A stretch of 46,312 bases of DNA. Source: Thalassavirus gary. Lineage: Duplodnaviria > Heunggongvirae > Uroviricota > Caudoviricetes > Demerecviridae. Under the pieces are notes generated by a model, which did no database searches, had not been told where the DNA came from, and was given only the letters and a program-made list of their open reading frames with translations. Within the stretch, counting starts at the first letter, position 1. Each line of letters opens with the position of its first letter. Positions 1-46,312 of the stretch are shown here, in pieces. The stretch lies in IMG/VR virus record IMGVR_UViG_2974784677_000001. One strand, written 5' to 3'. The position numbers and the translations under genes are program-made.

Positions 1-12
1 CCATATATCGCA

Positions 13-233
13 TTCGCACCTAGATTTCGCACCCACCCCAATCCTGGCCATGCCTTGCTGCACGCAGCTGGACTCGGCCAAATTTTTGGAGCAATCGGAT
101 TCGCACCTGCAGGCGCCTGACCAAATAGCAGAAAATATAAAACTCAAAATGCATCGAATCGGCACCTAATTTATAATAGAATTTGCACCTACTGCCATGT
201 AATCATCGAATTTGCACTTGTCGGATTTGCACC
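13..233 (+). repeat. Seven dispersed copies of a TTYGCACC-like motif
   Basis: ttcgcacc 13-20, 26-33, 100-107; tcggcacc 159-166; tttgcacc 182-189, 226-233; tttgcact 211-218. Confidence 0.8.
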
Positions 234-259
234 CAGGCGCAGGAGGGACGTCCGGAGCT

Positions 260-347
260 CTATACGTCTATCCTTCCAGACTTCTATCCATCCAGACTTC
301 TAGCCATCTATCCTTCTATCCATCTAGCCGTCTAGACTTCTATCCTT
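260..347 (+). repeat. Degenerate 8-bp tandem array, 11 units
   Basis: ctatacgt ctatcctt ccagactt ctatccat ccagactt ctagccat ctatcctt ctatccat ctagccgt ctagactt ctatcctt, in exact 8-bp phase. Confidence 0.9.
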
Positions 348-359
348 CCGTATGCCCTA

Positions 360-375
360 CTGTAAAGGTTTACAG
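360..375. promoter_or_regulatory. LexA (SOS) box
   Basis: (ta)CTGT-AAAGGTTT-ACAG(ta) matches CTGT-N8-ACAG with canonical TA flanks. Confidence 0.7.
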
Positions 376-422
376 TACACCATTCTGTATAAAATTTTAC
401 CTTATGCCGTCCCGTATAAAAT

Positions 423-439
423 ATGGCACGATTCTTGCT
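423..439 (+). promoter_or_regulatory. sigma54 (RpoN) -24/-12 site
   Basis: aTGGCACG-attc-TTGCT; GG at 425-426 and GC at 437-438, separated by the canonical 10 nt. Confidence 0.6.
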
Positions 440-449
440 TATTAAAAAG

Positions 450-520
450 TTATCCACAACTGTATATTTATACATCGCTCTAAAACGCTCTATACAGAGT
501 TATCCACAACCTTATCCACC
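450..520 (+). promoter_or_regulatory. DnaA box cluster (left)
   Basis: TTATCCACA 450-458 and 500-508; TTATCCACC 512-520. Confidence 0.75.
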
Positions 521-545
521 GCAAAACCACTGTATATTTATACAG
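460..545. promoter_or_regulatory. Two LexA boxes
   Basis: CTGTATATTTATACAG 530-545 (perfect); CTGTATATTTATACAT 460-475 (one mismatch). Confidence 0.7.
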
Positions 546-740
546 GGCTTATGTCGCAGCATATTATTTCGAATACCGTTTCTAGCGCCTCCTAGCCTCA
601 CCACGACGTTTTAAGCCTTTTAGGGTACTATGGCCTACCCTATCCTACACGCCCATAGCGCCATGTAACACTAGCACGACTTTTACGTGCTGCCGGAGCG
701 GCGCGGTTTTACAGAATGGTGTACGGTAAACGGGTAAACA

Positions 741-768
741 AAACGGCGTCACTTTTCGGTGACGCTGT
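741..768 (-). terminator. Rho-independent terminator of the minus-strand pre-early operon
   Basis: Minus strand acagcgtcac-cgaaaa-gtgacgccgt followed by tttgttt, just after the 775 stop. Confidence 0.7.
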
Positions 769-774
769 AACAGT

Positions 775-1011
775 TTAATTTATTTGGTATTTGGCACGCT
801 CTAGGATCGAAATTGCGTCATCAATTAGATTGCTTGCCGCTTCAGTATCGTGCTCAAACGGGGCGGTATTACTGACAGTTAAGTAAATAAACTGTATGGC
901 CGCCGCACTATCAGGATCTTGCTCTAGAGTAGGATCACTCGCTCTAGCTTCATGTAGCAGCCATTTAACATGCTCGAAAAAATCCGAATCGACCAAATAT
1001 TGTTTATCCAT
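775..1011 (-). CDS. Pre-early hypothetical protein, acidic (78 aa)
   Basis: ATG ORF, last in a co-oriented cluster and followed by a terminator; 15 D/E vs 5 K/R. Confidence 0.75.
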   Translation of the reverse strand: MDKQYLVDSDFFEHVKWLLHEARASDPTLEQDPDSAAAIQFIYLTVSNTAPFEHDTEAASNLIDDAISILERAKYQIN

Positions 1012-1065
1012 TTTACACCACCCAAATCATTGCAATTAAAAGTACGATGTCCAGTAAATCAATTT

Positions 1066-1290
1066 TCATCGTGGTTCAAAGTCCCGTACTATTTCTAGAA
1101 ATTCACGGATTGTAATTCCATCACACCGAATTTCCTCATCGGAGTGTTGAGTATGACGTACTGTAAACTTGTCATACTCTACTTGCTCGATTTCATCTAC
1201 TAGCACACCTTTATAGTATAAACCACGTTGTTTGTGTGCCTCATACACTTGTTGCAAAAATGATACTAACATTTCACTAGGTCTTAACAT
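1066..1290 (-). CDS. Pre-early hypothetical protein (74 aa)
   Basis: RBS GGAGG upstream of ATG; co-oriented cluster. Confidence 0.75.
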   Translation of the reverse strand: MLRPSEMLVSFLQQVYEAHKQRGLYYKGVLVDEIEQVEYDKFTVRHTQHSDEEIRCDGITIREFLEIVRDFEPR

Positions 1291-1292
1291 GG

Positions 1293-1469
1293 TTAAACCT
1301 CCACCGGATAAAGTTTGTTTACTACAGCGTACGCCGTACCGTTTTCATCTTGCCACACTTGACCAAATTCATTAGTTTCTACATGCTTCAAAATCATAGG
1401 CACAATATGACCATTATGCATAATATTGCACATCCAAGTTTGTCCTAGTGTCATAACGTGAACGCTCAT
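1293..1469 (-). CDS. Pre-early hypothetical protein (58 aa, MSVHVMTLGQTWMCN...YPVEV); not in ORF track
   Basis: Translated by hand; fills the gap, ATGA overlap with the upstream ORF, and its 3' end carries the RBS of the next gene. Confidence 0.65.
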   Translation of the reverse strand: MSVHVMTLGQTWMCNIMHNGHIVPMILKHVETNEFGQVWQDENGTAYAVVNKLYPVEV

Positions 1470-1573
1470 TTTAAAATCACCAAAATTTTATTATAGTCCA
1501 TACGTACCGTAAAAAACGGTTTGCCGTTTCTAGCAGCCCATAGCAAAGCAGTTGCATAGTTATCAAATTCCAT
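1466..1573 (-). CDS. Pre-early hypothetical peptide (35 aa, MEFDNYATALLWAARNGKPFFTVRMDYNKILVILK); not in ORF track
   Basis: Starts 1 nt after the upstream stop (TAG T ATG) and ends in an ATGA overlap with the next ORF. Confidence 0.55.
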   Translation of the reverse strand: MEFDNYATALLWAARNGKPFFTVRMDYNKILVILK

Positions 1574-1574
1574 A

Positions 1575-1805
1575 CTAATAATGTGTCGGTAGGTTAAGTC
1601 TTAACAATCCATTGCGAACACCAAAACATAGGTGCTTAGATTCTACAGGTTCAAGCTCGCAAGGGTAGCACATAAAAGACTCACCGCAAAAAACATACGG
1701 GGATACTACAGAAATATAACTCCCGTCAATGGCTACAATAACACCACATTTGCCGTTAGTATCTTTGCAGCGACCTTTTACTTTTACAATTTGGTTAACT
1801 TTCAT
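1575..1805 (-). CDS. Pre-early hypothetical protein (76 aa)
   Basis: ATG ORF in the co-oriented cluster; N-terminus is SH3/KOW-like in pattern (VKVKG...GVIVAIDG). Confidence 0.7.
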   Translation of the reverse strand: MKVNQIVKVKGRCKDTNGKCGVIVAIDGSYISVVSPYVFCGESFMCYPCELEPVESKHLCFGVRNGLLRLNLPTHY

Positions 1806-1876
1806 TTAAGGGTACTCCGTAGGGTAAAGGGTACGTATGCCGTACCCTAAAGCCGTTAACACAATGATTACACTAA

Positions 1877-2179
1877 TCATGCCAATTCTCGAATCATATC
1901 ACGTAATAAATCGGCGTCCGCATCATTGCAGTATATAAACCCGTAACCGTTACCACCGTCATGTGGGGCAACTTCTTTTAATACTTGAGATACAGTATGG
2001 TGTTTTGCTAGTATGCCTGTTTTTATACAGTGTAGCGTTCGCTTCCCTAGCAAGTCACCAGATTTTTGTAGTGTGATTTCTCCATCACTCCATAACTGGT
2101 ACACCATACCGTTTCGTGCTGCTAGGTCGTCGTTGTTAGCAGATACAAATTTTTCTGTTAATTCTGTAATAGTAATCAT
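1877..2179 (-). CDS. Pre-early hypothetical protein (100 aa)
   Basis: RBS GAGG; co-oriented cluster. Confidence 0.75.
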   Translation of the reverse strand: MITITELTEKFVSANNDDLAARNGMVYQLWSDGEITLQKSGDLLGKRTLHCIKTGILAKHHTVSQVLKEVAPHDGGNGYGFIYCNDADADLLRDMIRELA

Positions 2180-2194
2180 CGCTAATACCTCGTA

Positions 2195-2515
2195 TTATAT
2201 CCCTAGCCAGCCGTTTTCGAATCGTGCGCCCTCAAAAATAGCCCACCATGTTAACAAGTCAGCCCTAGCGTATTGGTACAGCATACCGCCATTAGTCGCG
2301 CCATTAGCAAAAGCTATAGCATACGCTAAAACTTTAGCTTTTAACACGTCCTCGACATCATTAAAAAGGCTGATATTTCGAGTAATTTCGAAATGGTATT
2401 CTTTGTTGCTCAAAAAGCATTGAGCCATTTCTAGACGTTTACTCATTGGAGTATCTGCGTTCAGTTGGTACGCTGTACTGATTTTTGGTTGTTCTAAAAA
2501 TTGTTGGTATGACAT
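2195..2515 (-). CDS. Pre-early hypothetical protein (106 aa)
   Basis: RBS GAGG, with a promoter directly upstream. Confidence 0.75.
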   Translation of the reverse strand: MSYQQFLEQPKISTAYQLNADTPMSKRLEMAQCFLSNKEYHFEITRNISLFNDVEDVLKAKVLAYAIAFANGATNGGMLYQYARADLLTWWAIFEGARFENGWLGI

Positions 2516-2558
2516 TTTGTTGCCCTCGCTTAAAGCGGTAATTATTGTCTAGGTCTTA

Positions 2559-2587
2559 ATAATACCAAAACCTAGACATGGTGTAAA
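2559..2587 (-). promoter_or_regulatory. sigma70-type pre-early promoter
   Basis: TTTACA-17 bp-TATTAT on the minus strand; -10 flanked by inverted repeat tgtctagg/cctagaca. Confidence 0.65.
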
Positions 2588-2605
2588 GTGATTTAGGTCA
2601 CACTT

Positions 2606-2914
2606 TTAAACGGGGTTATAATCAATTTGATCGATACCAATTTCACGCCATACCATAGACTTATCATCATAGCCCCAACCGTCTAGAAGCTCAAGAATTG
2701 CGCTACGTTCACGGCGGTCATATAAACCCAAGATATGCATCTCATCGTTATAGATAGTTACACCATAGGCAGGATGAACAACCATAATGATAGATTCATC
2801 ATTATCAAGATACCATAGAGTTTCACTAGGATCTTCAACTATATTATTTAGCGGTAGGGCGTCCAGTATAGTATCTAGACTGAGTAACAAAGTTTTTTCT
2901 TTTAGGTTAAACAT
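2606..2914 (-). CDS. Pre-early hypothetical protein, acidic (102 aa)
   Basis: Start moved to ATG 2914 behind GGAGG; 20 D/E vs 7 K/R. Confidence 0.75.
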   Translation of the reverse strand: MFNLKEKTLLLSLDTILDALPLNNIVEDPSETLWYLDNDESIIMVVHPAYGVTIYNDEMHILGLYDRRERSAILELLDGWGYDDKSMVWREIGIDQIDYNPV

Positions 2915-3203
2915 TTTTAACAACCTCCGCAACAACTACTTTCACGGGTACTACTTGAGTGCTACTATCAATATAGTGGTCGTGGCGTACGTCACCATAT
3001 TCCGGTAACACCATATTAGTTGTTTTGGGTACTAGTGGCACGAAAAAGATGTCGTTGTCATCTTCACTATATACACACACCGCAACTAGAACATTTTTAA
3101 TATCTAGTTCATCGCCATACCTAACAAAAGCATCCCCAAATTTTAACGTATCCGCTTGGATGCACTCATGCTCACTTTTATGATTCTCAACAGTTACAAA
3201 CAT
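2907..3203 (-). CDS. Pre-early hypothetical protein (98 aa)
   Basis: RBS GGAG; overlaps the downstream start. Confidence 0.75.
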   Translation of the reverse strand: MFVTVENHKSEHECIQADTLKFGDAFVRYGDELDIKNVLVAVCVYSEDDNDIFFVPLVPKTTNMVLPEYGDVRHDHYIDSSTQVVPVKVVVAEVVKNV

Positions 3204-3265
3204 TTAACATCTCCAGTAAGGGTAAAAACCAACCAATAGGGCTAAACAAAACGCTACACTGCAAA

Positions 3266-3388
3266 CTAGTTCAAGCATGTTATACCTACCTTATTAAGTA
3301 GTTTATCAAGTGTCGCAGCACTAGCAACAAATTCGCCAGTTTCAATACTGACACACCACCAAATAACATCAAAAAACATACGGTACAT
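3266..3388 (-). CDS. Pre-early hypothetical peptide (40 aa, MYRMFFDVIWWCVSIETGEFVASAATLDKLLNKVGITCLN); not in ORF track
   Basis: GGAGGG RBS and a promoter immediately upstream; translated by hand. Confidence 0.6.
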   Translation of the reverse strand: MYRMFFDVIWWCVSIETGEFVASAATLDKLLNKVGITCLN

Positions 3389-3417
3389 TGTTTCGCCCTC
3401 CTATTGGGTAGGACTTA

Positions 3418-3446
3418 ATCATACTAAATCTAGGCCAAAAGTCTAA
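3418..3446 (-). promoter_or_regulatory. sigma70-type pre-early promoter
   Basis: TTAGAC-17 bp-TATGAT on the minus strand; shares extended sequence with the 2559-2587 promoter. Confidence 0.6.
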
Positions 3447-3551
3447 TAACATTTAGCTATATCCACCAGCAAAACGATGCCCAGGCGTTATAAGCGCTGT
3501 AAGCCGTTATAAGAGGTTCTAGCAAAAAGCCTTGTTTTAGTATGCCTTACT

Positions 3552-3718
3552 TGTGTATAACCACTCACAACGGATTCTAGAGCCTAGGAACGCCATTCTA
3601 TATCGGATAAGCTGTGATTTAGTGTAGATAAGATCCGTTTTCCTGTTAGTATGTTGTGGATAACCAGTAGATATACAGTATTATTAGAACTTGCTAATGT
3701 GCATAAGTCTGTGTATAA
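3552..3718 (-). promoter_or_regulatory. DnaA box cluster (right, opposite orientation)
   Basis: TGTGTATAA 3552-3560, TGTGGATAA 3655-3663, TGTGTATAA 3710-3718; all match TTATNCACA on the minus strand. Confidence 0.75.
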
Positions 3719-3925
3719 AAAGTTGGCACGAAAATTTCCTAATATATAAATCAAGAAATATTTTGCTATATAATATAACTAGAAATTCTTTGACAAGCTC
3801 AAAAATCTATGAATCGAGCTATGCACAAAAGTGACTAAATATGCAGTTTTTTAACTAAAAGTGCATAAACGATTTAAATGAACTCGACTACAGGGTAGGG
3901 CTAAAATTGCTTAGAATCGCATACA

Positions 3926-3963
3926 GAGCGTTTTAGAGCTATGTATAAATATACAGTGGTTTT
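3926..3963. repeat. Inverted copy of the 459-490 and 523-544 elements, containing a LexA-like box (3941-3956)
   Basis: 3926-3957 is the reverse complement of 459-490 at 31/32; 3942-3963 is the reverse complement of 523-544 at 22/22. Confidence 0.9.
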
Positions 3964-3967
3964 CAAG

Positions 3968-3984
3968 TTGGCATGGTTATTGCT
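3968..3984 (+). promoter_or_regulatory. sigma54 (RpoN) -24/-12 site
   Basis: TTGGCATG-gtta-TTGCT with GG-N10-GC spacing; a near-match TTGGCACG-aaaa-TTTC lies at 3723-3738. Confidence 0.55.
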
Positions 3985-4169
3985 ACGTGCGCGTTTCTAT
4001 TTATATTTATAGCCCTAGGTTATATTAGTAATTACTATATTAGAAACGCCTCGATTAATAAAATTTATCGTCACGATAAAAACGTTTTGTTAGACTATAA
4101 TCCTAGATTCGCTATTATATACCCATACCGCAACAACACGGCGGGACAGAAAAGCTGAAAAGCTTCTCG

Positions 4170-4218
4170 AAAAAAGTTGAAAAAAGTTGTTGACACACTA
4201 AGCGGCTTTTGAGATACT
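4170..4218 (+). promoter_or_regulatory. Strong pre-early promoter of the A2-A1-dmp operon
   Basis: A-tract UP element, TTGACA 4190-4195, 17 bp, TG-n-GATACT 4213-4218. Confidence 0.75.
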
Positions 4219-4224
4219 AACAAC

Positions 4225-4249
4225 GTCCCCAAGGGGGCACGCTCTTTAA
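4225..4249 (+). promoter_or_regulatory. Hairpin (boxB-like) followed by boxA antitermination element
   Basis: gtccc-caag-ggggc hairpin 4225-4238, then CGCTCTTTAA 4240-4249 (cf. rrn TGCTCTTTAA, lambda CGCTCTTA). Confidence 0.6.
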
Positions 4250-4424
4250 GGCAGTAAGACGGAATGCAGTGATGCATCGAATGCCTAGACAATTTGGAAA
4301 ATGCGATTTGACCCATTGCTTACTTGATTGGATTGTTTGAGTATTAACCGTTAGCCGATTCATAGCGAGTCGGTTAACTGAGAAATACTCTCATTTAAAA
4401 CTAACCTATTAAGAGGAAAATATC

Positions 4425-4862
4425 ATGGCTAAGAAATGGACAGAAGAAATGGCGGAAAAAGCAGCAACTCTTTACACTGCTAAACTTGAAGCTGAAGGTA
4501 AAGAAGCGGCAGCACATACCGATTTTCTTGATACCATTGCGGTAGAAGTCGAGGCTGTATCAGGTAAAGCGGTTCGCTCAAAACTAACTGTTATGGGTGT
4601 TTACCAAAAACCGGACGCCGTTGCAAGTGTAGCTAAAACGAACACTGTACGTAAAGAACACTATGTACGTGCTCTAGCTCATACGCTTGGTTTAGATGCT
4701 GATGATTTAGACAGCTTGAAAAACGCTAAAATGTCAGCCCTAGCCGATTTAGCTCAAGCGATTGGTATCACTGACATTCAAGCAGCAAGCGCAAAAAATT
4801 ACGAACCGGATTTAGAAAAGGTTTGTGAAGCTTTCGAAAATGCCCGTGGTCTAGACCTATAA
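4425..4862 (+). CDS. A2: A2 protein (pre-early DNA-binding protein, second-step transfer)
   Basis: KWTEE..., VRSKLT...YQK and RKEHYVRALA motifs resemble T5 A2; synteny with A1 and dmp; GAGG RBS. Confidence 0.85.
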   Translation: MAKKWTEEMAEKAATLYTAKLEAEGKEAAAHTDFLDTIAVEVEAVSGKAVRSKLTVMGVYQKPDAVASVAKTNTVRKEHYVRALAHTLGLDADDLDSLKNAKMSALADLAQAIGITDIQAASAKNYEPDLEKVCEAFENARGLDL

Positions 4863-4875
4863 CCAACGCCTAAAC

Positions 4876-4937
4876 AATTAGGGGGAATTATCCCCCTAAT
4901 TTACAGTGTAAATTTAAACAAGTTTACACTGTAAATT
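4876..4937 (+). terminator. Two adjacent perfect hairpins after A2 (terminator or processing sites)
   Basis: aattaggggg-aattat-ccccctaatt 4876-4901; 15-bp stem aatttacagtgtaaa / tttacactgtaaatt 4898-4937. Confidence 0.6.
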
Positions 4938-4961
4938 AACCCATAAATGGAGAGTAAAACA

Positions 4962-5315
4962 ATGGCTAAGATTAGTATTAAATCACTGTTAAACAACGGC
5001 AGCGCAAAACAAGAACTACAAAACAAAGTTGAAAAACTAACAGGTGTTAGTTTTAATTGGCGTCCAAATAGCCGTATTTCTGGGCGTACACTTCAAGCCG
5101 TCATTGATTTAGCGGAGTATAGAACACCGCTATTCAATGAAAGTGAAATTAATTCACTACGCTATGAAAACAAAGCAGCAAAAACAGTAGTTATGGGGAT
5201 GTTGTGTGAAGCTCTAGAAATCAGCGACCTAGAACAACGTAAAGCAATTATGACGATTGCGAGTTGTTCAAGTGCAGATGATTTTGTTACTAAAGTTCTA
5301 TTCATGTTTGTATAA
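4962..5315 (+). CDS. Pre-early hypothetical protein (117 aa)
   Basis: Start moved to ATG 4962 behind GGAGAG; lies between A2 and A1. Confidence 0.8.
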   Translation: MAKISIKSLLNNGSAKQELQNKVEKLTGVSFNWRPNSRISGRTLQAVIDLAEYRTPLFNESEINSLRYENKAAKTVVMGMLCEALEISDLEQRKAIMTIASCSSADDFVTKVLFMFV

Positions 5316-5389
5316 CGGGACAAAATATTCTAGGGCATTCTAGCGAGTGCCTTAGTTAATATTTTTAACCGCAAAAGCGAGTATATACA

Positions 5390-7054
5390 ATGAAACAAGT
5401 TAACGAAGTAATCACAGCAAACGCAACGGCAATCATTAAAGCTGCAAAAGGTCTTAATTTTTGGGGCAAACGCCTAGACTCAAAACGCCGTGAAATTGCT
5501 ATTGCAATTCGTGATTCTCTTAAAATCACTATCCATTCTAGCGAGCTTATTGATTGGCTAGACGAAAACAAGCCAGTCAAACCAGTAAAAGCAAAAAGTC
5601 ACTCGCAGCAAGCAAAAGCTGACATTGAACCTACTTTTGCAGGTTCTATCAATGGTCGAGATTTTGACAACCTAGACGACGGTTTGTATATCTTGACGGC
5701 AGGACAGAACAACACAAAACCGCATCCAGTCTTAAATACTCTATTAGCAATTGCTAATGAGCGTGATGCAGAGTTCGGAGTTATGCCGATTAAATATACA
5801 ACCGTGCTACAGGGACGTGAACGCAAAGAGCCTAAATATCACGCAGATATTAAAAAGCATATTCTAGAGCCTGTAGATACTTGGTTAGGTGGTGAAGGTA
5901 ACGTGCTACTAGCTAACAGTGCTCAGATTCTCCCAACTGCAAAACAGCCAATTAACGCAGCCGAGCGACTAAATACAGGTGAATCATTAACTATTGTTGC
6001 TAGTCCTCGTCGCCAGACTAAAACCCTACCACGTCAAAAGAATGGGGCTTTCCGTTGGGTTTATACAACAGGTGTTTGTACTCAAATGCATTACACTGAC
6101 AGCCGAGCAGGGGCAGAAGCAGAAGCAGAACACTGTTTTGGTGGTGTGTTAATTGAAGTTCGAGACGGGCTAATCAATCACCGCCGTTTAGTAGCTGACG
6201 AAAACGGTGTTATTATTGATAACGGTTCGGTGTACTTCCCTGACGGCACTATCAAAGCTTACAATGATGTTTTTGAGCAAAAGCCTGTTATCGTGCTAGG
6301 TGATTTGCATTGTGAGAAAATGTGCGAAGACTCATTTAACAGAGCATTACGCCAGATTCACAACGAAAACCCGTCATTGGTAGTTGTTCATGATGCGCTT
6401 GATTTTATGAGCCGTAACCACCACAACCGCGAGGACTGGACATTCTTATACCAAATGCAAGACCGTGCAGTAATCGACGATTTAACCGATGTAATCAATC
6501 ACCTAAACCAGATTGCAGAATACGCGCCCGTTTTCATTGTTGAATCAAACCATGATTTAGCTCTAGATTCTTGGGTACGTGATAATAAATTCGATGTACG
6601 CAAAGACCCTAAAAACGCCCGTACATATCACGCTCTAATGCTTGCTTACATTGAAGCGATGGACAACGGCGAATTAAACGACCTTGCAAAAATGGATTTA
6701 GCATTCAGAGCACTAGCTGACAAGCTACCAGAGTTAAGCGATGATATCGAGTTCGGTAAAATCGACTCACAACGTCTAGTATTTGGTTATGATGTTTCTA
6801 TGCATGGTCATGTTGGTACAGGTGGAGCGCGTGGCTCAGCAGTATCATTCAAAAAGATGCGCATTAAAACTGTAACAGGTCACACACATTCACCTTTTGA
6901 AGATAACAATAATATTGTTGTTGGTGTAACTGGCTCTATGGAGATGGGTTATAACAAAGGTGGTACAACTTGGGACAGAGCAAACGCAGTTATTTACCCT
7001 AACTCAACTCACCAACTACTACCAACCTACCTAATCGGTGAAGCTCAATACTAA
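5390..7054 (+). CDS. A1: A1 protein (metallophosphoesterase-fold DNase; host DNA degradation and second-step transfer)
   Basis: 554 aa; GDLH, VHD, ESNHD, MHGH, GHTHSP motifs; N-terminal LNFWGKRL as in T5 A1; synteny. Confidence 0.92.
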   Translation: MKQVNEVITANATAIIKAAKGLNFWGKRLDSKRREIAIAIRDSLKITIHSSELIDWLDENKPVKPVKAKSHSQQAKADIEPTFAGSINGRDFDNLDDGLYILTAGQNNTKPHPVLNTLLAIANERDAEFGVMPIKYTTVLQGRERKEPKYHADIKKHILEPVDTWLGGEGNVLLANSAQILPTAKQPINAAERLNTGESLTIVASPRRQTKTLPRQKNGAFRWVYTTGVCTQMHYTDSRAGAEAEAEHCFGGVLIEVRDGLINHRRLVADENGVIIDNGSVYFPDGTIKAYNDVFEQKPVIVLGDLHCEKMCEDSFNRALRQIHNENPSLVVVHDALDFMSRNHHNREDWTFLYQMQDRAVIDDLTDVINHLNQIAEYAPVFIVESNHDLALDSWVRDNKFDVRKDPKNARTYHALMLAYIEAMDNGELNDLAKMDLAFRALADKLPELSDDIEFGKIDSQRLVFGYDVSMHGHVGTGGARGSAVSFKKMRIKTVTGHTHSPFEDNNNIVVGVTGSMEMGYNKGGTTWDRANAVIYPNSTHQLLPTYLIGEAQY

Positions 7055-7066
7055 TTAGTGTTTTAT

Positions 7067-7092
7067 TAATAGGCTATCAATTGATAGCCTAT
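7067..7092. terminator. Palindromic hairpin after A1
   Basis: aataggctatc-aatt-gatagcctatt. Confidence 0.55.
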
Positions 7093-7119
7093 TGCTGAAC
7101 CCATTAAGAGAGAAAAGCC

Positions 7120-7341
7120 ATGAAAAGCACACAAATTAAACTCGCAAATGTACTAGCTAGCTACTACGGCATGAAAACACAGAACCCTGCCAAAGCTAAA
7201 AAACATCTAGTACAGTTTATGAAAAAGCATGAACTAACTATGCTAGACGTACAGAATGCAATGCCTTTTGCCCGTGTCATTATTCAAAAACGTACTGATG
7301 CATTTATGAACGGCAGCACTACAGCACGATTGAACGATTAA
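7120..7341 (+). CDS. Pre-early hypothetical protein, basic (73 aa)
   Basis: AGAGAG RBS; lies between A1 and dmp. Confidence 0.75.
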   Translation: MKSTQIKLANVLASYYGMKTQNPAKAKKHLVQFMKKHELTMLDVQNAMPFARVIIQKRTDAFMNGSTTARLND

Positions 7342-7426
7342 CATTCACTAGCACATAAACCACGTGGCGGGCGCAAATGTGATGCCCGTCACACTTTTAC
7401 TTAACCGCATAAGCGAGTATTTACCA

Positions 7427-8065
7427 ATGAAAAAAGCATACATATTTGACCTAGACGGCACAACAATTGATTCTTTTCACCGTGTTGAGCCATGCCTAGA
7501 TTCACAGGGTAACTTGAATCTAGATAAATATATCAAAGAGGCTTGCACGCCTGAAAAGGTAGCCAATGACAAACTGTTGCCACTTGCCGGATACATGCAA
7601 CAACTAATCAAACAGGGTGAACTTGTTATCATCCTAACAGCTCGTTACATGCTTAATCATGATTATGTTTACCTACGCCGTAATCAATTGAGAACGCCTA
7701 TCATTTGCAGCCGTGACCAATTGAGCCGTGTATTTGGTGAAGGTAATGCAGCCCGTATCAGTGCAATGTCAGATGCACCATACAAACAACAATGGTTTGA
7801 ACATCTATTTGCTAGTATGCCACAAGTTACAGAATGGTGTTTCTTTGACGACCACGACGGTATATTAGAAATGGCTAATTCATTAAAAGGTGTAACAGCT
7901 ACCGACGCTAAATTGATGAATCAACTGTTAGAAATGCAATGGGCTGACATTTACCGCCAAGGCGAACAAGACACCGCCGAGTTGATACAAGACCTAATTG
8001 TTGAATGTTCACATCAAGACGTGATTATCAAACCGGAGTGGATTGATGAGCTTTTAGCTGAATAA
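7427..8065 (+). CDS. dmp: Deoxynucleoside-5'-monophosphatase (HAD family)
   Basis: FDLDGTTIDSFHRV and FFDDH HAD motifs; last gene of the terminal repeat as in T5; start moved to ATG 7427. Confidence 0.9.
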   Translation: MKKAYIFDLDGTTIDSFHRVEPCLDSQGNLNLDKYIKEACTPEKVANDKLLPLAGYMQQLIKQGELVIILTARYMLNHDYVYLRRNQLRTPIICSRDQLSRVFGEGNAARISAMSDAPYKQQWFEHLFASMPQVTEWCFFDDHDGILEMANSLKGVTATDAKLMNQLLEMQWADIYRQGEQDTAELIQDLIVECSHQDVIIKPEWIDELLAE

Positions 8066-8082
8066 TTAAAGAAAAGCTGTAC

Positions 8083-8140
8083 AGATGAGAATGATTACCG
8101 TCCTCAATAAGGGGGGCGGTAATGAGACTTGTTCTCATCT
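8083..8140. other. Long imperfect hairpin at the inferred terminal-repeat junction
   Basis: agatgagaa/ttctcatct outer stem plus attaccgtcctc/gggggcggtaat inner stem; no U-tract. Confidence 0.7.
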
Positions 8141-8197
8141 ACGGTGGGGTCTACACCCCCTCCCACGTAACTACTTTGGTTTTTTCGAAAAACCATT

Positions 8198-8286
8198 AAG
8201 GTGCTATTATAAAATAAAATTTTTTGAATTTTTCAAGATTAAGTAAAGGTGCTATTATAAAATAAAATTTTTTGATTTTTCAAGAT
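8198..8286 (-). repeat. Tandem 42/41-bp direct repeat, each copy with a leftward TTGAAA...TATAAT promoter-like motif
   Basis: aaggtgctattataaaataaaattttttga(a)tttttcaagat at 8198-8239 and 8246-8286; spacers 19 and 18 bp. Confidence 0.8.
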
Positions 8287-8315
8287 AAAATAAAGACACT
8301 GCTAAAACAGTGCCT
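8285..8315 (-). terminator. Terminator of the RBP gene
   Basis: Minus strand aggcactg-ttttag-cagtgtct followed by ttattttat. Confidence 0.65.
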
Positions 8316-10260
8316 ATGCCGTACCCAATATATAGAAACCTAACCGTACCTCAGGTGTCTTGTACGTTACGTCCCTCTCGCCAAGTTTATTATAATATGT
8401 TGTCTTGCCAGAATACTCAGCACACTGTAGGGCAGCATTAGTAAGTTTATACCACCCTACCAATTCTAGCTCATTGCGCACCCAATTTACCCGTATCTTA
8501 TATTGTATTCTTACAGCCTGCATCTTATTACCAGTACTAGAGAAATACCACCAAGACCTATCCGAGCTTGTTTTTGATACATCTCGCATTGTGCTGAATC
8601 CTATATCAGATACAACCGCTTCCTTATCAGGATGATCCTTACTAAATATCATGTATTGTAAGTTTGACCAGCCGGAATATCCATCAATACCTACATTCAT
8701 TTTAGACGTTTTACCAGCAATCGTGCTACTCGCCTCCCCCTTCAAGTATGGTGAGCTAACATGCACTGATAAATAGCTCTTATTAGTACTGCCTGGTGGT
8801 AGCTTTATTCTTTGTTTCACCACTGTTTTATAGTAATTCCCACATTGGTCAGGGTTCAGAACACGTCTCCAATCTGATGGCCCGAAGTCTATTACCTCTT
8901 TCTTGAATGAAGTACCTTGTTTTAATTGTGCGAAGGTATTGGTTTCAGCTGGAAATACCGCCGTAATAGCCGAATCACCGCCAAGTACAAAAGGTGTATA
9001 CTTTCTAGCCTTTGATGCTATTAAATATTCACCTTTACTTCCTTTATATTTAATCTCATCCGCCGAGAAGTCTAGTGATACGCCAGTCCCAAGAAGCGCT
9101 GACGGGGAGTGCACTAGTAGTATAGTATCAATGTTATACCAGCCTGTACCCTCATTAACACTCCAGTTACCATTGCTACTCTTAAAAAATCTACAGTAAG
9201 GGAATGGGTAGTCTGCTAGTTGTGCCAACGTCAAACCCTTTACTAGCCTGTCAAAAAACGGATACTTGACTTTATATTTATGACTAGAAATTGTACTATC
9301 TAGTAAATCTTCATTTGGAGCAGGATCCGTTATGAACATTCCGTTTTTCATAGCTAAATCCCCTACTACCATATCTTCACGAGATATGCGTATACCATCA
9401 CTTACATCAGGCTTCACATGTTCTAGTTTGTTGCTAGAATTATATTTTACATTAAATATATAAATAATTAATTTGAAGTTACTATCTGATGGGTTAGTAG
9501 ATGAGTAAGTTAGAGTAGTTGGAGCTGATGCTGTAGGTCTAATAATACGCATCCTAGATGATGTAGTACCATTAGCGAACAGTGCTCTATTTATTTTGTT
9601 TTCCTTAGTGAAACTAGCTGATGTAGCTCTACTAGCTGATGCAGACACATTTGGAGACTGAATTACTCTTTTATAGTTCTTAGTTTTCGGTGCTAAACCA
9701 GATATGCTCCAGTTATTTCTATAGTAACTTTTACTAGTAGGGTAGTCTGTTATAAATGAATCACTTTGGATACGCACTGCTTGATCCACCGTTTCGTCAG
9801 CATTAGCCATATCATGCATATCTATAGGTGCCCAACCACTGGAAATACCACCGTAAGGGTGTCCTCCTCCCATAGAACCTTGAAAATTACCTATAAATAT
9901 ATCTGCCGAAGTAGGAGACCAGTCACTAGAATATACACCTATAGGTCTATGCTCTACGTAGTTAGGGTGGTATGATACGTTTGAGCCACACATTAGGTAT
10001 CCTTGGTTCATGTAGTTCCATACCTCTTGTGGTATAACCGGTTCATAGTAGTGGTAATATCTAGTACCCGATTGTCTAGCTTCTACGTGCTTAAATTGAG
10101 TTACCTCTATAACCTTTGATATTGCTAAGTATGGTATATCTGAGTGAAATAGCGTTGAGGCTATAGGTGCCCCATGTAATTGAGAAATAGACTCACTGCC
10201 ACTAGTTACATGTAATAGTGGTCTATTATCTGAGGGCTTTCTGCCCATAAAAAGTGCCAT
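8314..10260 (-). CDS. pb5: Receptor-binding protein, pb5/Oad-like (648 aa)
   Basis: N-terminus MALFMGR...LFHSDIPYL resembles T5 pb5 (...IFHSDMPF); divergent from terS as in T5; AGGAGG RBS. Confidence 0.8.
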   Translation of the reverse strand: MALFMGRKPSDNRPLLHVTSGSESISQLHGAPIASTLFHSDIPYLAISKVIEVTQFKHVEARQSGTRYYHYYEPVIPQEVWNYMNQGYLMCGSNVSYHPNYVEHRPIGVYSSDWSPTSADIFIGNFQGSMGGGHPYGGISSGWAPIDMHDMANADETVDQAVRIQSDSFITDYPTSKSYYRNNWSISGLAPKTKNYKRVIQSPNVSASASRATSASFTKENKINRALFANGTTSSRMRIIRPTASAPTTLTYSSTNPSDSNFKLIIYIFNVKYNSSNKLEHVKPDVSDGIRISREDMVVGDLAMKNGMFITDPAPNEDLLDSTISSHKYKVKYPFFDRLVKGLTLAQLADYPFPYCRFFKSSNGNWSVNEGTGWYNIDTILLVHSPSALLGTGVSLDFSADEIKYKGSKGEYLIASKARKYTPFVLGGDSAITAVFPAETNTFAQLKQGTSFKKEVIDFGPSDWRRVLNPDQCGNYYKTVVKQRIKLPPGSTNKSYLSVHVSSPYLKGEASSTIAGKTSKMNVGIDGYSGWSNLQYMIFSKDHPDKEAVVSDIGFSTMRDVSKTSSDRSWWYFSSTGNKMQAVRIQYKIRVNWVRNELELVGWYKLTNAALQCAEYSGKTTYYNKLGERDVTYKTPEVRLGFYILGTA

Positions 10261-10282
10261 AAATAATCCTCCTGTTTTGTAT

Positions 10283-10311
10283 ATTATATCTATAATTCAA
10301 TGCTATGTCAA
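10283..10311 (-). promoter_or_regulatory. Consensus promoter for the RBP gene
   Basis: TTGACA-17 bp-TATAAT, perfect. Confidence 0.85.
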
Positions 10312-10331
10312 ATTCGATTTTTAAATTTTTG

Positions 10332-10360
10332 TTGACATTCAGGTTTGAAGATGTTATATT
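10332..10360 (+). promoter_or_regulatory. Promoter for the terS/late operon
   Basis: TTGACA-17 bp-TATATT with extended -10 TG. Confidence 0.8.
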
Positions 10361-10379
10361 AGTTGGAAAGGAGAGGAGT

Positions 10380-10850
10380 ATGACAGATAAACTACTACCA
10401 GATATTATACAACCGGAAGGACTACAGGTCGCAGAGACGTACCTGATGCTAGGTGGGGACTCTAAGAGAACTGCTACTGAGCTAAATCTTCCTGTGGCTG
10501 AAGTGGAAGCCCAACTAAAGAAAAATGAAGTACGTACTTATATTAATAGACAATTTCATGAGCAAGGATTCAGAAATAAATTTAGAATCTTCGGTGTTAT
10601 GGATCAACTATTAAATATGAAGCTTGAAGAAATCCAAGATACTCAAGTAGGTACTAGCGTAGATATTGTAGATCTAATCAAAGTAATGCATAAGATGAAG
10701 ATGGATGAAATGAAGATGGAAGTGGAGATGCTTAAAGCACAGGGAGCTACTGCTGGTCCTACAAATCAAACTAACATCCAAAACAATATTAACATGCCTG
10801 GCGGTGACGATGAGAACTATATGGCTCTCATAAATAAACTGGTGGGATAA
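10380..10850 (+). CDS. terS: Terminase small subunit
   Basis: Start moved to ATG 10380 behind AGGAG; PEGLQVAETYL and HTH-like N-terminus; TAATG-coupled to terL. Confidence 0.8.
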   Translation: MTDKLLPDIIQPEGLQVAETYLMLGGDSKRTATELNLPVAEVEAQLKKNEVRTYINRQFHEQGFRNKFRIFGVMDQLLNMKLEEIQDTQVGTSVDIVDLIKVMHKMKMDEMKMEVEMLKAQGATAGPTNQTNIQNNINMPGGDDENYMALINKLVG

Positions 10851-12169
10851 TGTTTTGTTCTAGAGATTATATAAATTGTGACAAGCTTGAGGAGTTTCCA
10901 CTAGATAAGCGATTCTTTGCTTTTGATGTGGAGAAGTTCATCGGGCAAATGAAAGCGGATAACGGACAGCCGATTATCCCTAATAGACCTCAAATAGCTA
11001 TTATTAATGCTGTAAACGATCCTAGACATCGTTTCGTAGTTGCATGTGTTAGTCGACGTGTAGGTAAATCCTTCATCTCGTTCGCGCTAGCATTCTTGAA
11101 GGCACTAGAGCCTAATAACAAGATTCTAGTGGTGGCACCTAACTACTCACTAGCAGAAATCGGTTGGGGTGAGATTAAGAAATACATCAAACAGTTTGGC
11201 TTGAAGACTGTTAAAGAGAACGCTAAAGATAAAGAAATTCTTTTATCTAATAATACACTAATCAAACTAGCATCTGCTGAGAGAGCAGATAGTGCAGTAG
11301 GTCGTTCATACGATCTTATCATCTTCGATGAGGCTGCACTATCTGATAAAGGTGGGGATGCATTCCAGGTTGCGTTACGTCCTACACTGGATAAACCTAA
11401 CTCTAAAGCTATCTTTATTAGTACACCTCGTGGTTCTAACTACTTTAAAACATACTTTGAACAAGGCAAGTCCCAAGACCCTAACCTTGCTAACTGGGTA
11501 TCAATTCACGGTACATGGCGTGATAACCCTCGTGCTAGTCCAGAGGATATTGAACAAGCTCGTATTACTAACTCGGATGCTTACTTCCGTCAAGAATACG
11601 AAGCTGACTTCTCGGTATTCGAAGGCCGTATCTACGAAGCATTTGCTATCGATAGACACGTTAGAGACCTTAGCGAAATGGACTTCGATGACGATGTTAG
11701 ATACGAAACAATTATGGGTATTGACCACGGTTACAGAGACCCAACTGCTAGCGTAGTTCTTAAGTATGACTTAGAAGAAGACATATTCTATATTACTGAC
11801 GAGTATGAAAAACAATCTAAGACTACTCGTGTACATGCAGAGAAATTCCAGCAACAAATCGACGACTTTGATGTAGACATGATTTTCTGTGATTCCGCGG
11901 CAGCTCAGTTCCGTGCTGACCTAGCTTATGAATACGACATTGCAAGCATGCCTTGTAAGAAATCTACTAATGACGCTATTAACTATATAGCGGCACTTAT
12001 AGAACAGGATAAAATCATACTAGATATTAATTGTCCTCTAACTCGTGAGATGTTTATTAACTACAGGTGGGATCCGAAAGAGGGGCTATTGAAAGAACGC
12101 CCACTTCACAACCAGTATTCTCACTTAGCGGATGCTGTGAGATATGCAATCTACTCATACTGCAGATAA
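10850..12169 (+). CDS. terL: Terminase large subunit
   Basis: Walker A SRRVGKS, Walker B LIIFDEAA, nuclease GIDHG, CDSAA and HLADAVRY; 439 aa, T5-like size. Confidence 0.96.
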   Translation: MFCSRDYINCDKLEEFPLDKRFFAFDVEKFIGQMKADNGQPIIPNRPQIAIINAVNDPRHRFVVACVSRRVGKSFISFALAFLKALEPNNKILVVAPNYSLAEIGWGEIKKYIKQFGLKTVKENAKDKEILLSNNTLIKLASAERADSAVGRSYDLIIFDEAALSDKGGDAFQVALRPTLDKPNSKAIFISTPRGSNYFKTYFEQGKSQDPNLANWVSIHGTWRDNPRASPEDIEQARITNSDAYFRQEYEADFSVFEGRIYEAFAIDRHVRDLSEMDFDDDVRYETIMGIDHGYRDPTASVVLKYDLEEDIFYITDEYEKQSKTTRVHAEKFQQQIDDFDVDMIFCDSAAAQFRADLAYEYDIASMPCKKSTNDAINYIAALIEQDKIILDINCPLTREMFINYRWDPKEGLLKERPLHNQYSHLADAVRYAIYSYCR

Positions 12170-12194
12170 TCCGAGTAGAAATTATAAAACTCAC

Positions 12195-12223
12195 TTTACA
12201 TTTACGCACTAGTACTATATACT
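12195..12223 (+). promoter_or_regulatory. Late promoter
   Basis: TTTACA-17 bp-TATACT upstream of the HNH gene. Confidence 0.65.
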
Positions 12224-12250
12224 AGATTCATAAGTTAAGGAGAAGAAGTT

Positions 12251-12724
12251 ATGGCAACTAATACCAACAAACGAGTAGCAACAAAACATATTCGCGATGG
12301 TATTAAGTCTAACTATTCCAAGAAAGACTATTGTGAGATTTGTGGTACGGAGCACGATTTAGAGCTTCACCACTACCATACGGTATCTCTACTTCTTAAA
12401 CAGTATGCCAAAGAGAATGGTACTCCCATCTCAACTGACGAGCAGGTTCTCGCTATGCGGGACGACTTCTATAAAGTACATTGGCATGAATTAGTTGATG
12501 ATACCGTAACCCTTTGTAATAGTCACCACGTAAAACTACACCAGATATATTCTCAAGAGCCTGACCTATCTACCGCTAGTAAGCAGAGGAGATGGGTCAA
12601 GATACAGCGAGATAGGCAAGGTGACTCTAGTGGAGAGACGATAATCAGTACGGGCGATAGCGCAGCTAATGCGTTGTGTAACTACATGGTTGCCACTATT
12701 TCACTAGACAAATTTAAGGTATAA
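12251..12724 (+). CDS. HNH-type nicking endonuclease (T5 head-module type)
   Basis: CEICG...LELHHYHT...LCNSHHVKLH; KHIRDGIKS motif; position between terL and portal. Confidence 0.85.
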   Translation: MATNTNKRVATKHIRDGIKSNYSKKDYCEICGTEHDLELHHYHTVSLLLKQYAKENGTPISTDEQVLAMRDDFYKVHWHELVDDTVTLCNSHHVKLHQIYSQEPDLSTASKQRRWVKIQRDRQGDSSGETIISTGDSAANALCNYMVATISLDKFKV

Positions 12725-12726
12725 AC

Positions 12727-13953
12727 ATGGGATTTAGAGACTGGTTAGTAACCAAATTAAACCCAGCCCAAGAACTTATAGCTAGAGAAGACCCTAGTTC
12801 TACTACTAGTAATAAGAAGCCTTTGACTACAACTCGTGCTTTTGAAGACGTAGAGGTTGTAAACCGTTGTGTTAACCTTTTAGTTGATAACGCTTGTCAA
12901 GTTAGATACGACATTAAAGATCAATATTCTTTTACTCCCCTTGGTTCTGGAAAGGCCAAAGGCGGTATTCGTCAAGATAAAGTAAAAGAGTTACTTAATG
13001 TTAGACCTAACCCATTTATGGACGCTAGTACTTTCTGGCGTTTAGTAATCATGGACTTTATCATGGAAGGTTGGGCATTTGTTCATTGGGATGGTTACTC
13101 ATTATATCATCTACCTGCTGCTAATATGGAAGTATATGCTGATAAGAAACAGTATATTAACAGATATATTTATGGCGCTCAGGTAGAATTTCAACCAAAT
13201 GAGATTATCTTTATTAAGGATAACGCTTATAACAGAGGTAACTCAACTCAGATTGAGGGATTCTCTAGAATCTTATCTAGCTTGGAAGGGCTGGTGAGAA
13301 GAGACAAACTGCTACAATTCAAAGAGAAATTCTTTGATAACGGTGCTGTATTTAGTTTAATACTTGAAACAGAAGCGGTACTAAACAAGAAACTTAAAAA
13401 ACGTTTCGAAGAAGAAATATCTTTAGATTATAACCCACGCACAGGTCGTTCTAGTGTTAAGGTTCTAGATGCCGGCATGAAAGCCAAAACTCTAACACCT
13501 ACTAGTTCTAAGGATTTGGATGTTAAAGCAGATGTTGACGATTTTGAACGTAAAGCATGTATTGCTTTAGGTATTCCACCATTATTACTAGACTCTGGTA
13601 ATAATGCTAACATTCGTCCTAATGTAGAGCTACTGTTCTATATGACCATTCTGCCTATGATGCGTAAATTTGAATCAGTATTTGAGACATTCTTTGGTTA
13701 TGATATTAAATTAACTACAGATGATATTACAGCGTTAGCACCAGATGCTAAAGCTGAGGCCGAAGCAGTAACCTCTAAGGTAAATAATGGTCTTATCACT
13801 CCCAACGAAGGACGTATCGAGTTACGCTACGAACCTCTAGAGGGTCAGGATATGGATAAGATTCGTATACCACAGAATATTGCAGGTTCTGGTACTGGAG
13901 TATCGGGACAGGAGGGTGGTAAACCTTCAAACTCGGACTCAGATGACAAGTAA
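12727..13953 (+). CDS. pb7: Portal protein (pb7-like, HK97 family)
   Basis: 408 aa; RPNPFM and ITPNEGR motifs; synteny. Confidence 0.93.
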   Translation: MGFRDWLVTKLNPAQELIAREDPSSTTSNKKPLTTTRAFEDVEVVNRCVNLLVDNACQVRYDIKDQYSFTPLGSGKAKGGIRQDKVKELLNVRPNPFMDASTFWRLVIMDFIMEGWAFVHWDGYSLYHLPAANMEVYADKKQYINRYIYGAQVEFQPNEIIFIKDNAYNRGNSTQIEGFSRILSSLEGLVRRDKLLQFKEKFFDNGAVFSLILETEAVLNKKLKKRFEEEISLDYNPRTGRSSVKVLDAGMKAKTLTPTSSKDLDVKADVDDFERKACIALGIPPLLLDSGNNANIRPNVELLFYMTILPMMRKFESVFETFFGYDIKLTTDDITALAPDAKAEAEAVTSKVNNGLITPNEGRIELRYEPLEGQDMDKIRIPQNIAGSGTGVSGQEGGKPSNSDSDDK

Positions 13954-14182
13954 ACAAGTAAACTTTAATACAGTCTACAACGATTACGGTGATACTCTCC
14001 CAGATAAGAGCACTTTCTTTAATGACCCTAAAAATGAGGTTACTAGAGTGATGCTTCGCTACCACTATAAAGTAGATAGTGACTGTAGAGCCTTTAAACG
14101 TTTTACAGATGAGTATGCCGAATTCGTAGCTGCATTAAAAGCATCTAAGAAACCTTCGGAGAATACTAATGAAGCTAAATAA
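13943..14182 (+). CDS. Head decoration protein, pb10 N-terminal domain only (79 aa)
   Basis: At the pb10 locus between portal and protease; YGDTLPDKSTFF resembles recalled T5 pb10 FGEKLPESHIFF; no Ig domain. Confidence 0.65.
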   Translation: MTSKQVNFNTVYNDYGDTLPDKSTFFNDPKNEVTRVMLRYHYKVDSDCRAFKRFTDEYAEFVAALKASKKPSENTNEAK

Positions 14183-14774
14183 GCCTATTGATATGGAGCT
14201 ATCCGCTAGTTTCGTGGCTAAAGCAGCTAACGATGAAGAAGATTCTCCATTGGTAATTAAGGGGTACGCTAACACAGTCAATAAAGACCGTGCAGGCGAC
14301 GTAATCCCTAAAGACGCATGGCTAGGTAAGGATGCTCTTCCTAACTATGAAAAGAACCCAATCATTCTTGCATTCCATAATCACTCTATGCCAATCGGTA
14401 AGATGGTCAGTTATGAAGTAACCGACGAAGGTCTACAGATTGAAGCAGAGATTAGCAAAGCAGCAGGGCCTGTATACCAGCTAATCAAAGACGGTATCCT
14501 AAAAACGTTTAGTGTAGGTTTCCGTTGTCTAGATGCTGAATGGAAGAAAGACGAAGATATTTATTTAATTAAAGAACTCGAACTATACGAAGTATCGGTA
14601 GTTTCTGTTCCATGTAATCAGGACTCAACATTTGAAGTATCTAAGAGTCTAAACTCTTCTGATTACAATGAATTTAGAAAACAACTTCAAGCAAAGGCTA
14701 GCAAGCCGAGCGAAACTAACGAAGTTGACGTGTTAGAAAAGCTAGCCATCGAGCTAGGAGTTATTAAAGGATAA
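14169..14774 (+). CDS. pb11: Prohead protease (HK97 type, pb11-like)
   Basis: GYANT, HNH..PIG, FSVGF, ELYEVSVVSVPCN motifs. Confidence 0.93.
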   Translation: MKLNKPIDMELSASFVAKAANDEEDSPLVIKGYANTVNKDRAGDVIPKDAWLGKDALPNYEKNPIILAFHNHSMPIGKMVSYEVTDEGLQIEAEISKAAGPVYQLIKDGILKTFSVGFRCLDAEWKKDEDIYLIKELELYEVSVVSVPCNQDSTFEVSKSLNSSDYNEFRKQLQAKASKPSETNEVDVLEKLAIELGVIKG

Positions 14775-14781
14775 GCAAATT

Positions 14782-16179
14782 ATGCCAATGACAGCAGAAC
14801 AAATCGCAGAACTACAAGAAAAACTAGGTATCAAAACAGTTGTAGACGCAGCTAAAGCAATTACTGATAAAGCTGAAGCAGAAGCTAAAGAAAAAGCTGA
14901 AAAAGCTCGAAAAGAAGCTGAAGATGCACGCGTTAAAGCTCTTGTAGATGAAGCTACTGGCGAACAAAAAGAAAAACTAGAGACAGCTCTAGCACTTATT
15001 AAAGGTCTTTCGGATAAACTTGAAGAAGGTGACGTAGACGGCTTCGCTAAATCAGTAGAAGACACCCAAAACCAAATCAAGTCAGTACGTGACGAAGTAG
15101 CTCAACTAATGAATGCTCGCGAAGGTAAAAACTCAATCGCAGTAGCAGTTGGTAAGGCATTCAAACTTGAATCTCAAACTGATTTCGAAGAAGAAGCTGA
15201 AAAAGCTGTTCTACTTTCTTTCATTACTAAGAAAGGCGTATTCGAAACAGATTTTGGTGCTAAACTAGAAAAAGCAGTAAACGATAGTTCATCTATCCAA
15301 GTTTCTAGCGAAAACTACGAAACAGTATTCTCAAATCGTATCCTACGTGACATTCAGAAACTACTAGTTGTTGGTGCTATGTTCCAAGAACTACCAATGT
15401 CAAGTAAGAAACTAACAATGCAAATCGAACCTGATGCACAAGATGCAACATGGGTAGATGCATCAACTTACGGTAAAGAAACTACTGTAGGTAACGAAAT
15501 CAAAGTTGCACTAACTGATATCACATTCAGTACATTCAAACTAGCAGCTAAAGCTTACATGACAGACGAAACTGAAGAAGACGCAATCACTGCACTTCTA
15601 CCAATTATCCGTCGTCACCTAATCGAAGCTCACGTACAAGCTATAGAGAAAGCATTCATGGGTGGTGAAGATACAGCTCCAGTAGGTAAACCAACTGGTC
15701 TATTGACTTTCGCTAAAATTGACAACAAACGTATTGCAACTACAGCAACACACGACGGTTCTGCTAAAGTAACTGCTAAAATGATTCATCAGCTACGTCG
15801 TCAACTAGGTCTTAAAGGTCTACGTCTAGATGCTCTAGCTCTAATCGTTTCAATGGACGCTTACTACGATCTTCTAGAAGATGACGAGTGGCAAGACATT
15901 AACCAAGTAGGCGCTAGCGCTTCGGTTAAACTACAAGGTCAACTTGGTCGTATCTACGGTATGCCAGTAGTTGTTTCTAGCTACTTCCCAGCTAAAGCAA
16001 CTAAGAAAGAGTTCTGTGCAATCGTTTATCGTAACGAATTCGTAGTTCCTCGCCAACGTCAGGTGACAGTTGAGTACGAACGTCGTGCTTCAGAACAGCG
16101 TGATGCGTACTACGTAACACAACGTCTGAACCTACAACGCTACTTCACTGGTAACGTAGTTTCAGGTACATACGCTTAA
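14782..16179 (+). CDS. pb8: Major capsid protein precursor (pb8-like, HK97 fold with N-terminal coiled-coil scaffold)
   Basis: 465 aa; EK/A-rich delta domain, KLAAKAYMTDETEEDA, GRIYGMPVVVS; strong codon bias. Confidence 0.95.
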   Translation: MPMTAEQIAELQEKLGIKTVVDAAKAITDKAEAEAKEKAEKARKEAEDARVKALVDEATGEQKEKLETALALIKGLSDKLEEGDVDGFAKSVEDTQNQIKSVRDEVAQLMNAREGKNSIAVAVGKAFKLESQTDFEEEAEKAVLLSFITKKGVFETDFGAKLEKAVNDSSSIQVSSENYETVFSNRILRDIQKLLVVGAMFQELPMSSKKLTMQIEPDAQDATWVDASTYGKETTVGNEIKVALTDITFSTFKLAAKAYMTDETEEDAITALLPIIRRHLIEAHVQAIEKAFMGGEDTAPVGKPTGLLTFAKIDNKRIATTATHDGSAKVTAKMIHQLRRQLGLKGLRLDALALIVSMDAYYDLLEDDEWQDINQVGASASVKLQGQLGRIYGMPVVVSSYFPAKATKKEFCAIVYRNEFVVPRQRQVTVEYERRASEQRDAYYVTQRLNLQRYFTGNVVSGTYA

Positions 16180-16193
16180 TAGCGTAGATCATT

Positions 16194-16230
16194 AAGGGGT
16201 GAGAGCTTATTGCTCCACCCCTTTTTCTTT
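16194..16230 (+). terminator. Terminator after the capsid gene
   Basis: aaggggtg-agagc-ttatt-gctc-cacccctt followed by tttcttt. Confidence 0.75.
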
Positions 16231-16242
16231 ATGGGGAATACG

Positions 16243-16785
16243 ATGGCAGAAATAATTACAATTGATGAATATAAAGCGTTTGCTAGTATTGAAGGTAAGA
16301 AGAATGACCCTCAAATTGCAGCACTTATTAAATCATGTTCTGAGATAGTACAAGAATTCATTGGCTACCCTCTTACCGCTACTGGTGATATAGAGGCCAC
16401 CATCAGAACAAGAGCGCATACCACCGAGTATATGCTCCCTAACTTTGAGATGGACGTCTCCGATGTTAAATACATACCTAGGGGTGACGATGCATCAAGC
16501 GGAGTATCTCTAGACAAACATGACTACTATGTTTCCGATACAGGTAAGCTAGAGTTGTACTCTTTAGTTCCGAATAATGGAGATAATATTCTAATATCTT
16601 ATAGTATTGCTGCACCAGATTTAGAGTCTATCAAGTTAGCAACTATGTTGTTAGTTAAGTATTATTATAAAGAAGAATTTAATAAAACATCAGTAGGCGC
16701 AGGTGGTCAGACAGTATCCTACCAAACAGGGAAGAACTTCCCGCCACACGTACGTGCTATTTTGATGATGCATAGGATGTTCTAA
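16243..16785 (+). CDS. Head completion protein (p144-like)
   Basis: gp6-like pattern ITIDEYK...IAALI...LATMLLVKYY...FPPHVRAIL; start moved to ATG 16243. Confidence 0.8.
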   Translation: MAEIITIDEYKAFASIEGKKNDPQIAALIKSCSEIVQEFIGYPLTATGDIEATIRTRAHTTEYMLPNFEMDVSDVKYIPRGDDASSGVSLDKHDYYVSDTGKLELYSLVPNNGDNILISYSIAAPDLESIKLATMLLVKYYYKEEFNKTSVGAGGQTVSYQTGKNFPPHVRAILMMHRMF

Positions 16786-17531
16786 TGGCTATTTCTCAGA
16801 TGTTGGAAAATATTATACGACGCGAGTTAGACGACCGATCTAGTAAGGGTACTAAAAGGCAAGTTAAGTATGATGTGCAAACCGACGATACTAGGGAAGA
16901 GTCTAACATAGCTACTATAAGTTTTAAATTCAGCAAACCTCTAGCACAAGCAGAAGCCTCTGATAGGGGTAAAAATGTACTAGCTGGGGTTGCAAAAAAT
17001 CTCAATACACATCAACTAGGTATAGTTGATGCTATCCTAGCACAATATGGCTTGACCAAGTCTGTTGGAAGAAAGAGGGCTAGGGGTACTGTAAATGTTC
17101 GTTTAGGTGATTACTTAGAGGAAGGTAGATCCTTGGGTGTCAATACTGTAAAAGGTAAAATGATTTCCCAAACCAACCTACGCTCCCTTCTAGAAATTCT
17201 AGCTAAAGATTATTTAATTAGAGATATGAAGAAAGCAAATGCGCCACTTAAATACAGAACTGGTAGATTTGCTAACTCACTAGATGTGCGTTCTGTAAGA
17301 ATTCAGGATACTGATACTGGTCGCAAACCAGAACTATCTATATTCTACAATTATATGACCTATCCTTACGCTACTTTCGATCCTAAGAAGTCTACTAGAC
17401 CTGCTATGTATAATCGTCCATCCTATGGTGCTCGTAACCCTCAAGTACTCATCGGAGACGCACTGGCTAAGGCTGCTAGAGATATAATTCATTCTAGGTA
17501 TAGAATAGATATTAGAGAGGCATTACAATGA
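16785..17531 (+). CDS. Tail completion protein (p143-like)
   Basis: LKYRTGRFANSL and YMTYPYATF motifs; synteny. Confidence 0.78.
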   Translation: MAISQMLENIIRRELDDRSSKGTKRQVKYDVQTDDTREESNIATISFKFSKPLAQAEASDRGKNVLAGVAKNLNTHQLGIVDAILAQYGLTKSVGRKRARGTVNVRLGDYLEEGRSLGVNTVKGKMISQTNLRSLLEILAKDYLIRDMKKANAPLKYRTGRFANSLDVRSVRIQDTDTGRKPELSIFYNYMTYPYATFDPKKSTRPAMYNRPSYGARNPQVLIGDALAKAARDIIHSRYRIDIREALQ

Positions 17532-18013
17532 CACACAGAACGAGTATACGTGATAAGATAGTCGATACTCTAAAATCAGAACTTACAGACTCAAATCAAG
17601 ATACTTATTATACTGACATCGACATGAATGTTAGTGGTGAGAATCTGTATCTTGATCAGGTAGAATACTTTCCTGCACTTACTGTGGCGTTAGGTCCTGA
17701 ACGCCCAGAATACCAGCCAGGAGGTTTTAGGTGGATGTACCTTACTCTAGTTATAAGAGCGTATGTTAAGTCCGAAGACAGAGCAGACGAAGAATTAGAG
17801 CTACTAATCCAAGATATAAAAACCTTTATTGACACTCACGAAGATATAGAATATACTATAACTACTCCAAAAGGAGTTCAAAAACAGCTCCACGCTACCG
17901 AAATGACTATACTAAGCATTAATACAGATGAAGGTGTTCTAAATCCTATGGGTATAGGTGAGGTGGCTATAGAAATTAGATACCAGGACAGAAATGTTAG
18001 ATTTATTAAATAA
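17528..18013 (+). CDS. Tail tube terminator (p142-like)
   Basis: 161 aa; HRTSI...FPAL...YQPGGFRW...TDEGVL; synteny. Confidence 0.82.
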   Translation: MTHRTSIRDKIVDTLKSELTDSNQDTYYTDIDMNVSGENLYLDQVEYFPALTVALGPERPEYQPGGFRWMYLTLVIRAYVKSEDRADEELELLIQDIKTFIDTHEDIEYTITTPKGVQKQLHATEMTILSINTDEGVLNPMGIGEVAIEIRYQDRNVRFIK

Positions 18014-18027
18014 GGAGTCTGCACTAA

Positions 18028-19473
18028 ATGTCAGTCCAACTATTACGTAATACTAGATTATGGGCTAGTATAGCAAAGCCAGGTGAAACACTTGATAAGA
18101 CCAATACTTGGGAGGTCTTAATCCAAGAGGACTTTGCGTTCAACCAAGACGGTAACTCTACCGATATTAACTTAGATGAAGCAGGCCCACGCCCAACTCG
18201 TGGTTCTAAGAGATTCAATGATAATCTAAACCCTGCTGACTGGAACTTTTCTACATACCTACGCCCATACTTGAGCGATTCTGGTACTAAGAATAACTCG
18301 GCAGATGACGTAGTTCTAACCCCAGACTACACCTTGTGGCACTGTCTAGCTAGTGGATCTCCTGTAGATGTTACTAACGAAGACGGAGTTAAGGCTAACT
18401 CTACAAACATGTTAGTAAGTTTCAAAGACAACCAGTACCACCAACTTAATACACTTACACTGTTCTACTTAGTTGATAACGTATGGTATAAAATCCACGA
18501 CGTACAAATCAACCAAGCAGAAATCAGCATTGATATTGAAGGTATTGGTATGACAGCTTGGTCTGGTCAAGGTACTAAGGTAGAGCCTCTAGGTACTACT
18601 CAACCTTTCGATCCTAACTCAGCAGACTTTAGGTTCCCTGATGATGTATTTGAAACAGCTCCATATATTAAGAATAAGTTAACTACTTTATTCATTAAAG
18701 ATAATAAGGACGATGTTAAGTACGATATTCCTATTACTGGTGGTTCTATTACTATCAATAACAATATCAGCTACTTGACACCAAATACTCTATCGCGTTT
18801 AGACCTACCTATTGGTTCATTCACAGGAACATTCGAAGTTTCAGGTAGCCTAGAAGCTTACCTACGTAACAAAGAGCCTGGCGACTCTCAAGATCGTGCA
18901 GCAGAGTTACTAAACAAAATGATTACCGACAGAAGTATTACTAATAGCTTCCAGATTGGTATCTGTTTAGGTGGTGTATACCCGAACGCTAATGCAAGTA
19001 CAGTAACTAAAGCGCCAGGTGTTGTAGTTGTTCTACCAACTGCTCACTTATCTGTTCCATCTACTGAGACAGCCGACGTACTTGGTACAAGTATTGAGTT
19101 CAAAGGTATTCCTACAGAACTAGATGCAGGTGATGAAGTTTACTTAGGTATGAGTCCAGAATACACTGCAGCTCAAATCCAAGCTCTTATTGAGCGTGGC
19201 GATGGTGCTAGACTTTCCGCTCCACCAGGCATTACCACACAGCCCGCTAACCAAACACTAACTACAGGTGAGCAGTTGCAGCTATCAGTGGTAGCTTCTG
19301 ATGCTTCGCGTTACCAATGGTATAAAGATGATGCCCCTATTAGTGGTGCTACAGCTTCAACATATACTAAGAGTTCCGCAGCACTATCAGACGGTGGTAA
19401 GTACTACGTAGAAGCTTACAATAGCGAAGGTAGTAAAACTACTAGTAACACAATCACAGTTACTGTTAGTTAA
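18028..19473 (+). CDS. pb6: Major tail tube protein (pb6-like) with C-terminal Ig-like domain
   Basis: MSVQLLRNTRLW, LNPADWNFSTYLRP, YDIPITGGSITINNNISYLTP; Ig domain at about residues 398-481. Confidence 0.92.
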   Translation: MSVQLLRNTRLWASIAKPGETLDKTNTWEVLIQEDFAFNQDGNSTDINLDEAGPRPTRGSKRFNDNLNPADWNFSTYLRPYLSDSGTKNNSADDVVLTPDYTLWHCLASGSPVDVTNEDGVKANSTNMLVSFKDNQYHQLNTLTLFYLVDNVWYKIHDVQINQAEISIDIEGIGMTAWSGQGTKVEPLGTTQPFDPNSADFRFPDDVFETAPYIKNKLTTLFIKDNKDDVKYDIPITGGSITINNNISYLTPNTLSRLDLPIGSFTGTFEVSGSLEAYLRNKEPGDSQDRAAELLNKMITDRSITNSFQIGICLGGVYPNANASTVTKAPGVVVVLPTAHLSVPSTETADVLGTSIEFKGIPTELDAGDEVYLGMSPEYTAAQIQALIERGDGARLSAPPGITTQPANQTLTTGEQLQLSVVASDASRYQWYKDDAPISGATASTYTKSSAALSDGGKYYVEAYNSEGSKTTSNTITVTVS

Positions 19474-19487
19474 TTAAGAGGATAACT

Positions 19488-20372
19488 ATGTCATACACTC
19501 TACAAAAAGAGTGCAAGATAGTGTTAATCTATAAAGGTACAGGGTATCTATTCGATGCCCTTACCCAGTTTGACTTTAACCAGACTTTCAATAGATCGTC
19601 TGGTTCTAGAAAGACTCTGCACTCAAAGAAAGCAAAACCATATACTTATGCTAATTCAAAAAACTCAGCTACGTTTAGCTTCGGTGTATTAGGTACTAAG
19701 AGCTTTTCGGAAGGTGTATTATTCGAATTGGCTGGCCTAACTAAGCTACACGCCAATGTATATGAATATGGTGACGAATTAGGTATATCACCTGAGTTTT
19801 GTGATATATTTATAGTTACTAAGGCTGGCACACATAAAGTATCCAAAGCAGCGGTACAGTCACTAGAAGTATCACTAGCACTAAGTGAACCACTAGCTTT
19901 TGATGTATCATTTACTGCTAGTAGTATTAAAAGAGTATCTGGTATAGATTTATCTTCTGGGTTAATAGAGCAAGGTGAGCCGTTATTACCTACTCCTATA
20001 CAATATAGAATAAATAATATTCTTAATAACTCAGTAATAAATGCAGGTATATCTTTACAGCAATCCATAGACTGGAGGGCTGACAGAGGATTGCATGACA
20101 TAGGTAATTTATATGTACCTAAACATGCAGTACTAACGGATAGGAGTTATGGTATGAATGTAAATACGTATCTAAATACCAAATACCCTACTCCAGAAGA
20201 AGCTTATTACGCAAATCTAGAATTATATAAATCTGGATTATATCTCTCATTAGGAGATGCATTGGTAACACACAGAGTAGCTCCTGCGGATGTATTTACA
20301 GAAGCACAAGATGTTACTATAACTGACAAAACAAATAAAATTATCGTGGAATATGGAGGATATTTAATATGA
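19488..20372 (+). CDS. Baseplate tube / minor tail protein (p140-like)
   Basis: 294 aa directly after the tail tube; KTLH motif; synteny. Confidence 0.8.
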   Translation: MSYTLQKECKIVLIYKGTGYLFDALTQFDFNQTFNRSSGSRKTLHSKKAKPYTYANSKNSATFSFGVLGTKSFSEGVLFELAGLTKLHANVYEYGDELGISPEFCDIFIVTKAGTHKVSKAAVQSLEVSLALSEPLAFDVSFTASSIKRVSGIDLSSGLIEQGEPLLPTPIQYRINNILNNSVINAGISLQQSIDWRADRGLHDIGNLYVPKHAVLTDRSYGMNVNTYLNTKYPTPEEAYYANLELYKSGLYLSLGDALVTHRVAPADVFTEAQDVTITDKTNKIIVEYGGYLI

Positions 20373-20779
20373 AATTAAGTCTATCAGCATTAGCACTTAA
20401 CTCAAAAACAGCAGAGTTTGACTTCCCAGGTATCGTAGGATTTAAAGTACGTCTTACTTATCTATCAAGAGAGGCTAGACGTAAGATTCAGGAAAAATGT
20501 AAAGTTCAGAAATATGATGAAACTTCTGGTCTTCCATACATGGATCTAGATGTAGAGAAATATACAGAAGAATACGTGAAAGCAACAATCAATGGCTGGA
20601 CAGGGTTAACGCTAGAGAACGTAGCTAACCTAATGCTTATCGATCAATCTCAAGTAGAAGACCCTAAAGCTGAAATCGATTTTGACATTGATACTGCTAC
20701 ACAGCTTGTTAAGTTATCTGAGAAATTTGATAACTGGGTTAGTGCTAAGTTGGCACAAATCGAGAACTTTCGAAACTGA
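20369..20779 (+). CDS. Tail assembly chaperone G (p139-like)
   Basis: 136 aa; position before the tape measure; ends TTT CGA AAC TGA. Confidence 0.8.
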   Translation: MKLSLSALALNSKTAEFDFPGIVGFKVRLTYLSREARRKIQEKCKVQKYDETSGLPYMDLDVEKYTEEYVKATINGWTGLTLENVANLMLIDQSQVEDPKAEIDFDIDTATQLVKLSEKFDNWVSAKLAQIENFRN

Positions 20780-21182
20780 GAGACGGAAACTTCTATTCGA
20801 ATCTCTCGATAAATATTTCGATAAACAGAATGGTTTCTCTAAATCTAAGTATATAAATATATGTATGCAACTTGGAGAGAAGCCAGACCCTAAGAGAATG
20901 CCTATAGATTTCTCAGACTTTCCACCACTAGTGAGAGATGCTATAGAAATCTTTAATAGACTAGGTGACAGGTACACTAGTACTGATCTTGGACCACTTT
21001 ATATTGGTAAAGATATATCAACATTAGATTTCTTATATAATATTTATGAGATTCATGATGTAGAAGATAGAAAATTAACACTAGAGATAGTACAGCACCT
21101 AGATAGTAAAATAGTTAAACAAGCAGTTAGTAAATGGAAAACAGAAGCCAAAAAGCTAAAAGCAAAGGCTAAACACCACTAG
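20769..21182 (+). CDS. Tail assembly chaperone T segment (p138-like), probably expressed as a frameshift fusion
   Basis: +1-frame ORF overlapping the G stop; EKPDPKRMPIDFSDFPP motif; no clear RBS/start. Confidence 0.7.
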   Translation, partial: FETERRKLLFESLDKYFDKQNGFSKSKYINICMQLGEKPDPKRMPIDFSDFPPLVRDAIEIFNRLGDRYTSTDLGPLYIGKDISTLDFLYNIYEIHDVEDRKLTLEIVQHLDSKIVKQAVSKWKTEAKKLKAKAKHH

Positions 21183-21219
21183 CTACTTAACCGAGTCCTC
21201 ACGGGCATTCCACGAGCTT

Positions 21220-21248
21220 GCTCTGGGTGTAATGCCCAGAGCTTTTTT
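21220..21248 (+). terminator. Rho-independent terminator with an alternative pairing partner
   Basis: gctctgggt-gtaat-gcccagagc + tttttt; upstream gggcatt 21203-21209 is complementary to aatgccc 21231-21237. Confidence 0.7.
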
Positions 21249-21263
21249 CGTATGGAGAAAACA

Positions 21264-22025
21264 ATGATTAAAGACCTAAAAACATATATTGAAACCGTGA
21301 ACAAATCAGCAACATCTTCTGTATCAGGAGCAGAAGATACTAAAGTAGAAACATTGCGTCAAGCAGTATTAAAAGGTAGCTGGTTACTTCCATTGCTGCC
21401 TAATATTACTATGACTGGTAAATTTACTGATATTCCTTTCATCCACCTACCTGACGATGATGACACTACTTTCCGAGTAGGTGGCATTCAAGTAACAAAA
21501 GAATTACTAGCAGCACAAGCAGTATTAGTAGATGATACAGTAGAAGATTCTAGCCCTAACCTAGAAACAGCCCTAGATAGAATTCTTATCTCTCAAGCAC
21601 GTCTTAAAGTAGAAAACTATATTGCCGACCAAATGTCTGCTATAACAGCTACAGCAGGTGTTGCCTCTTCTAAGTCGTTTTCTACAATTGTAGAGTTAAT
21701 TAAGAAATTCCCTAACCAAATGTTAGCTATCGAAGGTAAATTCGTAGCAGTGGTATCTCCTATGACACACTTCACTATTCTGTCAACAATGGATAACGCA
21801 CACAGAGAGATGGTAAAATCTGGTATCATTACTCTAGTACCGGCATTAGGTATGGAAGACGATGCCCTAATTATGTTCCATACTCAGGGTGTAGCGTTAG
21901 GTTATACTATCAATGGTATTGAGAAAGACCGAGATGGAGCTAGCCAAAAAGACAACCTAATAGTTCAAGCAACAGCAGGCTTTGGATACGATAGCGATTA
22001 CATCAAACACGTAAAACTAAGCTAA
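21264..22025 (+). CDS. Truncated HK97-fold capsid-like protein (253 aa) inserted in the tail operon
   Basis: GGAG RBS; ELLAAQAVLVDDTVEDSSPNLETALDRILISQARLKVE aligns with MCP FKLAAKAYMTDETEEDAITALLPIIRRHLIEAHVQAIE, with further collinear matches. Confidence 0.7.
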   Translation: MIKDLKTYIETVNKSATSSVSGAEDTKVETLRQAVLKGSWLLPLLPNITMTGKFTDIPFIHLPDDDDTTFRVGGIQVTKELLAAQAVLVDDTVEDSSPNLETALDRILISQARLKVENYIADQMSAITATAGVASSKSFSTIVELIKKFPNQMLAIEGKFVAVVSPMTHFTILSTMDNAHREMVKSGIITLVPALGMEDDALIMFHTQGVALGYTINGIEKDRDGASQKDNLIVQATAGFGYDSDYIKHVKLS

Positions 22026-22040
22026 TAAACGGGAGTTTAT

Positions 22041-25000
22041 ATGGCTAACAAGCTAATTGAAGAGCTAATTATTAAGGTTAAGCAGCAAGGTGCTAAACCT
22101 ACAGAGAAAGCAATTACTGGTGTCGGAGAAGCCTTCGACACCGCAAAGAAAAATGTCAATGCATTTAACTCAGCCTCAGAACGTGTACCTAAATATCTTA
22201 AAAAGATAGAAGAATCAGCAGACAGAGCAGCTAAGTCTATGGGTAAAGTAAAATTTACCATGGACTCCACAACTATTGAAGCATCACTAGGTCGTATCGA
22301 AGGTAGCCTAGAAGCCTTAATTGGCGAAAGTCATGACCTTTACGATGCAATGGCTAAGATGAATAACAACTTAATTACTCTATTCCAGAATATGAGCAAC
22401 GAGTTGGGTGCTGATTTAGAGCGTGTAGAAGATGGTCTTATTGATGTTCGCTCTGAAGCTGGGAAAACTGGAGATGCGTTAGCTAAGTTAGGCAAAGGAG
22501 CAGGTAAGGCCGGTAGAGGTCTAGGTAACCAGAACCGCCAAGGTAGAAATGGTGTGCGTACCTTCTCAGACCTAGCGAAAGTAGCGGGCCCATTACCTCT
22601 ACTATACGCTAACATTGCAGCTAACGTGTTCGCGCTTAGTGAAGCCTTTAGACTACTAACCGAAGGCGAACAATTAAATCGTCTAGAAGAAGTTGGCACT
22701 ATCATAGGTTCTAAAATTGGTACACCAGTTCAGTTAATAGCTAAGGATATGCAGAAGTTAACTGGGTATACCCTTAGTTATGGTGAATCACTAAGAAATG
22801 CTGCTGCAGCTGCCTCTTATGGGTTCGATTCAGAGCAAATAGAACAGTTAACTATGGCAGCACGTCGAGCATCTATTGCTCTAGGTGTAGATATGCAAGA
22901 CGCCATGAACCGTGTTATTCGTGGTACATCTAAACTAGAAATCGAGCTATTGGACGAACTTGGTATCACTACTAAGCTAACAACCGCTTATGAGCGTTAT
23001 GCTCAACAATTAGGTATTAGTGCCAATTCACTTAACTCATACCAGCAACGTGCAGCATTGGTCAATGAGATTAACTCACAGTCGGTAGAGAAGTTTGGCG
23101 ATTTAGATGAGATGTTGAGAAACGGTGCTCCTTGGGAAGTATTTGGGGCTAATACTGCATCAGCATTCCAGACGTTTATGCAGAATATCTCTGAGGCTAC
23201 TTCATTCATTCCTAAATTCTTCAATGAAATAGAGGAAGGGTCTAGACGAATAGAAGAGCCATTAGATAATGCTAAAAAGCTACTAGAATCTTTCTCTATG
23301 GCAGATGGCAGGGCCGGGCAAGTAGGTATACTTGTAGAGGCCAACAACCAAATAGAAGAACTAGAAAAGAGATTAAGTGTACTAAGTCAGGCCAATACTA
23401 GTAGTTTTTCTGTGGCTGATCTTGTAAACTATAAAGATGAAGTACGAAACGTACGTACTGCTATAGATAGGCTTAGAGGTTTGATGTCCACCCAAAGTCT
23501 AGGTATAGATGCTATCAAAGAGATAGACGGTGCATATAGAAACCTAAATGCTACAGTAAAAGGTTCAGTACAATCTTATAACACTAGTTTAGCCTCAATT
23601 AAGGGGCAAAGTACTTCTTATGAGAAACTATACGCAGATGTAAACTCTATGAAAGTAGCCTATGAGAAGTTAGCTGCTGTAGATCCTGGATTTAAGGCTG
23701 CAGATGCACTTAAACAATTAGGCTTTGAGTCTAAATTCGCATTAGACCGTGCAACAGAACTTGCCAGAACTTATAGAGATACTAACAGGGAGTTGGCAGT
23801 ATTCGCTAAAACCCAGGCAGAAGCAGAGGTCCAAGGACGCTACTCAGGTAAAGAACCAGAAGCAGTTAAGCTAGGTCTATTAAAAGAACAACAAAACTTA
23901 TATACTAAACTTCTAGTAGATCAACAAAGATTAGGTGCTAGTAGTGTGGCTACCGCTAAAACATCTGCCCAGATTGCAAAAATAGCATCTCAAACCATAG
24001 ATACGCAGGTTGCTTTAGTAGACGTACACACCAAAGAACTAGATACCCAAACTAGACTGAATATGGCTCTACAACCAGAGCTATTAATTAAGAAAGACCT
24101 ACTATCCAATGAGAAAACCAGATTAGCAAACTTGCAGCTGATCCAAGGTACTCATAAGGAGCAAGAACAGTCTCTAAATAGAATCAAGCAATTAGAAAAC
24201 GAAATACTGGCAGCACAAGTAGCTCAGTCTAATGCTATGATGGATTCTGCTCTAGGTAACTTAGCATCATTTGCCCCAGGTATTGATCAAATGACTAGTT
24301 CCCTTAATGGACTAGCTATGTCATTCAATAACATGGGTCAATCTAGCATGACCACCACACAGATGGTGTCTTCTGGGTTGAATGCCTTCCAAGGTATGCT
24401 ATCGTATTCTTCTAACCAGTCTATACAAGCAGTAGATGCTCAAATAGCTGCTGAACAGAAGCGAGATGGTAAGTCTAAGGAATCAGTAGCTAAGATAAAT
24501 GCACTTGAGAAGAAGAAGATTGAACAACAGAAAAAGGCAGCCAAGCAACAAATTCTTATCTCTACTGCGGTAGCGGTAATGAATGCGGCGGCCAACCCTT
24601 GGCCTGTTCCAGCTATCCCGTTAATGGCTACAGCAGCCTTAGCAGGTGGACTAGCATACCAACAAGCCTCTAGCGCTTCTAGTAATTTAGTATCTTCTGC
24701 TAGTGGCAATACTCAGGCATCCTTAACTCTTGGCGATAGGTCGAATCAAGTAGATGTATCTCAATCAGCATCTCGCGGTGAGTTAGCTTATATTAGAAAC
24801 GAATCTGGTACTGGTAGTATGCAATCATTTACTCCTAGAGCTAATGGTGGTATAGGTATCCCAGGAAATAGTCTAGTAGTAGGTGAACATGGTCCGGAGG
24901 TTATCACACCCCTAGAACCAATACAAGCTTACAGTGCAGAAGAGTCTAGAGCTATGGGCGGTGGTTATACGGATAACCGCCAACTAGTAGTACAGGCTAT

Positions 25001-25097
25001 TGATACTCAATCAATCATGGATAGAGCAGATGATATATTTGATGCTTGGGATGATGCAGCTTATCAAAGAGGCATGAACTCAGACAGACTACGTTAA
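22041..25097 (+). CDS. pb2: Tape measure protein (pb2-like, 1018 aa)
   Basis: N-terminus KLIEELIIKVKQQGA; LLDELGI motif; hydrophobic segment; C-terminal RANGG...VGEHGPEVI. Confidence 0.93.
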   Translation: MANKLIEELIIKVKQQGAKPTEKAITGVGEAFDTAKKNVNAFNSASERVPKYLKKIEESADRAAKSMGKVKFTMDSTTIEASLGRIEGSLEALIGESHDLYDAMAKMNNNLITLFQNMSNELGADLERVEDGLIDVRSEAGKTGDALAKLGKGAGKAGRGLGNQNRQGRNGVRTFSDLAKVAGPLPLLYANIAANVFALSEAFRLLTEGEQLNRLEEVGTIIGSKIGTPVQLIAKDMQKLTGYTLSYGESLRNAAAAASYGFDSEQIEQLTMAARRASIALGVDMQDAMNRVIRGTSKLEIELLDELGITTKLTTAYERYAQQLGISANSLNSYQQRAALVNEINSQSVEKFGDLDEMLRNGAPWEVFGANTASAFQTFMQNISEATSFIPKFFNEIEEGSRRIEEPLDNAKKLLESFSMADGRAGQVGILVEANNQIEELEKRLSVLSQANTSSFSVADLVNYKDEVRNVRTAIDRLRGLMSTQSLGIDAIKEIDGAYRNLNATVKGSVQSYNTSLASIKGQSTSYEKLYADVNSMKVAYEKLAAVDPGFKAADALKQLGFESKFALDRATELARTYRDTNRELAVFAKTQAEAEVQGRYSGKEPEAVKLGLLKEQQNLYTKLLVDQQRLGASSVATAKTSAQIAKIASQTIDTQVALVDVHTKELDTQTRLNMALQPELLIKKDLLSNEKTRLANLQLIQGTHKEQEQSLNRIKQLENEILAAQVAQSNAMMDSALGNLASFAPGIDQMTSSLNGLAMSFNNMGQSSMTTTQMVSSGLNAFQGMLSYSSNQSIQAVDAQIAAEQKRDGKSKESVAKINALEKKKIEQQKKAAKQQILISTAVAVMNAAANPWPVPAIPLMATAALAGGLAYQQASSASSNLVSSASGNTQASLTLGDRSNQVDVSQSASRGELAYIRNESGTGSMQSFTPRANGGIGIPGNSLVVGEHGPEVITPLEPIQAYSAEESRAMGGGYTDNRQLVVQAIDTQSIMDRADDIFDAWDDAAYQRGMNSDRLR

Positions 25098-25098
25098 T

Positions 25099-25127
25099 AA
25101 AAGCCTCCCTATGTGGAGGCCTTTTTA
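25099..25127 (+). terminator. Terminator after the tape measure
   Basis: gcctcc-ctatgt-ggaggc followed by cttttt, with A-tract upstream. Confidence 0.65.
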
Positions 25128-25144
25128 TATCTAAAATTATACTA

Positions 25145-25172
25145 TTGACTTTAGGTTGTTTACGTGTATAAT
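25145..25172 (+). promoter_or_regulatory. Promoter of the baseplate operon
   Basis: TTGACT-16 bp-TATAAT. Confidence 0.65.
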
Positions 25173-25257
25173 TACTTACATAACGAGATATGTCTTACAT
25201 AAAGACTTTAGATATACTACGGCCCATTGACTCGCTCAATGGCATTTTGGAGCATTC

Positions 25258-25875
25258 ATGGCTATTAGATTACCTGATCCATTCACACATCCTGATGAAG
25301 CACCAGGATTCTTAAAAGCTCCGCTGGTAGACAACGAACCTATATTACAGGATGAGTTACCAAACGGAAAAGTGCTTCAAACAAAAAGCTCCGCTCAATT
25401 CTGGAGTGTTAATATTACCTATCCGGACCTATACGAGCTAGAGTATAAATTAGTTTCTTCTGCAATCAACGAAGCAAAACGCACTGGAGATACTATCGAA
25501 ATAGTACTACCACAATATATCAATTACAGGGTTATTGGAGATCTAGCTACTACTAACATACCCGCCAACCAGAAAGGTAGTACAGTAGAAATTACTGGAG
25601 TATCAAGTATACAGGGCGCACCTTACCTTGGTGACCTATTCAAACTTAGTACACATCCCAAAGTATATAAGATAACAAAATTCAAACGTGAAGGTGATAA
25701 ATTCATTATTAATATATATCCAGATTTATTTATAGAGACTGATGGTACAGAGAAACCTATATTTAATGTAGTACCTCTACAGGTACGACTAATGGATAGA
25801 AGCTCTATTACAGATAACGTTAACGCTGACGGAATGTACGAGGGCGTTAGCTACTCGTTTAGGGAGAGTTTATGA
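25258..25875 (+). CDS. pb9: Distal tail protein (pb9-like)
   Basis: RLPDPFTHP...LVDNEP..QDELPNGKV, as in T5 pb9; 205 aa. Confidence 0.92.
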   Translation: MAIRLPDPFTHPDEAPGFLKAPLVDNEPILQDELPNGKVLQTKSSAQFWSVNITYPDLYELEYKLVSSAINEAKRTGDTIEIVLPQYINYRVIGDLATTNIPANQKGSTVEITGVSSIQGAPYLGDLFKLSTHPKVYKITKFKREGDKFIINIYPDLFIETDGTEKPIFNVVPLQVRLMDRSSITDNVNADGMYEGVSYSFRESL

Positions 25876-28715
25876 GTAACATACTAGATTCAGCAAAACA
25901 ACATCTAAGTAATACAGAAAACCTTAAATTGGCTCATCTAGTTTCTTTGGAGTTACCTGGTGAGGAAGGTGTTTTTGTATACTTTACTGACTACTTTAGA
26001 AGCATCACTTTCAAAGGTCATAAATACGAAACTGGTGTAGTTAAGCGCATAGGTGACGTAAAGCAAACAAAAGACTTCAGCATTTATAGAGTACCTGTAC
26101 AAGTTAGTGGGGCTATAGAAGAAGAGATAAATAGAGTTCTTAATTCTAAAAGTTTCTTAAATAGAAAAATAAAGATTCTTAGAGCATTCCTAGATGAGGA
26201 TGGTCAAGTGATCCCTATCTACTCTAATGGGGATACAATTACATACTTTGAAGGTATTATAGTAACCAGCAAGTTAGATGAGACTAATACTAGTTCTGGT
26301 ACTGGGCGATCTACTATTACATGGAACTGTGCGAACAAGAACTATGAACTAGACGCTGTAAATGGTCGTATAACGGATGATGAGTCTCATCGTGGCCTTA
26401 TCAATGTAGGCGGTACTATGCAGCCTTCTGGTTCTGCTAAAAAACCAGAATATCAATTAGATCGTGGTTTCTTCCATGCAGGTAAGTCTGTAAAACTACT
26501 TGCTGAATACCAGACAAAGGAAAAACGTTTTAGATTGAAAAAACGTAGAGCAGGCGGATTCAGGGGGTTGATGGGTCAGAAGCACTACGACATGGAAGAA
26601 TACTGGGCAGACGTTGTAAGGGAAGTAGATATGGATATAAACCTTACAGCAAAATACTTGCCAGTACTTTATGGTGTTCAGAAAGTATCAGGTATTCCTA
26701 TCTTCTTTGACACAGATATTGGTAATCCTGAGGAAGTGTGGGCTGTATATGCTTTCTGTGAAGGAGAAATTGATGGTTTTCTTGATATATTCTTTGGTGA
26801 CAATCCTATGATCTGTGTATCAGAGAATGATCAAGAGAAACGTGCCTGTGTAGGTATGAAAAGAAATAATGGTGATACTATAGGAGCACTAGCACCTAAA
26901 AGTGGAAGAACAGCCCCAAGTAACCACGGAGAACACTATATCTACAATGATGGAGACGGCCCTATAGAGTTCTGGACGTTCCACGGATCAAGTACACAAG
27001 ATGCTGCCAAGATTCTTGTCGATAAAGCGGCTGCTGGTGAATTTAAGCTACAGAGTGATGGTAGCTACGGTTCAGAATATTGGGACGATACATTCAAGTT
27101 ACTAGACACAGCATACGTTGTTGTTAAGTATACTCTAAATGAAAACAGAACAAGTATTCCAGAAGTTTCAGCAGAAATACAGGGTAAGAAAATCCCAGTA
27201 TACCACGAAGACGGAACATCCACTAGCGATAAGACCTCACTTAACCTAGCATGGCAAGCACTAGACTATCTAAGAAGTACAACTTATGGGGCGGGCCTTA
27301 CTCTAGATGAGATAGATTTACCAGCCATTCAAGAATGTGCTAAGATAATGGATGACATTGATAACTCTTACGAGCCAGCTTGGGTTCCTTACTGGAGATA
27401 CCTTGGATGGGAGGATTATAAGGCTGAGAATAGACAGATACTACAGGGATCGGGGCTACTATCTACTAGTGATACGGTATTTAAAAATATTCAGGCTTTA
27501 ATAGGGCAGTTCGATGCCTCATTGAATATAGTTAGTGGTAAATATACTCTTACTATGGAAGCTAATCGTCCCCCTATCTATGATATAGATGAGGGTGATA
27601 TTATAAATGGAAGCATTCAAGTATCAGATAATTCCATGGATCAAAAATATAATGCTGTTCAGGCCAGTATCATGGACCCATCTAAAGGTTGGGGTACTAA
27701 TACCATTACGTTCTTCAATAAGGACTATAAACTAGAAGATAACGGTAAAGATAGGAAAGCTAATATATCTTTCCCATTTATTACTAACTACTATACAGCT
27801 AGAACCCGTGCAGAATACTACTTACGAAGATCTAGATATAATAGAACTGTGTCTTTCGAGCTACCTTTTACATTTATGTGGTTGTACCCAAATGCCAATA
27901 TAACTCTTACTAAGAAGCGTTATAATTGGGATAAGAAGACATTCATGATACAGGATATGACATGGATGGCCAATGGCCACATCAAAGTAGTAGCAAGAGA
28001 ATACGATGAAACAATGTTCTTAAGCTCTGGACAAGTAGATAATAGTAATAATCAGATACCTGATGTAGTTGTGAATGTACTACCCCCTAGAGATCTTAAG
28101 TATGAACCTAAGGTAGGGGATAATAAAGTGGGCCTTAATGGTACATTATCTTGGTTTCCTAGCTTGTCTAAACGAGTAGCGTACTACACTATTAAGTATA
28201 CTGGACTTACGGATCTTATCACTATCCCTGCTCCAGGTAACATAGCTCCAGCGCAGAGAATAGAGTTACCACTATATAATTTAGCAGAAGGTGAGTATAC
28301 TTTTGAAGTGCGTGCGGTGTCATTCGATGGTGAAACAAGTATGCCTATAAGTATTACAGAGAAAATAAACCCTAGTGCGATACTGCCTATGATTGAAAAT
28401 TTCGTTATAGTAAATCGAGCAGTAGTATCTGGTAACGTATTCGTAGGTAAAGACTTACAGTTAGCATGGGATGAGTTAATTGAGGGTAGGTCAGTAGACG
28501 GCTTCAAGTACCACTTGAGATTTATCTCTGGTGATACCGGAGACACACTAAGAGATGTTACTACAACAAGCACCACTTTCACATACACCCTAGCGATGAA
28601 TAAGGGAGACTTCAAACTCTTACATGGTACTCTAGGTATACACAGAAATATGACGGTGTATATTAGAGGTGAGGGTTATAACAATATAACTTCAATTAAT
28701 TGGACGGTATTATGA
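25872..28715 (+). CDS. pb3: Baseplate hub / Tal protein (pb3-like)
   Basis: 947 aa; AHLVSLELP, YLPVLYG, C-terminal FnIII-like regions; synteny. Confidence 0.92.
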   Translation: MSNILDSAKQHLSNTENLKLAHLVSLELPGEEGVFVYFTDYFRSITFKGHKYETGVVKRIGDVKQTKDFSIYRVPVQVSGAIEEEINRVLNSKSFLNRKIKILRAFLDEDGQVIPIYSNGDTITYFEGIIVTSKLDETNTSSGTGRSTITWNCANKNYELDAVNGRITDDESHRGLINVGGTMQPSGSAKKPEYQLDRGFFHAGKSVKLLAEYQTKEKRFRLKKRRAGGFRGLMGQKHYDMEEYWADVVREVDMDINLTAKYLPVLYGVQKVSGIPIFFDTDIGNPEEVWAVYAFCEGEIDGFLDIFFGDNPMICVSENDQEKRACVGMKRNNGDTIGALAPKSGRTAPSNHGEHYIYNDGDGPIEFWTFHGSSTQDAAKILVDKAAAGEFKLQSDGSYGSEYWDDTFKLLDTAYVVVKYTLNENRTSIPEVSAEIQGKKIPVYHEDGTSTSDKTSLNLAWQALDYLRSTTYGAGLTLDEIDLPAIQECAKIMDDIDNSYEPAWVPYWRYLGWEDYKAENRQILQGSGLLSTSDTVFKNIQALIGQFDASLNIVSGKYTLTMEANRPPIYDIDEGDIINGSIQVSDNSMDQKYNAVQASIMDPSKGWGTNTITFFNKDYKLEDNGKDRKANISFPFITNYYTARTRAEYYLRRSRYNRTVSFELPFTFMWLYPNANITLTKKRYNWDKKTFMIQDMTWMANGHIKVVAREYDETMFLSSGQVDNSNNQIPDVVVNVLPPRDLKYEPKVGDNKVGLNGTLSWFPSLSKRVAYYTIKYTGLTDLITIPAPGNIAPAQRIELPLYNLAEGEYTFEVRAVSFDGETSMPISITEKINPSAILPMIENFVIVNRAVVSGNVFVGKDLQLAWDELIEGRSVDGFKYHLRFISGDTGDTLRDVTTTSTTFTYTLAMNKGDFKLLHGTLGIHRNMTVYIRGEGYNNITSINWTVL

Positions 28716-31036
28716 TTGAAAACACACTGCCTAGGAAACTAGTCCTAGGCTCTATTGTACCGGGATATACTAAAGTGTACATCCCACACTCTATCTTCGA
28801 GGACGAGGATATAGTTGGTAAGGTATTCTGGGTAAACAATACTAAGTTCGTAGATACCAATACAAGTGTATTCTATACTATTATTGATAACCTAACACAG
28901 AATACAACATATGATGATATCATAGGGTCTTATTATGACGCTATGATTGATTCTGAGTTATTAGATAATAAGATAGGTCTTAATTTATCTGATGTAGCTA
29001 CTACTAAGACATTAGCGTACCCGACTATAGATAATGTTATAGTAGGAGCTCAGGAAGTCGATGTCGGCGTAGGCGATCCTATAATTACAATGGATATACT
29101 TGGTTCTGCCGACTCTATTCGTATAGACAAAAAGCTGTCATCAGAAGACGATACTAAATGGGCACCTGCATACAGTGGTAGCCCTGATGGTGTGTCTTTT
29201 ACTACAGGTAGAGGCACGTATGACTTTAGGGTAGTTGGGTTTATTTACTTTCCTGATGGTGTTACTACAGAATTCTCTCCTTATAATATAGTAAGAAATG
29301 TTAAAGTAGAGAACATGTTCCGTCCACCAAGTGCTCCTAATAATGTCTCATTTAAGGTAGCAAAAATAATGGATGGGATGGAAAGGTATGATCTACAAGT
29401 CGCTTGGGACTGGAATAAAGGTACTGGCAGTTCTGTCAGAGAATTTGTTCTTTACTTTGTAGAGACTAGCGAGTATAATAAAACCAGATGGGAAAAAGCC
29501 AGCAAGGTTAATAGTGGCGCGGCTCAAGCCTCTGTTATTACAAGTTTCCCATTTAATAAAGAATATAAATTTAAGGTGGCGTCAGTAGCATGGGGGCCAG
29601 ACGACCAAGCTATAGTAGACTCATCTATTGCTACCTTTAAGATTGATAAGAATACTCCAATAGATTCTTCATTCACTAATAATACTGGTATAGAAGTAAC
29701 ATATGACCATATAAAAGCTTATAGAAATATAAGTGGGTCTAAGGAACAAACATTCCTACTAGATGCAAATACAGGTGCTCTGGCAATAGGTAAACTTGAT
29801 ATTCATGGTAAAGCGCCAGTATCAGTAGACCCTAATAGTGGTAATGTAAACGTTGATGGGGCGGTAATATCCAAGACAATGTACTCTGCCTCGTTCGTGC
29901 TATCCAATCTAACAGGTAAAGATAATCCTAGTATTAGAACTGCATCTAAAACTGGTTTTGGTCAGTCTGCTCAAGGTATGTGGATGGGTTATGCGAACAA
30001 CGATTCTAAATTCAAGTTCGACCTAGGAGACTCTACTAGCTTCATAAGATGGGATGGGGATAAGTTAGTTATTTCTGGTAAAGTTCAGATTGGTACTCCA
30101 GGCGGTAATGTTGATATTGATAAAGGTATACAAGGTAACTTCGTAGCTAATATCTACAAAGCATCACAAACAAAACCTGGTAAACCTACTAGTAACGCTT
30201 TCCCACCAACAGGGTGGAGCGAAGTACCTATTACAAGTTCTAGTGGGTTAGTGTGGATTTCTACAGCAGTAATTGATTCTAAAACTAATAAGGTAGCTGC
30301 CAATAGTGCATGGTCTACCCCTATACAGTTTACAGCGGCCGCAGGTAAGGATGGTATAGCCTCAGTACTTATATACAGACAATCAGTGTCCAAACCTAGT
30401 ACACCTACTAATAAGGCAATCCCTCCATCTGGGTGGTCATTACAGATTCCAGCTAGAATAGCCGGACAATCTATCTGGGTATGCAGTGCTATTAGGACAG
30501 GTACAGAGCCTAATATAACAGGTAGCTGGTCAGCGCCAAGCAAGTTAAGCGGCGATGATGGTAAGCCCGGTGCTAATGGTAAGCCAGGAGCAGATGGTAA
30601 ACCCGGTGCTAACGGTAAGCCGGGGGCCGATGGACGACCTGGGTCTAATGGTGTAAGAGGCCCAGGTTTCTATGCACAAGCAATCTCTGGATTCTCTAGA
30701 TTTAATAACACTTCAGCAGCTACGTTCTTTAGGAACACGTTTAATAGCAACCCTGTTAAGTATGATGTATTAACACAATTCAATTCTAGCAACCCAGCCA
30801 TAGCAGAAACTAAGCAATGGAATGGTTCTAGTTGGGTTAGTGCGGCTCTACTTGTTCATGGTAACATGCTTGTAAATGGGTCTATAACTACTGAGAAGAT
30901 AGTGGCCGATAATGCTTTCTTACAGAAAATTGGAGTTAACAAAATCTATGATAATAGCGCAGCCCAATCATCTAACCCAGAAGCAACGTATAAAATGAAG
31001 ATAGACCTCTCTGCAGGCTCTATACATATAAGATAA
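28712..31036 (+). CDS. pb4: Central straight fibre (pb4-like, 774 aa) with collagen-like repeat
   Basis: MIENTLPRKLVLGSI resembles the T5 pb4 N-terminus; FnIII PPSAP; 13 Gly-X-Y triplets at 30551-30667. Confidence 0.88.
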   Translation: MIENTLPRKLVLGSIVPGYTKVYIPHSIFEDEDIVGKVFWVNNTKFVDTNTSVFYTIIDNLTQNTTYDDIIGSYYDAMIDSELLDNKIGLNLSDVATTKTLAYPTIDNVIVGAQEVDVGVGDPIITMDILGSADSIRIDKKLSSEDDTKWAPAYSGSPDGVSFTTGRGTYDFRVVGFIYFPDGVTTEFSPYNIVRNVKVENMFRPPSAPNNVSFKVAKIMDGMERYDLQVAWDWNKGTGSSVREFVLYFVETSEYNKTRWEKASKVNSGAAQASVITSFPFNKEYKFKVASVAWGPDDQAIVDSSIATFKIDKNTPIDSSFTNNTGIEVTYDHIKAYRNISGSKEQTFLLDANTGALAIGKLDIHGKAPVSVDPNSGNVNVDGAVISKTMYSASFVLSNLTGKDNPSIRTASKTGFGQSAQGMWMGYANNDSKFKFDLGDSTSFIRWDGDKLVISGKVQIGTPGGNVDIDKGIQGNFVANIYKASQTKPGKPTSNAFPPTGWSEVPITSSSGLVWISTAVIDSKTNKVAANSAWSTPIQFTAAAGKDGIASVLIYRQSVSKPSTPTNKAIPPSGWSLQIPARIAGQSIWVCSAIRTGTEPNITGSWSAPSKLSGDDGKPGANGKPGADGKPGANGKPGADGRPGSNGVRGPGFYAQAISGFSRFNNTSAATFFRNTFNSNPVKYDVLTQFNSSNPAIAETKQWNGSSWVSAALLVHGNMLVNGSITTEKIVADNAFLQKIGVNKIYDNSAAQSSNPEATYKMKIDLSAGSIHIR

Positions 31037-31038
31037 TT

Positions 31039-31821
31039 ATGAGTAAAATAGTCAATTTAAAGATAGAAGAGGGAGCTACTTTTTCTCACGTATTGAAATT
31101 TACTACTGATAAAGTAACGGGTCAACAACTAGACCCGCTTACTAATAAGTTAGTCCCTATCAAACAAAAAGGCCCTATAAACTTAACTGGTTATACTATT
31201 GTAGCTCAGTTAAGGACAGCGTTCTCAGATAAAGCAGACCTAATAGTAAATTTCGAAGCAACCATAGCTTCTGGTGCAACGGGATTAGCATACATAGGGT
31301 TAACTAAAGAACAGACAGCAGGACTAGGCAAATTCGCCAATAAGAAAATAATTGGATTAGGTTCTGAAAGGGTATACGAGCTTGGATTCTATGATGTACT
31401 ATTAATAAGCCCTAAAGGTTCAGCAACTAGAGTATATCAAGGTAAGTGTTATTTAAGTAGAGCGGCTACACTAGATCCACTTATTGAAACAGGTCTTGGT
31501 AGTACAGTATCTAAGACACCTCTTACAGCTATAGGCACCACATCTACATTAGTAGTGGATAATACAAAACCACACTATTTCGCAGGTATTAGATACTTTA
31601 GCGGAGGTATACAAGTTACTCCTACAGACGGTACTGTACAGATATTTAAGAAACCAGATACTTCTAGTACCTTCCAATCATCTCCGGTAGGTACTATATC
31701 AGCAGCTGTTCCTACAGCGGAAGTTACTTGGTATGGTAACTCTAAGGAAGTGAAGGCAGTACCTAATAACGTACTTGGAGCTGATTTCTACCAATTAGTA
31801 GTTGTAAGCAATATTTCATAA
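31039..31821 (+). CDS. Collar / lateral-fibre anchoring protein (p132-like) with extra C-terminal domain
   Basis: PINLTGYT..., GFYDVLL, RVYQGKCYLS BppU/p132-like pattern in the first ~147 aa. Confidence 0.75.
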   Translation: MSKIVNLKIEEGATFSHVLKFTTDKVTGQQLDPLTNKLVPIKQKGPINLTGYTIVAQLRTAFSDKADLIVNFEATIASGATGLAYIGLTKEQTAGLGKFANKKIIGLGSERVYELGFYDVLLISPKGSATRVYQGKCYLSRAATLDPLIETGLGSTVSKTPLTAIGTTSTLVVDNTKPHYFAGIRYFSGGIQVTPTDGTVQIFKKPDTSSTFQSSPVGTISAAVPTAEVTWYGNSKEVKAVPNNVLGADFYQLVVVSNIS

Positions 31822-31830
31822 GGAGCAACA

Positions 31831-34488
31831 ATGGCAGATAATATTGAAATTGAACAAAGAGTGTTAGACGGGGACTTAATTGGCCCTGTCAATGCTGAAA
31901 TAGATACTGAAGATTTCACTGGTCGAGTAGCTATAGAGAATAGTCTACTAGACGGTACTGGTTCTGAAATCTCAGTAGAACTATCAGAAAGCCTTGGAGT
32001 CGTTGGTATAGATGACTTAGTAGAGGTTAAGGCTGAAATAGATAAGTCTGTATTAAAAGCTGAGTCAACAGTAACTGAGGCTCAGAAACAGATTGATAAA
32101 GCCAACGCCACTATCGCTTCTCTCAACGCTATTAGCACTCAAATAACTAATCTAGTAGGTGAGGCTAAACAAGCAGCATCTACCGCTACTAATGAGGCTG
32201 CGGATGCTGAAAGAAGTGAAAATGCAGCAGCAGGTAGTGCAAAAGCCGCATCTGACTCACAAAGTGCAGCAGCAGGTAGTGCAAAAGCTGCATCTGACTC
32301 ACAAAGTGCAGCAGCAGAAAGCCAAGCCCAAGCTTTAGCATCTCAAAAAGCCGCCAAGACCTCTGAAACTAATGCTAGTGGTTCTGAAGCTAGAACATTA
32401 CAAAGCGAGAAAAATGCAGCTGCCTCGGCAAAGGAAGCTGATACAGATCAAAAAGCAGCACTGGAAGCTCAAAAAGCAGCAGAACTCGCAAGAGATGCTG
32501 CCAAATCTAGCGAGAATAAGTCCAGTACATATGCAGGTAATGCTTACAGTTCTAAGACAGATGCAGAAACAGCCCTAGCAGCAGCTAAGAAATCAGAAGC
32601 TGCTGCGGCACAATCAGCTAAAGAAGCAGAAACGTCAGCATCCTCTATGACTCAATCTGTAGCGGACGCCAGTGCAGCTAGAGATGCTGCTATAGCTGCT
32701 AGAGATCGTTCAGAGTCAGCTAGAGATACTTCAGTTAGTCAAGCTAGATTAGCTACTACAAAAGCGTCTGAGGCCTCTTCTAGTGCAGCAGAAGCTTCTT
32801 CTAGCGCATCAGCAGCAAAAACTAGCGAAACAAATGCTCTAAACAGCCAACGTGCAGCTAAGACGTCTGAGACAAATTCAAAAACCTCAGAGACTAACTC
32901 AAAAGCTTCTGAGGGAGTTGCTTTAGCCTCAAAAGATTCTGCAGCCAAAAGTGCAGCAGATGCTAACGCCAGTGCAGCAGACGCTAAAAAGTCTCAAGAT
33001 GCTGCTAAAGCCTCACGTGACGAGGCAGAACATTTTGCAGTGGAACTACGTAAAGGTAGTGTATATAGAGGTATTTGGAATCCAAACTCTAATAAGTACC
33101 CAGATGTTCCACCAACTAACTCTCGTTGGGACGTACAGCTTAACAAAGGGCAATTAGAGAAGATATTTGATGGTAAAGAATGGAACTGGGGTGACAGATT
33201 AATATATGTATTAGAAACCAAGTCATTCGATATAATCGACTCTGGTACAGGTGTTACTAGCATTAACGGTGAAACCGGATCAGTTACTATCAATAGAGAT
33301 ACTCTAGGTGCTTTAGGCAAAACTGAAAAGGCAGCAGATAGCGCTAAGTTAGAAGGAAGCAGCAAAGCCCAAATCATTGCTAAAGCTCGTGAAGGGCTTG
33401 GGGCTTCTGGTACTAGCTATACTAAGGCGGAGTCTGATAGCAAATACTTACCTAAAGAAGGAAAAGCAGCTGATTCTAATCTGATAGATGGTATAGATTC
33501 TTCTAGGTTAGTTTACGGGTATAACCAGTATGGTACTACTATATCAATTGACCTTAATACTAATGATAAGTCAAATTTCATTGAAATGAAGGATGCAGTA
33601 ACAACTAATAAACCTGGTAGAGCAACTTCTTGGGTTTGGGGCTGGCAAACTAGTCACTCATATAATAGTGATACTAGAAGATTCGGGGCTCAGTTAGTAG
33701 TTAACCAAGATAATCAAGCCTACTATAGAGTACAGGATATTAATGGTTTTGGTACTTGGGCTCATATTTACTCTACTGCGTTCAAGCCTACTGCTGCTGA
33801 TGTAGGAGCATACAGTAAATCAGAAGCAGATGGTAAATACTTCCAAAAAGAAATACTTGCATCTCGTGATTTTGCCAAGCCGGACTTTGAGCCCGCTAGT
33901 CTACCATCTGGAAACTATAGAGAGAACTCTGTATCAGGATCTCTAGGGCAGGTGGCTTGGTTTAATGGATCAGGCACCTCTACAGGTGGTTTTGGTGTAC
34001 AAGTAGGATATAATTATGCGCCACGAATTATATCATATACTGATACTAATAAGACTAGAAAAGTAGAACATATATTATATACAAACCTTAATAAACCAAC
34101 ACTAGAAGATGTTGCCAAAACTACTACTACCGTTAAGAATTTACAACTAGCCTCGAATACTTGGACTACTCTACTAGGTAAAACTGACGGTCTTACAGAG
34201 ACAGGAGTTTACCAGATATTAGTAACATATTCATCTTACCAACAAGGTGGTGGGGCTTACCTTCAACACTATACTGGGCAGTTTGCTTGGTATGCGGGGA
34301 ACACTAATAGCCCTAATACCTCAGAAATACCGCTACACCATATGGGTCATGCCGATAGTGGTGAGTATATATACTTACGAACACAAATTCGCATGGGTAA
34401 CAAAGGTGATCAGACAGTGGATATTAAGTGCAACAAATCCCATACTAAACCAGTAGCCTTTACTGTTAAGTTAGTAAAAATAATGTAA
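31831..34488 (+). CDS. Lateral (L-shaped) tail fibre 1
   Basis: 885 aa; Ala/Ser-rich coiled-coil repeats, KPTAADVGAY motifs, knob-like domains; pb1/LtfA position. Confidence 0.85.
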   Translation: MADNIEIEQRVLDGDLIGPVNAEIDTEDFTGRVAIENSLLDGTGSEISVELSESLGVVGIDDLVEVKAEIDKSVLKAESTVTEAQKQIDKANATIASLNAISTQITNLVGEAKQAASTATNEAADAERSENAAAGSAKAASDSQSAAAGSAKAASDSQSAAAESQAQALASQKAAKTSETNASGSEARTLQSEKNAAASAKEADTDQKAALEAQKAAELARDAAKSSENKSSTYAGNAYSSKTDAETALAAAKKSEAAAAQSAKEAETSASSMTQSVADASAARDAAIAARDRSESARDTSVSQARLATTKASEASSSAAEASSSASAAKTSETNALNSQRAAKTSETNSKTSETNSKASEGVALASKDSAAKSAADANASAADAKKSQDAAKASRDEAEHFAVELRKGSVYRGIWNPNSNKYPDVPPTNSRWDVQLNKGQLEKIFDGKEWNWGDRLIYVLETKSFDIIDSGTGVTSINGETGSVTINRDTLGALGKTEKAADSAKLEGSSKAQIIAKAREGLGASGTSYTKAESDSKYLPKEGKAADSNLIDGIDSSRLVYGYNQYGTTISIDLNTNDKSNFIEMKDAVTTNKPGRATSWVWGWQTSHSYNSDTRRFGAQLVVNQDNQAYYRVQDINGFGTWAHIYSTAFKPTAADVGAYSKSEADGKYFQKEILASRDFAKPDFEPASLPSGNYRENSVSGSLGQVAWFNGSGTSTGGFGVQVGYNYAPRIISYTDTNKTRKVEHILYTNLNKPTLEDVAKTTTTVKNLQLASNTWTTLLGKTDGLTETGVYQILVTYSSYQQGGGAYLQHYTGQFAWYAGNTNSPNTSEIPLHHMGHADSGEYIYLRTQIRMGNKGDQTVDIKCNKSHTKPVAFTVKLVKIM
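32223..32317 (+). repeat. 42-bp in-frame tandem duplication (about 2.3 copies)
   Basis: tgcagcagcaggtagtgcaaaagc(c/t)gcatctgactcacaaag x2, one mismatch. Confidence 0.9.
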
Positions 34489-34497
34489 GGAGTTATA

Positions 34498-36255
34498 ATG
34501 CGCGTAGAGAATTTACAAGCAGAAACAACAATAACTGAAAACGGGGCGAGAGTATACTCGCCTAATAATAAACCAAGCGCCTCTGATATAGGGGCACTAC
34601 CTTTGGATGGCAAACCTGCTACTTCTGGGGTCGCTGATACTTCTAAAACACTAGAAGCAGTTGATAATAGATATGTAAAGCCAAACACTACTGGCACCGC
34701 TAACCAAAAATGTATTAAGCCATTCTTTGTGGATAATTCGACTTTCCCTTCCTCTGGGAGACCTGCGGGTACATACTCAGACCTACTAGTACTAGATACT
34801 TATGGTGACGGCAGCGGTGGTAGGATAAATGCCATAGCAGCTAGTAAAGGTAATGATGCTATTTACCACGTTCAGGGTAACTATAATAGTGATTCTTGGA
34901 GTCCTGCTGCCAAAATATACACCTCTCACAATAAACCAACAGCAGCAGATGTAGGTGCTCATCCAACTTCATGGAAGCCTGTTTGGAATGATGTACAGGG
35001 TAAGCCTCAGTACGCATTGCGTTGGCCTAGTTGGAATGAGATATCAGGCAAACCTGGTAGTATGCCACCTAACTCACATACCCACCCATGGTCTCAAATT
35101 ACTGGTGAACCTGTATATACACAGCGCTGGCCAAACTGGAACGAGGTTTCTGGTAAGCCCGGTAATCTATTAACACAAACTACTGCCGATACTCGTTATA
35201 TGAGTAAAACTGCAAAACCCGACGCCAATACTCTAGACGGGCAGGATTCTAGTTTTTATCGTAAAGGTATGTTAATAACACAGAAAACTATTAACGTTGG
35301 CGGTAATGCTAATACTTATTATCCTGTGGTTATTACCGGTTCCGCGTATAATGCATGGGGTAGATATAATATTAGCCGTGGATATGGTGAGCCTGCTCCT
35401 AATAGTTGGAACAGCTCAACTCATAGAGGTGGTTTAACTTTCTCCTGGGAAGCCACAGGAGACACTGCCTGGGGAGGTAATGATAAAAATTTCAGGGTAC
35501 TAGAGTTTGAGGAAAGCTACACTACTATGGTAGCAGGTATGGCGTTATCTACTAGTGGTATGATTGTATGGTTACGTGGTGGTAATGCTAGATACCATGT
35601 TACTGGTCCAGTTGGTGTTGGGCAGGGTGTTACTGTTTATCTTGGTAACTATACTTCTTCTGATAAGAAAGTATGGGTACCGAGAACCAATGTTAATGGT
35701 AAAGGCTCAGAAATCATAGCTAGGCAATTTGTACGTGGCTCTGGTCAGCTATACGACTTAGGTAATCGCGTTTACTCAGCGAGTAATAAACCTAGCGCTG
35801 GGGATGTTGGGGCATACACCAAAGGTGAAGCTGATGGGAGATATCTAGGAAAAAATGGTTCTGCAGCATCTATTAGAAGTCACGGTAGGGTTACGGCCTT
35901 ATCAGGATCTACCGTACCACCAAGTGGGGTTAGATTAATCGAGGCGTACAGTAACGGATACCCAGATACTTATGGTAACGTATTGCAGGTAGGTGGTAGT
36001 GGTAGTGGTGAGATCTTCTTAGGGTGGTCAGGTACTTCTGGCGGACACGCCCCTATGTACATTCGCAGTAAAAGAGATGTAAGCACATCACCTTGGTCTG
36101 GGTGGGCTAGAGTATATACTACAGCACAGAAACCCACACTAGCAGAGTTAGGTGCTCAAGCTACTTTGAGCCCAGAAAATAGACGCAAGATCACTTATGG
36201 TACTGGCAACCCTAGTGGCGGTGCTAGTGGTGATATTTATATTCAATATAAATAA
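34498..36255 (+). CDS. Lateral tail fibre 2
   Basis: 585 aa; repeated Y..(N)KP.A.DVGA modules, W..V.GKP repeats, knob-like domain, C-terminal GTGNPSGGASGDIYIQY. Confidence 0.82.
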   Translation: MRVENLQAETTITENGARVYSPNNKPSASDIGALPLDGKPATSGVADTSKTLEAVDNRYVKPNTTGTANQKCIKPFFVDNSTFPSSGRPAGTYSDLLVLDTYGDGSGGRINAIAASKGNDAIYHVQGNYNSDSWSPAAKIYTSHNKPTAADVGAHPTSWKPVWNDVQGKPQYALRWPSWNEISGKPGSMPPNSHTHPWSQITGEPVYTQRWPNWNEVSGKPGNLLTQTTADTRYMSKTAKPDANTLDGQDSSFYRKGMLITQKTINVGGNANTYYPVVITGSAYNAWGRYNISRGYGEPAPNSWNSSTHRGGLTFSWEATGDTAWGGNDKNFRVLEFEESYTTMVAGMALSTSGMIVWLRGGNARYHVTGPVGVGQGVTVYLGNYTSSDKKVWVPRTNVNGKGSEIIARQFVRGSGQLYDLGNRVYSASNKPSAGDVGAYTKGEADGRYLGKNGSAASIRSHGRVTALSGSTVPPSGVRLIEAYSNGYPDTYGNVLQVGGSGSGEIFLGWSGTSGGHAPMYIRSKRDVSTSPWSGWARVYTTAQKPTLAELGAQATLSPENRRKITYGTGNPSGGASGDIYIQYK

Positions 36256-36264
36256 GGAGAATTT

Positions 36265-36801
36265 ATGAAAGTAAATATAAGCGGCTCGTGGAAGAATGGA
36301 GTTCCGTGGGTAAATATTGGAGGTACGTGGCGAAAGGGAATCGCCACGTGGGTTAACGTCAGTGGTACATGGAAGAAGATGGCATATGCGTTTACTCATA
36401 TTGTAATTAGGCAGGAGATTACCGAAAGGATCTTTGGTAGTGAATATAGATATGAGTCTGAAAACCCTAAGGAGTTTACTAAAGACCCATCTGATTATCC
36501 GCTAACAGAACTTAAATGCCACACTAATAAAAGTAAGTACTCTAGTACGCCATCAGCTGCATGGTTTATGCTTACTTTTTCTGATACGACCGAGTGTACT
36601 AGGATGCATGATTTATTTAAGGGTGGTCGCGTTAAGATTAAGGTTAACGCTGGGTTCGAACAGACGTATACTACAGCTAATGCTAACACGGTTAAAGGTA
36701 CTAACCTAATACAGTTCCAACCTAAAGATAAGTTGACAGCGTATAACCTTATAAAAAGTGCTAAAGATAATTCCATTAGCATTACAATAGATTACATATA
36801 A
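36265..36801 (+). CDS. Putative fibre-tip adhesin / fibre-associated protein (178 aa)
   Basis: Three N-terminal VN(I/V).G.W(K/R)K repeats; AAGGAG RBS; last late gene. Confidence 0.6.
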   Translation: MKVNISGSWKNGVPWVNIGGTWRKGIATWVNVSGTWKKMAYAFTHIVIRQEITERIFGSEYRYESENPKEFTKDPSDYPLTELKCHTNKSKYSSTPSAAWFMLTFSDTTECTRMHDLFKGGRVKIKVNAGFEQTYTTANANTVKGTNLIQFQPKDKLTAYNLIKSAKDNSISITIDYI

Positions 36802-36840
36802 AATAAAAGGGAAGCCAATTGGCTTCCCTTTACTATTATT
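36801..36840. terminator. Bidirectional terminator between the late and replication modules
   Basis: Perfect 26-bp palindrome aaagggaagccaattggcttcccttt at 36806-36831, between converging genes. Confidence 0.85.
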
Positions 36841-37288
36841 GACGACCAGATTCTCCGAACCCTGATTCGCCACGATTTGTTTCATCTAGTTCATCTACAA
36901 ACTCTAGGTTTTCATGAACTAGGTAGTGAGGAACGATTACCATCTGGCAAACACGTTCAAAGTCTTCTAGGAATACGTCTTCTTCACCACAGTTGCGCAT
37001 CTTAACCATGATTTCACCACGATAGTTGGAGTCAATAACACCAGTAGTATTTGCTAGTCGGATTTCGTATTTGAAACCTAGACCAGAGCGAGGCATGATA
37101 AGACCTACCCAACCTTTAGGGATTGCAATCTTAACACCTGTACCGAAGGTGATTGACTCACCGCGTAGTAATGGAGTAAACCCTTGAGCTGTCTGGATAT
37201 TCATGCGTAAGTCTAGGCCTGCGTCCCCGTCTTTCATACATTGTGGTTCAGCTTCTTCATTTAATAGTACAATACGGATTTTTTCCAT
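36836..37288 (-). CDS. dut: dUTPase (trimeric type)
   Basis: GDAGLDL, RSGLG, GVIDSNYRGE, RGESGFGESG; start moved to ATG 37288 (TAATG overlap with D15). Confidence 0.95.
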   Translation of the reverse strand: MEKIRIVLLNEEAEPQCMKDGDAGLDLRMNIQTAQGFTPLLRGESITFGTGVKIAIPKGWVGLIMPRSGLGFKYEIRLANTTGVIDSNYRGEIMVKMRNCGEEDVFLEDFERVCQMVIVPHYLVHENLEFVDELDETNRGESGFGESGRQ

Positions 37289-38157
37289 TATAGTTCTCCT
37301 CGTAGTTCTTTGCAAATTCGTTCTAGCCAAAGTAGGTTCTCTGGACTTGGGAAGGCAATTGCCTCCTTGTGGAAAGATCGTAAGTCAACCAATTGTGTGT
37401 TTAGGATCAACTTTTCTTCAGATTTATTTAATTCGATGATGTACTTCTGCTTACCTTCAATCGGAAGTTGTGTAGCAAGATCTAGTGCATCACCATACTG
37501 ACGAACTAAGTTATAAGCTCGTTTAGCACCGATACCGCCAACACCGTACACAGAGTCACCTGGGTCGCCCATGATAGCTTTAATTGATGTATATTGTTCT
37601 GGGTCATCGCACTGATGATGTTCGTAGAAGTTCTCAATGGTGTACTCTTTACGAGTAGTGTATGAGAATCTACTAACTGTATCACCTAGAAGCTCATCCC
37701 AGTCTCGGTCAGTGGAAATCATCCAGATATGATCGAATACTTCGCCATCTTCAAATGCTTCTACTAGGTAAGCAGCATTATCATCAGCCTCCACACCTTC
37801 CATCTTGACTACATGGAAGTTACATTCACAAAGCTCTACAGCCTTGTTGAAGTCTTCGAAGAACATTTCAGCCGCTAGCTTTTCTTCATCAGTTTGGTCT
37901 GCAAACTTGGCTTTACGGTCGAATTTGTACTTAGGATGAATGTCTTTACGATACCAAGAACCTTTGTAATCTACGAGGACTACAATCTCTCTAGCATGAT
38001 AAGACTTAGCGAGAGAATTAATTGTTTTAACATAGTCAGCAGCGAAGTCGCTAGTACCACGATGTTTGTAGCGGAAAGCCAAGTTAAGACCATCCACGAT
38101 AAGCAAGTTGTTCTTAGGAATCAATGCTTGCTCTGTTGCCATATCCCACATATTCAT
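37288..38157 (-). CDS. D15: Flap endonuclease / 5'-3' exonuclease
   Basis: IVDGLNLAFRY, EADD, STDRDWDEL, GDPGDSVYGVGGIGAKRA. Confidence 0.95.
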   Translation of the reverse strand: MNMWDMATEQALIPKNNLLIVDGLNLAFRYKHRGTSDFAADYVKTINSLAKSYHAREIVVLVDYKGSWYRKDIHPKYKFDRKAKFADQTDEEKLAAEMFFEDFNKAVELCECNFHVVKMEGVEADDNAAYLVEAFEDGEVFDHIWMISTDRDWDELLGDTVSRFSYTTRKEYTIENFYEHHQCDDPEQYTSIKAIMGDPGDSVYGVGGIGAKRAYNLVRQYGDALDLATQLPIEGKQKYIIELNKSEEKLILNTQLVDLRSFHKEAIAFPSPENLLWLERICKELRGEL

Positions 38158-38642
38158 CGTACTAAATCCTCCGTTGAGACTAGTGATAAGAATTGCTTAA
38201 AGTTGATTAAGTATAGTGATCTATCCCCTTTAGCATACTTTATTGTCGGATTTGCGCTTGCTAGCTTACCCGAGATTTCGTTGTAATCGGCTTCGTCAAT
38301 GCAGACAATCCAATCACCCCTATCTTTCTTGAATACCAGCATAGGCTTAGCATTCATTTGACCTGCTTCACGATAAGTTTGGTCTAGCCACTTATCTAAC
38401 TGTGTTGGTGTGGTCTTCATAATGTTTGAGTTTAAGTGTTCGTCTTTATACCACTTAACCTCGATTGCAAACTTAGACATACGCCCTGTTGCATGGGGTA
38501 GATAGATGTCACCCTTCAGTCCGTGGGAAGCACCAAAGCCTCCCGAACCTGGGACACGTTCCCACTCCATTTCTGTCTTTTCTCTAAGTAAGTCGCGGAT
38601 TTGATATTCTCCGCGCTTACCTTTATCTCTTGAATCAGCCAT
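38154..38642 (-). CDS. D14: D14 endonuclease (PD-(D/E)xK, resolvase-like)
   Basis: DSRDKGKRGE, GDI, IEVK motifs; synteny. Confidence 0.88.
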   Translation of the reverse strand: MADSRDKGKRGEYQIRDLLREKTEMEWERVPGSGGFGASHGLKGDIYLPHATGRMSKFAIEVKWYKDEHLNSNIMKTTPTQLDKWLDQTYREAGQMNAKPMLVFKKDRGDWIVCIDEADYNEISGKLASANPTIKYAKGDRSLYLINFKQFLSLVSTEDLVR

Positions 38643-40509
38643 TTACTACTGTACTTACCTTATTTCGTTTTTCTAGACGAATATCTTTTGTTAGTGGGTG
38701 GTTATACCCATGACTAACAAGGAATGTATTCAAATGCGTTTCCTCTAATAGAAGTTCAACTAACAAGTCTCGGCTATCATCGTCAAGCACCGAAATAACT
38801 TCATCTAAGAATAGAAGATTAATATTTACATCGCTAACAGCACTCATTAAGTTTCTTATTGCTAGCAATGTTGACACATTTACTTTACTTTGCTCACCAC
38901 TAGATAGTGATTCCATACCTACCTGAATGCCATCATCATAGATAACAACCTTCAATTTAGTAGAGTCTAGTTCAAAACCTAGCGCAAACTGACCTGATGT
39001 GAATTTTGAAAGATATTTATTAATTAATTCTTCAAAAACTTTAACGCTACTTTCGATTTTATAACTAATAAGCCCCTTAGAACCGAACGCTTTACATAGA
39101 AGGTCTAAATCGTCAACTTCAAGCTGCGCTTCTTGTAGTTCAACTTGATACTTATCTAATTCAACACGATACTCCGTAGAGGTTTTAAGAATCTCTTCAC
39201 GTTTTGCATTATTTACTAAGGCATCTGTATTATGTCGATTTGCATTTTCGATGTCGGTTTTGAGCTTGTTGATTTTATTTTGAATTTCTTTTATATCATC
39301 GCGAAGAATTTTAGTGTCGGTTTTGGGCTTAGTGTCAAAATCAGGTTGTTCTGGCACTTGGAATGTTTCGTAAGCTGTAGTAGCGTTTTCCATCTTACGT
39401 TGCCAATCTAAATATTCTCTATGCTCCGACTGTTTATCTTGTAGCTTTCCTAGCTTTTCTTGGAGTTCATCACGGATAGGCTTGATAGCCATGAAACGCT
39501 CTTTAGCAGCATCACGAGCTTCTGCTTTCTGAGTTACATCTAGATGAGAACCACAAGTATGGCATTTAGTTACGCTTGCTTCATCACGGAACTTCTGGTA
39601 CGTACTCTTTTCCGCTGCCATTTCCGCTTGCTTAGTCGCTAGGTCACGCGTAACACTTTGAATTTCTGAAGAAAAGTCCTCTGCTGGCGCAGGTGAATTT
39701 TCTTGAAGCTGTAACACTTTCTCGTGCAGTTCTTCTTTTCTTAGCTTTTTAGCTTCAAAGTCCTGCACAAGCTTTTCATTAGACTCTACTTGTTTATTAT
39801 GTAACTCAGCGGTACGTAAATCTACGTTTTTCTCGCTTAGACTCTTCTCTAAGCCAGAGTCGTTTTCTGGAACGTCTACTAGCGATAACTCGTCTGGTAT
39901 GGTTGAGTTTCTTTTTAGCCATTTTTCGATTGTCTCCGTTTTAGCTTTAACGGTATTAAGAATAGAAGTGGCGTCCTTTCTAGCCTCTTTCAAAGCTGCT
40001 TCGATTTCACTGTAGCCTTCCAAGCCTAGAAGTGAAACTAAGAATTTTTTACGGTTAGCATCTGTGGACGTTAGGAAGTCCATAGAAGAACTCATTGATT
40101 GATATACTAGCTTAGAGAATGTTTTGAACTCGGTATCACCAAGAATCTCTTTAATTAGCTTGTATGTCTGTGTAGCTGTATGACCACTAATGTCTTCGCT
40201 ATTTTTATATAGCTTAACTTTTGCTGCTGACTTAACTTCTTTATGAACTATGTATTCATCCGTACCTACAAAGAAGGTAACTTCGCCCCACCAACCTTTT
40301 ACATCAGTGTAGCGGTTAGGCATTGCCTGTTTCTTCAACCCTCTAGAGTTATTATTATATAGGATTTCTTCGATGATGGTTGGTAAGGACGACTTACCAG
40401 AGCCGTTCTTACCAATCAATTGATACACAGTATGTTCATCAAGAATGAAATCAAAGTCACCATAGGCAAGGGCATTGCTACCACGTACTCTATGTAATTT
40501 AATCTGCAT
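38635..40509 (-). CDS. D13: SbcC/Rad50-like recombination ATPase
   Basis: GKNGSGKS, CHTC zinc hook, LSSGE, LFLDE, VSH. Confidence 0.95.
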   Translation of the reverse strand: MQIKLHRVRGSNALAYGDFDFILDEHTVYQLIGKNGSGKSSLPTIIEEILYNNNSRGLKKQAMPNRYTDVKGWWGEVTFFVGTDEYIVHKEVKSAAKVKLYKNSEDISGHTATQTYKLIKEILGDTEFKTFSKLVYQSMSSSMDFLTSTDANRKKFLVSLLGLEGYSEIEAALKEARKDATSILNTVKAKTETIEKWLKRNSTIPDELSLVDVPENDSGLEKSLSEKNVDLRTAELHNKQVESNEKLVQDFEAKKLRKEELHEKVLQLQENSPAPAEDFSSEIQSVTRDLATKQAEMAAEKSTYQKFRDEASVTKCHTCGSHLDVTQKAEARDAAKERFMAIKPIRDELQEKLGKLQDKQSEHREYLDWQRKMENATTAYETFQVPEQPDFDTKPKTDTKILRDDIKEIQNKINKLKTDIENANRHNTDALVNNAKREEILKTSTEYRVELDKYQVELQEAQLEVDDLDLLCKAFGSKGLISYKIESSVKVFEELINKYLSKFTSGQFALGFELDSTKLKVVIYDDGIQVGMESLSSGEQSKVNVSTLLAIRNLMSAVSDVNINLLFLDEVISVLDDDSRDLLVELLLEETHLNTFLVSHGYNHPLTKDIRLEKRNKVSTVVNG

Positions 40510-41482
40510 TAGGAACTACCTGCTTGTATTTACCAACAAGTCTATTCACGGTATCTTTCGGTAGAGCTTCTACTTCCGTTAAGTAGATAGCTAATTCCTC
40601 ATCTGTACCTGACTTGTTTGTTAAATCTAACGCTGCTGGCTTACCAACGTTTTTGTTTACTTTCTTATCTAATAAATCAGAATCTTGAATTGACTTGAGT
40701 TCTGAAATATCACCTTCAACTTCGTAGATTACTCTATCGTATTCGTCCTTAATCATTGGCTCGCCAACTTGGATAGTCTTGCGAATTAATTGAGGAAGCT
40801 CTTTTAAATCGTGCCATACGTAGTTGAGTGTCTCAGTATTGATAACTATACATCCATTAGTTTTTCTAGTACGTTCTCTATGGAACGTTGTAGTAAGCGG
40901 ACTGCCTGGGTAAATGATTGTAGTACCGTTATCAGTTGTCTGAGTGTTTTGGTAAGAATGTAAGTCACCCGCAAGAACTAAGTCGTAAGTATCAAACTTA
41001 GCAAGGTCAATCTCAGGTGTTACGTGAGGAGGAATCTCGCCTCGAACATGCGTTAAGCAAATTCTAGATTGCTGCTCTGCCCACGATTTCTTGTGAAGTT
41101 CTTTATAATCAACAATATCGAAATCTTGACTTCTATAAACTCCAATGACAACTTCCACTAGTGGATTGCATCGAGTAGTTTCTTCTGCAAGGTTGTCTAG
41201 GACAGATTTAGTTTTTGACTTCATTTCGTGATTGCCAGTGTAAATCAAGGTCTTATGATTCAACTTAGAAATCAAATCGAAGTAAAGCTCAATTTCTTCG
41301 GGGGTAGGATCAAATCTATCAAAAATATCGCCACCGATAACATGAACATCACACTCACTAGCTTCAAAGCGTTTATTAAGCTTATCAACTAACATGTGAA
41401 AGCGGTTGATCTGCCATAAAGCAGGGACATGCTTCTGCCCCAACTTAATGTGCCAATCAGCCGAAAATAAAAGTCTAGCCAT
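40499..41482 (-). CDS. D12: SbcD/Mre11-like nuclease
   Basis: SADWH, GGDIFD, GNHE, GDLHS, YPGSP. Confidence 0.95.
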   Translation of the reverse strand: MARLLFSADWHIKLGQKHVPALWQINRFHMLVDKLNKRFEASECDVHVIGGDIFDRFDPTPEEIELYFDLISKLNHKTLIYTGNHEMKSKTKSVLDNLAEETTRCNPLVEVVIGVYRSQDFDIVDYKELHKKSWAEQQSRICLTHVRGEIPPHVTPEIDLAKFDTYDLVLAGDLHSYQNTQTTDNGTTIIYPGSPLTTTFHRERTRKTNGCIVINTETLNYVWHDLKELPQLIRKTIQVGEPMIKDEYDRVIYEVEGDISELKSIQDSDLLDKKVNKNVGKPAALDLTNKSGTDEELAIYLTEVEALPKDTVNRLVGKYKQVVPNAD

Positions 41483-41859
41483 TAATCGTCTATTGGATAC
41501 TTGACTGTAGTTGCTACTTGATCAGCAAGCTCCTTCACCAAGCCTTTTTCTTGGAACTCTTTGCTTAGAGTTTCAATGTCAATTTCGTCAGGGTTATAAG
41601 GTTCATTGTATGGTAGAAATACCTCCTGAGCCAAGTCCCATTGTTTTTGCCAATGTTCACAGTTGTTCATGAAGTATTGGTCGATTTCGGTAAGATAGTC
41701 GTTTACACGCTCACGGATAATTGCTATCTCGCGTCTAACTTCTTCAACTTCTTTCCATGTCTTATTTTCTACAGGGTTATCTAGGAAACCACCTGCTGCC
41801 TGTACAAGAGCACCTGTTAACGAGCGTTTATCAAAAATGATTTTACGTAGTTCTGTCAT
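41482..41859 (-). CDS. Hypothetical protein (125 aa) between D11 and D12
   Basis: ATG 41859 behind GGAG; TAATG-coupled to D12. Confidence 0.75.
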   Translation of the reverse strand: MTELRKIIFDKRSLTGALVQAAGGFLDNPVENKTWKEVEEVRREIAIIRERVNDYLTEIDQYFMNNCEHWQKQWDLAQEVFLPYNEPYNPDEIDIETLSKEFQEKGLVKELADQVATTVKYPIDD

Positions 41860-41869
41860 TATATTCTCC

Positions 41870-41897
41870 AAATAAAAGGGGAAGCAGAAGCTCCCCC
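41870..41897 (-). terminator. Terminator after D11
   Basis: Minus strand ggggagc-ttct-gcttcccc followed by ttttattt. Confidence 0.7.
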
Positions 41898-41905
41898 AAT
41901 TTTGA

Positions 41906-42715
41906 TTAGTCTAGTTCATCCATTGCTTCTTGAGCAGCATCGCTAGGAGTAGACTCACCAGCTTCATCTTCATCACCATGCAGGAACTTGTGAACTTCTT
42001 CTTTTTGTTCCGCGTAAGTAGGGCGTGGGAATACTTCTTGGATTGCTTTCTTATCTTTCAAGATTTCAGCATCAGCTTCGAAGCGTTCCATCATTGCTTT
42101 GAAAGAGTCTTCGTCAAGTACGTTTTCCATTGTTTCAACAATGTCAACTTTGTACTTAGTGCCTAGACCCGCACCAGACTTAACAAGGACAATATCAATG
42201 TCACTTGGGCTATTAACAGCATAGTCAGGGTCTGCAAAACGACGACGTTGTTTAGGGTCACTTAGTTTAGCCATAAGCTCACCAACACCAGCCAGAGTAT
42301 CACCTTTAAGGGTTGCATACTCATATTCACCAGAATCACGGTTCATGATAGGGAATAGGTATTGACGTTGAGATTTAAGTGGAACTGGTTGACCTTTCTT
42401 ATCGAACTCAGGATTACCCTGCCAGTCAGTGTTTTGGATACCAAGTTCTTTGATTGGGTCTGGAGCACCATTAATGAATTTTTCTACACCTGGGGTCGCA
42501 TCGAAAGATAGGCAATCGAATGGAGCAGATAGTTTACGTGGTTTACCTTCGTCGTCAGTTTTCACTGTTGATAGCCAGTACACGAAACGTGGTAGAATGT
42601 CACCAACGATACGGAATTTGTTAGCGCCAGCTTTGTACTTAGTGTATTTTTTCTCACCGCCGTTGTCGCCCGCTGTTACAGTACCCCAGTTAGATGCAGT
42701 AGTAGTCATAGTCAT
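41906..42715 (-). CDS. D11: D11 single-stranded DNA-binding protein
   Basis: NKFRIVGDILPRFVYW, PFDCLSFD, acidic C-terminal tail; synteny. Confidence 0.85.
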   Translation of the reverse strand: MTMTTTASNWGTVTAGDNGGEKKYTKYKAGANKFRIVGDILPRFVYWLSTVKTDDEGKPRKLSAPFDCLSFDATPGVEKFINGAPDPIKELGIQNTDWQGNPEFDKKGQPVPLKSQRQYLFPIMNRDSGEYEYATLKGDTLAGVGELMAKLSDPKQRRRFADPDYAVNSPSDIDIVLVKSGAGLGTKYKVDIVETMENVLDEDSFKAMMERFEADAEILKDKKAIQEVFPRPTYAEQKEEVHKFLHGDEDEAGESTPSDAAQEAMDELD

Positions 42716-43074
42716 AGATTATTTTCCTCGTATTTGAATAAGATTTTTGATTTGTTAATTGCTATTAGTGGGTTTTCATCGACAACCTGCCGAGGGATGT
42801 AGTTGGGAAAGTATTCCATATCTAGATTAACCTCGCGGTATTGCTGATAGTTAGCGTAGTTGCGTAAAGCACATAAACCTAGATACTCTGCCAACTTATG
42901 TTGCGGCAATCTCATAGGATTATTAACTACGATTTCAGGGTTGAGTATGAAGTTCGTACCTTTAAGGAAGCGAAAGTCAACTCTATTTAGGTAAAGATAC
43001 TTAAAATATCTAAGCATCAATCTAGGCTGCCCACCTGAGAGCAACCAGATTTTGTTAAAGTCGTAAAGAACCAT
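42712..43074 (-). CDS. Conserved T5-like hypothetical protein (120 aa)
   Basis: LYDFNKIWLLSGG...AEYLGLCALRNY pattern; D10-D11 position; own promoter. Confidence 0.75.
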   Translation of the reverse strand: MVLYDFNKIWLLSGGQPRLMLRYFKYLYLNRVDFRFLKGTNFILNPEIVVNNPMRLPQHKLAEYLGLCALRNYANYQQYREVNLDMEYFPNYIPRQVVDENPLIAINKSKILFKYEENNL

Positions 43075-43093
43075 TTCTCAACTTTATGCGATT

Positions 43094-43122
43094 ATTATAC
43101 AGAAAATTTAGTAATTGAGCAA
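43094..43122 (-). promoter_or_regulatory. T5-type early promoter
   Basis: TTGCTC-17 bp-TATAAT on the minus strand. Confidence 0.75.
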
Positions 43123-43131
43123 TTCAATTTT

Positions 43132-43542
43132 TTAACTTTCTGGGATGAACCATTTACCTTGTGGGCAGTCGGTTTTGTGCTTGATTGCAAAAACAACCGG
43201 TACTTCTAAATTAGGTTGAAGTGAAATCCAGTATACTTCGTAACCTTCAGGCAATTCTATTTCGTCACCGAAGATAACTTCCACGTCGCGTAGTGTAAAA
43301 CCAGATTCTCTTGGTAGCTCACTTTCATTTAGCCAAGGAGTATCATCCATACCTCCGCCATTGCCAATGCCAATGTTTTCGTTAGTTACCGCACCTTCAT
43401 TGTAATAACACATATCGAAGTCACGATAGAGTCTTAGACCGTTACCAACTTCTTCAATATGCACTTGATTGACATAGAAGCCAACGGATTTTACATTAGC
43501 TGGTAGGTTGCCGTCTAGATTAAAATGTTCCACTTTATTCAT
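43132..43542 (-). CDS. Hypothetical acidic protein (136 aa)
   Basis: ATG ORF with AGAGAG RBS; candidate promoter TTGCTA-18-TATAAT at 43574-43603. Confidence 0.75.
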   Translation of the reverse strand: MNKVEHFNLDGNLPANVKSVGFYVNQVHIEEVGNGLRLYRDFDMCYYNEGAVTNENIGIGNGGGMDDTPWLNESELPRESGFTLRDVEVIFGDEIELPEGYEVYWISLQPNLEVPVVFAIKHKTDCPQGKWFIPES

Positions 43543-43574
43543 AATTATCTTCTCTCTTTCAGAATATGCATATA

Positions 43575-44930
43575 TTATACTTTAAAATCTAGTAACTTAG
43601 CAAATGAGTTTTTGTTTAAAGCTACTAGTTTTGGTATAGTCATTGGAATACATTGCCAACCGTTCTTACCATAGATAGAAGTACGAGCACGTCTGTGTCT
43701 AGTACCAGTCCATCCGTTTAATTTTGAATCAACAAGAATAGGATCTAGCTTACCTTCTGCCTGTCTCATAATACGACCTGCTAGCTGTTCTACTAGAGAT
43801 TCATTGTCTCCGATAGGGCTACCTAGAATCATACAGGACAACTCGTTTTGTGAAATACCTTCCGAGAATATATTTTGACTTGCACAGAATAAGTCTAGCT
43901 TTCCGTCAGACATATCTTTCTGTAGCTGAACACGGTCTTCTGTAGCAGTTTCTCCAATAAACAACGCTGAACGACCTTTTGCATGTTCATGTATATATTT
44001 TAAAAATTCTATTCTATCACTAACGACGATGACTTTGTGACCCATACTTATATAACAATTTGTGAGAGCAAGCATATGCTTACGATACACAGGATTCTCC
44101 ATAACAGCATTCACTTTGTTAGCCCAAGGAATCATCTGATTACCAGATATTTCAACATCGGTATCATATAAGTGAATTGTTGGGGCAATGGTGTTAGCCA
44201 CTTCTGGAATGAATACCTTCATACCGAAGAAGTCCTTGAACAGACATTCCAAGCCGTCTTTACGTTTTAGTGTACCAGATAGACCAATCTTATATCTAGC
44301 CTTACTTTCCATTAGAAGCTTAGTAAATGTAGACGCAGGTGTGTGGTGCATCTCATCCACAATCATAAGACCAAATTGGTCTGCTAGCTTAACTCCATGT
44401 TTGGCTAGTGTTTGGATGTTCCCAATTGTAATTGGAGACTCATGGTCGAACATACCAGAACCGATAATGCCTGGCTCTATATCAAACCACTTACGCACCT
44501 CTGAAATCCACATATCACGGATTGCAGTTGTGGTACATACTACAAGAGTTTTCTGTCCTAGCTTCCATGCTAATGCTAGTGCTAGGATTGTCTTACCAAA
44601 TCCAGGCTTCGCATTAATAATACAAGAATCATCTGCTTCATCAAAGATTTCTTGCTGGTCTTCACGTAGTTTAAACTTAGGTTCTGGGAACGTCTCAGGC
44701 AGATTGGTACGTTTATCAATATACTCTACATCGTAACCTTGAAGTAAGTCTACGCGTGACACTGGTAGCCAGTAAGTTCCTCTGGCTACAAGACCATAGT
44801 GTAATACTAATTTAGGTATAGAAGTTTTCGAATGAGGCTCGAATACTTGGTAAGTAAGGTTCTTCTCCAAGCGTTCTCTTAACTTATCATCCGGCTTCAA
44901 ATACGCCTTGTTAGATAAAATAACTTTCAA
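43575..44930 (-). CDS. D10: D10 SF2 helicase
   Basis: AKPGFGKT, VDEMHH, LSGT, QLAGRIMR; TTG start. Confidence 0.95.
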   Translation of the reverse strand: MKVILSNKAYLKPDDKLRERLEKNLTYQVFEPHSKTSIPKLVLHYGLVARGTYWLPVSRVDLLQGYDVEYIDKRTNLPETFPEPKFKLREDQQEIFDEADDSCIINAKPGFGKTILALALAWKLGQKTLVVCTTTAIRDMWISEVRKWFDIEPGIIGSGMFDHESPITIGNIQTLAKHGVKLADQFGLMIVDEMHHTPASTFTKLLMESKARYKIGLSGTLKRKDGLECLFKDFFGMKVFIPEVANTIAPTIHLYDTDVEISGNQMIPWANKVNAVMENPVYRKHMLALTNCYISMGHKVIVVSDRIEFLKYIHEHAKGRSALFIGETATEDRVQLQKDMSDGKLDLFCASQNIFSEGISQNELSCMILGSPIGDNESLVEQLAGRIMRQAEGKLDPILVDSKLNGWTGTRHRRARTSIYGKNGWQCIPMTIPKLVALNKNSFAKLLDFKV

Positions 44931-45436
44931 AGTTTCTTCCTAGTTGTAGCCTTACGCTCACTAGATAATTCGTATAGATAGAAAGCACTACCTACTTGAA
45001 TATAGCCTACGTAATCTGCTACCTGCTCTGTCACGAATGCGACAGGCAAATTTGTCATTAATCTATAATAACCATTCCATGTTCTATCGGCACGTAAAAC
45101 TTTAGCATACTTAATGTGATAAAATTTGCTAGGCTTGTACCTAACTATAGTACCCTCCGCATCTATAAACCATCTTCTCTTACTATTTGCTAGCTGACTC
45201 AAGGATGTGAATCGTTCTCTTAATGGATACACCTTAAACTCTAGGTCTGTAAACCCTAGTAGCTTTGTTCTGCGCTCAGCATAGTTCCCTTCTAGTGAAG
45301 GGCAGTCTAAGATATACTCCCGATATTTAGAGGAGATGAGGATAAACTCCTCAAACTCCCGAATATCCTCGTACGCCCTTAGAGCGTACAGAGGAAAATT
45401 AGCTTGGAATGGTGTTATAGCCTTGAAGTTAAGCAT
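44927..45436 (-). CDS. Conserved T5-like hypothetical protein (169 aa)
   Basis: FPLYALR...GNYAERR...RWFIDAEG pattern; position between pol and D10; GGAGG RBS. Confidence 0.75.
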   Translation of the reverse strand: MLNFKAITPFQANFPLYALRAYEDIREFEEFILISSKYREYILDCPSLEGNYAERRTKLLGFTDLEFKVYPLRERFTSLSQLANSKRRWFIDAEGTIVRYKPSKFYHIKYAKVLRADRTWNGYYRLMTNLPVAFVTEQVADYVGYIQVGSAFYLYELSSERKATTRKKL

Positions 45437-45538
45437 AGAATATCACCTCCATCAGCCTACAGTTGGCATCAAATAAATGATGCCAAGTTTTTACCATTAT
45501 GAAATCCATGTCATAGCGTATCCTATATACGTACTGTA

Positions 45539-46312
45539 TCATGCAGCCAAGCCTACATCCTGTAGACTCTCTAGAACCCAATTGGCATGTTTAAAGATAG
45601 CTTCTTCCTTAGATTTCTCTGGGAACTCAACATTACCCTCTTTCATTTCTTCTAGCACGCTGAGAGCTTTTGATTGCATCTCATGGCTATCGTACACAGC
45701 AATGAATGGATATGCTTTGTCCATCTTACCACAAGAGTAGTCACGAGAACCACCATCTTCTGAGTCAGAGTCGATACCGATTGGACAACCTTTAATTGTC
45801 AATGGCTCATCATCCCAACCGTTGTAACGGAGTCCTTGTACGTTACGGTCAATTAGTTCATTGTACTCGTCTACCAAGTCTTCACGAACAACAGCGATAA
45901 TCGAGTCATGTACTAGACCGATAATCTCAACATCCATGCCTCTCGCCATGATTTCCTTATCCGCTTCCATTACCCCTACAAGTAGGCTATCAGATGATGC
46001 TGACTGGATAATAGCGTTAAATCCTGAACGAACTTCACCAGCAGCAACACCACGGTCAGAAGACTGGAAGTTACGTAGACGACGTTTACGACCGTAGAAG
46101 TTGTAAATGAAGCCATATTGACGAATCTGCTCATGGGACTGATTAATCCAACGTTTAAGTTGTGGGAACTTACGGAAGTAAGTACTAATGTGACCTTTCG
46201 CATCTTCAACAGTACAAGGAACAAATGGTTCACCAGTTTGCAGTGATTGTTCTAGCAATGCAATGTTTACAGACTCTGCAACAGATGCTGGACCACTACC
46301 ATACATGATACC
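45539..46312 (-). CDS. pol: DNA polymerase (family A), 3' part; continues beyond the window
   Basis: GIMYG (motif B end), GRKRR, NAIIQSASSD, LVHDSI (motif C). Confidence 0.93.
   Translation of the reverse strand, partial: GIMYGSGPASVAESVNIALLEQSLQTGEPFVPCTVEDAKGHISTYFRKFPQLKRWINQSHEQIRQYGFIYNFYGRKRRLRNFQSSDRGVAAGEVRSGFNAIIQSASSDSLLVGVMEADKEIMARGMDVEIIGLVHDSIIAVVREDLVDEYNELIDRNVQGLRYNGWDDEPLTIKGCPIGIDSDSEDGGSRDYSCGKMDKAYPFIAVYDSHEMQSKALSVLEEMKEGNVEFPEKSKEEAIFKHANWVLESLQDVGLAA

Follow-up and report, generated by a model that had tools for sequence, protein, structure and literature searches.

Inverted cassettes of DnaA boxes have been described in T5 (Wang 2005, annotation in AY587007; Davison 2020, bioRxiv 10.1101/866236; Heusterspreute 1987). 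Repeat Region 3 of T5, with the structure IRD'-spacer-IRC', is a candidate injection stop signal, and Regions 1/2 have the structure IRC-spacer-IRD. Binding of DnaA as a brake or knot on the entering DNA has already been proposed for T5-like coliphages (Davison 2020). Double boxes 2–3 bp apart are the preferred target of DnaA in vivo, and same-strand pairs with a 3-bp spacing predict its occupancy there (Stringer, Fitzgerald & Wade 2024, PMC11317965). The paired inverted cassettes, the double DnaA boxes and the idea of a DnaA brake are already known for T5-like coliphages; the first-pass annotation of the present DNA, which put forward such cassettes and a DnaA brake, was not new in these respects. 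It described the mechanism of the injection pause as unresolved, and the literature still reports it so (PMC10644984, PMC13250531). Our literature search found no earlier description of a conserved LexA palindrome in these cassettes, nor of arrays of sigma-54 motifs in the terminal repeats of Vibrio phages.

Two cassettes in the terminal repeat of a Vibrio T5-like phage

The window (the whole stretch of 46,312 nt that was analysed) presents one terminal repeat of a Thalassavirus-like Vibrio T5-like phage, starting at about position 1 and probably ending at about 8170. The deposited strand runs in the reverse of the T5 convention, and the synteny is that of T5: dmp-A1-A2, a cassette, the small genes, a terminator, a second cassette and the D repeats (Table 1). 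The A2 product belongs to phrog_1725. Two non-coding blocks, A (355–735) and B (3390–4424), together make up 3.1% of the window. Judged by their homology and position, they are the Ermolyevavirinae (Vibrio-phage) counterparts of T5 Repeat Region 3 and Regions 1/2, respectively. Block A occupies the distal end of the first-step DNA, the site to which the injection stop signal of T5 has been mapped, and is the last part of that DNA to enter, contrary to the earlier placement of the blocks at the leading end. The core of cassette A is found at 93–95% of the repeat length, as compared with 92–93% in T5, just within the 7.9% shear point.

Table 1. Features of the terminal repeat, in window coordinates
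Feature	Position	Strand	Remarks
Six direct repeats, core TCGGATTYGCAC	7–235	+	Homologous to 'direct repeat D' of T5
Tandem array of about 12 phased 8-bp pyrimidine-rich units	259–357	+	Directly 5′ of sigma-54 motif no. 1
25-nt inverted repeat enclosing cassette A	368–731 (arms 368–392, 707–731)	.	Thalassavirus lineage only
Sigma-54 −24/−12 motif no. 1 (TGGCACG-N4-TTGCT)	416–439	+	Invariant ATAAAATA upstream
DnaA box 1 (TTATCCACA)	450–458	+	9/9 positions invariant in 11 phages
LexA-type palindrome, one mismatch (ACAT end)	460–475	+	Exact inverted partner of 3941–3956
Double DnaA box of block A	500–520	+	Geometry identical in T5
Consensus LexA palindrome CTGTATATTTATACAG	530–545	+	9 bp from double DnaA box
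Intrinsic terminator of leftward small-gene operon	746–765	−	
Small-gene pre-early operon, about ten genes without known function	775–3388	−	Cassette on either side
Three single DnaA-type boxes (3552, 3623, 3655)	3552–3663	−	3655 exact
Double DnaA box TTATACACA-GAC-TTATGCACA	3698–3718	−	GAC spacer common to T5
Degenerate sigma-54-like site (TGGCACG-N4-TTTCC)	3724–3739	+	Kept in that form in distant Vibrio phages
39-nt inverted repeat, 92% complementary (arms 456–494, 3922–3960)	3922–3960	+	This arm holds palindrome 3941–3956
Sigma-54 motif no. 2	3969–3984	+	12 bp downstream of palindrome; directed to A2-A1-dmp
Strong sigma-70-type promoter (TTGACA-17-GATACT)	4190–4218	+	Before A2
A2 (4425–4862), unknown gene (4947–5315), A1 (5390–7054), small ORF, dmp-position gene (7364–8065)	4425–8065	+	

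The direct repeats mark the inner boundary of the terminal repeat. Their core also occurs in T5 (9 copies, 9672–10409), Sugarland and AAS21; the array straddles the repeat boundary in T5 and VF16 and lies just outside it in Sugarland. In the alignment, the adjacent 8-bp array recurs in Ceto, VF16, pVp-1, VPG01, PVo5 and JSF10. The locus thus resembles T5 in its terminal-repeat location and flanking genes, its mirrored pair of cassettes, its double DnaA boxes with a 3-bp spacing (block B sharing even the GAC spacer), an identical palindrome of 16 nt some 10 bp away from the double box, and the D-repeat core at the boundary. It differs in the length of the inverted repeat (39 nt here, 131 bp in T5), in the absence of the 52-bp spacer that separates the two double boxes in T5, in an extra palindrome copy in block A, in having the phased array where T5 has the DRC/palindrome E-J (Fur-box-like) segment, and in its sigma-54 motifs, which T5 lacks.

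A double DnaA box and a LexA palindrome form the conserved core

Enrichment, resampling and alignments showed that the motif clusters noted in the two blocks are real, non-random and conserved in relatives. The blocks contain six of the seven matches of the window to the consensus DnaA box (TTWTNCACA; binomial P 6e-9), both of its exact sigma-54 motifs, all three of its AT-type LexA palindromes and both of its double DnaA boxes. None of 20,000 first-order Markov resamples, composition-matched to the blocks, attained the counts observed for DnaA boxes, sigma-54 motifs or AT-type palindromes; these counts are not fully independent because the motif copies are partly related through duplication. 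Genome-wide, exact DnaA 9-mers number 2–4 per repeat versus 0–2 in the unique DNA (about 110 kb), AT-type palindromes are confined to the repeats, and the motifs are kept in PG07, VspSw_1 and D239 despite their rearranged order. Fur boxes, also named in the first-pass annotation, were found in neither block.

The sequence TTATCCACA occurs exactly at 450 and 500 (+ strand) and 3655 (− strand), and with one mismatch at 512 (+) and at 3552, 3623, 3698 and 3710 (−). The opposite orientations previously noted, + in block A and − in block B, were confirmed. The count of three boxes per block holds for block A; block B has five, including its double box. These double boxes resemble the chromosomal loci of the same kind (oriC, datA, DARS2 and DnaA-regulon promoters) in consisting of same-strand consensus 9-mers 3 bp apart; unlike those, they are situated on the first-injected DNA of a lytic phage.

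Exact matches to CTGT-N8-ACAG were found at 360–375 and 530–545, and single-mismatch versions at 460–475 (ACAT end) and 3941–3956 (ATGT start). The site at 360–375 has a non-AT spacer, reads CTGC in Pontus, Thalassa and River4, and is probably fortuitous. LexA boxes had been claimed for each block; they are present in both, with a single LexA-type palindrome in block B and the non-conserved 360–375 to be discounted in block A. The shared inverted repeat of 31/32 matches was recovered within the 39-nt repeat. The 16-mer CTGTATATTTATACAG also occurs in T5, at 6137–6152 and 9332–9347, and the module composed of a double DnaA box, 9–10 bp and CTGTATAWWTATACAG is collinear in the window, T5, Sugarland and AAS21. 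The LexA consensus is matched at 15 of 16 positions here and at 19 of 20 in T5 palindrome D. The palindrome, whose centre alternates between AAA and TTT among phages, is kept from the T5, Klebsiella and Pantoea phages through all Vibrio clades, and at least one copy is present in 36 of 37 T5-like loci (A1 at least 90% identical). The conserved core consists of a double DnaA box with a consensus LexA palindrome some 10 bp away; distally, the TCGGATTYGCAC repeats follow at the repeat boundary.

River4 has lost both block A palindromes and PVo5 one of them, that at 460–475 being missing from both phages; LexA therefore cannot be essential at the stop-side cassette. The palindromes share with the SOS boxes of Gammaproteobacteria and of LexA-using temperate phages the form CTGT-N8-ACAG with an AT-rich spacer. 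They depart from known LexA operators in that the phage is strictly lytic, in that the site does not overlie a sigma-70 promoter but adjoins DnaA boxes and sigma-54 motifs, and in that River4 does without the block A copies. A search for a phage-encoded LexA-type domain found none.

In the Vibrio phages, an array of sigma-54 −24/−12 motifs is added to the DnaA/LexA core. TGGCAY-N5-TTGCW is matched exactly at 424–439 and 3969–3984, both on the + strand, in agreement with the claim of one such site in each block; transcription from motif no. 1 is predicted to start near position 449. Among 11 phages, TGGCA and TTGC are invariant (9/9 positions), whereas no position of the 6-nt spacer is (0/6). 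The repeats of Vibrio T5-like phages contain 2–7 such motifs; outside the repeat, a single match was found across nine Vibrio phage genomes, and reversed-pattern controls gave none. A palindrome, a 12-bp gap and a sigma-54 motif are similarly combined in phage D239 (A1 38.6% identical), two sigma-54 motifs of which overlap and face one another. Since the motifs are absent from the enterobacterial relatives T5, Sugarland and AAS21, they cannot be part of a universal stop mechanism. Their likeness to RpoN promoters includes −24 GG and −12 GC at the exact spacing, the extended consensus TGGCACG-r-N3-TTGCW, and invariant cores with a free spacer. They differ from such promoters in that neither an activator nor an upstream activator site is known here, and in forming arrays of 2–7 within 3–4 kb of a phage terminal repeat, some of them antisense or face-to-face.

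A possible host-factor complex at the pause, and its alternatives

Mirror-image cis cassettes flank the small-gene operon, and we infer that host proteins bind them and have a role in the injection pause. Specifically, we propose, with a confidence that falls a little short of even, that a host-factor complex at the cassettes helps to hold the first-step DNA until A1/A2 act. Host DnaA, which would sit as dimers on the double boxes, could load together with LexA and sigma-54 RNA polymerase as the DNA enters; all three would already be in the cell before infection and would cover roughly 415–547 of block A. This block is the last part in, and its distance from the leading dmp-proximal end is about 7.6 kb. 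The nucleoprotein complex thus formed, which may be bridged to block B and membrane-tethered via DnaA, may help to keep the DNA halted at the close of first-step transfer. In the Vibrio lineage, where sigma-54 sites adjoin LexA and DnaA sites, the same complex may also gate transcription. The recruitment of pre-existing host proteins, as suggested in the first-pass annotation, is a reasonable logic for DNA that acts before any phage protein is made; the interpretation given there is partly supported overall. Three host factors, DnaA, LexA and sigma-54, become candidates in the old unsolved T5-type pause. The proposal draws on the T5-like position and synteny of the cassettes, on the non-random occurrence and footprint-like conservation of the motifs, and on signs that host rather than phage factors are involved: no LexA-type or sigma-54 activator domain was found in the phages, T5 palindrome D fits the LexA consensus closely, and DnaA favours double boxes with this spacing. 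Against it count the palindrome losses in River4 and PVo5, the lack of sigma-54 motifs in T5, Sugarland and AAS21, the need of sigma-54 promoters for an activator, the face-to-face motifs of D239, and the short inverted repeat without the 52-bp spacing of T5. Nor is it obvious how proteins on internalised DNA would stop DNA that is still external.

The same sites could instead constitute a transcription-control module, in which a host enhancer-binding protein fires the sigma-54 motifs as working promoters and the adjacent LexA and DnaA sites serve as operators, so that pre-early or antisense transcription tracks the host state (SOS, replication status, sigma-54 signal) and the injection arrest has another cause. 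Relative to promoter 1, DnaA box 1 and the first palindrome would cover about +1 to +26; promoter 2 has a palindrome 12 bp upstream, and this fixed 12-bp coupling is common to the Thalassavirus group and the distant D239. The conservation pattern is as expected for true −24/−12 promoters, the motifs fit the extended consensus TGGCACG-r, and block B, a divergent promoter region, has in VF16, pVp-1, PG07 and phi3 a sigma-54 motif directed into the small-gene operon and followed downstream by DnaA boxes. We nevertheless consider this module rather unlikely. Sigma-54 promoters require an activator; our search identified no activator domain encoded by the phages, nor was any upstream activator site recognised. 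Promoter 1 points antisense to the small-gene operon, into its 3′ end, neither a conserved ORF nor an Rfam RNA lies downstream of it, and the face-to-face overlap in D239 is odd for working promoters. Furthermore, the LexA/DnaA module occurs without sigma-54 in enterobacterial relatives, and that of T5 does not overlie an annotated promoter.

Recognition by a phage protein, such as dimeric A2 with A1 or a virion protein, for transfer restart, cleavage or circularisation would make the likeness to host operators a coincidence or mimicry. A2 is a conserved DNA-binding dimer needed in second-step transfer. The one-mismatch palindrome (ACAT/ATGT) is conserved in most Vibrio phages and in both inverted copies, which fits a constraint other than the best LexA affinity, and the degenerate site at 3724 is conserved despite departing from the −12 GC. 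However, three unrelated motifs each match a separate host consensus in diagnostic details (the double-box spacing, 15–19 of 16–20 LexA positions, and the exact −24/−12 spacing with a free spacer), the AAA/TTT flip of the palindrome centre is what binding by a symmetric dimer, LexA being one, would lead one to expect, and the arrest happens without phage protein synthesis; we regard this explanation as improbable. Slightly less probable still is a DnaA-dependent replication origin, or recombination or packaging at the terminal repeats. The five co-oriented boxes of block B (36% GC overall) adjoin the AT-rich stretch 3720–3900, the oppositely oriented arrays are reminiscent of oriC halves, and the D repeats lie on the repeat boundary. 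T5 origins, however, were mapped close to the middle of the genome, and the replication genes are in second-step DNA (Davison 2020); at an origin, the LexA and sigma-54 sites would serve no obvious purpose, the boundary element is the D-repeat array rather than the LexA/DnaA cassettes, and cassette B is 4 kb away from the boundary.

The proposal that the sites act as a sponge, titrating DnaA and LexA off host targets and so reprogramming the host, appears very improbable to us. Each genome carries the predicted high-affinity sites twice, and replication would add to their number, but they are few per incoming genome, and T5-type phages degrade host DNA within minutes, which, if these phages do as T5 does, makes derepression of host genes pointless. 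Titration also leaves the fixed position, polarity and mirror arrangement of the cassettes unexplained.

Terminal repeat and order of entry

Bases 1–4400 of the window matched, by megablast, the genomes of T5-like phages of Vibrio (Pontus, Brizo, Luma, Achelous, Thalassa and others), which belong to the Ermolyevavirinae within the Demerecviridae and infect V. harveyi and V. campbellii. In related phages whose termini are defined (VF16, phi 3, Sugarland and T5), some 100 bp separate the physical left end from dmp, and the counterpart of the non-coding block A is found towards the repeat's inner end; the window therefore presents the terminal repeat in the reverse of the T5 convention. The repeat spans 1–7427 in VF16, as determined by PhageTerm, and 1–7769 in phi 3. 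As the 8600-bp repeat of Pontus ends about 110 bp past dmp, the window's repeat should end near position 8170. By homology with T5, dmp would enter the cell first, the non-coding block B midway, and block A last, about 7.6 kb behind the leading end. In this order neither block stands at the front of the incoming DNA.

Close to the inner boundary of the repeat, block A comes after the terminator that ends the small-gene operon, and block B is the divergent promoter region adjoining A2; the features are listed in the table below. Ten proteins encoded in the repeat had no Pfam match, and PHROGs assigned them only to families of unknown function, apart from A2, a DNA-binding protein. An Rfam scan of 1–4500 yielded no credible RNA family, and a search of sequencing runs for this phage returned no RNA run among its matches, two DNA runs being found with a small share. 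A strong sigma-70 promoter (4190–4218) with a long structured leader precedes A2, within 4170–4424. In Pontus, a 789-bp ORF is inserted in block B (3336–4124), in parallel with T5, where an HNH gene comes between Repeat Regions 1 and 2, and the site seems to tolerate insertions.

Features of the terminal repeat in the window, and arrays of the TCGGATTYGCAC core in the window and in related phages
Feature	Genome	Position	Strand
Block A, non-coding	window	355–735	
Ten small genes	window	775–3388	minus
Block B, non-coding	window	3390–4424	
A2	window	4425–4862	
Gene of no assigned function	window	between A2 and A1	
A1	window	5390–7054	
Small ORF	window	between A1 and the dmp-position gene	
dmp-position gene	window	7364–8065	
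TCGGATTYGCAC core array	window	7–235	
TCGGATTYGCAC core array	T5	9672–10409	
TCGGATTYGCAC core array	Sugarland	1329–1885	
TCGGATTYGCAC core array	AAS21	1383–1952	

Cassettes shared with T5 and their motifs

The T5 record is annotated with dmp-A1-A2, then Repeat Regions 1/2 containing the inverted repeats C and D, small ORFs and terminators, and finally Repeat Region 3, in which D′ and C′ are accompanied by palindromes and by nine D direct repeats spanning the boundary of the repeat. The window has the same architecture. When the two are set in one orientation, the double DnaA box, a gap of 9–10 bp and the palindrome CTGTATAWWTATACAG are collinear between them. The paired boxes are separated by 3 bp in the window (500–520 and 3698–3718), as in T5, and the pair in block B also has the GAC spacer of T5. 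As in T5, palindrome D lies beside the double box, the D direct repeats lie distally at the boundary, and the cassette occurs in two inverted copies. The opposite orientation of the DnaA boxes in the two blocks, reported by the first-pass annotation, was confirmed (plus in A, minus in B), and wherever both cassettes of a T5-like locus have a double box, the polarity is the same. The inverted repeat that it saw the blocks share is also present, with a length of 39 nt and 92% complementarity, as compared with 131 bp in T5. T5 has two double boxes per cassette with a constant 52-bp spacer, eight boxes in all, whereas block A of the window has one single and one double box 41 bp apart, and block B has one double and three single boxes. 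The motif types that had been assigned to the blocks are present, but block B contains five DnaA-type boxes instead of the three originally counted, along with only one LexA-type palindrome.

Inverted cassettes have been described in 25 T5-like coliphages by Davison (bioRxiv 10.1101/866236), with eight DnaA boxes paired 3 bp apart and a cassette located just inside the 7.9% shear point, and membrane-bound DnaA was proposed there to halt or knot the incoming DNA. At its core, the candidate system is therefore a structure already known, for which a hypothesis has been published; the earlier interpretation, that host DNA-binding proteins are recruited onto the entering DNA, is supported in part, and part of it (the Davison cassettes and the DnaA brake) was already in print. 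In vivo, DnaA occupies double boxes 2–3 bp apart (PMC11317965).

Blocks A and B account for 3.1% of the window, yet they contain six of its seven TTWTNCACA sites, both exact sigma-54 motifs (TGGCAY-N5-TTGCW), all three AT-type palindromes and both double DnaA boxes. All the motifs were present at the positions where they had originally been reported, and their suspected excess over a composition-matched background was borne out, as none of 20,000 resamples attained the observed DnaA, sigma-54 or palindrome counts. Genome-wide in the relatives, exact TTATCCACA occurs 2–4 times per terminal repeat versus 0–2 times in the roughly 110 kb of unique sequence, and the AT-type palindrome is confined to the terminal repeats. 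Among nine Vibrio phage genomes, only one exact sigma-54 motif lies outside the repeat, and the reversed-pattern controls gave zero matches. The clustering of the motifs is real and far beyond chance.

The LexA-type palindrome, CTGT-N8-ACAG with an AT-rich spacer, occurs exactly at 530–545 and with one mismatch each at 460–475 and 3941–3956. Another match to the pattern, 360–375, had been reported as a LexA box but lacks conservation, reading CTGC in the closest relatives. Palindrome D of T5 agrees with the LexA consensus at 19 of 20 positions, and window 530–545 is the same 16-mer. In enterobacterial T5-like loci with A1 at least 90% identical, CTGT-N8-ACAG is found within 13–21 kb only as these palindromes, usually one per cassette, and at their centre AAA alternates with TTT, as would be expected of a symmetric dimer site. 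The palindromes are also found in the Klebsiella phage Sugarland, the Pantoea phage AAS21 and the distant Vibrio clade of D239 (A1 38.6% identical), and most Vibrio phages keep the one-mismatch form (ACAT/ATGT) as such in both inverted copies. A LexA-type domain (LexA DNA-binding domain, PF01726) was absent from the relatives searched. Davison 2020 names neither LexA, SOS, sigma nor Vibrio, and a LexA or SOS reading of the palindrome is mentioned neither there nor in the searchable literature, whose reach stops short of the older papers on the T5 repeats; a family-wide LexA site would be an addition beyond the accessible literature.

When cassette A was aligned across 11 phages from four genera, all nine positions of DnaA box 1 proved invariant, as did TGGCA and TTGC of the sigma-54 motif, while none of its six spacer columns did. 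Both block A palindromes are replaced in River4, where the sigma-54 motif and three perfect DnaA boxes are retained; PVo5 is without the first palindrome, and phi 3 and JSF10 are without the second box of the DnaA pair. Judged from these losses, the constrained elements of cassette A are therefore DnaA box 1, DnaA box 2 and the sigma-54 core, and LexA at cassette A is dispensable. Metagenomic contigs with A1 29–49% identical, from hosts not identified, had none of the motifs. A Rhizobium phage that has an A1-like gene does not share the terminal-repeat architecture of the T5 type, and thus provides no test of hosts with a differing LexA motif.

Sigma-54 motifs of the Vibrio lineage

The sigma-54 motifs have the −24 GG and −12 GC elements at fixed spacing, with conserved cores and a free spacer, as sigma-54 promoters do, and they fit the extended consensus TGGCACG-purine. 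The motif survives rearrangement of the cassette. A DnaA box lies directly upstream of it in PG07 and VspSw_1, and these two phages and D239 have 5–7 copies within 3–4 kb. The order of block B palindrome, 12 bp and sigma-54 motif is common to the Thalassavirus group and D239. No sigma-54 motif was found in T5, the other enterobacterial T5-like loci, Sugarland or AAS21; the array is specific to the Vibrio lineage. A composite of the sigma-54 motif and the DnaA box had 18 matches in IMG/VR, seven of which were known Vibrio T5-like phages, the remainder being about the number expected, by estimate, from chance. The sigma-54 activator domain PF00158 was not found in four relatives, nor was an upstream activator site recognised for the motifs, and a host-encoded activator is possible. 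A pyrimidine-rich 8-bp array in strict phase (259–357) immediately precedes sigma-54 motif 1, at the place expected of an activator site or of some structural element; several Vibrio genera have the array and T5 does not.

Two proposals concerning these motifs were discarded. A promoter swap, by which phi 3 and VF16 would have a sigma-70 promoter in place of sigma-54 motif 2 of the Thalassavirus group, was rejected because no more than 12 bp separates the TTGACN hexamer from TATGNT. For a host-promoter origin of the palindrome and sigma-54 composite, one genome per species was scanned for the palindrome, 10–14 nt and the sigma-54 motif; the single match, in a Desulfamplus MAG, is at the chance level.

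A degenerate sigma-54-like site at 3724 is conserved as well. The stretch AAAAGT-TGGCACGA-N3-TTTCCTA (window 3718–3742; about 6531–6556 in D239) is shared by distant Vibrio T5-like phages, and its −12 element deviates from TTGC; a factor other than sigma-54 may bind there. At 3055–3087 of D239, two exact copies of the sigma-54 motif overlap head to head, their −12 elements adjacent, and form a 33-bp near-palindrome, which is hard to reconcile with two working promoters. The conserved ACAT/ATGT palindrome, the conserved 3724 site and the facing motifs of D239 thus leave room for a constraint other than the best binding of host proteins.

Candidate roles of the cassettes and boundary elements

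How T5 injection stops and restarts has been a question since the 1960s, and is still called untested in papers of 2023–2026 (PMC10644984, PMC13250531). The candidate stop region has the same core, consisting of the double DnaA box, the consensus LexA site and the boundary repeats, across subfamilies that infect Escherichia, Klebsiella, Pantoea and Vibrio, and this shared core narrows the search to two named host proteins for which standard mutants exist. The sigma-54 array in the first-injected repeat, by which a strictly lytic phage would unexpectedly employ a sigma factor that depends on an activator, adds a third, lineage-specific handle through rpoN and enhancer-binding-protein mutants. 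New here are the extension to Vibrio phages, the putative family-wide LexA site and the Vibrio-specific sigma-54 array.

Sequence comparison establishes the homology of the cassettes to those of the T5 stop region and their matching position, and shows that selection has acted on three kinds of motif, which agree with the consensus sequences of host proteins in diagnostic details. We consider it plausible, while stopping short of calling it probable, that host factors assemble into a platform on the cassettes and contribute to the injection pause. DnaA, LexA and sigma-54 polymerase would be present in the cell before the naked DNA arrives; they would load on the cassettes, covering about 415–547 of block A, and the complex would form where first-step transfer ends. 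If such binding is true, a virulent phage would build a regulatory complex purely from host proteins on naked incoming DNA. The main rival, that the cassettes serve as sigma-54 promoters under regulation, with operators for LexA and DnaA, and sense the state of the host, the arrest being caused otherwise, seems to us somewhat unlikely; it and the platform of host factors are not mutually exclusive. An elaboration of the platform into a host-built checkpoint is unlikely: DnaA dimers, LexA and, in Vibrio, closed-complex sigma-54 polymerase on the last-entering cassette would hold the genome until A1-dependent attack on the host DNA led to SOS, LexA cleavage and remodelling, so that second-step transfer would be timed to host takeover. 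In Vibrio, remodelling might also proceed through activator-dependent sigma-54 transcription across the DnaA boxes.

Other explanations fit the evidence less well. That the motifs are sites for phage proteins such as A2 is distinctly unlikely, and a role as an origin or in end processing has a slim chance, since the DnaA-box cluster of block B adjoins an AT-rich stretch (3720–3900) but the T5 origins have been mapped elsewhere. A sponge for host proteins is very improbable. On Salmonella mutated in himA, himD or rpoN, the T5-like phage Aji_GE shows poor plating, with rpoN acting indirectly, via RpoS (PMC8744999). The IHF dependence of this lytic phage could relate to the repeat regions.

The repeats at the start of the window have the core of direct repeat D of T5, TCGGATTYGCAC. 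The D-repeat array straddles the inner terminal-repeat boundary in T5 and VF16 and lies just outside it in Sugarland; these repeats suggest a role in making or recognising the repeat boundary, that is, in packaging, and not in the pause. Fur boxes, which the first-pass annotation had wanted sought, were found in neither block, with up to 5 of 19 mismatches to the 19-bp consensus or up to 2 of 15 to the 7-1-7 form. In T5, the DRC repeats and palindromes G–I (9574–9640) are 1–2 mismatches off the 7-1-7 Fur-box consensus, and a nearly identical Fur-box-like segment occurs in VF16 (5312–5336) and is lacking in the window's phage. The motif GTATGMCNTAC recurs at 350–366, 1151–1167, 1835–1851 and about 3540–3550 of the window, in both coding and non-coding parts of the repeat.

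Follow-up and report, generated by a model that had tools for sequence, protein, structure and literature searches.

Three palindromes in the terminal repeat of a T5-like Vibrio phage, which we term boxes A, B and C, are near-consensus matches to the LexA operator. They are the Vibrio phage's copies of T5 palindrome D, and on sequence grounds we propose, with a probability of roughly 0.55, that this palindrome is an operator bound by host LexA. The window, i.e., the whole stretch of 46,312 nucleotides that was analyzed, comes from a virulent Thalassavirus (Demerecviridae) and contains the A2, A1 and dmp genes, in agreement with a preliminary description of this DNA that had called the phage strictly lytic.

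Results

The box-bearing region is the terminal repeat and hence the first-step-transfer DNA of this phage. In VF16, the entire homologous region lies within the PhageTerm-defined terminal repeat, and the gene order is that of T5. The genes that define the region are as follows.

775-3388, minus strand: small pre-early gene cassette between the two box modules; gene content differs among relatives
4425-4862, plus strand: A2, pre-early DNA-binding protein and candidate alternative binder of the palindrome (phrog_1725; 42% identical to T5 A2)
5390-7054, plus strand: A1, DNA transfer protein (phrog_1745, E 5e-167; relatives' annotation)
7364-8065, plus strand: dmp-type deoxynucleoside-5'-monophosphatase gene, at the leading end of the first-step-transfer DNA (profile match; relatives' annotation)

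The preliminary description had listed four LexA boxes of the form CTGT-N8-ACAG, all of them non-coding. We found all four sequences at their reported positions, in two stretches (1-774 and 3389-4424) without conserved genes, where relatives annotate sporadic tiny ORFs only. A relic half-site is listed with them.

360-375: CTGTAAAGGTTTACAG, with TA flanks, in the palindrome TACTGTAAAGGTTTACAGTA (358-377); perfect CTGT/ACAG arms here and in Luma
460-475, box A: CTGTATATTTATACAT; 14/16 to the LexA consensus, with a G16-to-T mismatch
530-545, box B: CTGTATATTTATACAG; 15/16 to the LexA consensus
3941-3956, box C: ATGTATAAATATACAG; 14/16 to the LexA consensus, with a C1-to-A mismatch
3671-3678, minus strand: relic LexA half-site CTGTATAT, adjoining the DnaA box at 3655-3663

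The four are not equivalent. Boxes A, B and C are repeat copies of one element, CTGTATA-N3-ATACA(G/T), and are hence not independent of one another; box C lies within a 39-nt, 92% inverted repeat (456-494/3922-3960). The box at 360 is a different palindrome with a poorer fit to the LexA consensus, and it overlaps an inverted-repeat arm (368-392) whose partner lies at 707-731. In most relatives it reads CTGCAAAC..TTTACAG, i.e., CTGC in place of CTGT, and the aligned relatives Ceto, pVp-1, VF16 and KIT04 lack the element. It is not conserved as CTGT and is probably not a LexA site. Boxes A, B and C, by contrast, are excellent matches to gammaproteobacterial LexA operators, as judged by sequence, and are conserved in every T5-like lineage sampled. 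At the place of the relic half-site, Vibrio phages 234P1 and D260 carry a full box, which suggests that the relic was left when the Thalassavirus lineage lost about 12 bp.

The significance of these matches depends on how the pattern is defined. Bare CTGT-N8-ACAG, whose genome-wide count had been suggested as a check, occurs at chance level in the 46-kb window (2 perfect matches against 0.96 expected; 19 one-mismatch matches against 19.7 expected). CTGT-N8-ACAG has been validated by EMSA with Vibrio parahaemolyticus LexA (PMC3323433). The extended consensus CTGTATATATATACAG, the LexA box given for Vibrio cholerae (PMC5963079), gave a different result: at least 14 of 16 positions are matched by three sites, against 0.033 expected, and these are boxes A, B and C; a 15/16 match occurs once in the window and in none of 300 simulations. 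Boxes of the CTGTAT...ATACAG type in five complete T5-like genomes all lie in terminal-repeat non-coding DNA. In Escherichia coli K-12, even the loose pattern CTGT-WW-N4-WW-ACAG has only 12 matches, 7 of which are directly upstream of recA, umuD, sbmC, dinD, tisB/istR, hokE and ftsK. In IMG/VR, the same class of box is common on contigs whose size, about 20 to 60 kb, suggests prophages. A DnaA consensus lies within 60 bp of only 2 of 83 such boxes; one of the two has TTATCCACA and belongs to a T5-like contig. Some LexA-like sequences in the V. cholerae study give no LexA shift (PMC5963079); those are looser matches than the phage boxes.

Two non-coding modules, inverted and 3.4 kb apart, enclose the pre-early cassette, and in them the boxes adjoin pairs of DnaA boxes.

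450-458, plus strand: DnaA box TTATCCACA, 1 bp upstream of box A
500-520, plus strand: DnaA-box pair TTATCCACA-ACC-TTATCCACC, 3 bp apart, as in T5
3552-3560, 3655-3663, 3698-3706 and 3710-3718, minus strand: four DnaA boxes in the opposite orientation, the last two 3 bp apart

By sequence, these modules match the T5 IRD'-spacer-IRC' and IRC-spacer-IRD arrangements, a candidate injection stop signal. In T5, IRC-spacer-IRD and IRD'-spacer-IRC', with palindrome D, make up Repeat Regions 2 and 3 of the left terminal repeat (AY587007; Davison 2020, bioRxiv 10.1101/866236), for which a 3-bp spacing rule for paired DnaA boxes has been described (Davison, bioRxiv 10.1101/866236). The annotated palindrome D of T5, taCTGTATAAATATACAGta at 9332, lies in IRD' and is the homolog of box B (T5 9332-9347); IRD contains caCTGTATAAATATACAGgg at 6137. 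The two phages place their modules in the same intervals, between A2 and the cassette and between the cassette and the end of the terminal repeat, and share the 3-bp pairing of DnaA boxes and the inverted arrangement; the T5 palindrome CTGTATAAATATACAG and box B, its reverse complement, are the same save for two central bases. Unlike T5, the Vibrio phages have an additional one-mismatch box (A) and sigma54-type promoters adjoining the boxes, and the A2-side module of the window is a hybrid with a relic half-site by its DnaA boxes rather than a clean inverted copy. Membership of the boxes in these described injection-stop repeats with DnaA boxes (bioRxiv 10.1101/866236) had escaped the preliminary description. 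In the searchable literature, the T5 palindrome is called only a palindrome or a possible restriction site, never a LexA operator.

Boxes were present in the homologous non-coding modules of 19/19 relatives sampled, with DnaA boxes alongside at the inner module. These relatives span Thalassavirus, Cetovirus, Vipunavirus, Pogseptimavirus, 234P1, D260, Tequintavirus, Sugarlandvirus and Novosibvirus. The palindrome is kept by phages of Klebsiella, Proteus and five Vibrio lineages, besides coliphage T5. When enteric phages are compared with Vibrio phages, nothing but the DnaA boxes and the palindrome can still be aligned. The arms CTGTATA/ATACAG are fixed, the center varies (TTT, AAT, TCC, AAC, GAT), and one-sided arm changes occur without compensation (TTACAG in Proteus, AAACAG in VspSw_1, and CCAG, i.e., CTGG, in Klebsiella phages), a pattern expected of a protein-binding site. 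Box A is present in Thalassavirus, Cetovirus and Vipunavirus, with the same G16-to-T change in 12/12 relatives having it, and absent from T5, the Klebsiella and Proteus phages, 234P1, D260 and VspSw_1. The arms of box C are perfect CTGT...ACAG in pVp-1, VF16, VPT02, 234P1 and Proteus RP7. The outermost-arm mismatches of boxes A and C nonetheless recur in relatives with those boxes; they should weaken LexA binding, and their conservation hints at another, overlapping constraint. In River4 and Hades, boxes A and B are replaced and only the one-mismatch box C is kept, which argues that the element is dispensable, at least at the pause-proximal module.

No strong sigma70 promoter is overlapped by any box, and none of the boxes occupies a classical repressor position; the promoters of the cassette itself, near 3418-3445 and 2559-2587, are free of boxes. 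To this extent the earlier statement that the boxes overlap no promoter was borne out, but three promoter-like sites adjoin or overlap them.

424-439, plus strand: sigma54-type -24/-12 consensus TGGCACGATTCTTGCT, predicted start near 450
3969-3984, plus strand: second sigma54-type consensus TGGCATGGTTATTGCT, 12 bp after box C, toward A2
539-567, plus strand: weak, uncertain sigma70-like match, TATACA-17-TATTAT, with its -35 hexamer in the right arm of box B

A start near 450 would place box A at about +10 to +25. The strict sigma54 pattern TGGCAY-N5-TTGCW is matched only at 424 and 3969 in the 46-kb window, each time adjoining a box. The site at 424 is kept in all aligned Vibrio relatives, and the 12-bp gap after box C is also found in Pontus, Brizo, Thalassa, River4, KIT04 and 234P1; sigma54-type sites are absent from T5 and the Klebsiella and Proteus phages. 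TATACA-17-TATTAT likewise follows the T5 IRD box and is not retained in the Klebsiella phage or River4.

Discussion

In sequence, boxes A, B and C resemble the SOS operators of E. coli and Vibrio (recA, umuDC, dinD, tisB, sbmC, hokE and ftsK): a 16-bp CTGT-N8-ACAG palindrome with an AT-rich spacer, fitting CTGTATATATATACAG as well as or better than the host operators examined (PMC3323433, PMC5963079). In placement they differ. In the host, operators lie over or next to sigma70 promoters of damage-response genes, whereas the phage boxes lie in gene-free repeat modules by DnaA boxes, in the first-injected DNA of a virulent phage. Use of host LexA by phage genomes is known from temperate phages and mobile elements, such as CTX-phi (rstA/rstR) and GIL01 (P1, with gp7) (PMC3323433; PMC4551915). 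There, the sites govern the lysogeny-lysis decision at defined promoters, while the phage studied here is virulent, with no repressor partner and no clear promoter overlap.

Other explanations of the palindrome have to be weighed. A less probable one, though the one we take most seriously after LexA, is that a conserved phage pre-early protein recognizes it, either A2, the DNA-binding protein required for second-step transfer, or A1 acting with A2 as a site-specific nuclease, with the likeness to LexA operators being coincidence or mimicry. Such a nuclease acting on palindromes has been proposed, with PalD among its candidate cleavage sites (Davison, bioRxiv 10.1101/866236). Both proteins are conserved, the 42% identity between the A2 proteins of T5 and the window phage would be enough to retain binding specificity, and a constraint other than LexA would fit the conserved mismatch in one arm of boxes A and C. 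A confident structure model of A2 is all-helical with HTH-like helices, but it has no LexA-like winged helix and no significant PDB match. Moreover, River4 lacks boxes A and B even though its A2 is 97% identical to that of the window; the natural variants (variable center; ACAG to CCAG in Klebsiella phages) track the degeneracy of LexA operators; and for a site unrelated to LexA to fit its consensus at 15-16/16 would take a large coincidence. We regard it as unlikely that the palindromes act as DNA structure, through hairpins, cruciforms or pairing of the modules that stall transfer or guide cassette-swapping recombination. The injection-stop region is rich in repeats and palindromes, and secondary structures have been supposed there (PMC13250531; Davison, bioRxiv 10.1101/866236). 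The modules are long inverted repeats around a highly variable cassette, and River4 and Hades have undergone a module swap in which the replacement resembles a 234P1 segment. The arms, however, comprise only 6 to 7 AT-rich base pairs, the one-sided substitutions in the Proteus, VspSw_1 and Klebsiella phages break the symmetry uncompensated, and a structural element would not keep a LexA consensus across hosts while its flanks diverge completely.

Equally doubtful, and confined to the Vibrio lineage, is the idea that the boxes are operators of the two sigma54 promoters, SOS-gating part of pre-early transcription: box A would be a roadblock, box C, centered near -47, would hinder an activator, and the second site would be an extra promoter upstream of A2-A1-dmp. 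The pairing of both strict sigma54 matches with a box and the 12-bp gap kept across several genera favor it, but no activator site or phage-encoded activator was identified, and T5 and the Klebsiella and Proteus phages have boxes without sigma54 sites, so that such a role is not ancestral. The mechanism originally put forward, titration of LexA by the boxes leading to host SOS or division arrest, we consider very improbable. The sites are of the high-affinity type, and their copy number after replication could come near the LexA pool. At infection, however, about three sites per repeat would face roughly a thousand LexA molecules, the pool size in E. coli. Titration also leaves the fixed placement by DnaA boxes unexplained. 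Furthermore, T5-like phages break down the DNA of their host during the pre-early phase (PMC13250531; bioRxiv 10.64898/2026.04.02.716235), so that host SOS genes could probably no longer be expressed. With the chromosome of the T5 host destroyed early, their derepression would gain little.

For binding by host LexA, we propose the following working model, in which we infer both that LexA occupies the boxes in vivo and whatever follows from this. The first-step DNA would arrive naked in the cell, and pre-existing LexA, given the closeness of the sites to its operator, would fill the boxes within seconds. Together with DnaA on the abutting 9-mers, it would form a host-protein complex about 100 to 300 bp inside the transfer-pause point, and a second such complex across the cassette from it; in the Vibrio lineage, the complex would also directly adjoin the two sigma54-type promoters. 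RecA-stimulated self-cleavage would remove LexA, either because SOS is induced in the host or because the phage has broken down host DNA. The modules would then track the DNA-damage state of the host, with transcription from adjoining promoters, DnaA access and stability of the pause complex as possible local targets; a sensitivity of injection or replication to host DNA damage was the alternative raised in the preliminary description. Because T5 multiplies on laboratory strains deficient in recA, cleavage of LexA is not required for the second transfer step. The role of the boxes looks modulatory rather than essential. The match to LexA points to a host protein that can be tested for a part in the still unsolved pause of T5 injection.

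Genomic setting

Megablast assigned the window to Thalassavirus, a genus of T5-like Vibrio phages, with Luma, Brizo, Achelous and AG74 being 95 to 96% identical over the aligned parts. Gene order and annotation gave the following layout.

Genes of the region
775-3388, minus strand: cassette of small pre-early ORFs between the two box clusters, differing in content among relatives
4425-4862: A2, right of the box clusters
between A2 and A1: conserved hypothetical gene
5390-7054: A1, right of the box clusters
7364-8065: dmp-type monophosphatase, right of the box clusters

In the Vibrio phage VF16, whose terminal repeat was defined with PhageTerm, the entire homologous region lies inside that repeat, and the order is that of T5 (dmp, A1, A2, first non-coding block, small genes, second non-coding block, repeat end). 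Judged by gene order and the VF16 repeat, the window is first-step-transfer DNA, written in the reverse of the T5 convention. The pause-proximal left module (1-774) is the predicted counterpart of T5 Repeat Region 3, the candidate injection stop signal, and the A2-side module (3389-4424) that of Repeat Regions 1 and 2. As in T5, both modules are non-coding parts of the long terminal repeat, one on each side of the accessory pre-early genes, and A2-A1-dmp lie further out. An Rfam scan of 1-4500 returned no family, apart from one miRNA match at chance level.

Operator-like boxes

The preliminary description had claimed four LexA boxes, and all four sequences are present in the window, where three of them match the operator consensus and box D, discussed below, is not counted as a LexA site.

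LexA-type boxes of the window
360-375: box D, CTGTAAAGGTTTACAG, with TA flanks (pattern scan of the window)
460-475: box A, CTGTATATTTATACAT, 14 of 16 positions of the LexA consensus, one arm mismatch
530-545: box B, CTGTATATTTATACAG, 15 of 16 positions
3941-3956: box C, ATGTATAAATATACAG, 14 of 16 positions, one arm mismatch

EMSA with the LexA of V. parahaemolyticus has confirmed the pattern CTGT-N8-ACAG, in a regulon analysis that also included V. harveyi (PMC3323433). For V. cholerae the LexA box consensus is given as CTGTATATATATACAG, in a study in which some LexA-like sequences gave no shift with LexA (PMC5963079). The Vibrio LexA motif is that of E. coli. Counts of the loose pattern in the window are at chance, with 2 perfect matches against 0.96 expected and 19 one-mismatch matches against 19.7, and enrichment of the bare pattern was therefore dropped as evidence; taken alone, these counts would dismiss the finding under the box-frequency check that the preliminary description itself proposed. 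Matches of at least 14 of 16 positions to CTGTATATATATACAG number three, against 0.033 expected from Markov simulations of the window, and these are boxes A, B and C and no others, all copies of one repeated element. Boxes A and B are direct repeats 70 bp apart, and 456-494 forms an inverted repeat with 3922-3960 (92%).

All three boxes have the 16-bp operator form with an AT-rich spacer. Box B differs from the consensus at a single, central position, and the arm mismatches of the other two fall on the outermost base (G16 to T in box A, C1 to A in box C). Since the box A mismatch is identical in all twelve relatives that have this box, and that of box C recurs in most that have box C, something besides maximal LexA affinity appears to shape both.

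Box D, with its AAAGGTTT spacer, is a poorer match to the consensus than the others. It reads CTGC in most relatives, is missing from several, and belongs to a separate inverted repeat (368-392 with 707-731), for which reasons we set it aside. Directly to its left, 259-357 holds eight or more phased 8-bp units resembling TCTATCCN, and 7-219 holds five copies of ATCGNATTCGCACCT; both arrays are positional counterparts of T5 DRD and of further direct repeats close to where the terminal repeat ends.

For chromosomal specificity, the control was E. coli K-12 together with the Vibrio literature. The much looser form CTGT-WW-N4-WW-ACAG has only 12 matches in the 4.6-Mb K-12 chromosome, seven of them directly upstream of the SOS genes recA, umuD, sbmC, dinD, tisB/istR, hokE and ftsK, all of which are LexA-regulated. 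Whole-record scans of five T5-like genomes found every CTGTAT...ATACAG-type box in terminal-repeat non-coding DNA; the remaining CTGT-N8-ACAG matches have GC-rich or mixed spacers, as chance predicts. To our knowledge, none of the consensus sequences of NrdR, TyrR, PurR, the NifA UAS (TGT-N10-ACA) or CRP fits boxes A to C.

DnaA boxes and conservation among relatives

In T5, IRC-spacer-IRD and IRD'-spacer-IRC' are inverted repeats around a variable ORF block, and about eight DnaA boxes lie in these repeats, always paired 3 bp apart (Davison, bioRxiv 10.1101/866236). The window has the same arrangement, with TTWTNCACA consensus boxes paired 3 bp apart and inverted between the two modules.

DnaA boxes and related elements
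450: DnaA box TTATCCACA, left module
500-508 and 512-520, plus strand: DnaA pair TTATCCACA-ACC-TTATCCACC, 3 bp apart
3698-3706 and 3710-3718, minus strand: DnaA pair, among four DnaA boxes of the A2-side module, oriented opposite to the left module
3671-3678: relic half-site, A2-side module
T5 6137-6152: second LexA-type palindrome, caCTGTATAAATATACAGgg, inside IRD
T5 9332-9347: palindrome D, taCTGTATAAATATACAGta, GenBank annotation, inside IRD'

T5 thus carries a LexA-type palindrome in both repeat arms, as the window does in its two modules, and an alignment of eight lineages supports homology of the modules to T5, palindrome D included. Between enteric and Vibrio phages, the only alignable module blocks in this alignment are the DnaA boxes and the palindrome. 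The DnaA box beside box A ends 1 bp short of CTGT, and in T5 the DnaA box TTATCCTA is directly continuous with it.

A scan of IMG/VR for ACTGTATANNNATACAG returned at least 120 stretches. Among the matches listed, most contigs are of about 20 to 60 kb, suggestive of prophages, in which the boxes would be ordinary LexA operators. Also among the matches listed, a DnaA consensus lies within 60 bp of 2 of 83 boxes, and the only box with TTATCCACA nearby is on a 120-kb T5-like contig. This scarcity of paired sites among the matches listed argues that the composite of LexA box and DnaA box is specific to T5-like phages.

Besides T5, a Klebsiella Sugarlandvirus and a Proteus Novosibvirus, the 19 relatives compared were 14 Vibrio phages related to the window (Thalassavirus, Cetovirus, Vipunavirus, Pogseptimavirus) and two more distant ones, 234P1 and D260. 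Each of the 19 carries one or more LexA-type boxes, two or three in most cases, which are situated in homologous non-coding modules and, in the inner module, beside DnaA boxes. The boxes are therefore conserved at orthologous positions with operator-like degeneracy, which is the comparative-genomics standard applied to SOS regulons (PMC3323433). The nine distinct box sequences were gathered with a permissive regular expression, which itself accounts for part of their information profile; the arms (CTGTATA and ATACAG) are invariant, and the central three bases vary (TTT, AAT, TCC, AAC, GAT, TAA). The few changes in the arms affect one side and have no compensating partner on the other (TTACAG, AAACAG and, in the Klebsiella phage, CCAG). 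By these features, the variation is in pattern that of a site for a dimeric protein and not that of a structural stem.

Box A is limited to Thalassavirus, Cetovirus and Vipunavirus. In River4 and Hades, both left-module boxes have been swapped for an unrelated ACGCCGTAC-type sequence (River4 record 586-700; Hades record 529-640), with the DnaA boxes, the flanks and box C retained, and 234P1 has a similar segment (GGAACGCCGTTCCTGAACGCCAT) after a DnaA box. The sequences suggest that T5-like vibriophages exchange modules through recombination, and the loss of boxes A and B from two phages indicates that the pause-proximal boxes are dispensable.

Promoters beside the boxes

Promoters and promoter-like sites
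424-439, plus strand: sigma54-type -24/-12 site, adjoining box A
about 2559-2587, minus strand: sigma70-like cassette promoter, no box
about 3418-3445, minus strand: sigma70-like cassette promoter, no box
3969-3984, plus strand: sigma54-type -24/-12 site, adjoining box C
4190-4218: strong A2 promoter, no box

The earlier statement that no box overlaps a promoter holds for the strong sigma70 promoters; a weak TATACA-17-TATTAT match does overlap box B. In T5, too, this match comes after the IRD box. The Klebsiella phage and River4 do not keep it, and the idea of a conserved sigma70 promoter over the box was for that reason not adopted. A longer motif, CTAGrTTTwGTATkATTAAGwCCTA, is common to the cassette promoters (2541-2587 and 3418-3445, minus strand) and may be an extended promoter signature, specific to the phage, of the small pre-early genes.

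The strict sigma54 consensus TGGCAY-N5-TTGCW has only two matches in the 46-kb window, with about 0.02 expected by chance on our own arithmetic, and each adjoins a box. The start predicted for 424-439 falls near 450, which would put box A at about +10 to +25. The gap between box C and 3969-3984 is exactly 12 bp, as it is in Pontus, Brizo, Thalassa, River4, KIT04 and 234P1. Such sites occur in all Vibrio T5-like phages scanned, with up to about ten in the first-step-transfer DNA of some, and the same scan found none in T5 or the Klebsiella and Proteus phages. Given this distribution, the sigma54 link was added in the Vibrio lineage and is not the purpose that the palindrome originally served. 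We identified no enhancer-binding activator or activator site for these sites.

Downstream of box C, Vibrio and Proteus phages have TACRYGCGC in common (window 3956-4000; Proteus RP7 record 6489-6530; pVp-1 record 3830-3870). It is kept with either intervening sequence, the sigma54-type site of most Vibrio phages or a TTGACA/TTGACT hexamer 4 bp after box C in Proteus RP7, pVp-1 and VF16.

Candidate binding proteins and proposed working

The main competitor to host LexA as the protein that binds the palindrome is a conserved phage pre-early protein, A2, or A1 with A2. The A2 structure model, predicted with confidence (pLDDT 86), is helical throughout, and its top PDB rows are weak matches to HTH regulators of the TetR and DtxR/MntR types; Foldseek against the PDB gave no fold match at E <= 0.001, no LexA-like winged helix was seen in the model, and a Pfam search of A2 gave no family match. 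The idea that A2 is the binder is weakened by River4, whose A2 is 97% identical to that of the window despite the loss of boxes A and B, so that A2 did not co-vary with the boxes. On visual inspection, the A2 N-terminus is similar to a SANT/Myb-type three-helix motif (W-TEE..., VRSK..YQK), and the model has three short helices there; no family was confirmed by Pfam or by Foldseek against the PDB. A2 homologues carry the precomputed Pfam label PF26822.

In the best-supported reading, host LexA, abundant before infection, would occupy the boxes once first-step DNA enters, and DnaA would occupy the 9-mers abutting them. One LexA/DnaA complex would then lie a few hundred bp inside the presumed pause point and the other at the far end of the cassette. 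Such a complex could stabilize the pause complex, gate the adjoining promoters or modulate DnaA access, and any of these effects would respond to LexA cleavage, either in SOS-induced cells or upon phage-driven breakdown of host DNA. The role of LexA looks modulatory, because the left boxes are missing from River4 and Hades and because T5 can grow on recA-deficient strains. It is unlikely that the boxes titrate LexA, one of the uses first suggested for them, since at infection about a thousand LexA molecules face three sites in each repeat, and T5-like phages destroy the host chromosome early (PMC13250531; bioRxiv 10.64898/2026.04.02.716235).

A more specific proposal, to which we give only about one chance in ten, is that LexA, with DnaA, is a host component of the T5-type pause, both binding the last module to enter and helping to hold the DNA. 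RecA-stimulated cleavage of LexA, following A1-dependent host-DNA breakdown or prior damage, would speed second-step release and, in the Vibrio phages, would also open sigma54-driven pre-early transcription, such that genome delivery would be timed by the SOS state of the host.

Significance

How T5-like phages halt DNA transfer once the first 8% of their genome has entered, and by what means they resume it, has been a question for some sixty years. The T5 stop signal has been assigned by position only (bioRxiv 10.1101/866236; PMC13250531), and a 2026 paper names only repeats, palindromes and DnaA boxes there, with a mechanism called "poorly understood" (PMC13250531). For T5, earlier work had already described the repeats, the DnaA boxes and palindrome D. 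The palindrome as a LexA operator was not found in the literature searched, and the 2020 Davison preprint (bioRxiv 10.1101/866236) does not mention LexA. New from the window are the Vibrio-specific pairing of boxes with sigma54-type promoters at a constant distance, the fact that River4 and Hades have naturally lost the left boxes with A2 unchanged, the relic half-site, the E. coli and IMG/VR specificity controls, and the demotion of box D.

On sequence evidence, the most conserved palindrome of the pause-site repeats turns out to be a top-grade predicted operator for a second abundant host protein, LexA. Its retention from coliphage T5 to the Vibrio phages adds a concrete candidate host factor, one that is cheaply testable because E. 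coli and T5 mutants and purified proteins exist. The fixed pairing of box and sigma54-type promoter suggests host-state-dependent control of pre-early genes in the Vibrio lineage, unlike in enteric phages. If LexA does bind, this would be a use of LexA by a strictly virulent phage, which has no lysogeny decision to control.

Follow-up and report, generated by a model that had tools for sequence, protein, structure and literature searches.

A host-type boxA in the leader of the pre-early operon of Thalassavirus gary and other T5-like phages, a candidate Nus-factor loading site

Operon, promoters, and leader RNA

The window, i.e. the whole stretch of DNA that was analyzed, comprises 46,312 nucleotides of Thalassavirus gary (Demerecviridae). 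It carries genes in the order A2-orf122-A1-dmp position, which is supported by PHROG scans and, according to the T5 annotation, is that of the pre-early, first-step-transfer operon of T5. Only minutes are available for expression of the pre-early genes, which lie in the first 8% of the genome and depend on the host polymerase in its unmodified form. The control of pre-early transcription in T5-like phages is called poorly understood in a passage of PMC7472727. A search with a 400-nt query around the element described here finds matches in T5-family phages of Vibrio alone (Demerecviridae, mostly Ermolyevavirinae), with Brizo (99%) and Achelous (98%) as the best hits, and the matches overlap genes annotated A2. 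The operon and its leader contain the following features.

4091-4118, + strand: upstream promoter-like site (TAGACT, 16 bp, TATTAT; 9 of 12 matches in a consensus scan)
4128-4144, + strand: small hairpin with CCGC/GCGG arms after the upstream promoter (sequence reading and comparison with the corresponding context in phage ValS_X1, L012)
4170-4189, + strand: duplicated A-tract, two copies of AAAAAAGTTG, UP-element-like, adjoining the upstream side of the -35 hexamer
4190-4218, + strand: sigma-70 promoter (TTGACA, 17 bp, extended -10 TG-n-GATACT; 10 of 12 hexamer matches plus the TG)
4225-4238, + strand: boxB-like 5' hairpin (GUCCC/GGGGC stem of 5 bp, CAAG loop, -8.8 kcal/mol), ending 2 nt before boxA
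4240-4249, + strand: boxA CGCTCTTTAA, candidate NusB-NusE binding site (exact; core GCTCTTTAA at 4241-4249)
4250-4289, + strand: lineage-specific 40-nt insertion found by alignment, with an imperfect hairpin at 4250-4285 (-9.2 kcal/mol, z = -1.25)
4290-4338, + strand: conserved linker starting CAATTTGGAA (alignment; exact spacer match of the 19-mer in relatives)
4339-4390, + strand: long leader hairpin with a 7-bp outer helix (4339-4345/4384-4390) and a 12-bp inner helix (4350-4361/4367-4378), -23.3 kcal/mol
4411-4416, + strand: A2 Shine-Dalgarno AAGAGG, complementary to boxA CUCUU
4425-4862, + strand: A2, DNA-binding protein, first gene of the operon (phrog_1725, E = 4e-38; annotated A2 in relatives)
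4877-4938, + strand: two adjacent strong hairpins in the A2-orf122 gap (fold z = -6.2)
4947-5315, + strand: orf122, conserved pre-early gene with no assigned function (phrog_15459, E = 3e-62)
5322-5365, + strand: long intergenic stem before A1 (fold z = -5.0; terminator-like in a simple scan)
5390-7054, + strand: A1, DNA transfer protein with a metallophosphoesterase fold (phrog_1745, E = 5e-167; Pfam Metallophos)
7364-8065, + strand: gene in the dmp position, PHROG family name "polynucleotide kinase" (phrog_415, E = 2.5e-39)

The last of these genes occupies the position of dmp in T5 and in Pantoea phage AAS21. Every intergenic gap of the operon holds a very stable hairpin (z = -5 to -6), and the U-tail of the stem at 5322-5365 pairs with an A-run upstream.

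The promoter at 4190-4218 ranks joint second among the promoter-like sites of positions 1-9000 in a consensus scan, and first on the + strand. It is kept in an alignment of 13 Vibrio-phage leaders (see below), and the block AAAAAAGT(A/T)GTTGACA is kept in 10 of the 13. The initial annotation had proposed a promoter with an UP element, a GC hairpin at 4225-4238, a boxA at 4240-4249, and a long stem at 4339-4390, and we find all of these in place, the stem being very stable and covarying. The A-tract at 4170-4189 may act as an UP element, to judge by its resemblance to one, and the transcript is predicted to start near G4225. The promoter-to-boxA distance in the window is 22 nt counted from the end of this near-consensus promoter, the start itself being a prediction.

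A second promoter-like site lies upstream, at 4091-4118. It is homologous to the distal promoter of ValS_X1, which has a hairpin and a boxA of its own, and it also resembles the promoters of AG74 and River4. The small hairpin at 4128-4144 is the counterpart of the one preceding the distal boxA of ValS_X1, and no boxA directly follows the upstream promoter in the window. The window thus keeps the promoter and hairpin of a distal module (4091-4144) without its boxA, so that two tandem promoters would feed a single boxA.

Within the window taken alone, the boxA motif is not significant. The core GCTCTTTAA occurs once against 0.83 copies expected, at least one copy is present in 58 of 100 shuffles, and one-mismatch variants of the 9-mer are at or below expectation; the reality of boxA therefore rests on its conservation in relatives. 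As RNA, the core reads GCUCUUUAA, the NusB-NusE recognition sequence, and is identical to the cores of the rrn boxA of Vibrio harveyi and E. coli. The gammaproteobacterial consensus is GYTCTTTAANA (PMC5725501). All 12 other Vibrio-phage leaders and T5 conform to it; the window reads GCTCTTTAAGG, with GG at positions 10-11 and a mismatch at position 11, because the 40-nt insertion follows the core. Crystallography indicates that only eight boxA nucleotides are recognized by NusB-NusE (PMC3177189), and so the core of the window is probably still functional despite the insertion.

Other accounts of the locus were considered along the way. A permissive Rfam scan of 3500-5500 returns only sub-threshold microRNA/sRNA noise and no known family. 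A coding cause of the conservation is rejected, given that the minus-strand ORFs at 4095-4316 and 4217-4363 are broken by the 40-nt and other non-triplet indels among close relatives. A reading of the motif as an IHF site or another DNA site fits far more poorly, by eye, than exact identity to the rrn boxA.

The hairpin at 4225-4238 probably forms the extreme 5' end of the transcript. It is weak when taken by itself (z = -1.7), and its stem carries a compensatory change, being GUCCC/GGGGC in the window vs GUUCC/GGAAC in most relatives, with G-U intermediates. Unrelated hairpins occupy the matching position in AG74, PVo5, River4, T5, and Eos, and the gap from hairpin to boxA is 1-6 nt across other Vibrio modules and T5. 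No hairpin is found by folding directly before boxA in the Klebsiella, Pantoea, D239, and IMG/VR L242 modules. Berg, Squires and Squires reportedly found in 1989 that boxB is dispensable for rrn antitermination, and these hairpin-less modules would fit with that.

Directly 3' of the boxA core, a 40-nt insertion, present as a single copy in the window and restricted to the window, Brizo, Achelous, and Pylo, parts the core from the conserved CAATTTGG linker. In relatives, the linker CAATTTGGAA adjoins boxA directly and completes an extended boxA of the spacer type. As a result of this insertion, the untranslated leader reaches about 200 nt in the lineage of the window, which is the length first proposed, but the other Vibrio-phage relatives have only 133-170 nt from boxA to the ATG.

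The long leader hairpin, about 19 bp with an internal loop, covaries and lies between boxA and A2. Its stem has a z of -6.4, with 0 of 200 shuffles as stable. In the inner helix, 8 of 11 pairs predicted by RNAalifold show double compensatory changes, and a manual count finds 10 of the 12 pairs formed in at least 12 of the 13 sequences, the remaining two being formed in 10 and 13. In the outer helix, the pair 4343/4386 changes from A-U to G-C in three phages. An alternative register had also been proposed for this stem; pairing of TTAACCG with CGGTTAA is possible in the window, but the relatives keep TTAACCG while their 3' arm is altered to non-pairing sequences, so that this register is not conserved. 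For lack of a U-tract, the hairpin does not qualify as an intrinsic terminator. It is a separate RNA element, probably with a role in processing or stability, and a guess from its appearance is that it may resemble the RNase III sites of T7 early mRNA. A loop motif, TAGCGAGT, that is common to this hairpin and to the orf122-A1 hairpin was discarded, as pattern searches placed it no higher than chance.

Conservation among Vibrio phages and across Demerecviridae

We aligned 13 Vibrio-phage A2 leaders, namely the window, 11 non-redundant sequences from the 400-nt search, and the distant D239, whose A1 is 39% identical. The exact core GCTCTTTAA is present in 13 of 13, always 133-184 nt upstream of the A2 start codon, and the boxA columns are invariant in an alignment with a mean column identity of 61%. 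This holds even where the surroundings are exchanged. For example, AG74 and PVo5 have one common promoter and hairpin that are unrelated to those of the window, River4 has another, and in all three boxA is kept at the same junction, with homology to the window starting exactly at boxA. A second promoter-hairpin-boxA module occurs farther upstream in VF16, ValS_X1, AG74, and PVo5, before other small ORFs, while the leader of D239 has one sense boxA upstream of A2.

The arrangement extends to T5 itself. There, an unannotated promoter-like sequence (TTGCGC, 17 bp, TATTAT) is followed by a GGCGG/CCGCC hairpin, 2 nt, and GCTCTTTAAAAATTGGG at 4988-4980 on the minus strand. This boxA is located upstream of T5.008, inside the tiny annotated ORF T5.009, and heads the T5.008-A2-A1-dmp operon; its region has matches in 461 phage records. 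The 13-mer GCTCTTTAAAAAT is invariant in 7 of 7 sequences (T5, five other Markadamsvirinae phages, and one IMG/VR T5-like contig), and the hairpin varies within the group, with compensatory changes in Eos (GGCAGG/CCTGCC). The mapped pre-early promoters of T5, P-H22 and P-D/E20, are both downstream of the T5 boxA, and their transcripts would therefore lack that exact copy. As a separate matter of annotation, tiny ORFs such as T5.009 that are called over the boxA element are errors.

In Klebsiella phage K7_rec11 and in Pantoea phage AAS21, boxA is found twice upstream of A2, both times in sense orientation. In five complete genomes, all boxA copies of the terminal repeats are co-oriented with the pre-early operon, and copies outside the terminal repeats number 9 vs 10 for a reversed-pattern control. 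With two copies in each terminal repeat, some phages have four in the genome. The A2 leader of Aeromonas phage AhP_Mru1 has no boxA, and the element is accordingly widespread but not universal in the family; boxA is also absent in the non-T5-like Shewanella phage 1/40. Conservation upstream of A2, on which the initial annotation had staked its proposal, is thus what we observe: in four Demerecviridae lineages boxA is invariant, whether it stands before A2 or leads the pre-early operon, and it equals the rrn boxA of the host.

Searches of IMG/VR with the extended motif return at least 118 loci. These include five T5-like contigs (A1/A2 homology) and contigs about 39-40 kb long in which the motif falls near position 800, a T7-like layout as judged from position and length. 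Two abundant families of these loci lie in lambdoid-type prophage early regions of E. coli.

Host rRNA signals and the reading of the element

The likeness to host signals goes past the core. The 19-mer GCTCTTTAACAATTTGGAA, an extended boxA, is found in most of the Vibrio phages, and it occurs exactly in at least 120 genomic stretches, mostly from Vibrionaceae and related marine gammaproteobacteria. At all eight loci checked, among them that of V. harveyi, a recorded host species, it is located in the 16S-23S spacer, 200-360 nt before the 5' end of 23S, and at 7 of these 8 loci the 16S leader holds a second boxA. The E. coli spacer has an A-variant, GCTCTTTAAAAATCTGG, that is common to the E. 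coli spacer boxA (as seen in rrnH) and the enterobacterial T5-like phages. The 19-nt match to the Vibrio spacer, together with this enterobacterial variant, shows that the phage elements track the signal of their hosts beyond the 9-nt core.

The layout is also that of the host. In V. harveyi rrn leaders, a promoter is followed by a hairpin, 2-5 nt, boxA, and boxC, and the layout of E. coli rrnH is similar. The hairpin-then-boxA order, put forward earlier as rrn-like, is therefore borne out, as the V. harveyi and E. coli leaders have the same 2-5 nt gap. The likeness ends 3' of boxA. Host leaders carry boxC TCTGTGTGGGCACTC about 20 nt after boxA, and we find no boxC (UGUGUGGG, GU-rich) 3' of boxA in the window or its relatives, so that any boxC implied by the proposed mimicry is missing.

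Based on this evidence, we consider it fairly probable that the element loads Nus factors in the manner of rrn leaders and thereby renders pre-early transcription processive. Initiation would be by unmodified host sigma-70 RNA polymerase, at 4190-4218 and perhaps also at the weaker upstream promoter. The nascent RNA would fold into a short hairpin at its 5' end before it exposes boxA as a single strand, about 17 nt from the start. Binding of host NusB-NusE(S10) to boxA, joined by NusA, NusG, and SuhB, would produce a processive, Rho-resistant polymerase that ignores hairpins, and this modified polymerase would cross the untranslated leader of about 200 nt and the structured intergenic regions to reach A1 and dmp. 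The long hairpin at 4339-4390 would serve RNA processing or stability, as the RNase III site after the T7 boxA does. We infer the transcript start, Nus-factor binding, antitermination, and the role of the hairpin from the sequence.

Some steps of this scheme are better founded than others. Recruitment of Nus factors and SuhB, with faster elongation and Rho resistance, is a well-motivated proposal, since boxA is conserved and host-identical and the hairpin-then-boxA order is rrn-like. The complete rrn complex suppresses termination in vitro, whether Rho-dependent or intrinsic, and the stable hairpins in every gap of the operon are the kind of template on which it does so (PMC6614801). The same work reports the boxA-boxC linker and boxC as important for SuhB binding (PMC6614801), which counts against the proposal given that boxC is absent here, and the need for Nus factors against Rho termination at native rrn loci has been questioned (PMC5725501). 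That no phage N protein is involved is plausible: in PHROG and Pfam scans, six of the pre-early ORFs reveal no match to an antiterminator family.

An alternative is that Nus recruitment is real and serves mainly to control the first gene, through translation or autoregulation. The leader would then loop to the polymerase and A2 translation would be repressed, as for suhB and lambda nutL-N, or free boxA would pair with the A2 Shine-Dalgarno until NusB-NusE binds. Such pairing has some basis, as CUCUU in boxA matches AAGAG in the A2 ribosome-binding site by complementarity and the two are paired in the RNAalifold consensus structure. Likewise, moving boxA as far as 100 nt away does not stop Nus complexes from repressing suhB translation, and in lambda about 200 nt separate nutL from N downstream (PMC5725501), a distance comparable to the 133-184 nt between boxA and the ATG here. 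However, boxA and the A2 Shine-Dalgarno are both invariant, and the pairing thus draws no support from covariation. In T5, Klebsiella, and Pantoea phages, moreover, the genes that follow boxA are other small ones whose ribosome-binding sites differ, the distance from boxA to A2 reaches about 850 nt, and distal boxA copies precede unrelated ORFs. We regard translational control as an unlikely main function.

Similarly improbable, in our estimate, is a stability or processing cassette that works independently of Nus factors, in which the 5' hairpin would protect against 5'-end-dependent decay, the U-rich strand would serve RNase E, Hfq, or S1, and the likeness to boxA would be convergent. A hairpin at the extreme 5' end of the predicted transcript, the abundance of stable hairpins in the operon, and the pyrimidine- and U-rich composition of boxA are all compatible with such a cassette. 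Convergence, however, would have to account for exact identity to the host rrn boxA over 9-19 nt, including host-specific flanks (Vibrio CAATTTGG; enterobacterial AAAT(C/T)TGG), and a passage of PMC3709561 treats the identical sequence as a proven antitermination element in T7.

We give still less credence to boxA RNA as a decoy, with leaders from very strong promoters titrating NusB, NusE, and SuhB off the host rrn operons and so aiding shut-off. Host-identical copies behind strong promoters, some of them in tandem, and the two copies per terminal repeat (four per genome) of some phages are what titration would favor; yet a decoy would not need the sense orientation, the position at the operon head, or the fixed hairpin-boxA geometry. 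The idea is pure inference that nothing in the sequence requires, and it is compatible with antitermination in cis rather than an alternative to it. A role at the DNA level, as a short homology for exchange of promoter modules by recombination or as a protein operator, is very improbable: homology among phages with different promoters does start exactly at GCTCTTTAA, as fits a recombination junction, but a junction explains the mosaicism and not the identity to host boxA, the constant sense orientation after a promoter, or the covarying RNA hairpins before boxA, and we identified no candidate binding protein.

If the Nus-loading reading of boxA is extended beyond this operon, N-independent capture of host rRNA antitermination could be a general early strategy of virulent phages, with flanks tuned to the spacer boxA of each host. 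Under this extension, which we advance only tentatively and hold to be rather doubtful, the capture would be ancestral to Demerecviridae pre-early operons and would recur in T7-like and phiEco32-like phages, and boxA RNAs might in addition compete with rrn for NusB, NusE, and SuhB, aiding host shut-off.

Comparison with known antitermination systems

We found no publication on boxA or antitermination in T5-like phages; co-mentions of antitermination and bacteriophage T5 look incidental by title, and Davison's first-step-transfer analysis mentions neither boxA nor Nus. This agrees with the original remark that such a system is undescribed for T5-like phages, though the principle is established for T7. 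The Nus-loading reading leads to a testable idea, i.e. that NusB, NusE, and SuhB would be needed for pre-early expression and, through it, for second-step DNA transfer and host shut-off. Among the phages, the hairpin is present or absent, the copies number one or two, and one lineage has the 40-nt insertion; such natural variants could serve to work out the requirements of an N-independent antiterminator. In particular, should the capture reading be true, the 40-nt hairpin between core and linker would reveal, as an experiment of nature, which portion of the extended boxA matters.

Among known systems, the bacterial boxA elements outside rrn, such as that of the suhB 5' UTR (Baniulyte et al. 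2017, PMC5725501), offer, like the window, a stand-alone boxA in an mRNA leader, and this boxA recruits the Nus complex. It differs in serving repression, through a translation block and Rho termination, and in lying within about 50 nt of the start codon, whereas the phage boxA is 133-184 nt upstream and directly after the promoter.

Lambda nut sites also combine boxA with host Nus factors, and the lineage of the window shares with them a hairpin just 3' of boxA. Lambda boxA is the shortened CGCTCTTA, while the window has the full rrn version. Unlike lambda nut, the window has a conserved hairpin 5' of boxA, its 3' hairpin is specific to one lineage of four close relatives and has no GNRA-like pentaloop, and its six scanned pre-early ORFs give no match to an N-like protein.

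The rrn leader and spacer antiterminators (NusA/B/E/G, SuhB, S4) are closer. As in the phages, a hairpin precedes boxA with a gap of 2-5 nt, the core is exact, and the leader signal comes shortly after a strong promoter with an A-rich upstream region; in the relatives of the window, identity to the Vibrio spacer boxA region extends over 19 nt. By contrast, the phage elements have neither boxC nor a leader-trailer helix, the RNA downstream is a protein-coding operon, and the window has the 40-nt insertion after the core.

The closest parallel among phages is T7, a virulent phage with no N protein that, like the window, places an exact rrn-type boxA between strong sigma-70 early promoters and its first early gene. 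Our check of T7 nt 498-925 places this boxA, GCTCTTTAACAATCTGG, at nt 813, between promoters A1-A3 and gene 0.3. In both phages the RNA from boxA to the first gene contains a structured element, which in T7 is the R0.3 RNase III site. The two differ in family (Autographiviridae vs Demerecviridae), they share no sequence homology beyond the motif, and in T7 no hairpin is found by folding directly before boxA, the gap being about 10 nt. According to a passage of PMC3709561, which cites Savalia 2010, mutations in the "boxA anti-termination element" of T7 make gp2 dispensable. The T7 boxA thus has genetic evidence for antitermination (PMC3709561), and the T5-like boxA is a candidate element that would serve the first-step-transfer operon. 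Because of the T7 precedent, capture of boxA by a virulent phage is no new principle; what the Demerecviridae element would add is the extension of that precedent to a second large family of virulent phages.

boxA and small ORFs in the phage leaders

In the alignment of 13 Vibrio-phage A2 leaders, window included, homology between phages that carry different promoter modules begins exactly at GCTCTTTAA. Promoter modules may be exchanged by recombination, with the common boxA as the junction.

Three features of the T5 leader region (NC_005859) are considered here:
4915–5022, minus strand: T5.009, an annotated 35-codon ORF covering the hairpin and boxA of the leader
~5068–5040: unannotated promoter-like site (TTGCGC, 17 bp, TATTAT)
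~4589, minus strand: second boxA-like site, GTTCTTTAA, within the annotated promoter region P-D/E20 (4338–4664)

T5.009 is probably not a real gene, because its interior carries large non-triplet indels in the aligned relatives bastian and 100268_sal2. Compared with the published consensus GYTCTTTAANA (PMC5725501), the second site GTTCTTTAA matches the Y at position 2 and mismatches at position 11. Transcripts that start 3' of the first T5 boxA (4988–4980) might use this second site.

The window also contains a small ORF upstream of its leader:
3973–4158, plus strand: putative, unannotated 61-codon ORF with a hydrophobic stretch at the N-terminus

This ORF overlaps the upstream promoter-like site (4091–4118), and its position is occupied in relatives by other small ORFs (VF16_005, vBValSX1_146, and River4 gp12).

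Intergenic hairpins of the pre-early operon

Each intergenic gap of the window's pre-early operon holds a hairpin, all of them near-perfect, with 10–19 bp and z = -5 to -6:
4877–4938, plus strand: hairpin
5322–5365, plus strand: hairpin
7067–7094, plus strand: hairpin

Because its own U-tail is paired with an upstream A-run, the hairpin before A1 resembles a terminator less than it does a double-stranded element for RNA processing or stability.

Extended boxA in other viruses and in prophages

The extended spacer-type boxA, GCTCTTTAA[AC]AAT[CT]TGG, is found in at least 118 IMG/VR viral contigs (L139–L256), none of which bears rRNA signatures. Part of these contigs are ~39–40 kb long with the motif near position 800—i.e. 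they are T7-like in both size and motif position—and at several loci (L141, L147, L193, L195–L197, L222, and L242) consensus sigma-70 promoters lie immediately 5' of the extended boxA.

Two highly abundant families of the extended motif (IMG/VR loci L165 and L158; E. coli loci L264 and L265) are located in lambdoid-type prophages, and are present in 1534 and 537 of 5426 E. coli genomes. These prophage sites adjoin repressor-like genes and sit 5' of early genes (yfdP/Q/R; Rha, GamL, RecT, and exonuclease). The E. coli prophage families probably represent sites of the nut type, in which a hairpin precedes a perfect rrn boxA.

Follow-up and report, generated by a model that had tools for sequence, protein, structure and literature searches.

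Introduction

Among the Demerecviridae, T5 serves as the structural model; a single capsid protein, pb8, makes up its T=13 shell. In T4 a paralogue of the major capsid protein, gp24, is dedicated to the vertices. This protein carries a short N-terminal propeptide and can be bypassed by mutations in the capsid protein. The gp24 gene lies next to gene 23, and gp24 keeps an insertion domain. Encapsulins have the HK97 fold in a compact form (about 250–280 residues) and no scaffold domain.

A further second capsid-fold protein, MCPp (ORF73), is found in Jabs, a siphophage of Mycobacterium abscessus. It consists of 257 residues, has no maturation domain and only a reduced axial domain, and forms 11 pentons (bioRxiv 10.64898/2026.07.24.740622). 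Beside MCPp the phage has a long capsid (hexon) protein with a cleaved N-terminal domain; the shell is T=9 and disulfide-linked (bioRxiv 10.64898/2026.07.24.740622).

Here we analyze a gene for a second HK97-fold protein in a T5-like Vibrio phage. The DNA is a stretch of 46,312 nucleotides from Thalassavirus gary (IMG/VR record IMGVR_UViG_2974784677_000001), hereafter the window, and covers the structural genes of a Thalassavirus phage (Demerecviridae, Ermolyevavirinae). Its relatives, the Vibrio/marine T5-like phages, are a sister radiation with more than 300 sequenced genomes, and they appear to have kept this second capsid-fold protein since before the lineages split.

GenBank labels the gene "hypothetical protein" everywhere, and the fold has been caught in a UniRef name, where the Ceto homologue is called "Major capsid protein". 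A literature search found no study of the gene. New in our analysis are protease and lectin fusions, recurrent tandem duplication, the exchange of the gene as a cassette in Ceto, and the dN/dS of the family.

The gene and its genomic setting

The open reading frame lies on the plus strand, ends at 22025 and has two possible ATGs, 21252 or 21264. The likely start is ATG 21264. It stands six bases after a GGAG ribosome-binding site (21255–21258), and the corresponding ATG is the annotated start in Brizo, Thalassa, pVp-1 and Ceto. From this start (21264–22025) the gene encodes 253 amino acids (P0001; 257 if ATG 21252 is used). The protein, hereafter the paralogue, is 99.2% identical to proteins of the Vibrio phages Brizo and Luma. 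Among PHROGs it belongs to phrog_15693 ("unknown function", E 1e-140), and it matches phrog_617 (major head protein) weakly (E 1.3e-3).

The window has the gene order annotated in Brizo: terminase, portal, protease, capsid, head completion, tail terminator, tail tube, p140, chaperones, paralogue, tape measure, distal tail protein and baseplate hub. The prohead protease (14169–14774) is of the Peptidase_S78 type. The major capsid protein (14782–16179, 465 amino acids) includes a delta domain, its mature part is predicted to begin at A165, and it is the presumed assembly partner of the paralogue.

The paralogue gene itself lies 5 kb downstream of the head genes, within the tail operon. Its upstream neighbors are the tail assembly chaperone pair, G and the frameshift extension T (20369–21182). 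Between these and the paralogue, directly upstream of the latter, is a strong intrinsic terminator (21220–21248; 10-bp stem, 6 GC pairs, T6). The tape measure gene (22041–25097) begins 15 nt past the paralogue stop. All of these features are on the plus strand.

In the portal/protease gap, where T5 has the decoration protein pb10, the window has only an open reading frame of about 80–110 amino acids (13943–14182). The same situation occurs in all paralogue carriers examined; the product is 26–43% identical across genera and has no assigned function. No homologue of pb10 was seen in the portal-protease region of the window or of those carriers.

Sequence homology and fold

A Pfam search with the paralogue yields no family at E≤0.1, and the gathering threshold of PF05065 (Phage_capsid) is not reached; the major capsid protein of the window scores 50.4 bits against PF05065. 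Pairwise BLASTP between the two proteins is not significant by itself (best segment E 0.043, in the TDETxED region). A profile built from the 15 closest homologues also matches the PDB only marginally (E 0.08).

A more diverse profile gives a clear result. The alignment of 34 family sequences matches nine T5-type capsid proteins in hhalign with a probability of 96.1% and E 3.2e-9 over 224 columns, so that residues 21–245 of P0001 correspond to capsid protein residues 169–452. When the same profile was compared with all 177,635 distinct PDB sequences, the only significant matches were T5 pb8 (E 5.6e-6 and 3.2e-4) and the DT57C capsid protein (3.7e-4). Conservation within the family is highest at two motifs, TDETxED ahead of the spine helix and E..R in the long strand of the P-domain, and both are invariant in T5-type capsid proteins too. 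At the profile level, then, the protein proves to be distantly paralogous to the major capsid protein of T5-type phages.

The original prediction had rested on four collinear segment matches to the major capsid protein of the same phage. All four fall in the hhalign register. By themselves they would not exceed chance, because pairwise BLASTP is marginal; it is the profile comparison that is significant.

The predicted structure agrees with the homology. AlphaFold2 reached a pLDDT of 72 with 15 close homologues and a pLDDT of 88.4 (pTM 0.81) with 34 diverse sequences. Its elements follow one another as in HK97: an N-arm of two helices at the N-terminus, then a short hairpin (the E-loop), a P-domain strand, a spine helix of 26 residues, the A-domain and long P-domain strands at the C-terminus.

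Foldseek returned 363 PDB matches at E≤1e-3; the best 50 of these 363 are all capsid proteins or encapsulins, headed by DT57C and T5 (E 5e-11, probability 1.00). In VIA-align 536 chains have Z≥8. The best is the LME-1 capsid (Z 15.6, rmsd 3.3 Å, 214 residues), and encapsulins (Z 15.0–15.5) and HK97 Prohead II (14.5) score similarly. The best T4 head chains (Z 14.1, rmsd 2.9 Å) cover residues from about 11 or 21 to 419, which fits gp24, and we take them to be that protein. In BFVD the first matches are uncharacterised proteins of the Vibrio phages JSF10 and VspSw_1, followed by capsid proteins. Hence the predicted second HK97-fold protein in the tail operon is borne out by model, structural searches, profile and motifs alike.

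The paralogue shares the HK97 fold and the TDETxED and E..R motifs with T5 pb8 (PDB 5tjt, 8zvi), with DT57C (8ho3) and with the capsid protein of the window, at an identity of about 17%. In contrast to these proteins it lacks the 160-residue delta domain: on the capsid protein side the alignment sets in at the mature N-terminus, and the N-terminus of the paralogue aligns to the mature N-arm. The E-loop is shorter by about 20 residues (about 26 versus about 49 in the hhalign alignment). Both omissions had been read from the sequence beforehand. In addition, the A-domain region is about 30 residues shorter; the capsid protein is longer by about 15 residues behind the spine helix and by about 18 in the A-domain.

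A short N-terminal propeptide is possible. PDB chain 5tjt (299 residues) corresponds to T5 pb8 160–458 and thereby places the pb8 maturation site. The paralogue segment E/TVNKSATSSV aligns to the capsid maturation site and sits in a low-confidence linker between the two N-terminal helices.

In its described features, Jabs MCPp resembles the paralogue. Both are a second HK97-fold protein in addition to a separate capsid protein, both are without a scaffold or maturation domain, and both have a reduced axial domain. The setting differs. The Jabs MCPp gene adjoins the hexon gene, whereas the paralogue gene is 5 kb away in the tail operon of a relative of the T=13 phage T5. A position next to the major capsid gene, typical of T4 gp24 and Jabs MCPp although not strictly defining, is thus not found in the window. 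Between the paralogue and T4 gp24 there is no detectable sequence similarity.

Distribution and age

With tblastn we found the paralogue in 329 phage records, all of them Vibrio phages, and the reading frame is intact in all 329. The capsid protein, searched in the same way, is found in 878 records: 328 Vibrio records and about 550 from Salmonella, Escherichia, Klebsiella, Proteus, Aeromonas and others. In these roughly 550 non-Vibrio T5-like records the paralogue is undetectable by tblastn. Judged by these counts, the paralogue is a core gene of Vibrio T5-like phages. The family is small; an exhaustive profile scan of 1.8 billion representative proteins retrieved only 33 clusters. In the complete Brizo and Ceto genomes the family profile matches exactly the paralogue and the capsid gene.

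In the whole T5 genome the same profile matches only pb8, so T5 does have a single capsid-fold gene, as the original prediction held. That T5 has nothing at this locus is incorrect. T5.141 (250 amino acids; L002:20778–21530; T5 record 95777–96529) sits between the chaperone gene and pb2. It is a CapR/treble-clef zinc-finger "endonuclease" that matches PF21817/PF14311. We rejected it as a homologue of the paralogue (BLASTP E 36; PF21817/PF14311 are absent from P0001). The slot between chaperones and tape measure therefore appears to tolerate unrelated cargo. T5 also has an annotated terminator after the chaperone genes, equivalent to 21220–21248 in the window. Because a terminator precedes the slot in both phages, the slot appears to be a low-expression position that is shared with the tape measure gene.

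Unfused relatives that have their flanking genes on the contig are always located after the chaperones and before the tape measure. The sample covers Thalassavirus, Vipunavirus, Cetovirus, Jesfedecavirus, Pogseptimavirus, phage D239 and five metagenomic T5-like contigs.

Two deep clades make up the family tree, outside which the forms fused to a protease (see below) fall, and both clades recur in a tree of portal and capsid proteins. In the latter tree, which samples one enteric phage and has long outgroup branches, T5 groups with one of the carrier clades (support 90/90), and only 2% of the bootstrap trees have a branch that separates the carriers from the rest. As T5 is nested among carriers and the domain occurs in the outgroup too, a loss in the T5 line is more parsimonious than a gain. 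These trees make it more likely that the paralogue is ancestral, and was lost in the T5 line, than that it is a recent insertion.

Fusions and duplications

In HK97-fold shells the N-terminus faces inward, and the C-terminus is outside at the center of the capsomer, as work on encapsulin display has established. The turret of Jabs MCPh likewise exposes its C-terminus outside at the capsomer center (bioRxiv 10.64898/2026.07.24.740622). A subunit embedded in a shell would hence be expected to tolerate a protease at its N-terminus and a lectin at its C-terminus, and the family has members of both kinds.

P0046 (395 amino acids) and P0047 (406 amino acids), which come from different samples and are 38% identical to each other, consist of a Peptidase_S78 prohead protease domain followed by the capsid-fold domain. 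The protease part of P0046 is 67% identical to residues 22–153 of the protease of the window. The capsid-fold domain starts about where this match ends, and it therefore appears to replace the C-terminal part of the free, 201-amino-acid protease. The junction of P0046, K/AVKPSVAVSSD, resembles the capsid maturation site K/AVN.SSSIQVSSE; the maturation site of the capsid protein on the P0046 contig itself is K/AVNGSSSIQVSSE. Such a fusion is absent from all isolates in the phage collection that we searched.

The same layout, protease and then capsid fold, is known from the "major head and protease protein" of small phages (PHROG 617/4523). In our two loci with the fusion (L003 and L006), by contrast, the fused protein is a second capsid-fold protein with a separate capsid protein next door, and the paralogue of the window is unfused. 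The gene order there is unusual, with capsid, fusion, portal and tape measure in succession; the domain is thus among the head genes and adjoins a separate, delta-bearing capsid gene.

Both loci are metagenomic (L003:876–8505; L006:231–6499), and their gene order can include a homing endonuclease between fusion and portal. Their identity to the window is mosaic: 67% for the protease, 54% for the tape measure, 37% for the portal and 32% for the capsid protein. They could represent either a T5-like lineage with rearranged genes or a satellite of Vibrio phages of the T5 type. A related-locus search with P0046 returned one IMG/VR contig, which looks unrelated.

Other members of the family are extended at the C-terminus. 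P0037 (717 amino acids) has a Laminin_G_3 lectin-type domain plus about 300 amino acids, P0044 has 176 additional amino acids, and P0042 has 50.

Four contigs (L004, L008, L014 and L016) have two tandem family members in the slot, and the family tree indicates lineage-specific duplications. Open reading frames without a Pfam match lie between tandem paralogues, of 329 amino acids (L016:10902–11891), 70 amino acids (L004:12151–12363) and 76 amino acids (L008:1256–1486). On L014 it is the true major capsid protein that carries a fused prohead protease (L014:3230–5209; 659 amino acids, Peptidase_S78 and Phage_capsid). This contig has its two tandem short paralogues in addition, upstream of the tape measure gene.

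Selection and cassette exchange

Compared with Thalassa the paralogue has a dN/dS of 0.11; in comparison with pVp-1 and Ceto the value is about 0.2 (overall range 0.11–0.21). The corresponding values are 0.17–0.20 for the capsid protein and 0.12–0.16 for the tape measure. By these ratios the paralogue is under purifying selection.

The paralogue nevertheless diverges about twice as fast as the capsid protein (cross-genus identity of 24–44% versus 54–74%). This is within the range of proven virion proteins, namely p140 (27–42%) and the tape measure (34–50%), and the head completion protein can be cited likewise.

Ceto differs from the window in a conspicuous way. Its p140 and chaperones are 99% identical to those of the window and its capsid protein 93%, but its paralogue is only 70% identical, and this paralogue is 82% identical to that of pVp-1. 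The exchanged block extends over about 21300–22600 (plus strand), with 62–75% nucleotide identity inside and 96–100% in the flanks, and it reaches about 190 codons into the tape measure gene. From these identities it follows that the Ceto allele was swapped as a cassette without the capsid gene. Co-variation of paralogue and capsid gene is accordingly not seen among close relatives, Ceto being the case in which one was exchanged and the other not.

Two 100-nt islands are 93–100% identical in the window, Ceto and pVp-1, in surroundings of 60–84%. The first (21200–21299) spans the terminator, the ribosome-binding site and the first paralogue codons, and the second (22000–22099) of the last paralogue codons and the first 20 tape measure codons. 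They may be recombination anchors or regulatory elements that frame an exchangeable cassette.

What the paralogue may do

Four functions had been proposed from the sequence: a vertex protein like T4 gp24, a decoy against capsid-sensing immunity, a poison or decoy against capsid-hijacking satellites, and a repurposed tail-assembly factor. Of these the gp24-like subunit of vertex or shell fits best. We consider the chances about even that the paralogue is a minor subunit of the capsid shell, probably of its vertices, as are T4 gp24 and Jabs MCPp.

The course of events would then be as follows. An ancient T5-type capsid paralogue that lacks the scaffolding (delta) domain and parts of the E-loop and A-domain would be synthesized late, from RNA that extends past the terminator downstream of the tail chaperone genes. 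In the prohead it would assemble together with the delta-bearing major capsid protein, and its most likely place is the 11 vertices of a T=13 shell other than the portal vertex, which it would occupy as pentamers (about 55 copies). Its N-terminus would point inward and its C-terminus outward at the capsomer axis. The prohead protease may trim a short N-terminal peptide. Our results establish the fold, the homology, the conservation, the purifying selection, the synteny and the natural fusions; incorporation, vertex position and processing are what we infer.

Several results argue for a shell subunit. The HK97 fold is complete, it superimposes on solved shells with a Z of up to 15.6, and it comes with profile homology to T5-type capsid proteins and with common motifs. 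The natural protease fusions have a capsid-like junction, as expected of an inward N-terminus, and P0037, P0044 and P0042 carry their additions at the C-terminus. Jabs MCPp and T4 gp24 are precedents. The gene is a core gene (329 paralogue versus 328 capsid records from Vibrio phages) with conserved synteny. Its dN/dS is like that of the capsid protein, and its divergence stays within the range of proven virion proteins.

Other results argue against a shell subunit. The gene is in the tail operon, 5 kb from the head genes and behind a strong terminator. It diverges about twice as fast as the capsid gene and was exchanged in Ceto without it. Tandem copies are not needed in a simple model with one penton protein. 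Finally, T5, whose capsid protein is about 58% identical, builds all of its pentons from pb8 without such a gene. The function of the paralogue must therefore be dispensable or replaceable. The bypass of T4 gp24 by capsid mutations is a parallel to the loss in the T5 line. A literature search found no virion proteomics or capsid structure for any Vibrio T5-like phage.

Should the paralogue build vertices, tailed phages would have just three known paralogues dedicated to pentons, and this one would be the first with its gene outside the head module. T5, with its natural loss, would then allow a comparison of how pentons and hexons come to be made by one protein. The fusions with protease and lectin point to natural routes for loading proteins into capsids or displaying them there, which would be useful in phage engineering.

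A plain penton protein is not the only way to read the same data. Tentatively, and with a clear minority of our confidence, we consider that the family may be an exchangeable capsid-fold module, which is swapped, duplicated and decorated with lectin-type domains or a protease. Such a module could build a specialised, variable vertex structure that meets the host or the environment, or act as a mimic that beats a Vibrio-specific capsid-sensing defense or a capsid-hijacking satellite.

Somewhat less probable, in our judgment, is a capsid mimic that acts off the shell altogether, either as a soluble decoy against capsid-sensing host defense or as a poison or decoy against capsid-hijacking satellites. 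An arms race would fit the operon position, the twofold faster divergence, the exchange in Ceto independent of the capsid gene, the tandem duplications that recur in separate lineages, and the T5 pentons. A restriction to Vibrio/marine T5-like phages, with none in about 550 enteric ones, and a T5 lineage that manages without the gene also suit a mimic. Counter-defense genes, however, are typically patchy, whereas the paralogue is present in every Vibrio T5-like record and was inherited vertically over deep divergence. Expression is from the late tail operon behind a terminator and not early. A dN/dS of 0.1–0.2 gives no sign of positive selection, and it would make no sense for a cytoplasmic decoy to be joined to the prohead protease through a junction that resembles the capsid cleavage site. 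If the protein were such a mimic, it would represent a new type of counter-defense. Whatever its role, the gene is conserved in phages that are under development against Vibrio in aquaculture.

The prohead protease fusions, which tie the family to prohead maturation, are also compatible with an assembly factor of the head that is not retained in the shell. It could nucleate the prohead, or position the protease as an adaptor and later be degraded. The resemblance of the N-terminal segment to the capsid maturation site and the ability of T5 to do without the paralogue agree with this role. Yet the fold is kept in full, down to the lattice contacts of E-loop, P-domain and A-domain, and lectin-type additions at the C-terminus suggest a lasting location that faces outward. 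We regard such a factor as rather unlikely.

A role in the tail is improbable. The unfused paralogue is always the gene just before the tape measure, from which 15 nt separate it, and the two apparently share a transcript; the block exchanged in Ceto covers the paralogue together with the first ~190 tape measure codons. The protein might thus act on the head-proximal N-terminus of the tape measure, for example, or in joining head and tail. But adjacency alone explains why paralogue and tape measure N-terminus are inherited together, and we rejected this linkage as a sign of interaction. In L003 and L006 the domain is with the capsid, protease and portal genes and not beside the tape measure, and in T5 the slot holds an unrelated endonuclease of the mobile type. 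We know of no HK97-fold protein in any tail.

An encapsulin-like compartment encoded by the phage, or a decaying duplicate without function, is very improbable: encapsulins match the structure as well as capsids do (Z 15.0–15.5), but the sequence kin are T5-type capsid proteins and no related locus has a cargo gene or targeting-peptide partner nearby (the neighbors being chaperones and tape measure), while purifying selection, a frame intact in 329 records and deep vertical inheritance exclude decay.

Further features of the tail genes

Three observations concern the tail genes around the paralogue. The tail tube protein of the window has a C-terminal Ig-like domain (residues 398–480). In Ceto, gp30 (L019:5266–5838) is annotated on the minus strand as "1,4-dihydroxy-6-naphthoate synthase" over the p140 gene, which truncates p140. 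This annotation is probably an artefact, given that the p140 frame of Ceto is 99% identical to that of the window. In the middle of the tape measure gene, the segment 23100–23800 of the window has 38–65% nucleotide identity to Thalassa and 92–97% to Ceto. By this pattern it is a second, independent mosaic block in the same gene.
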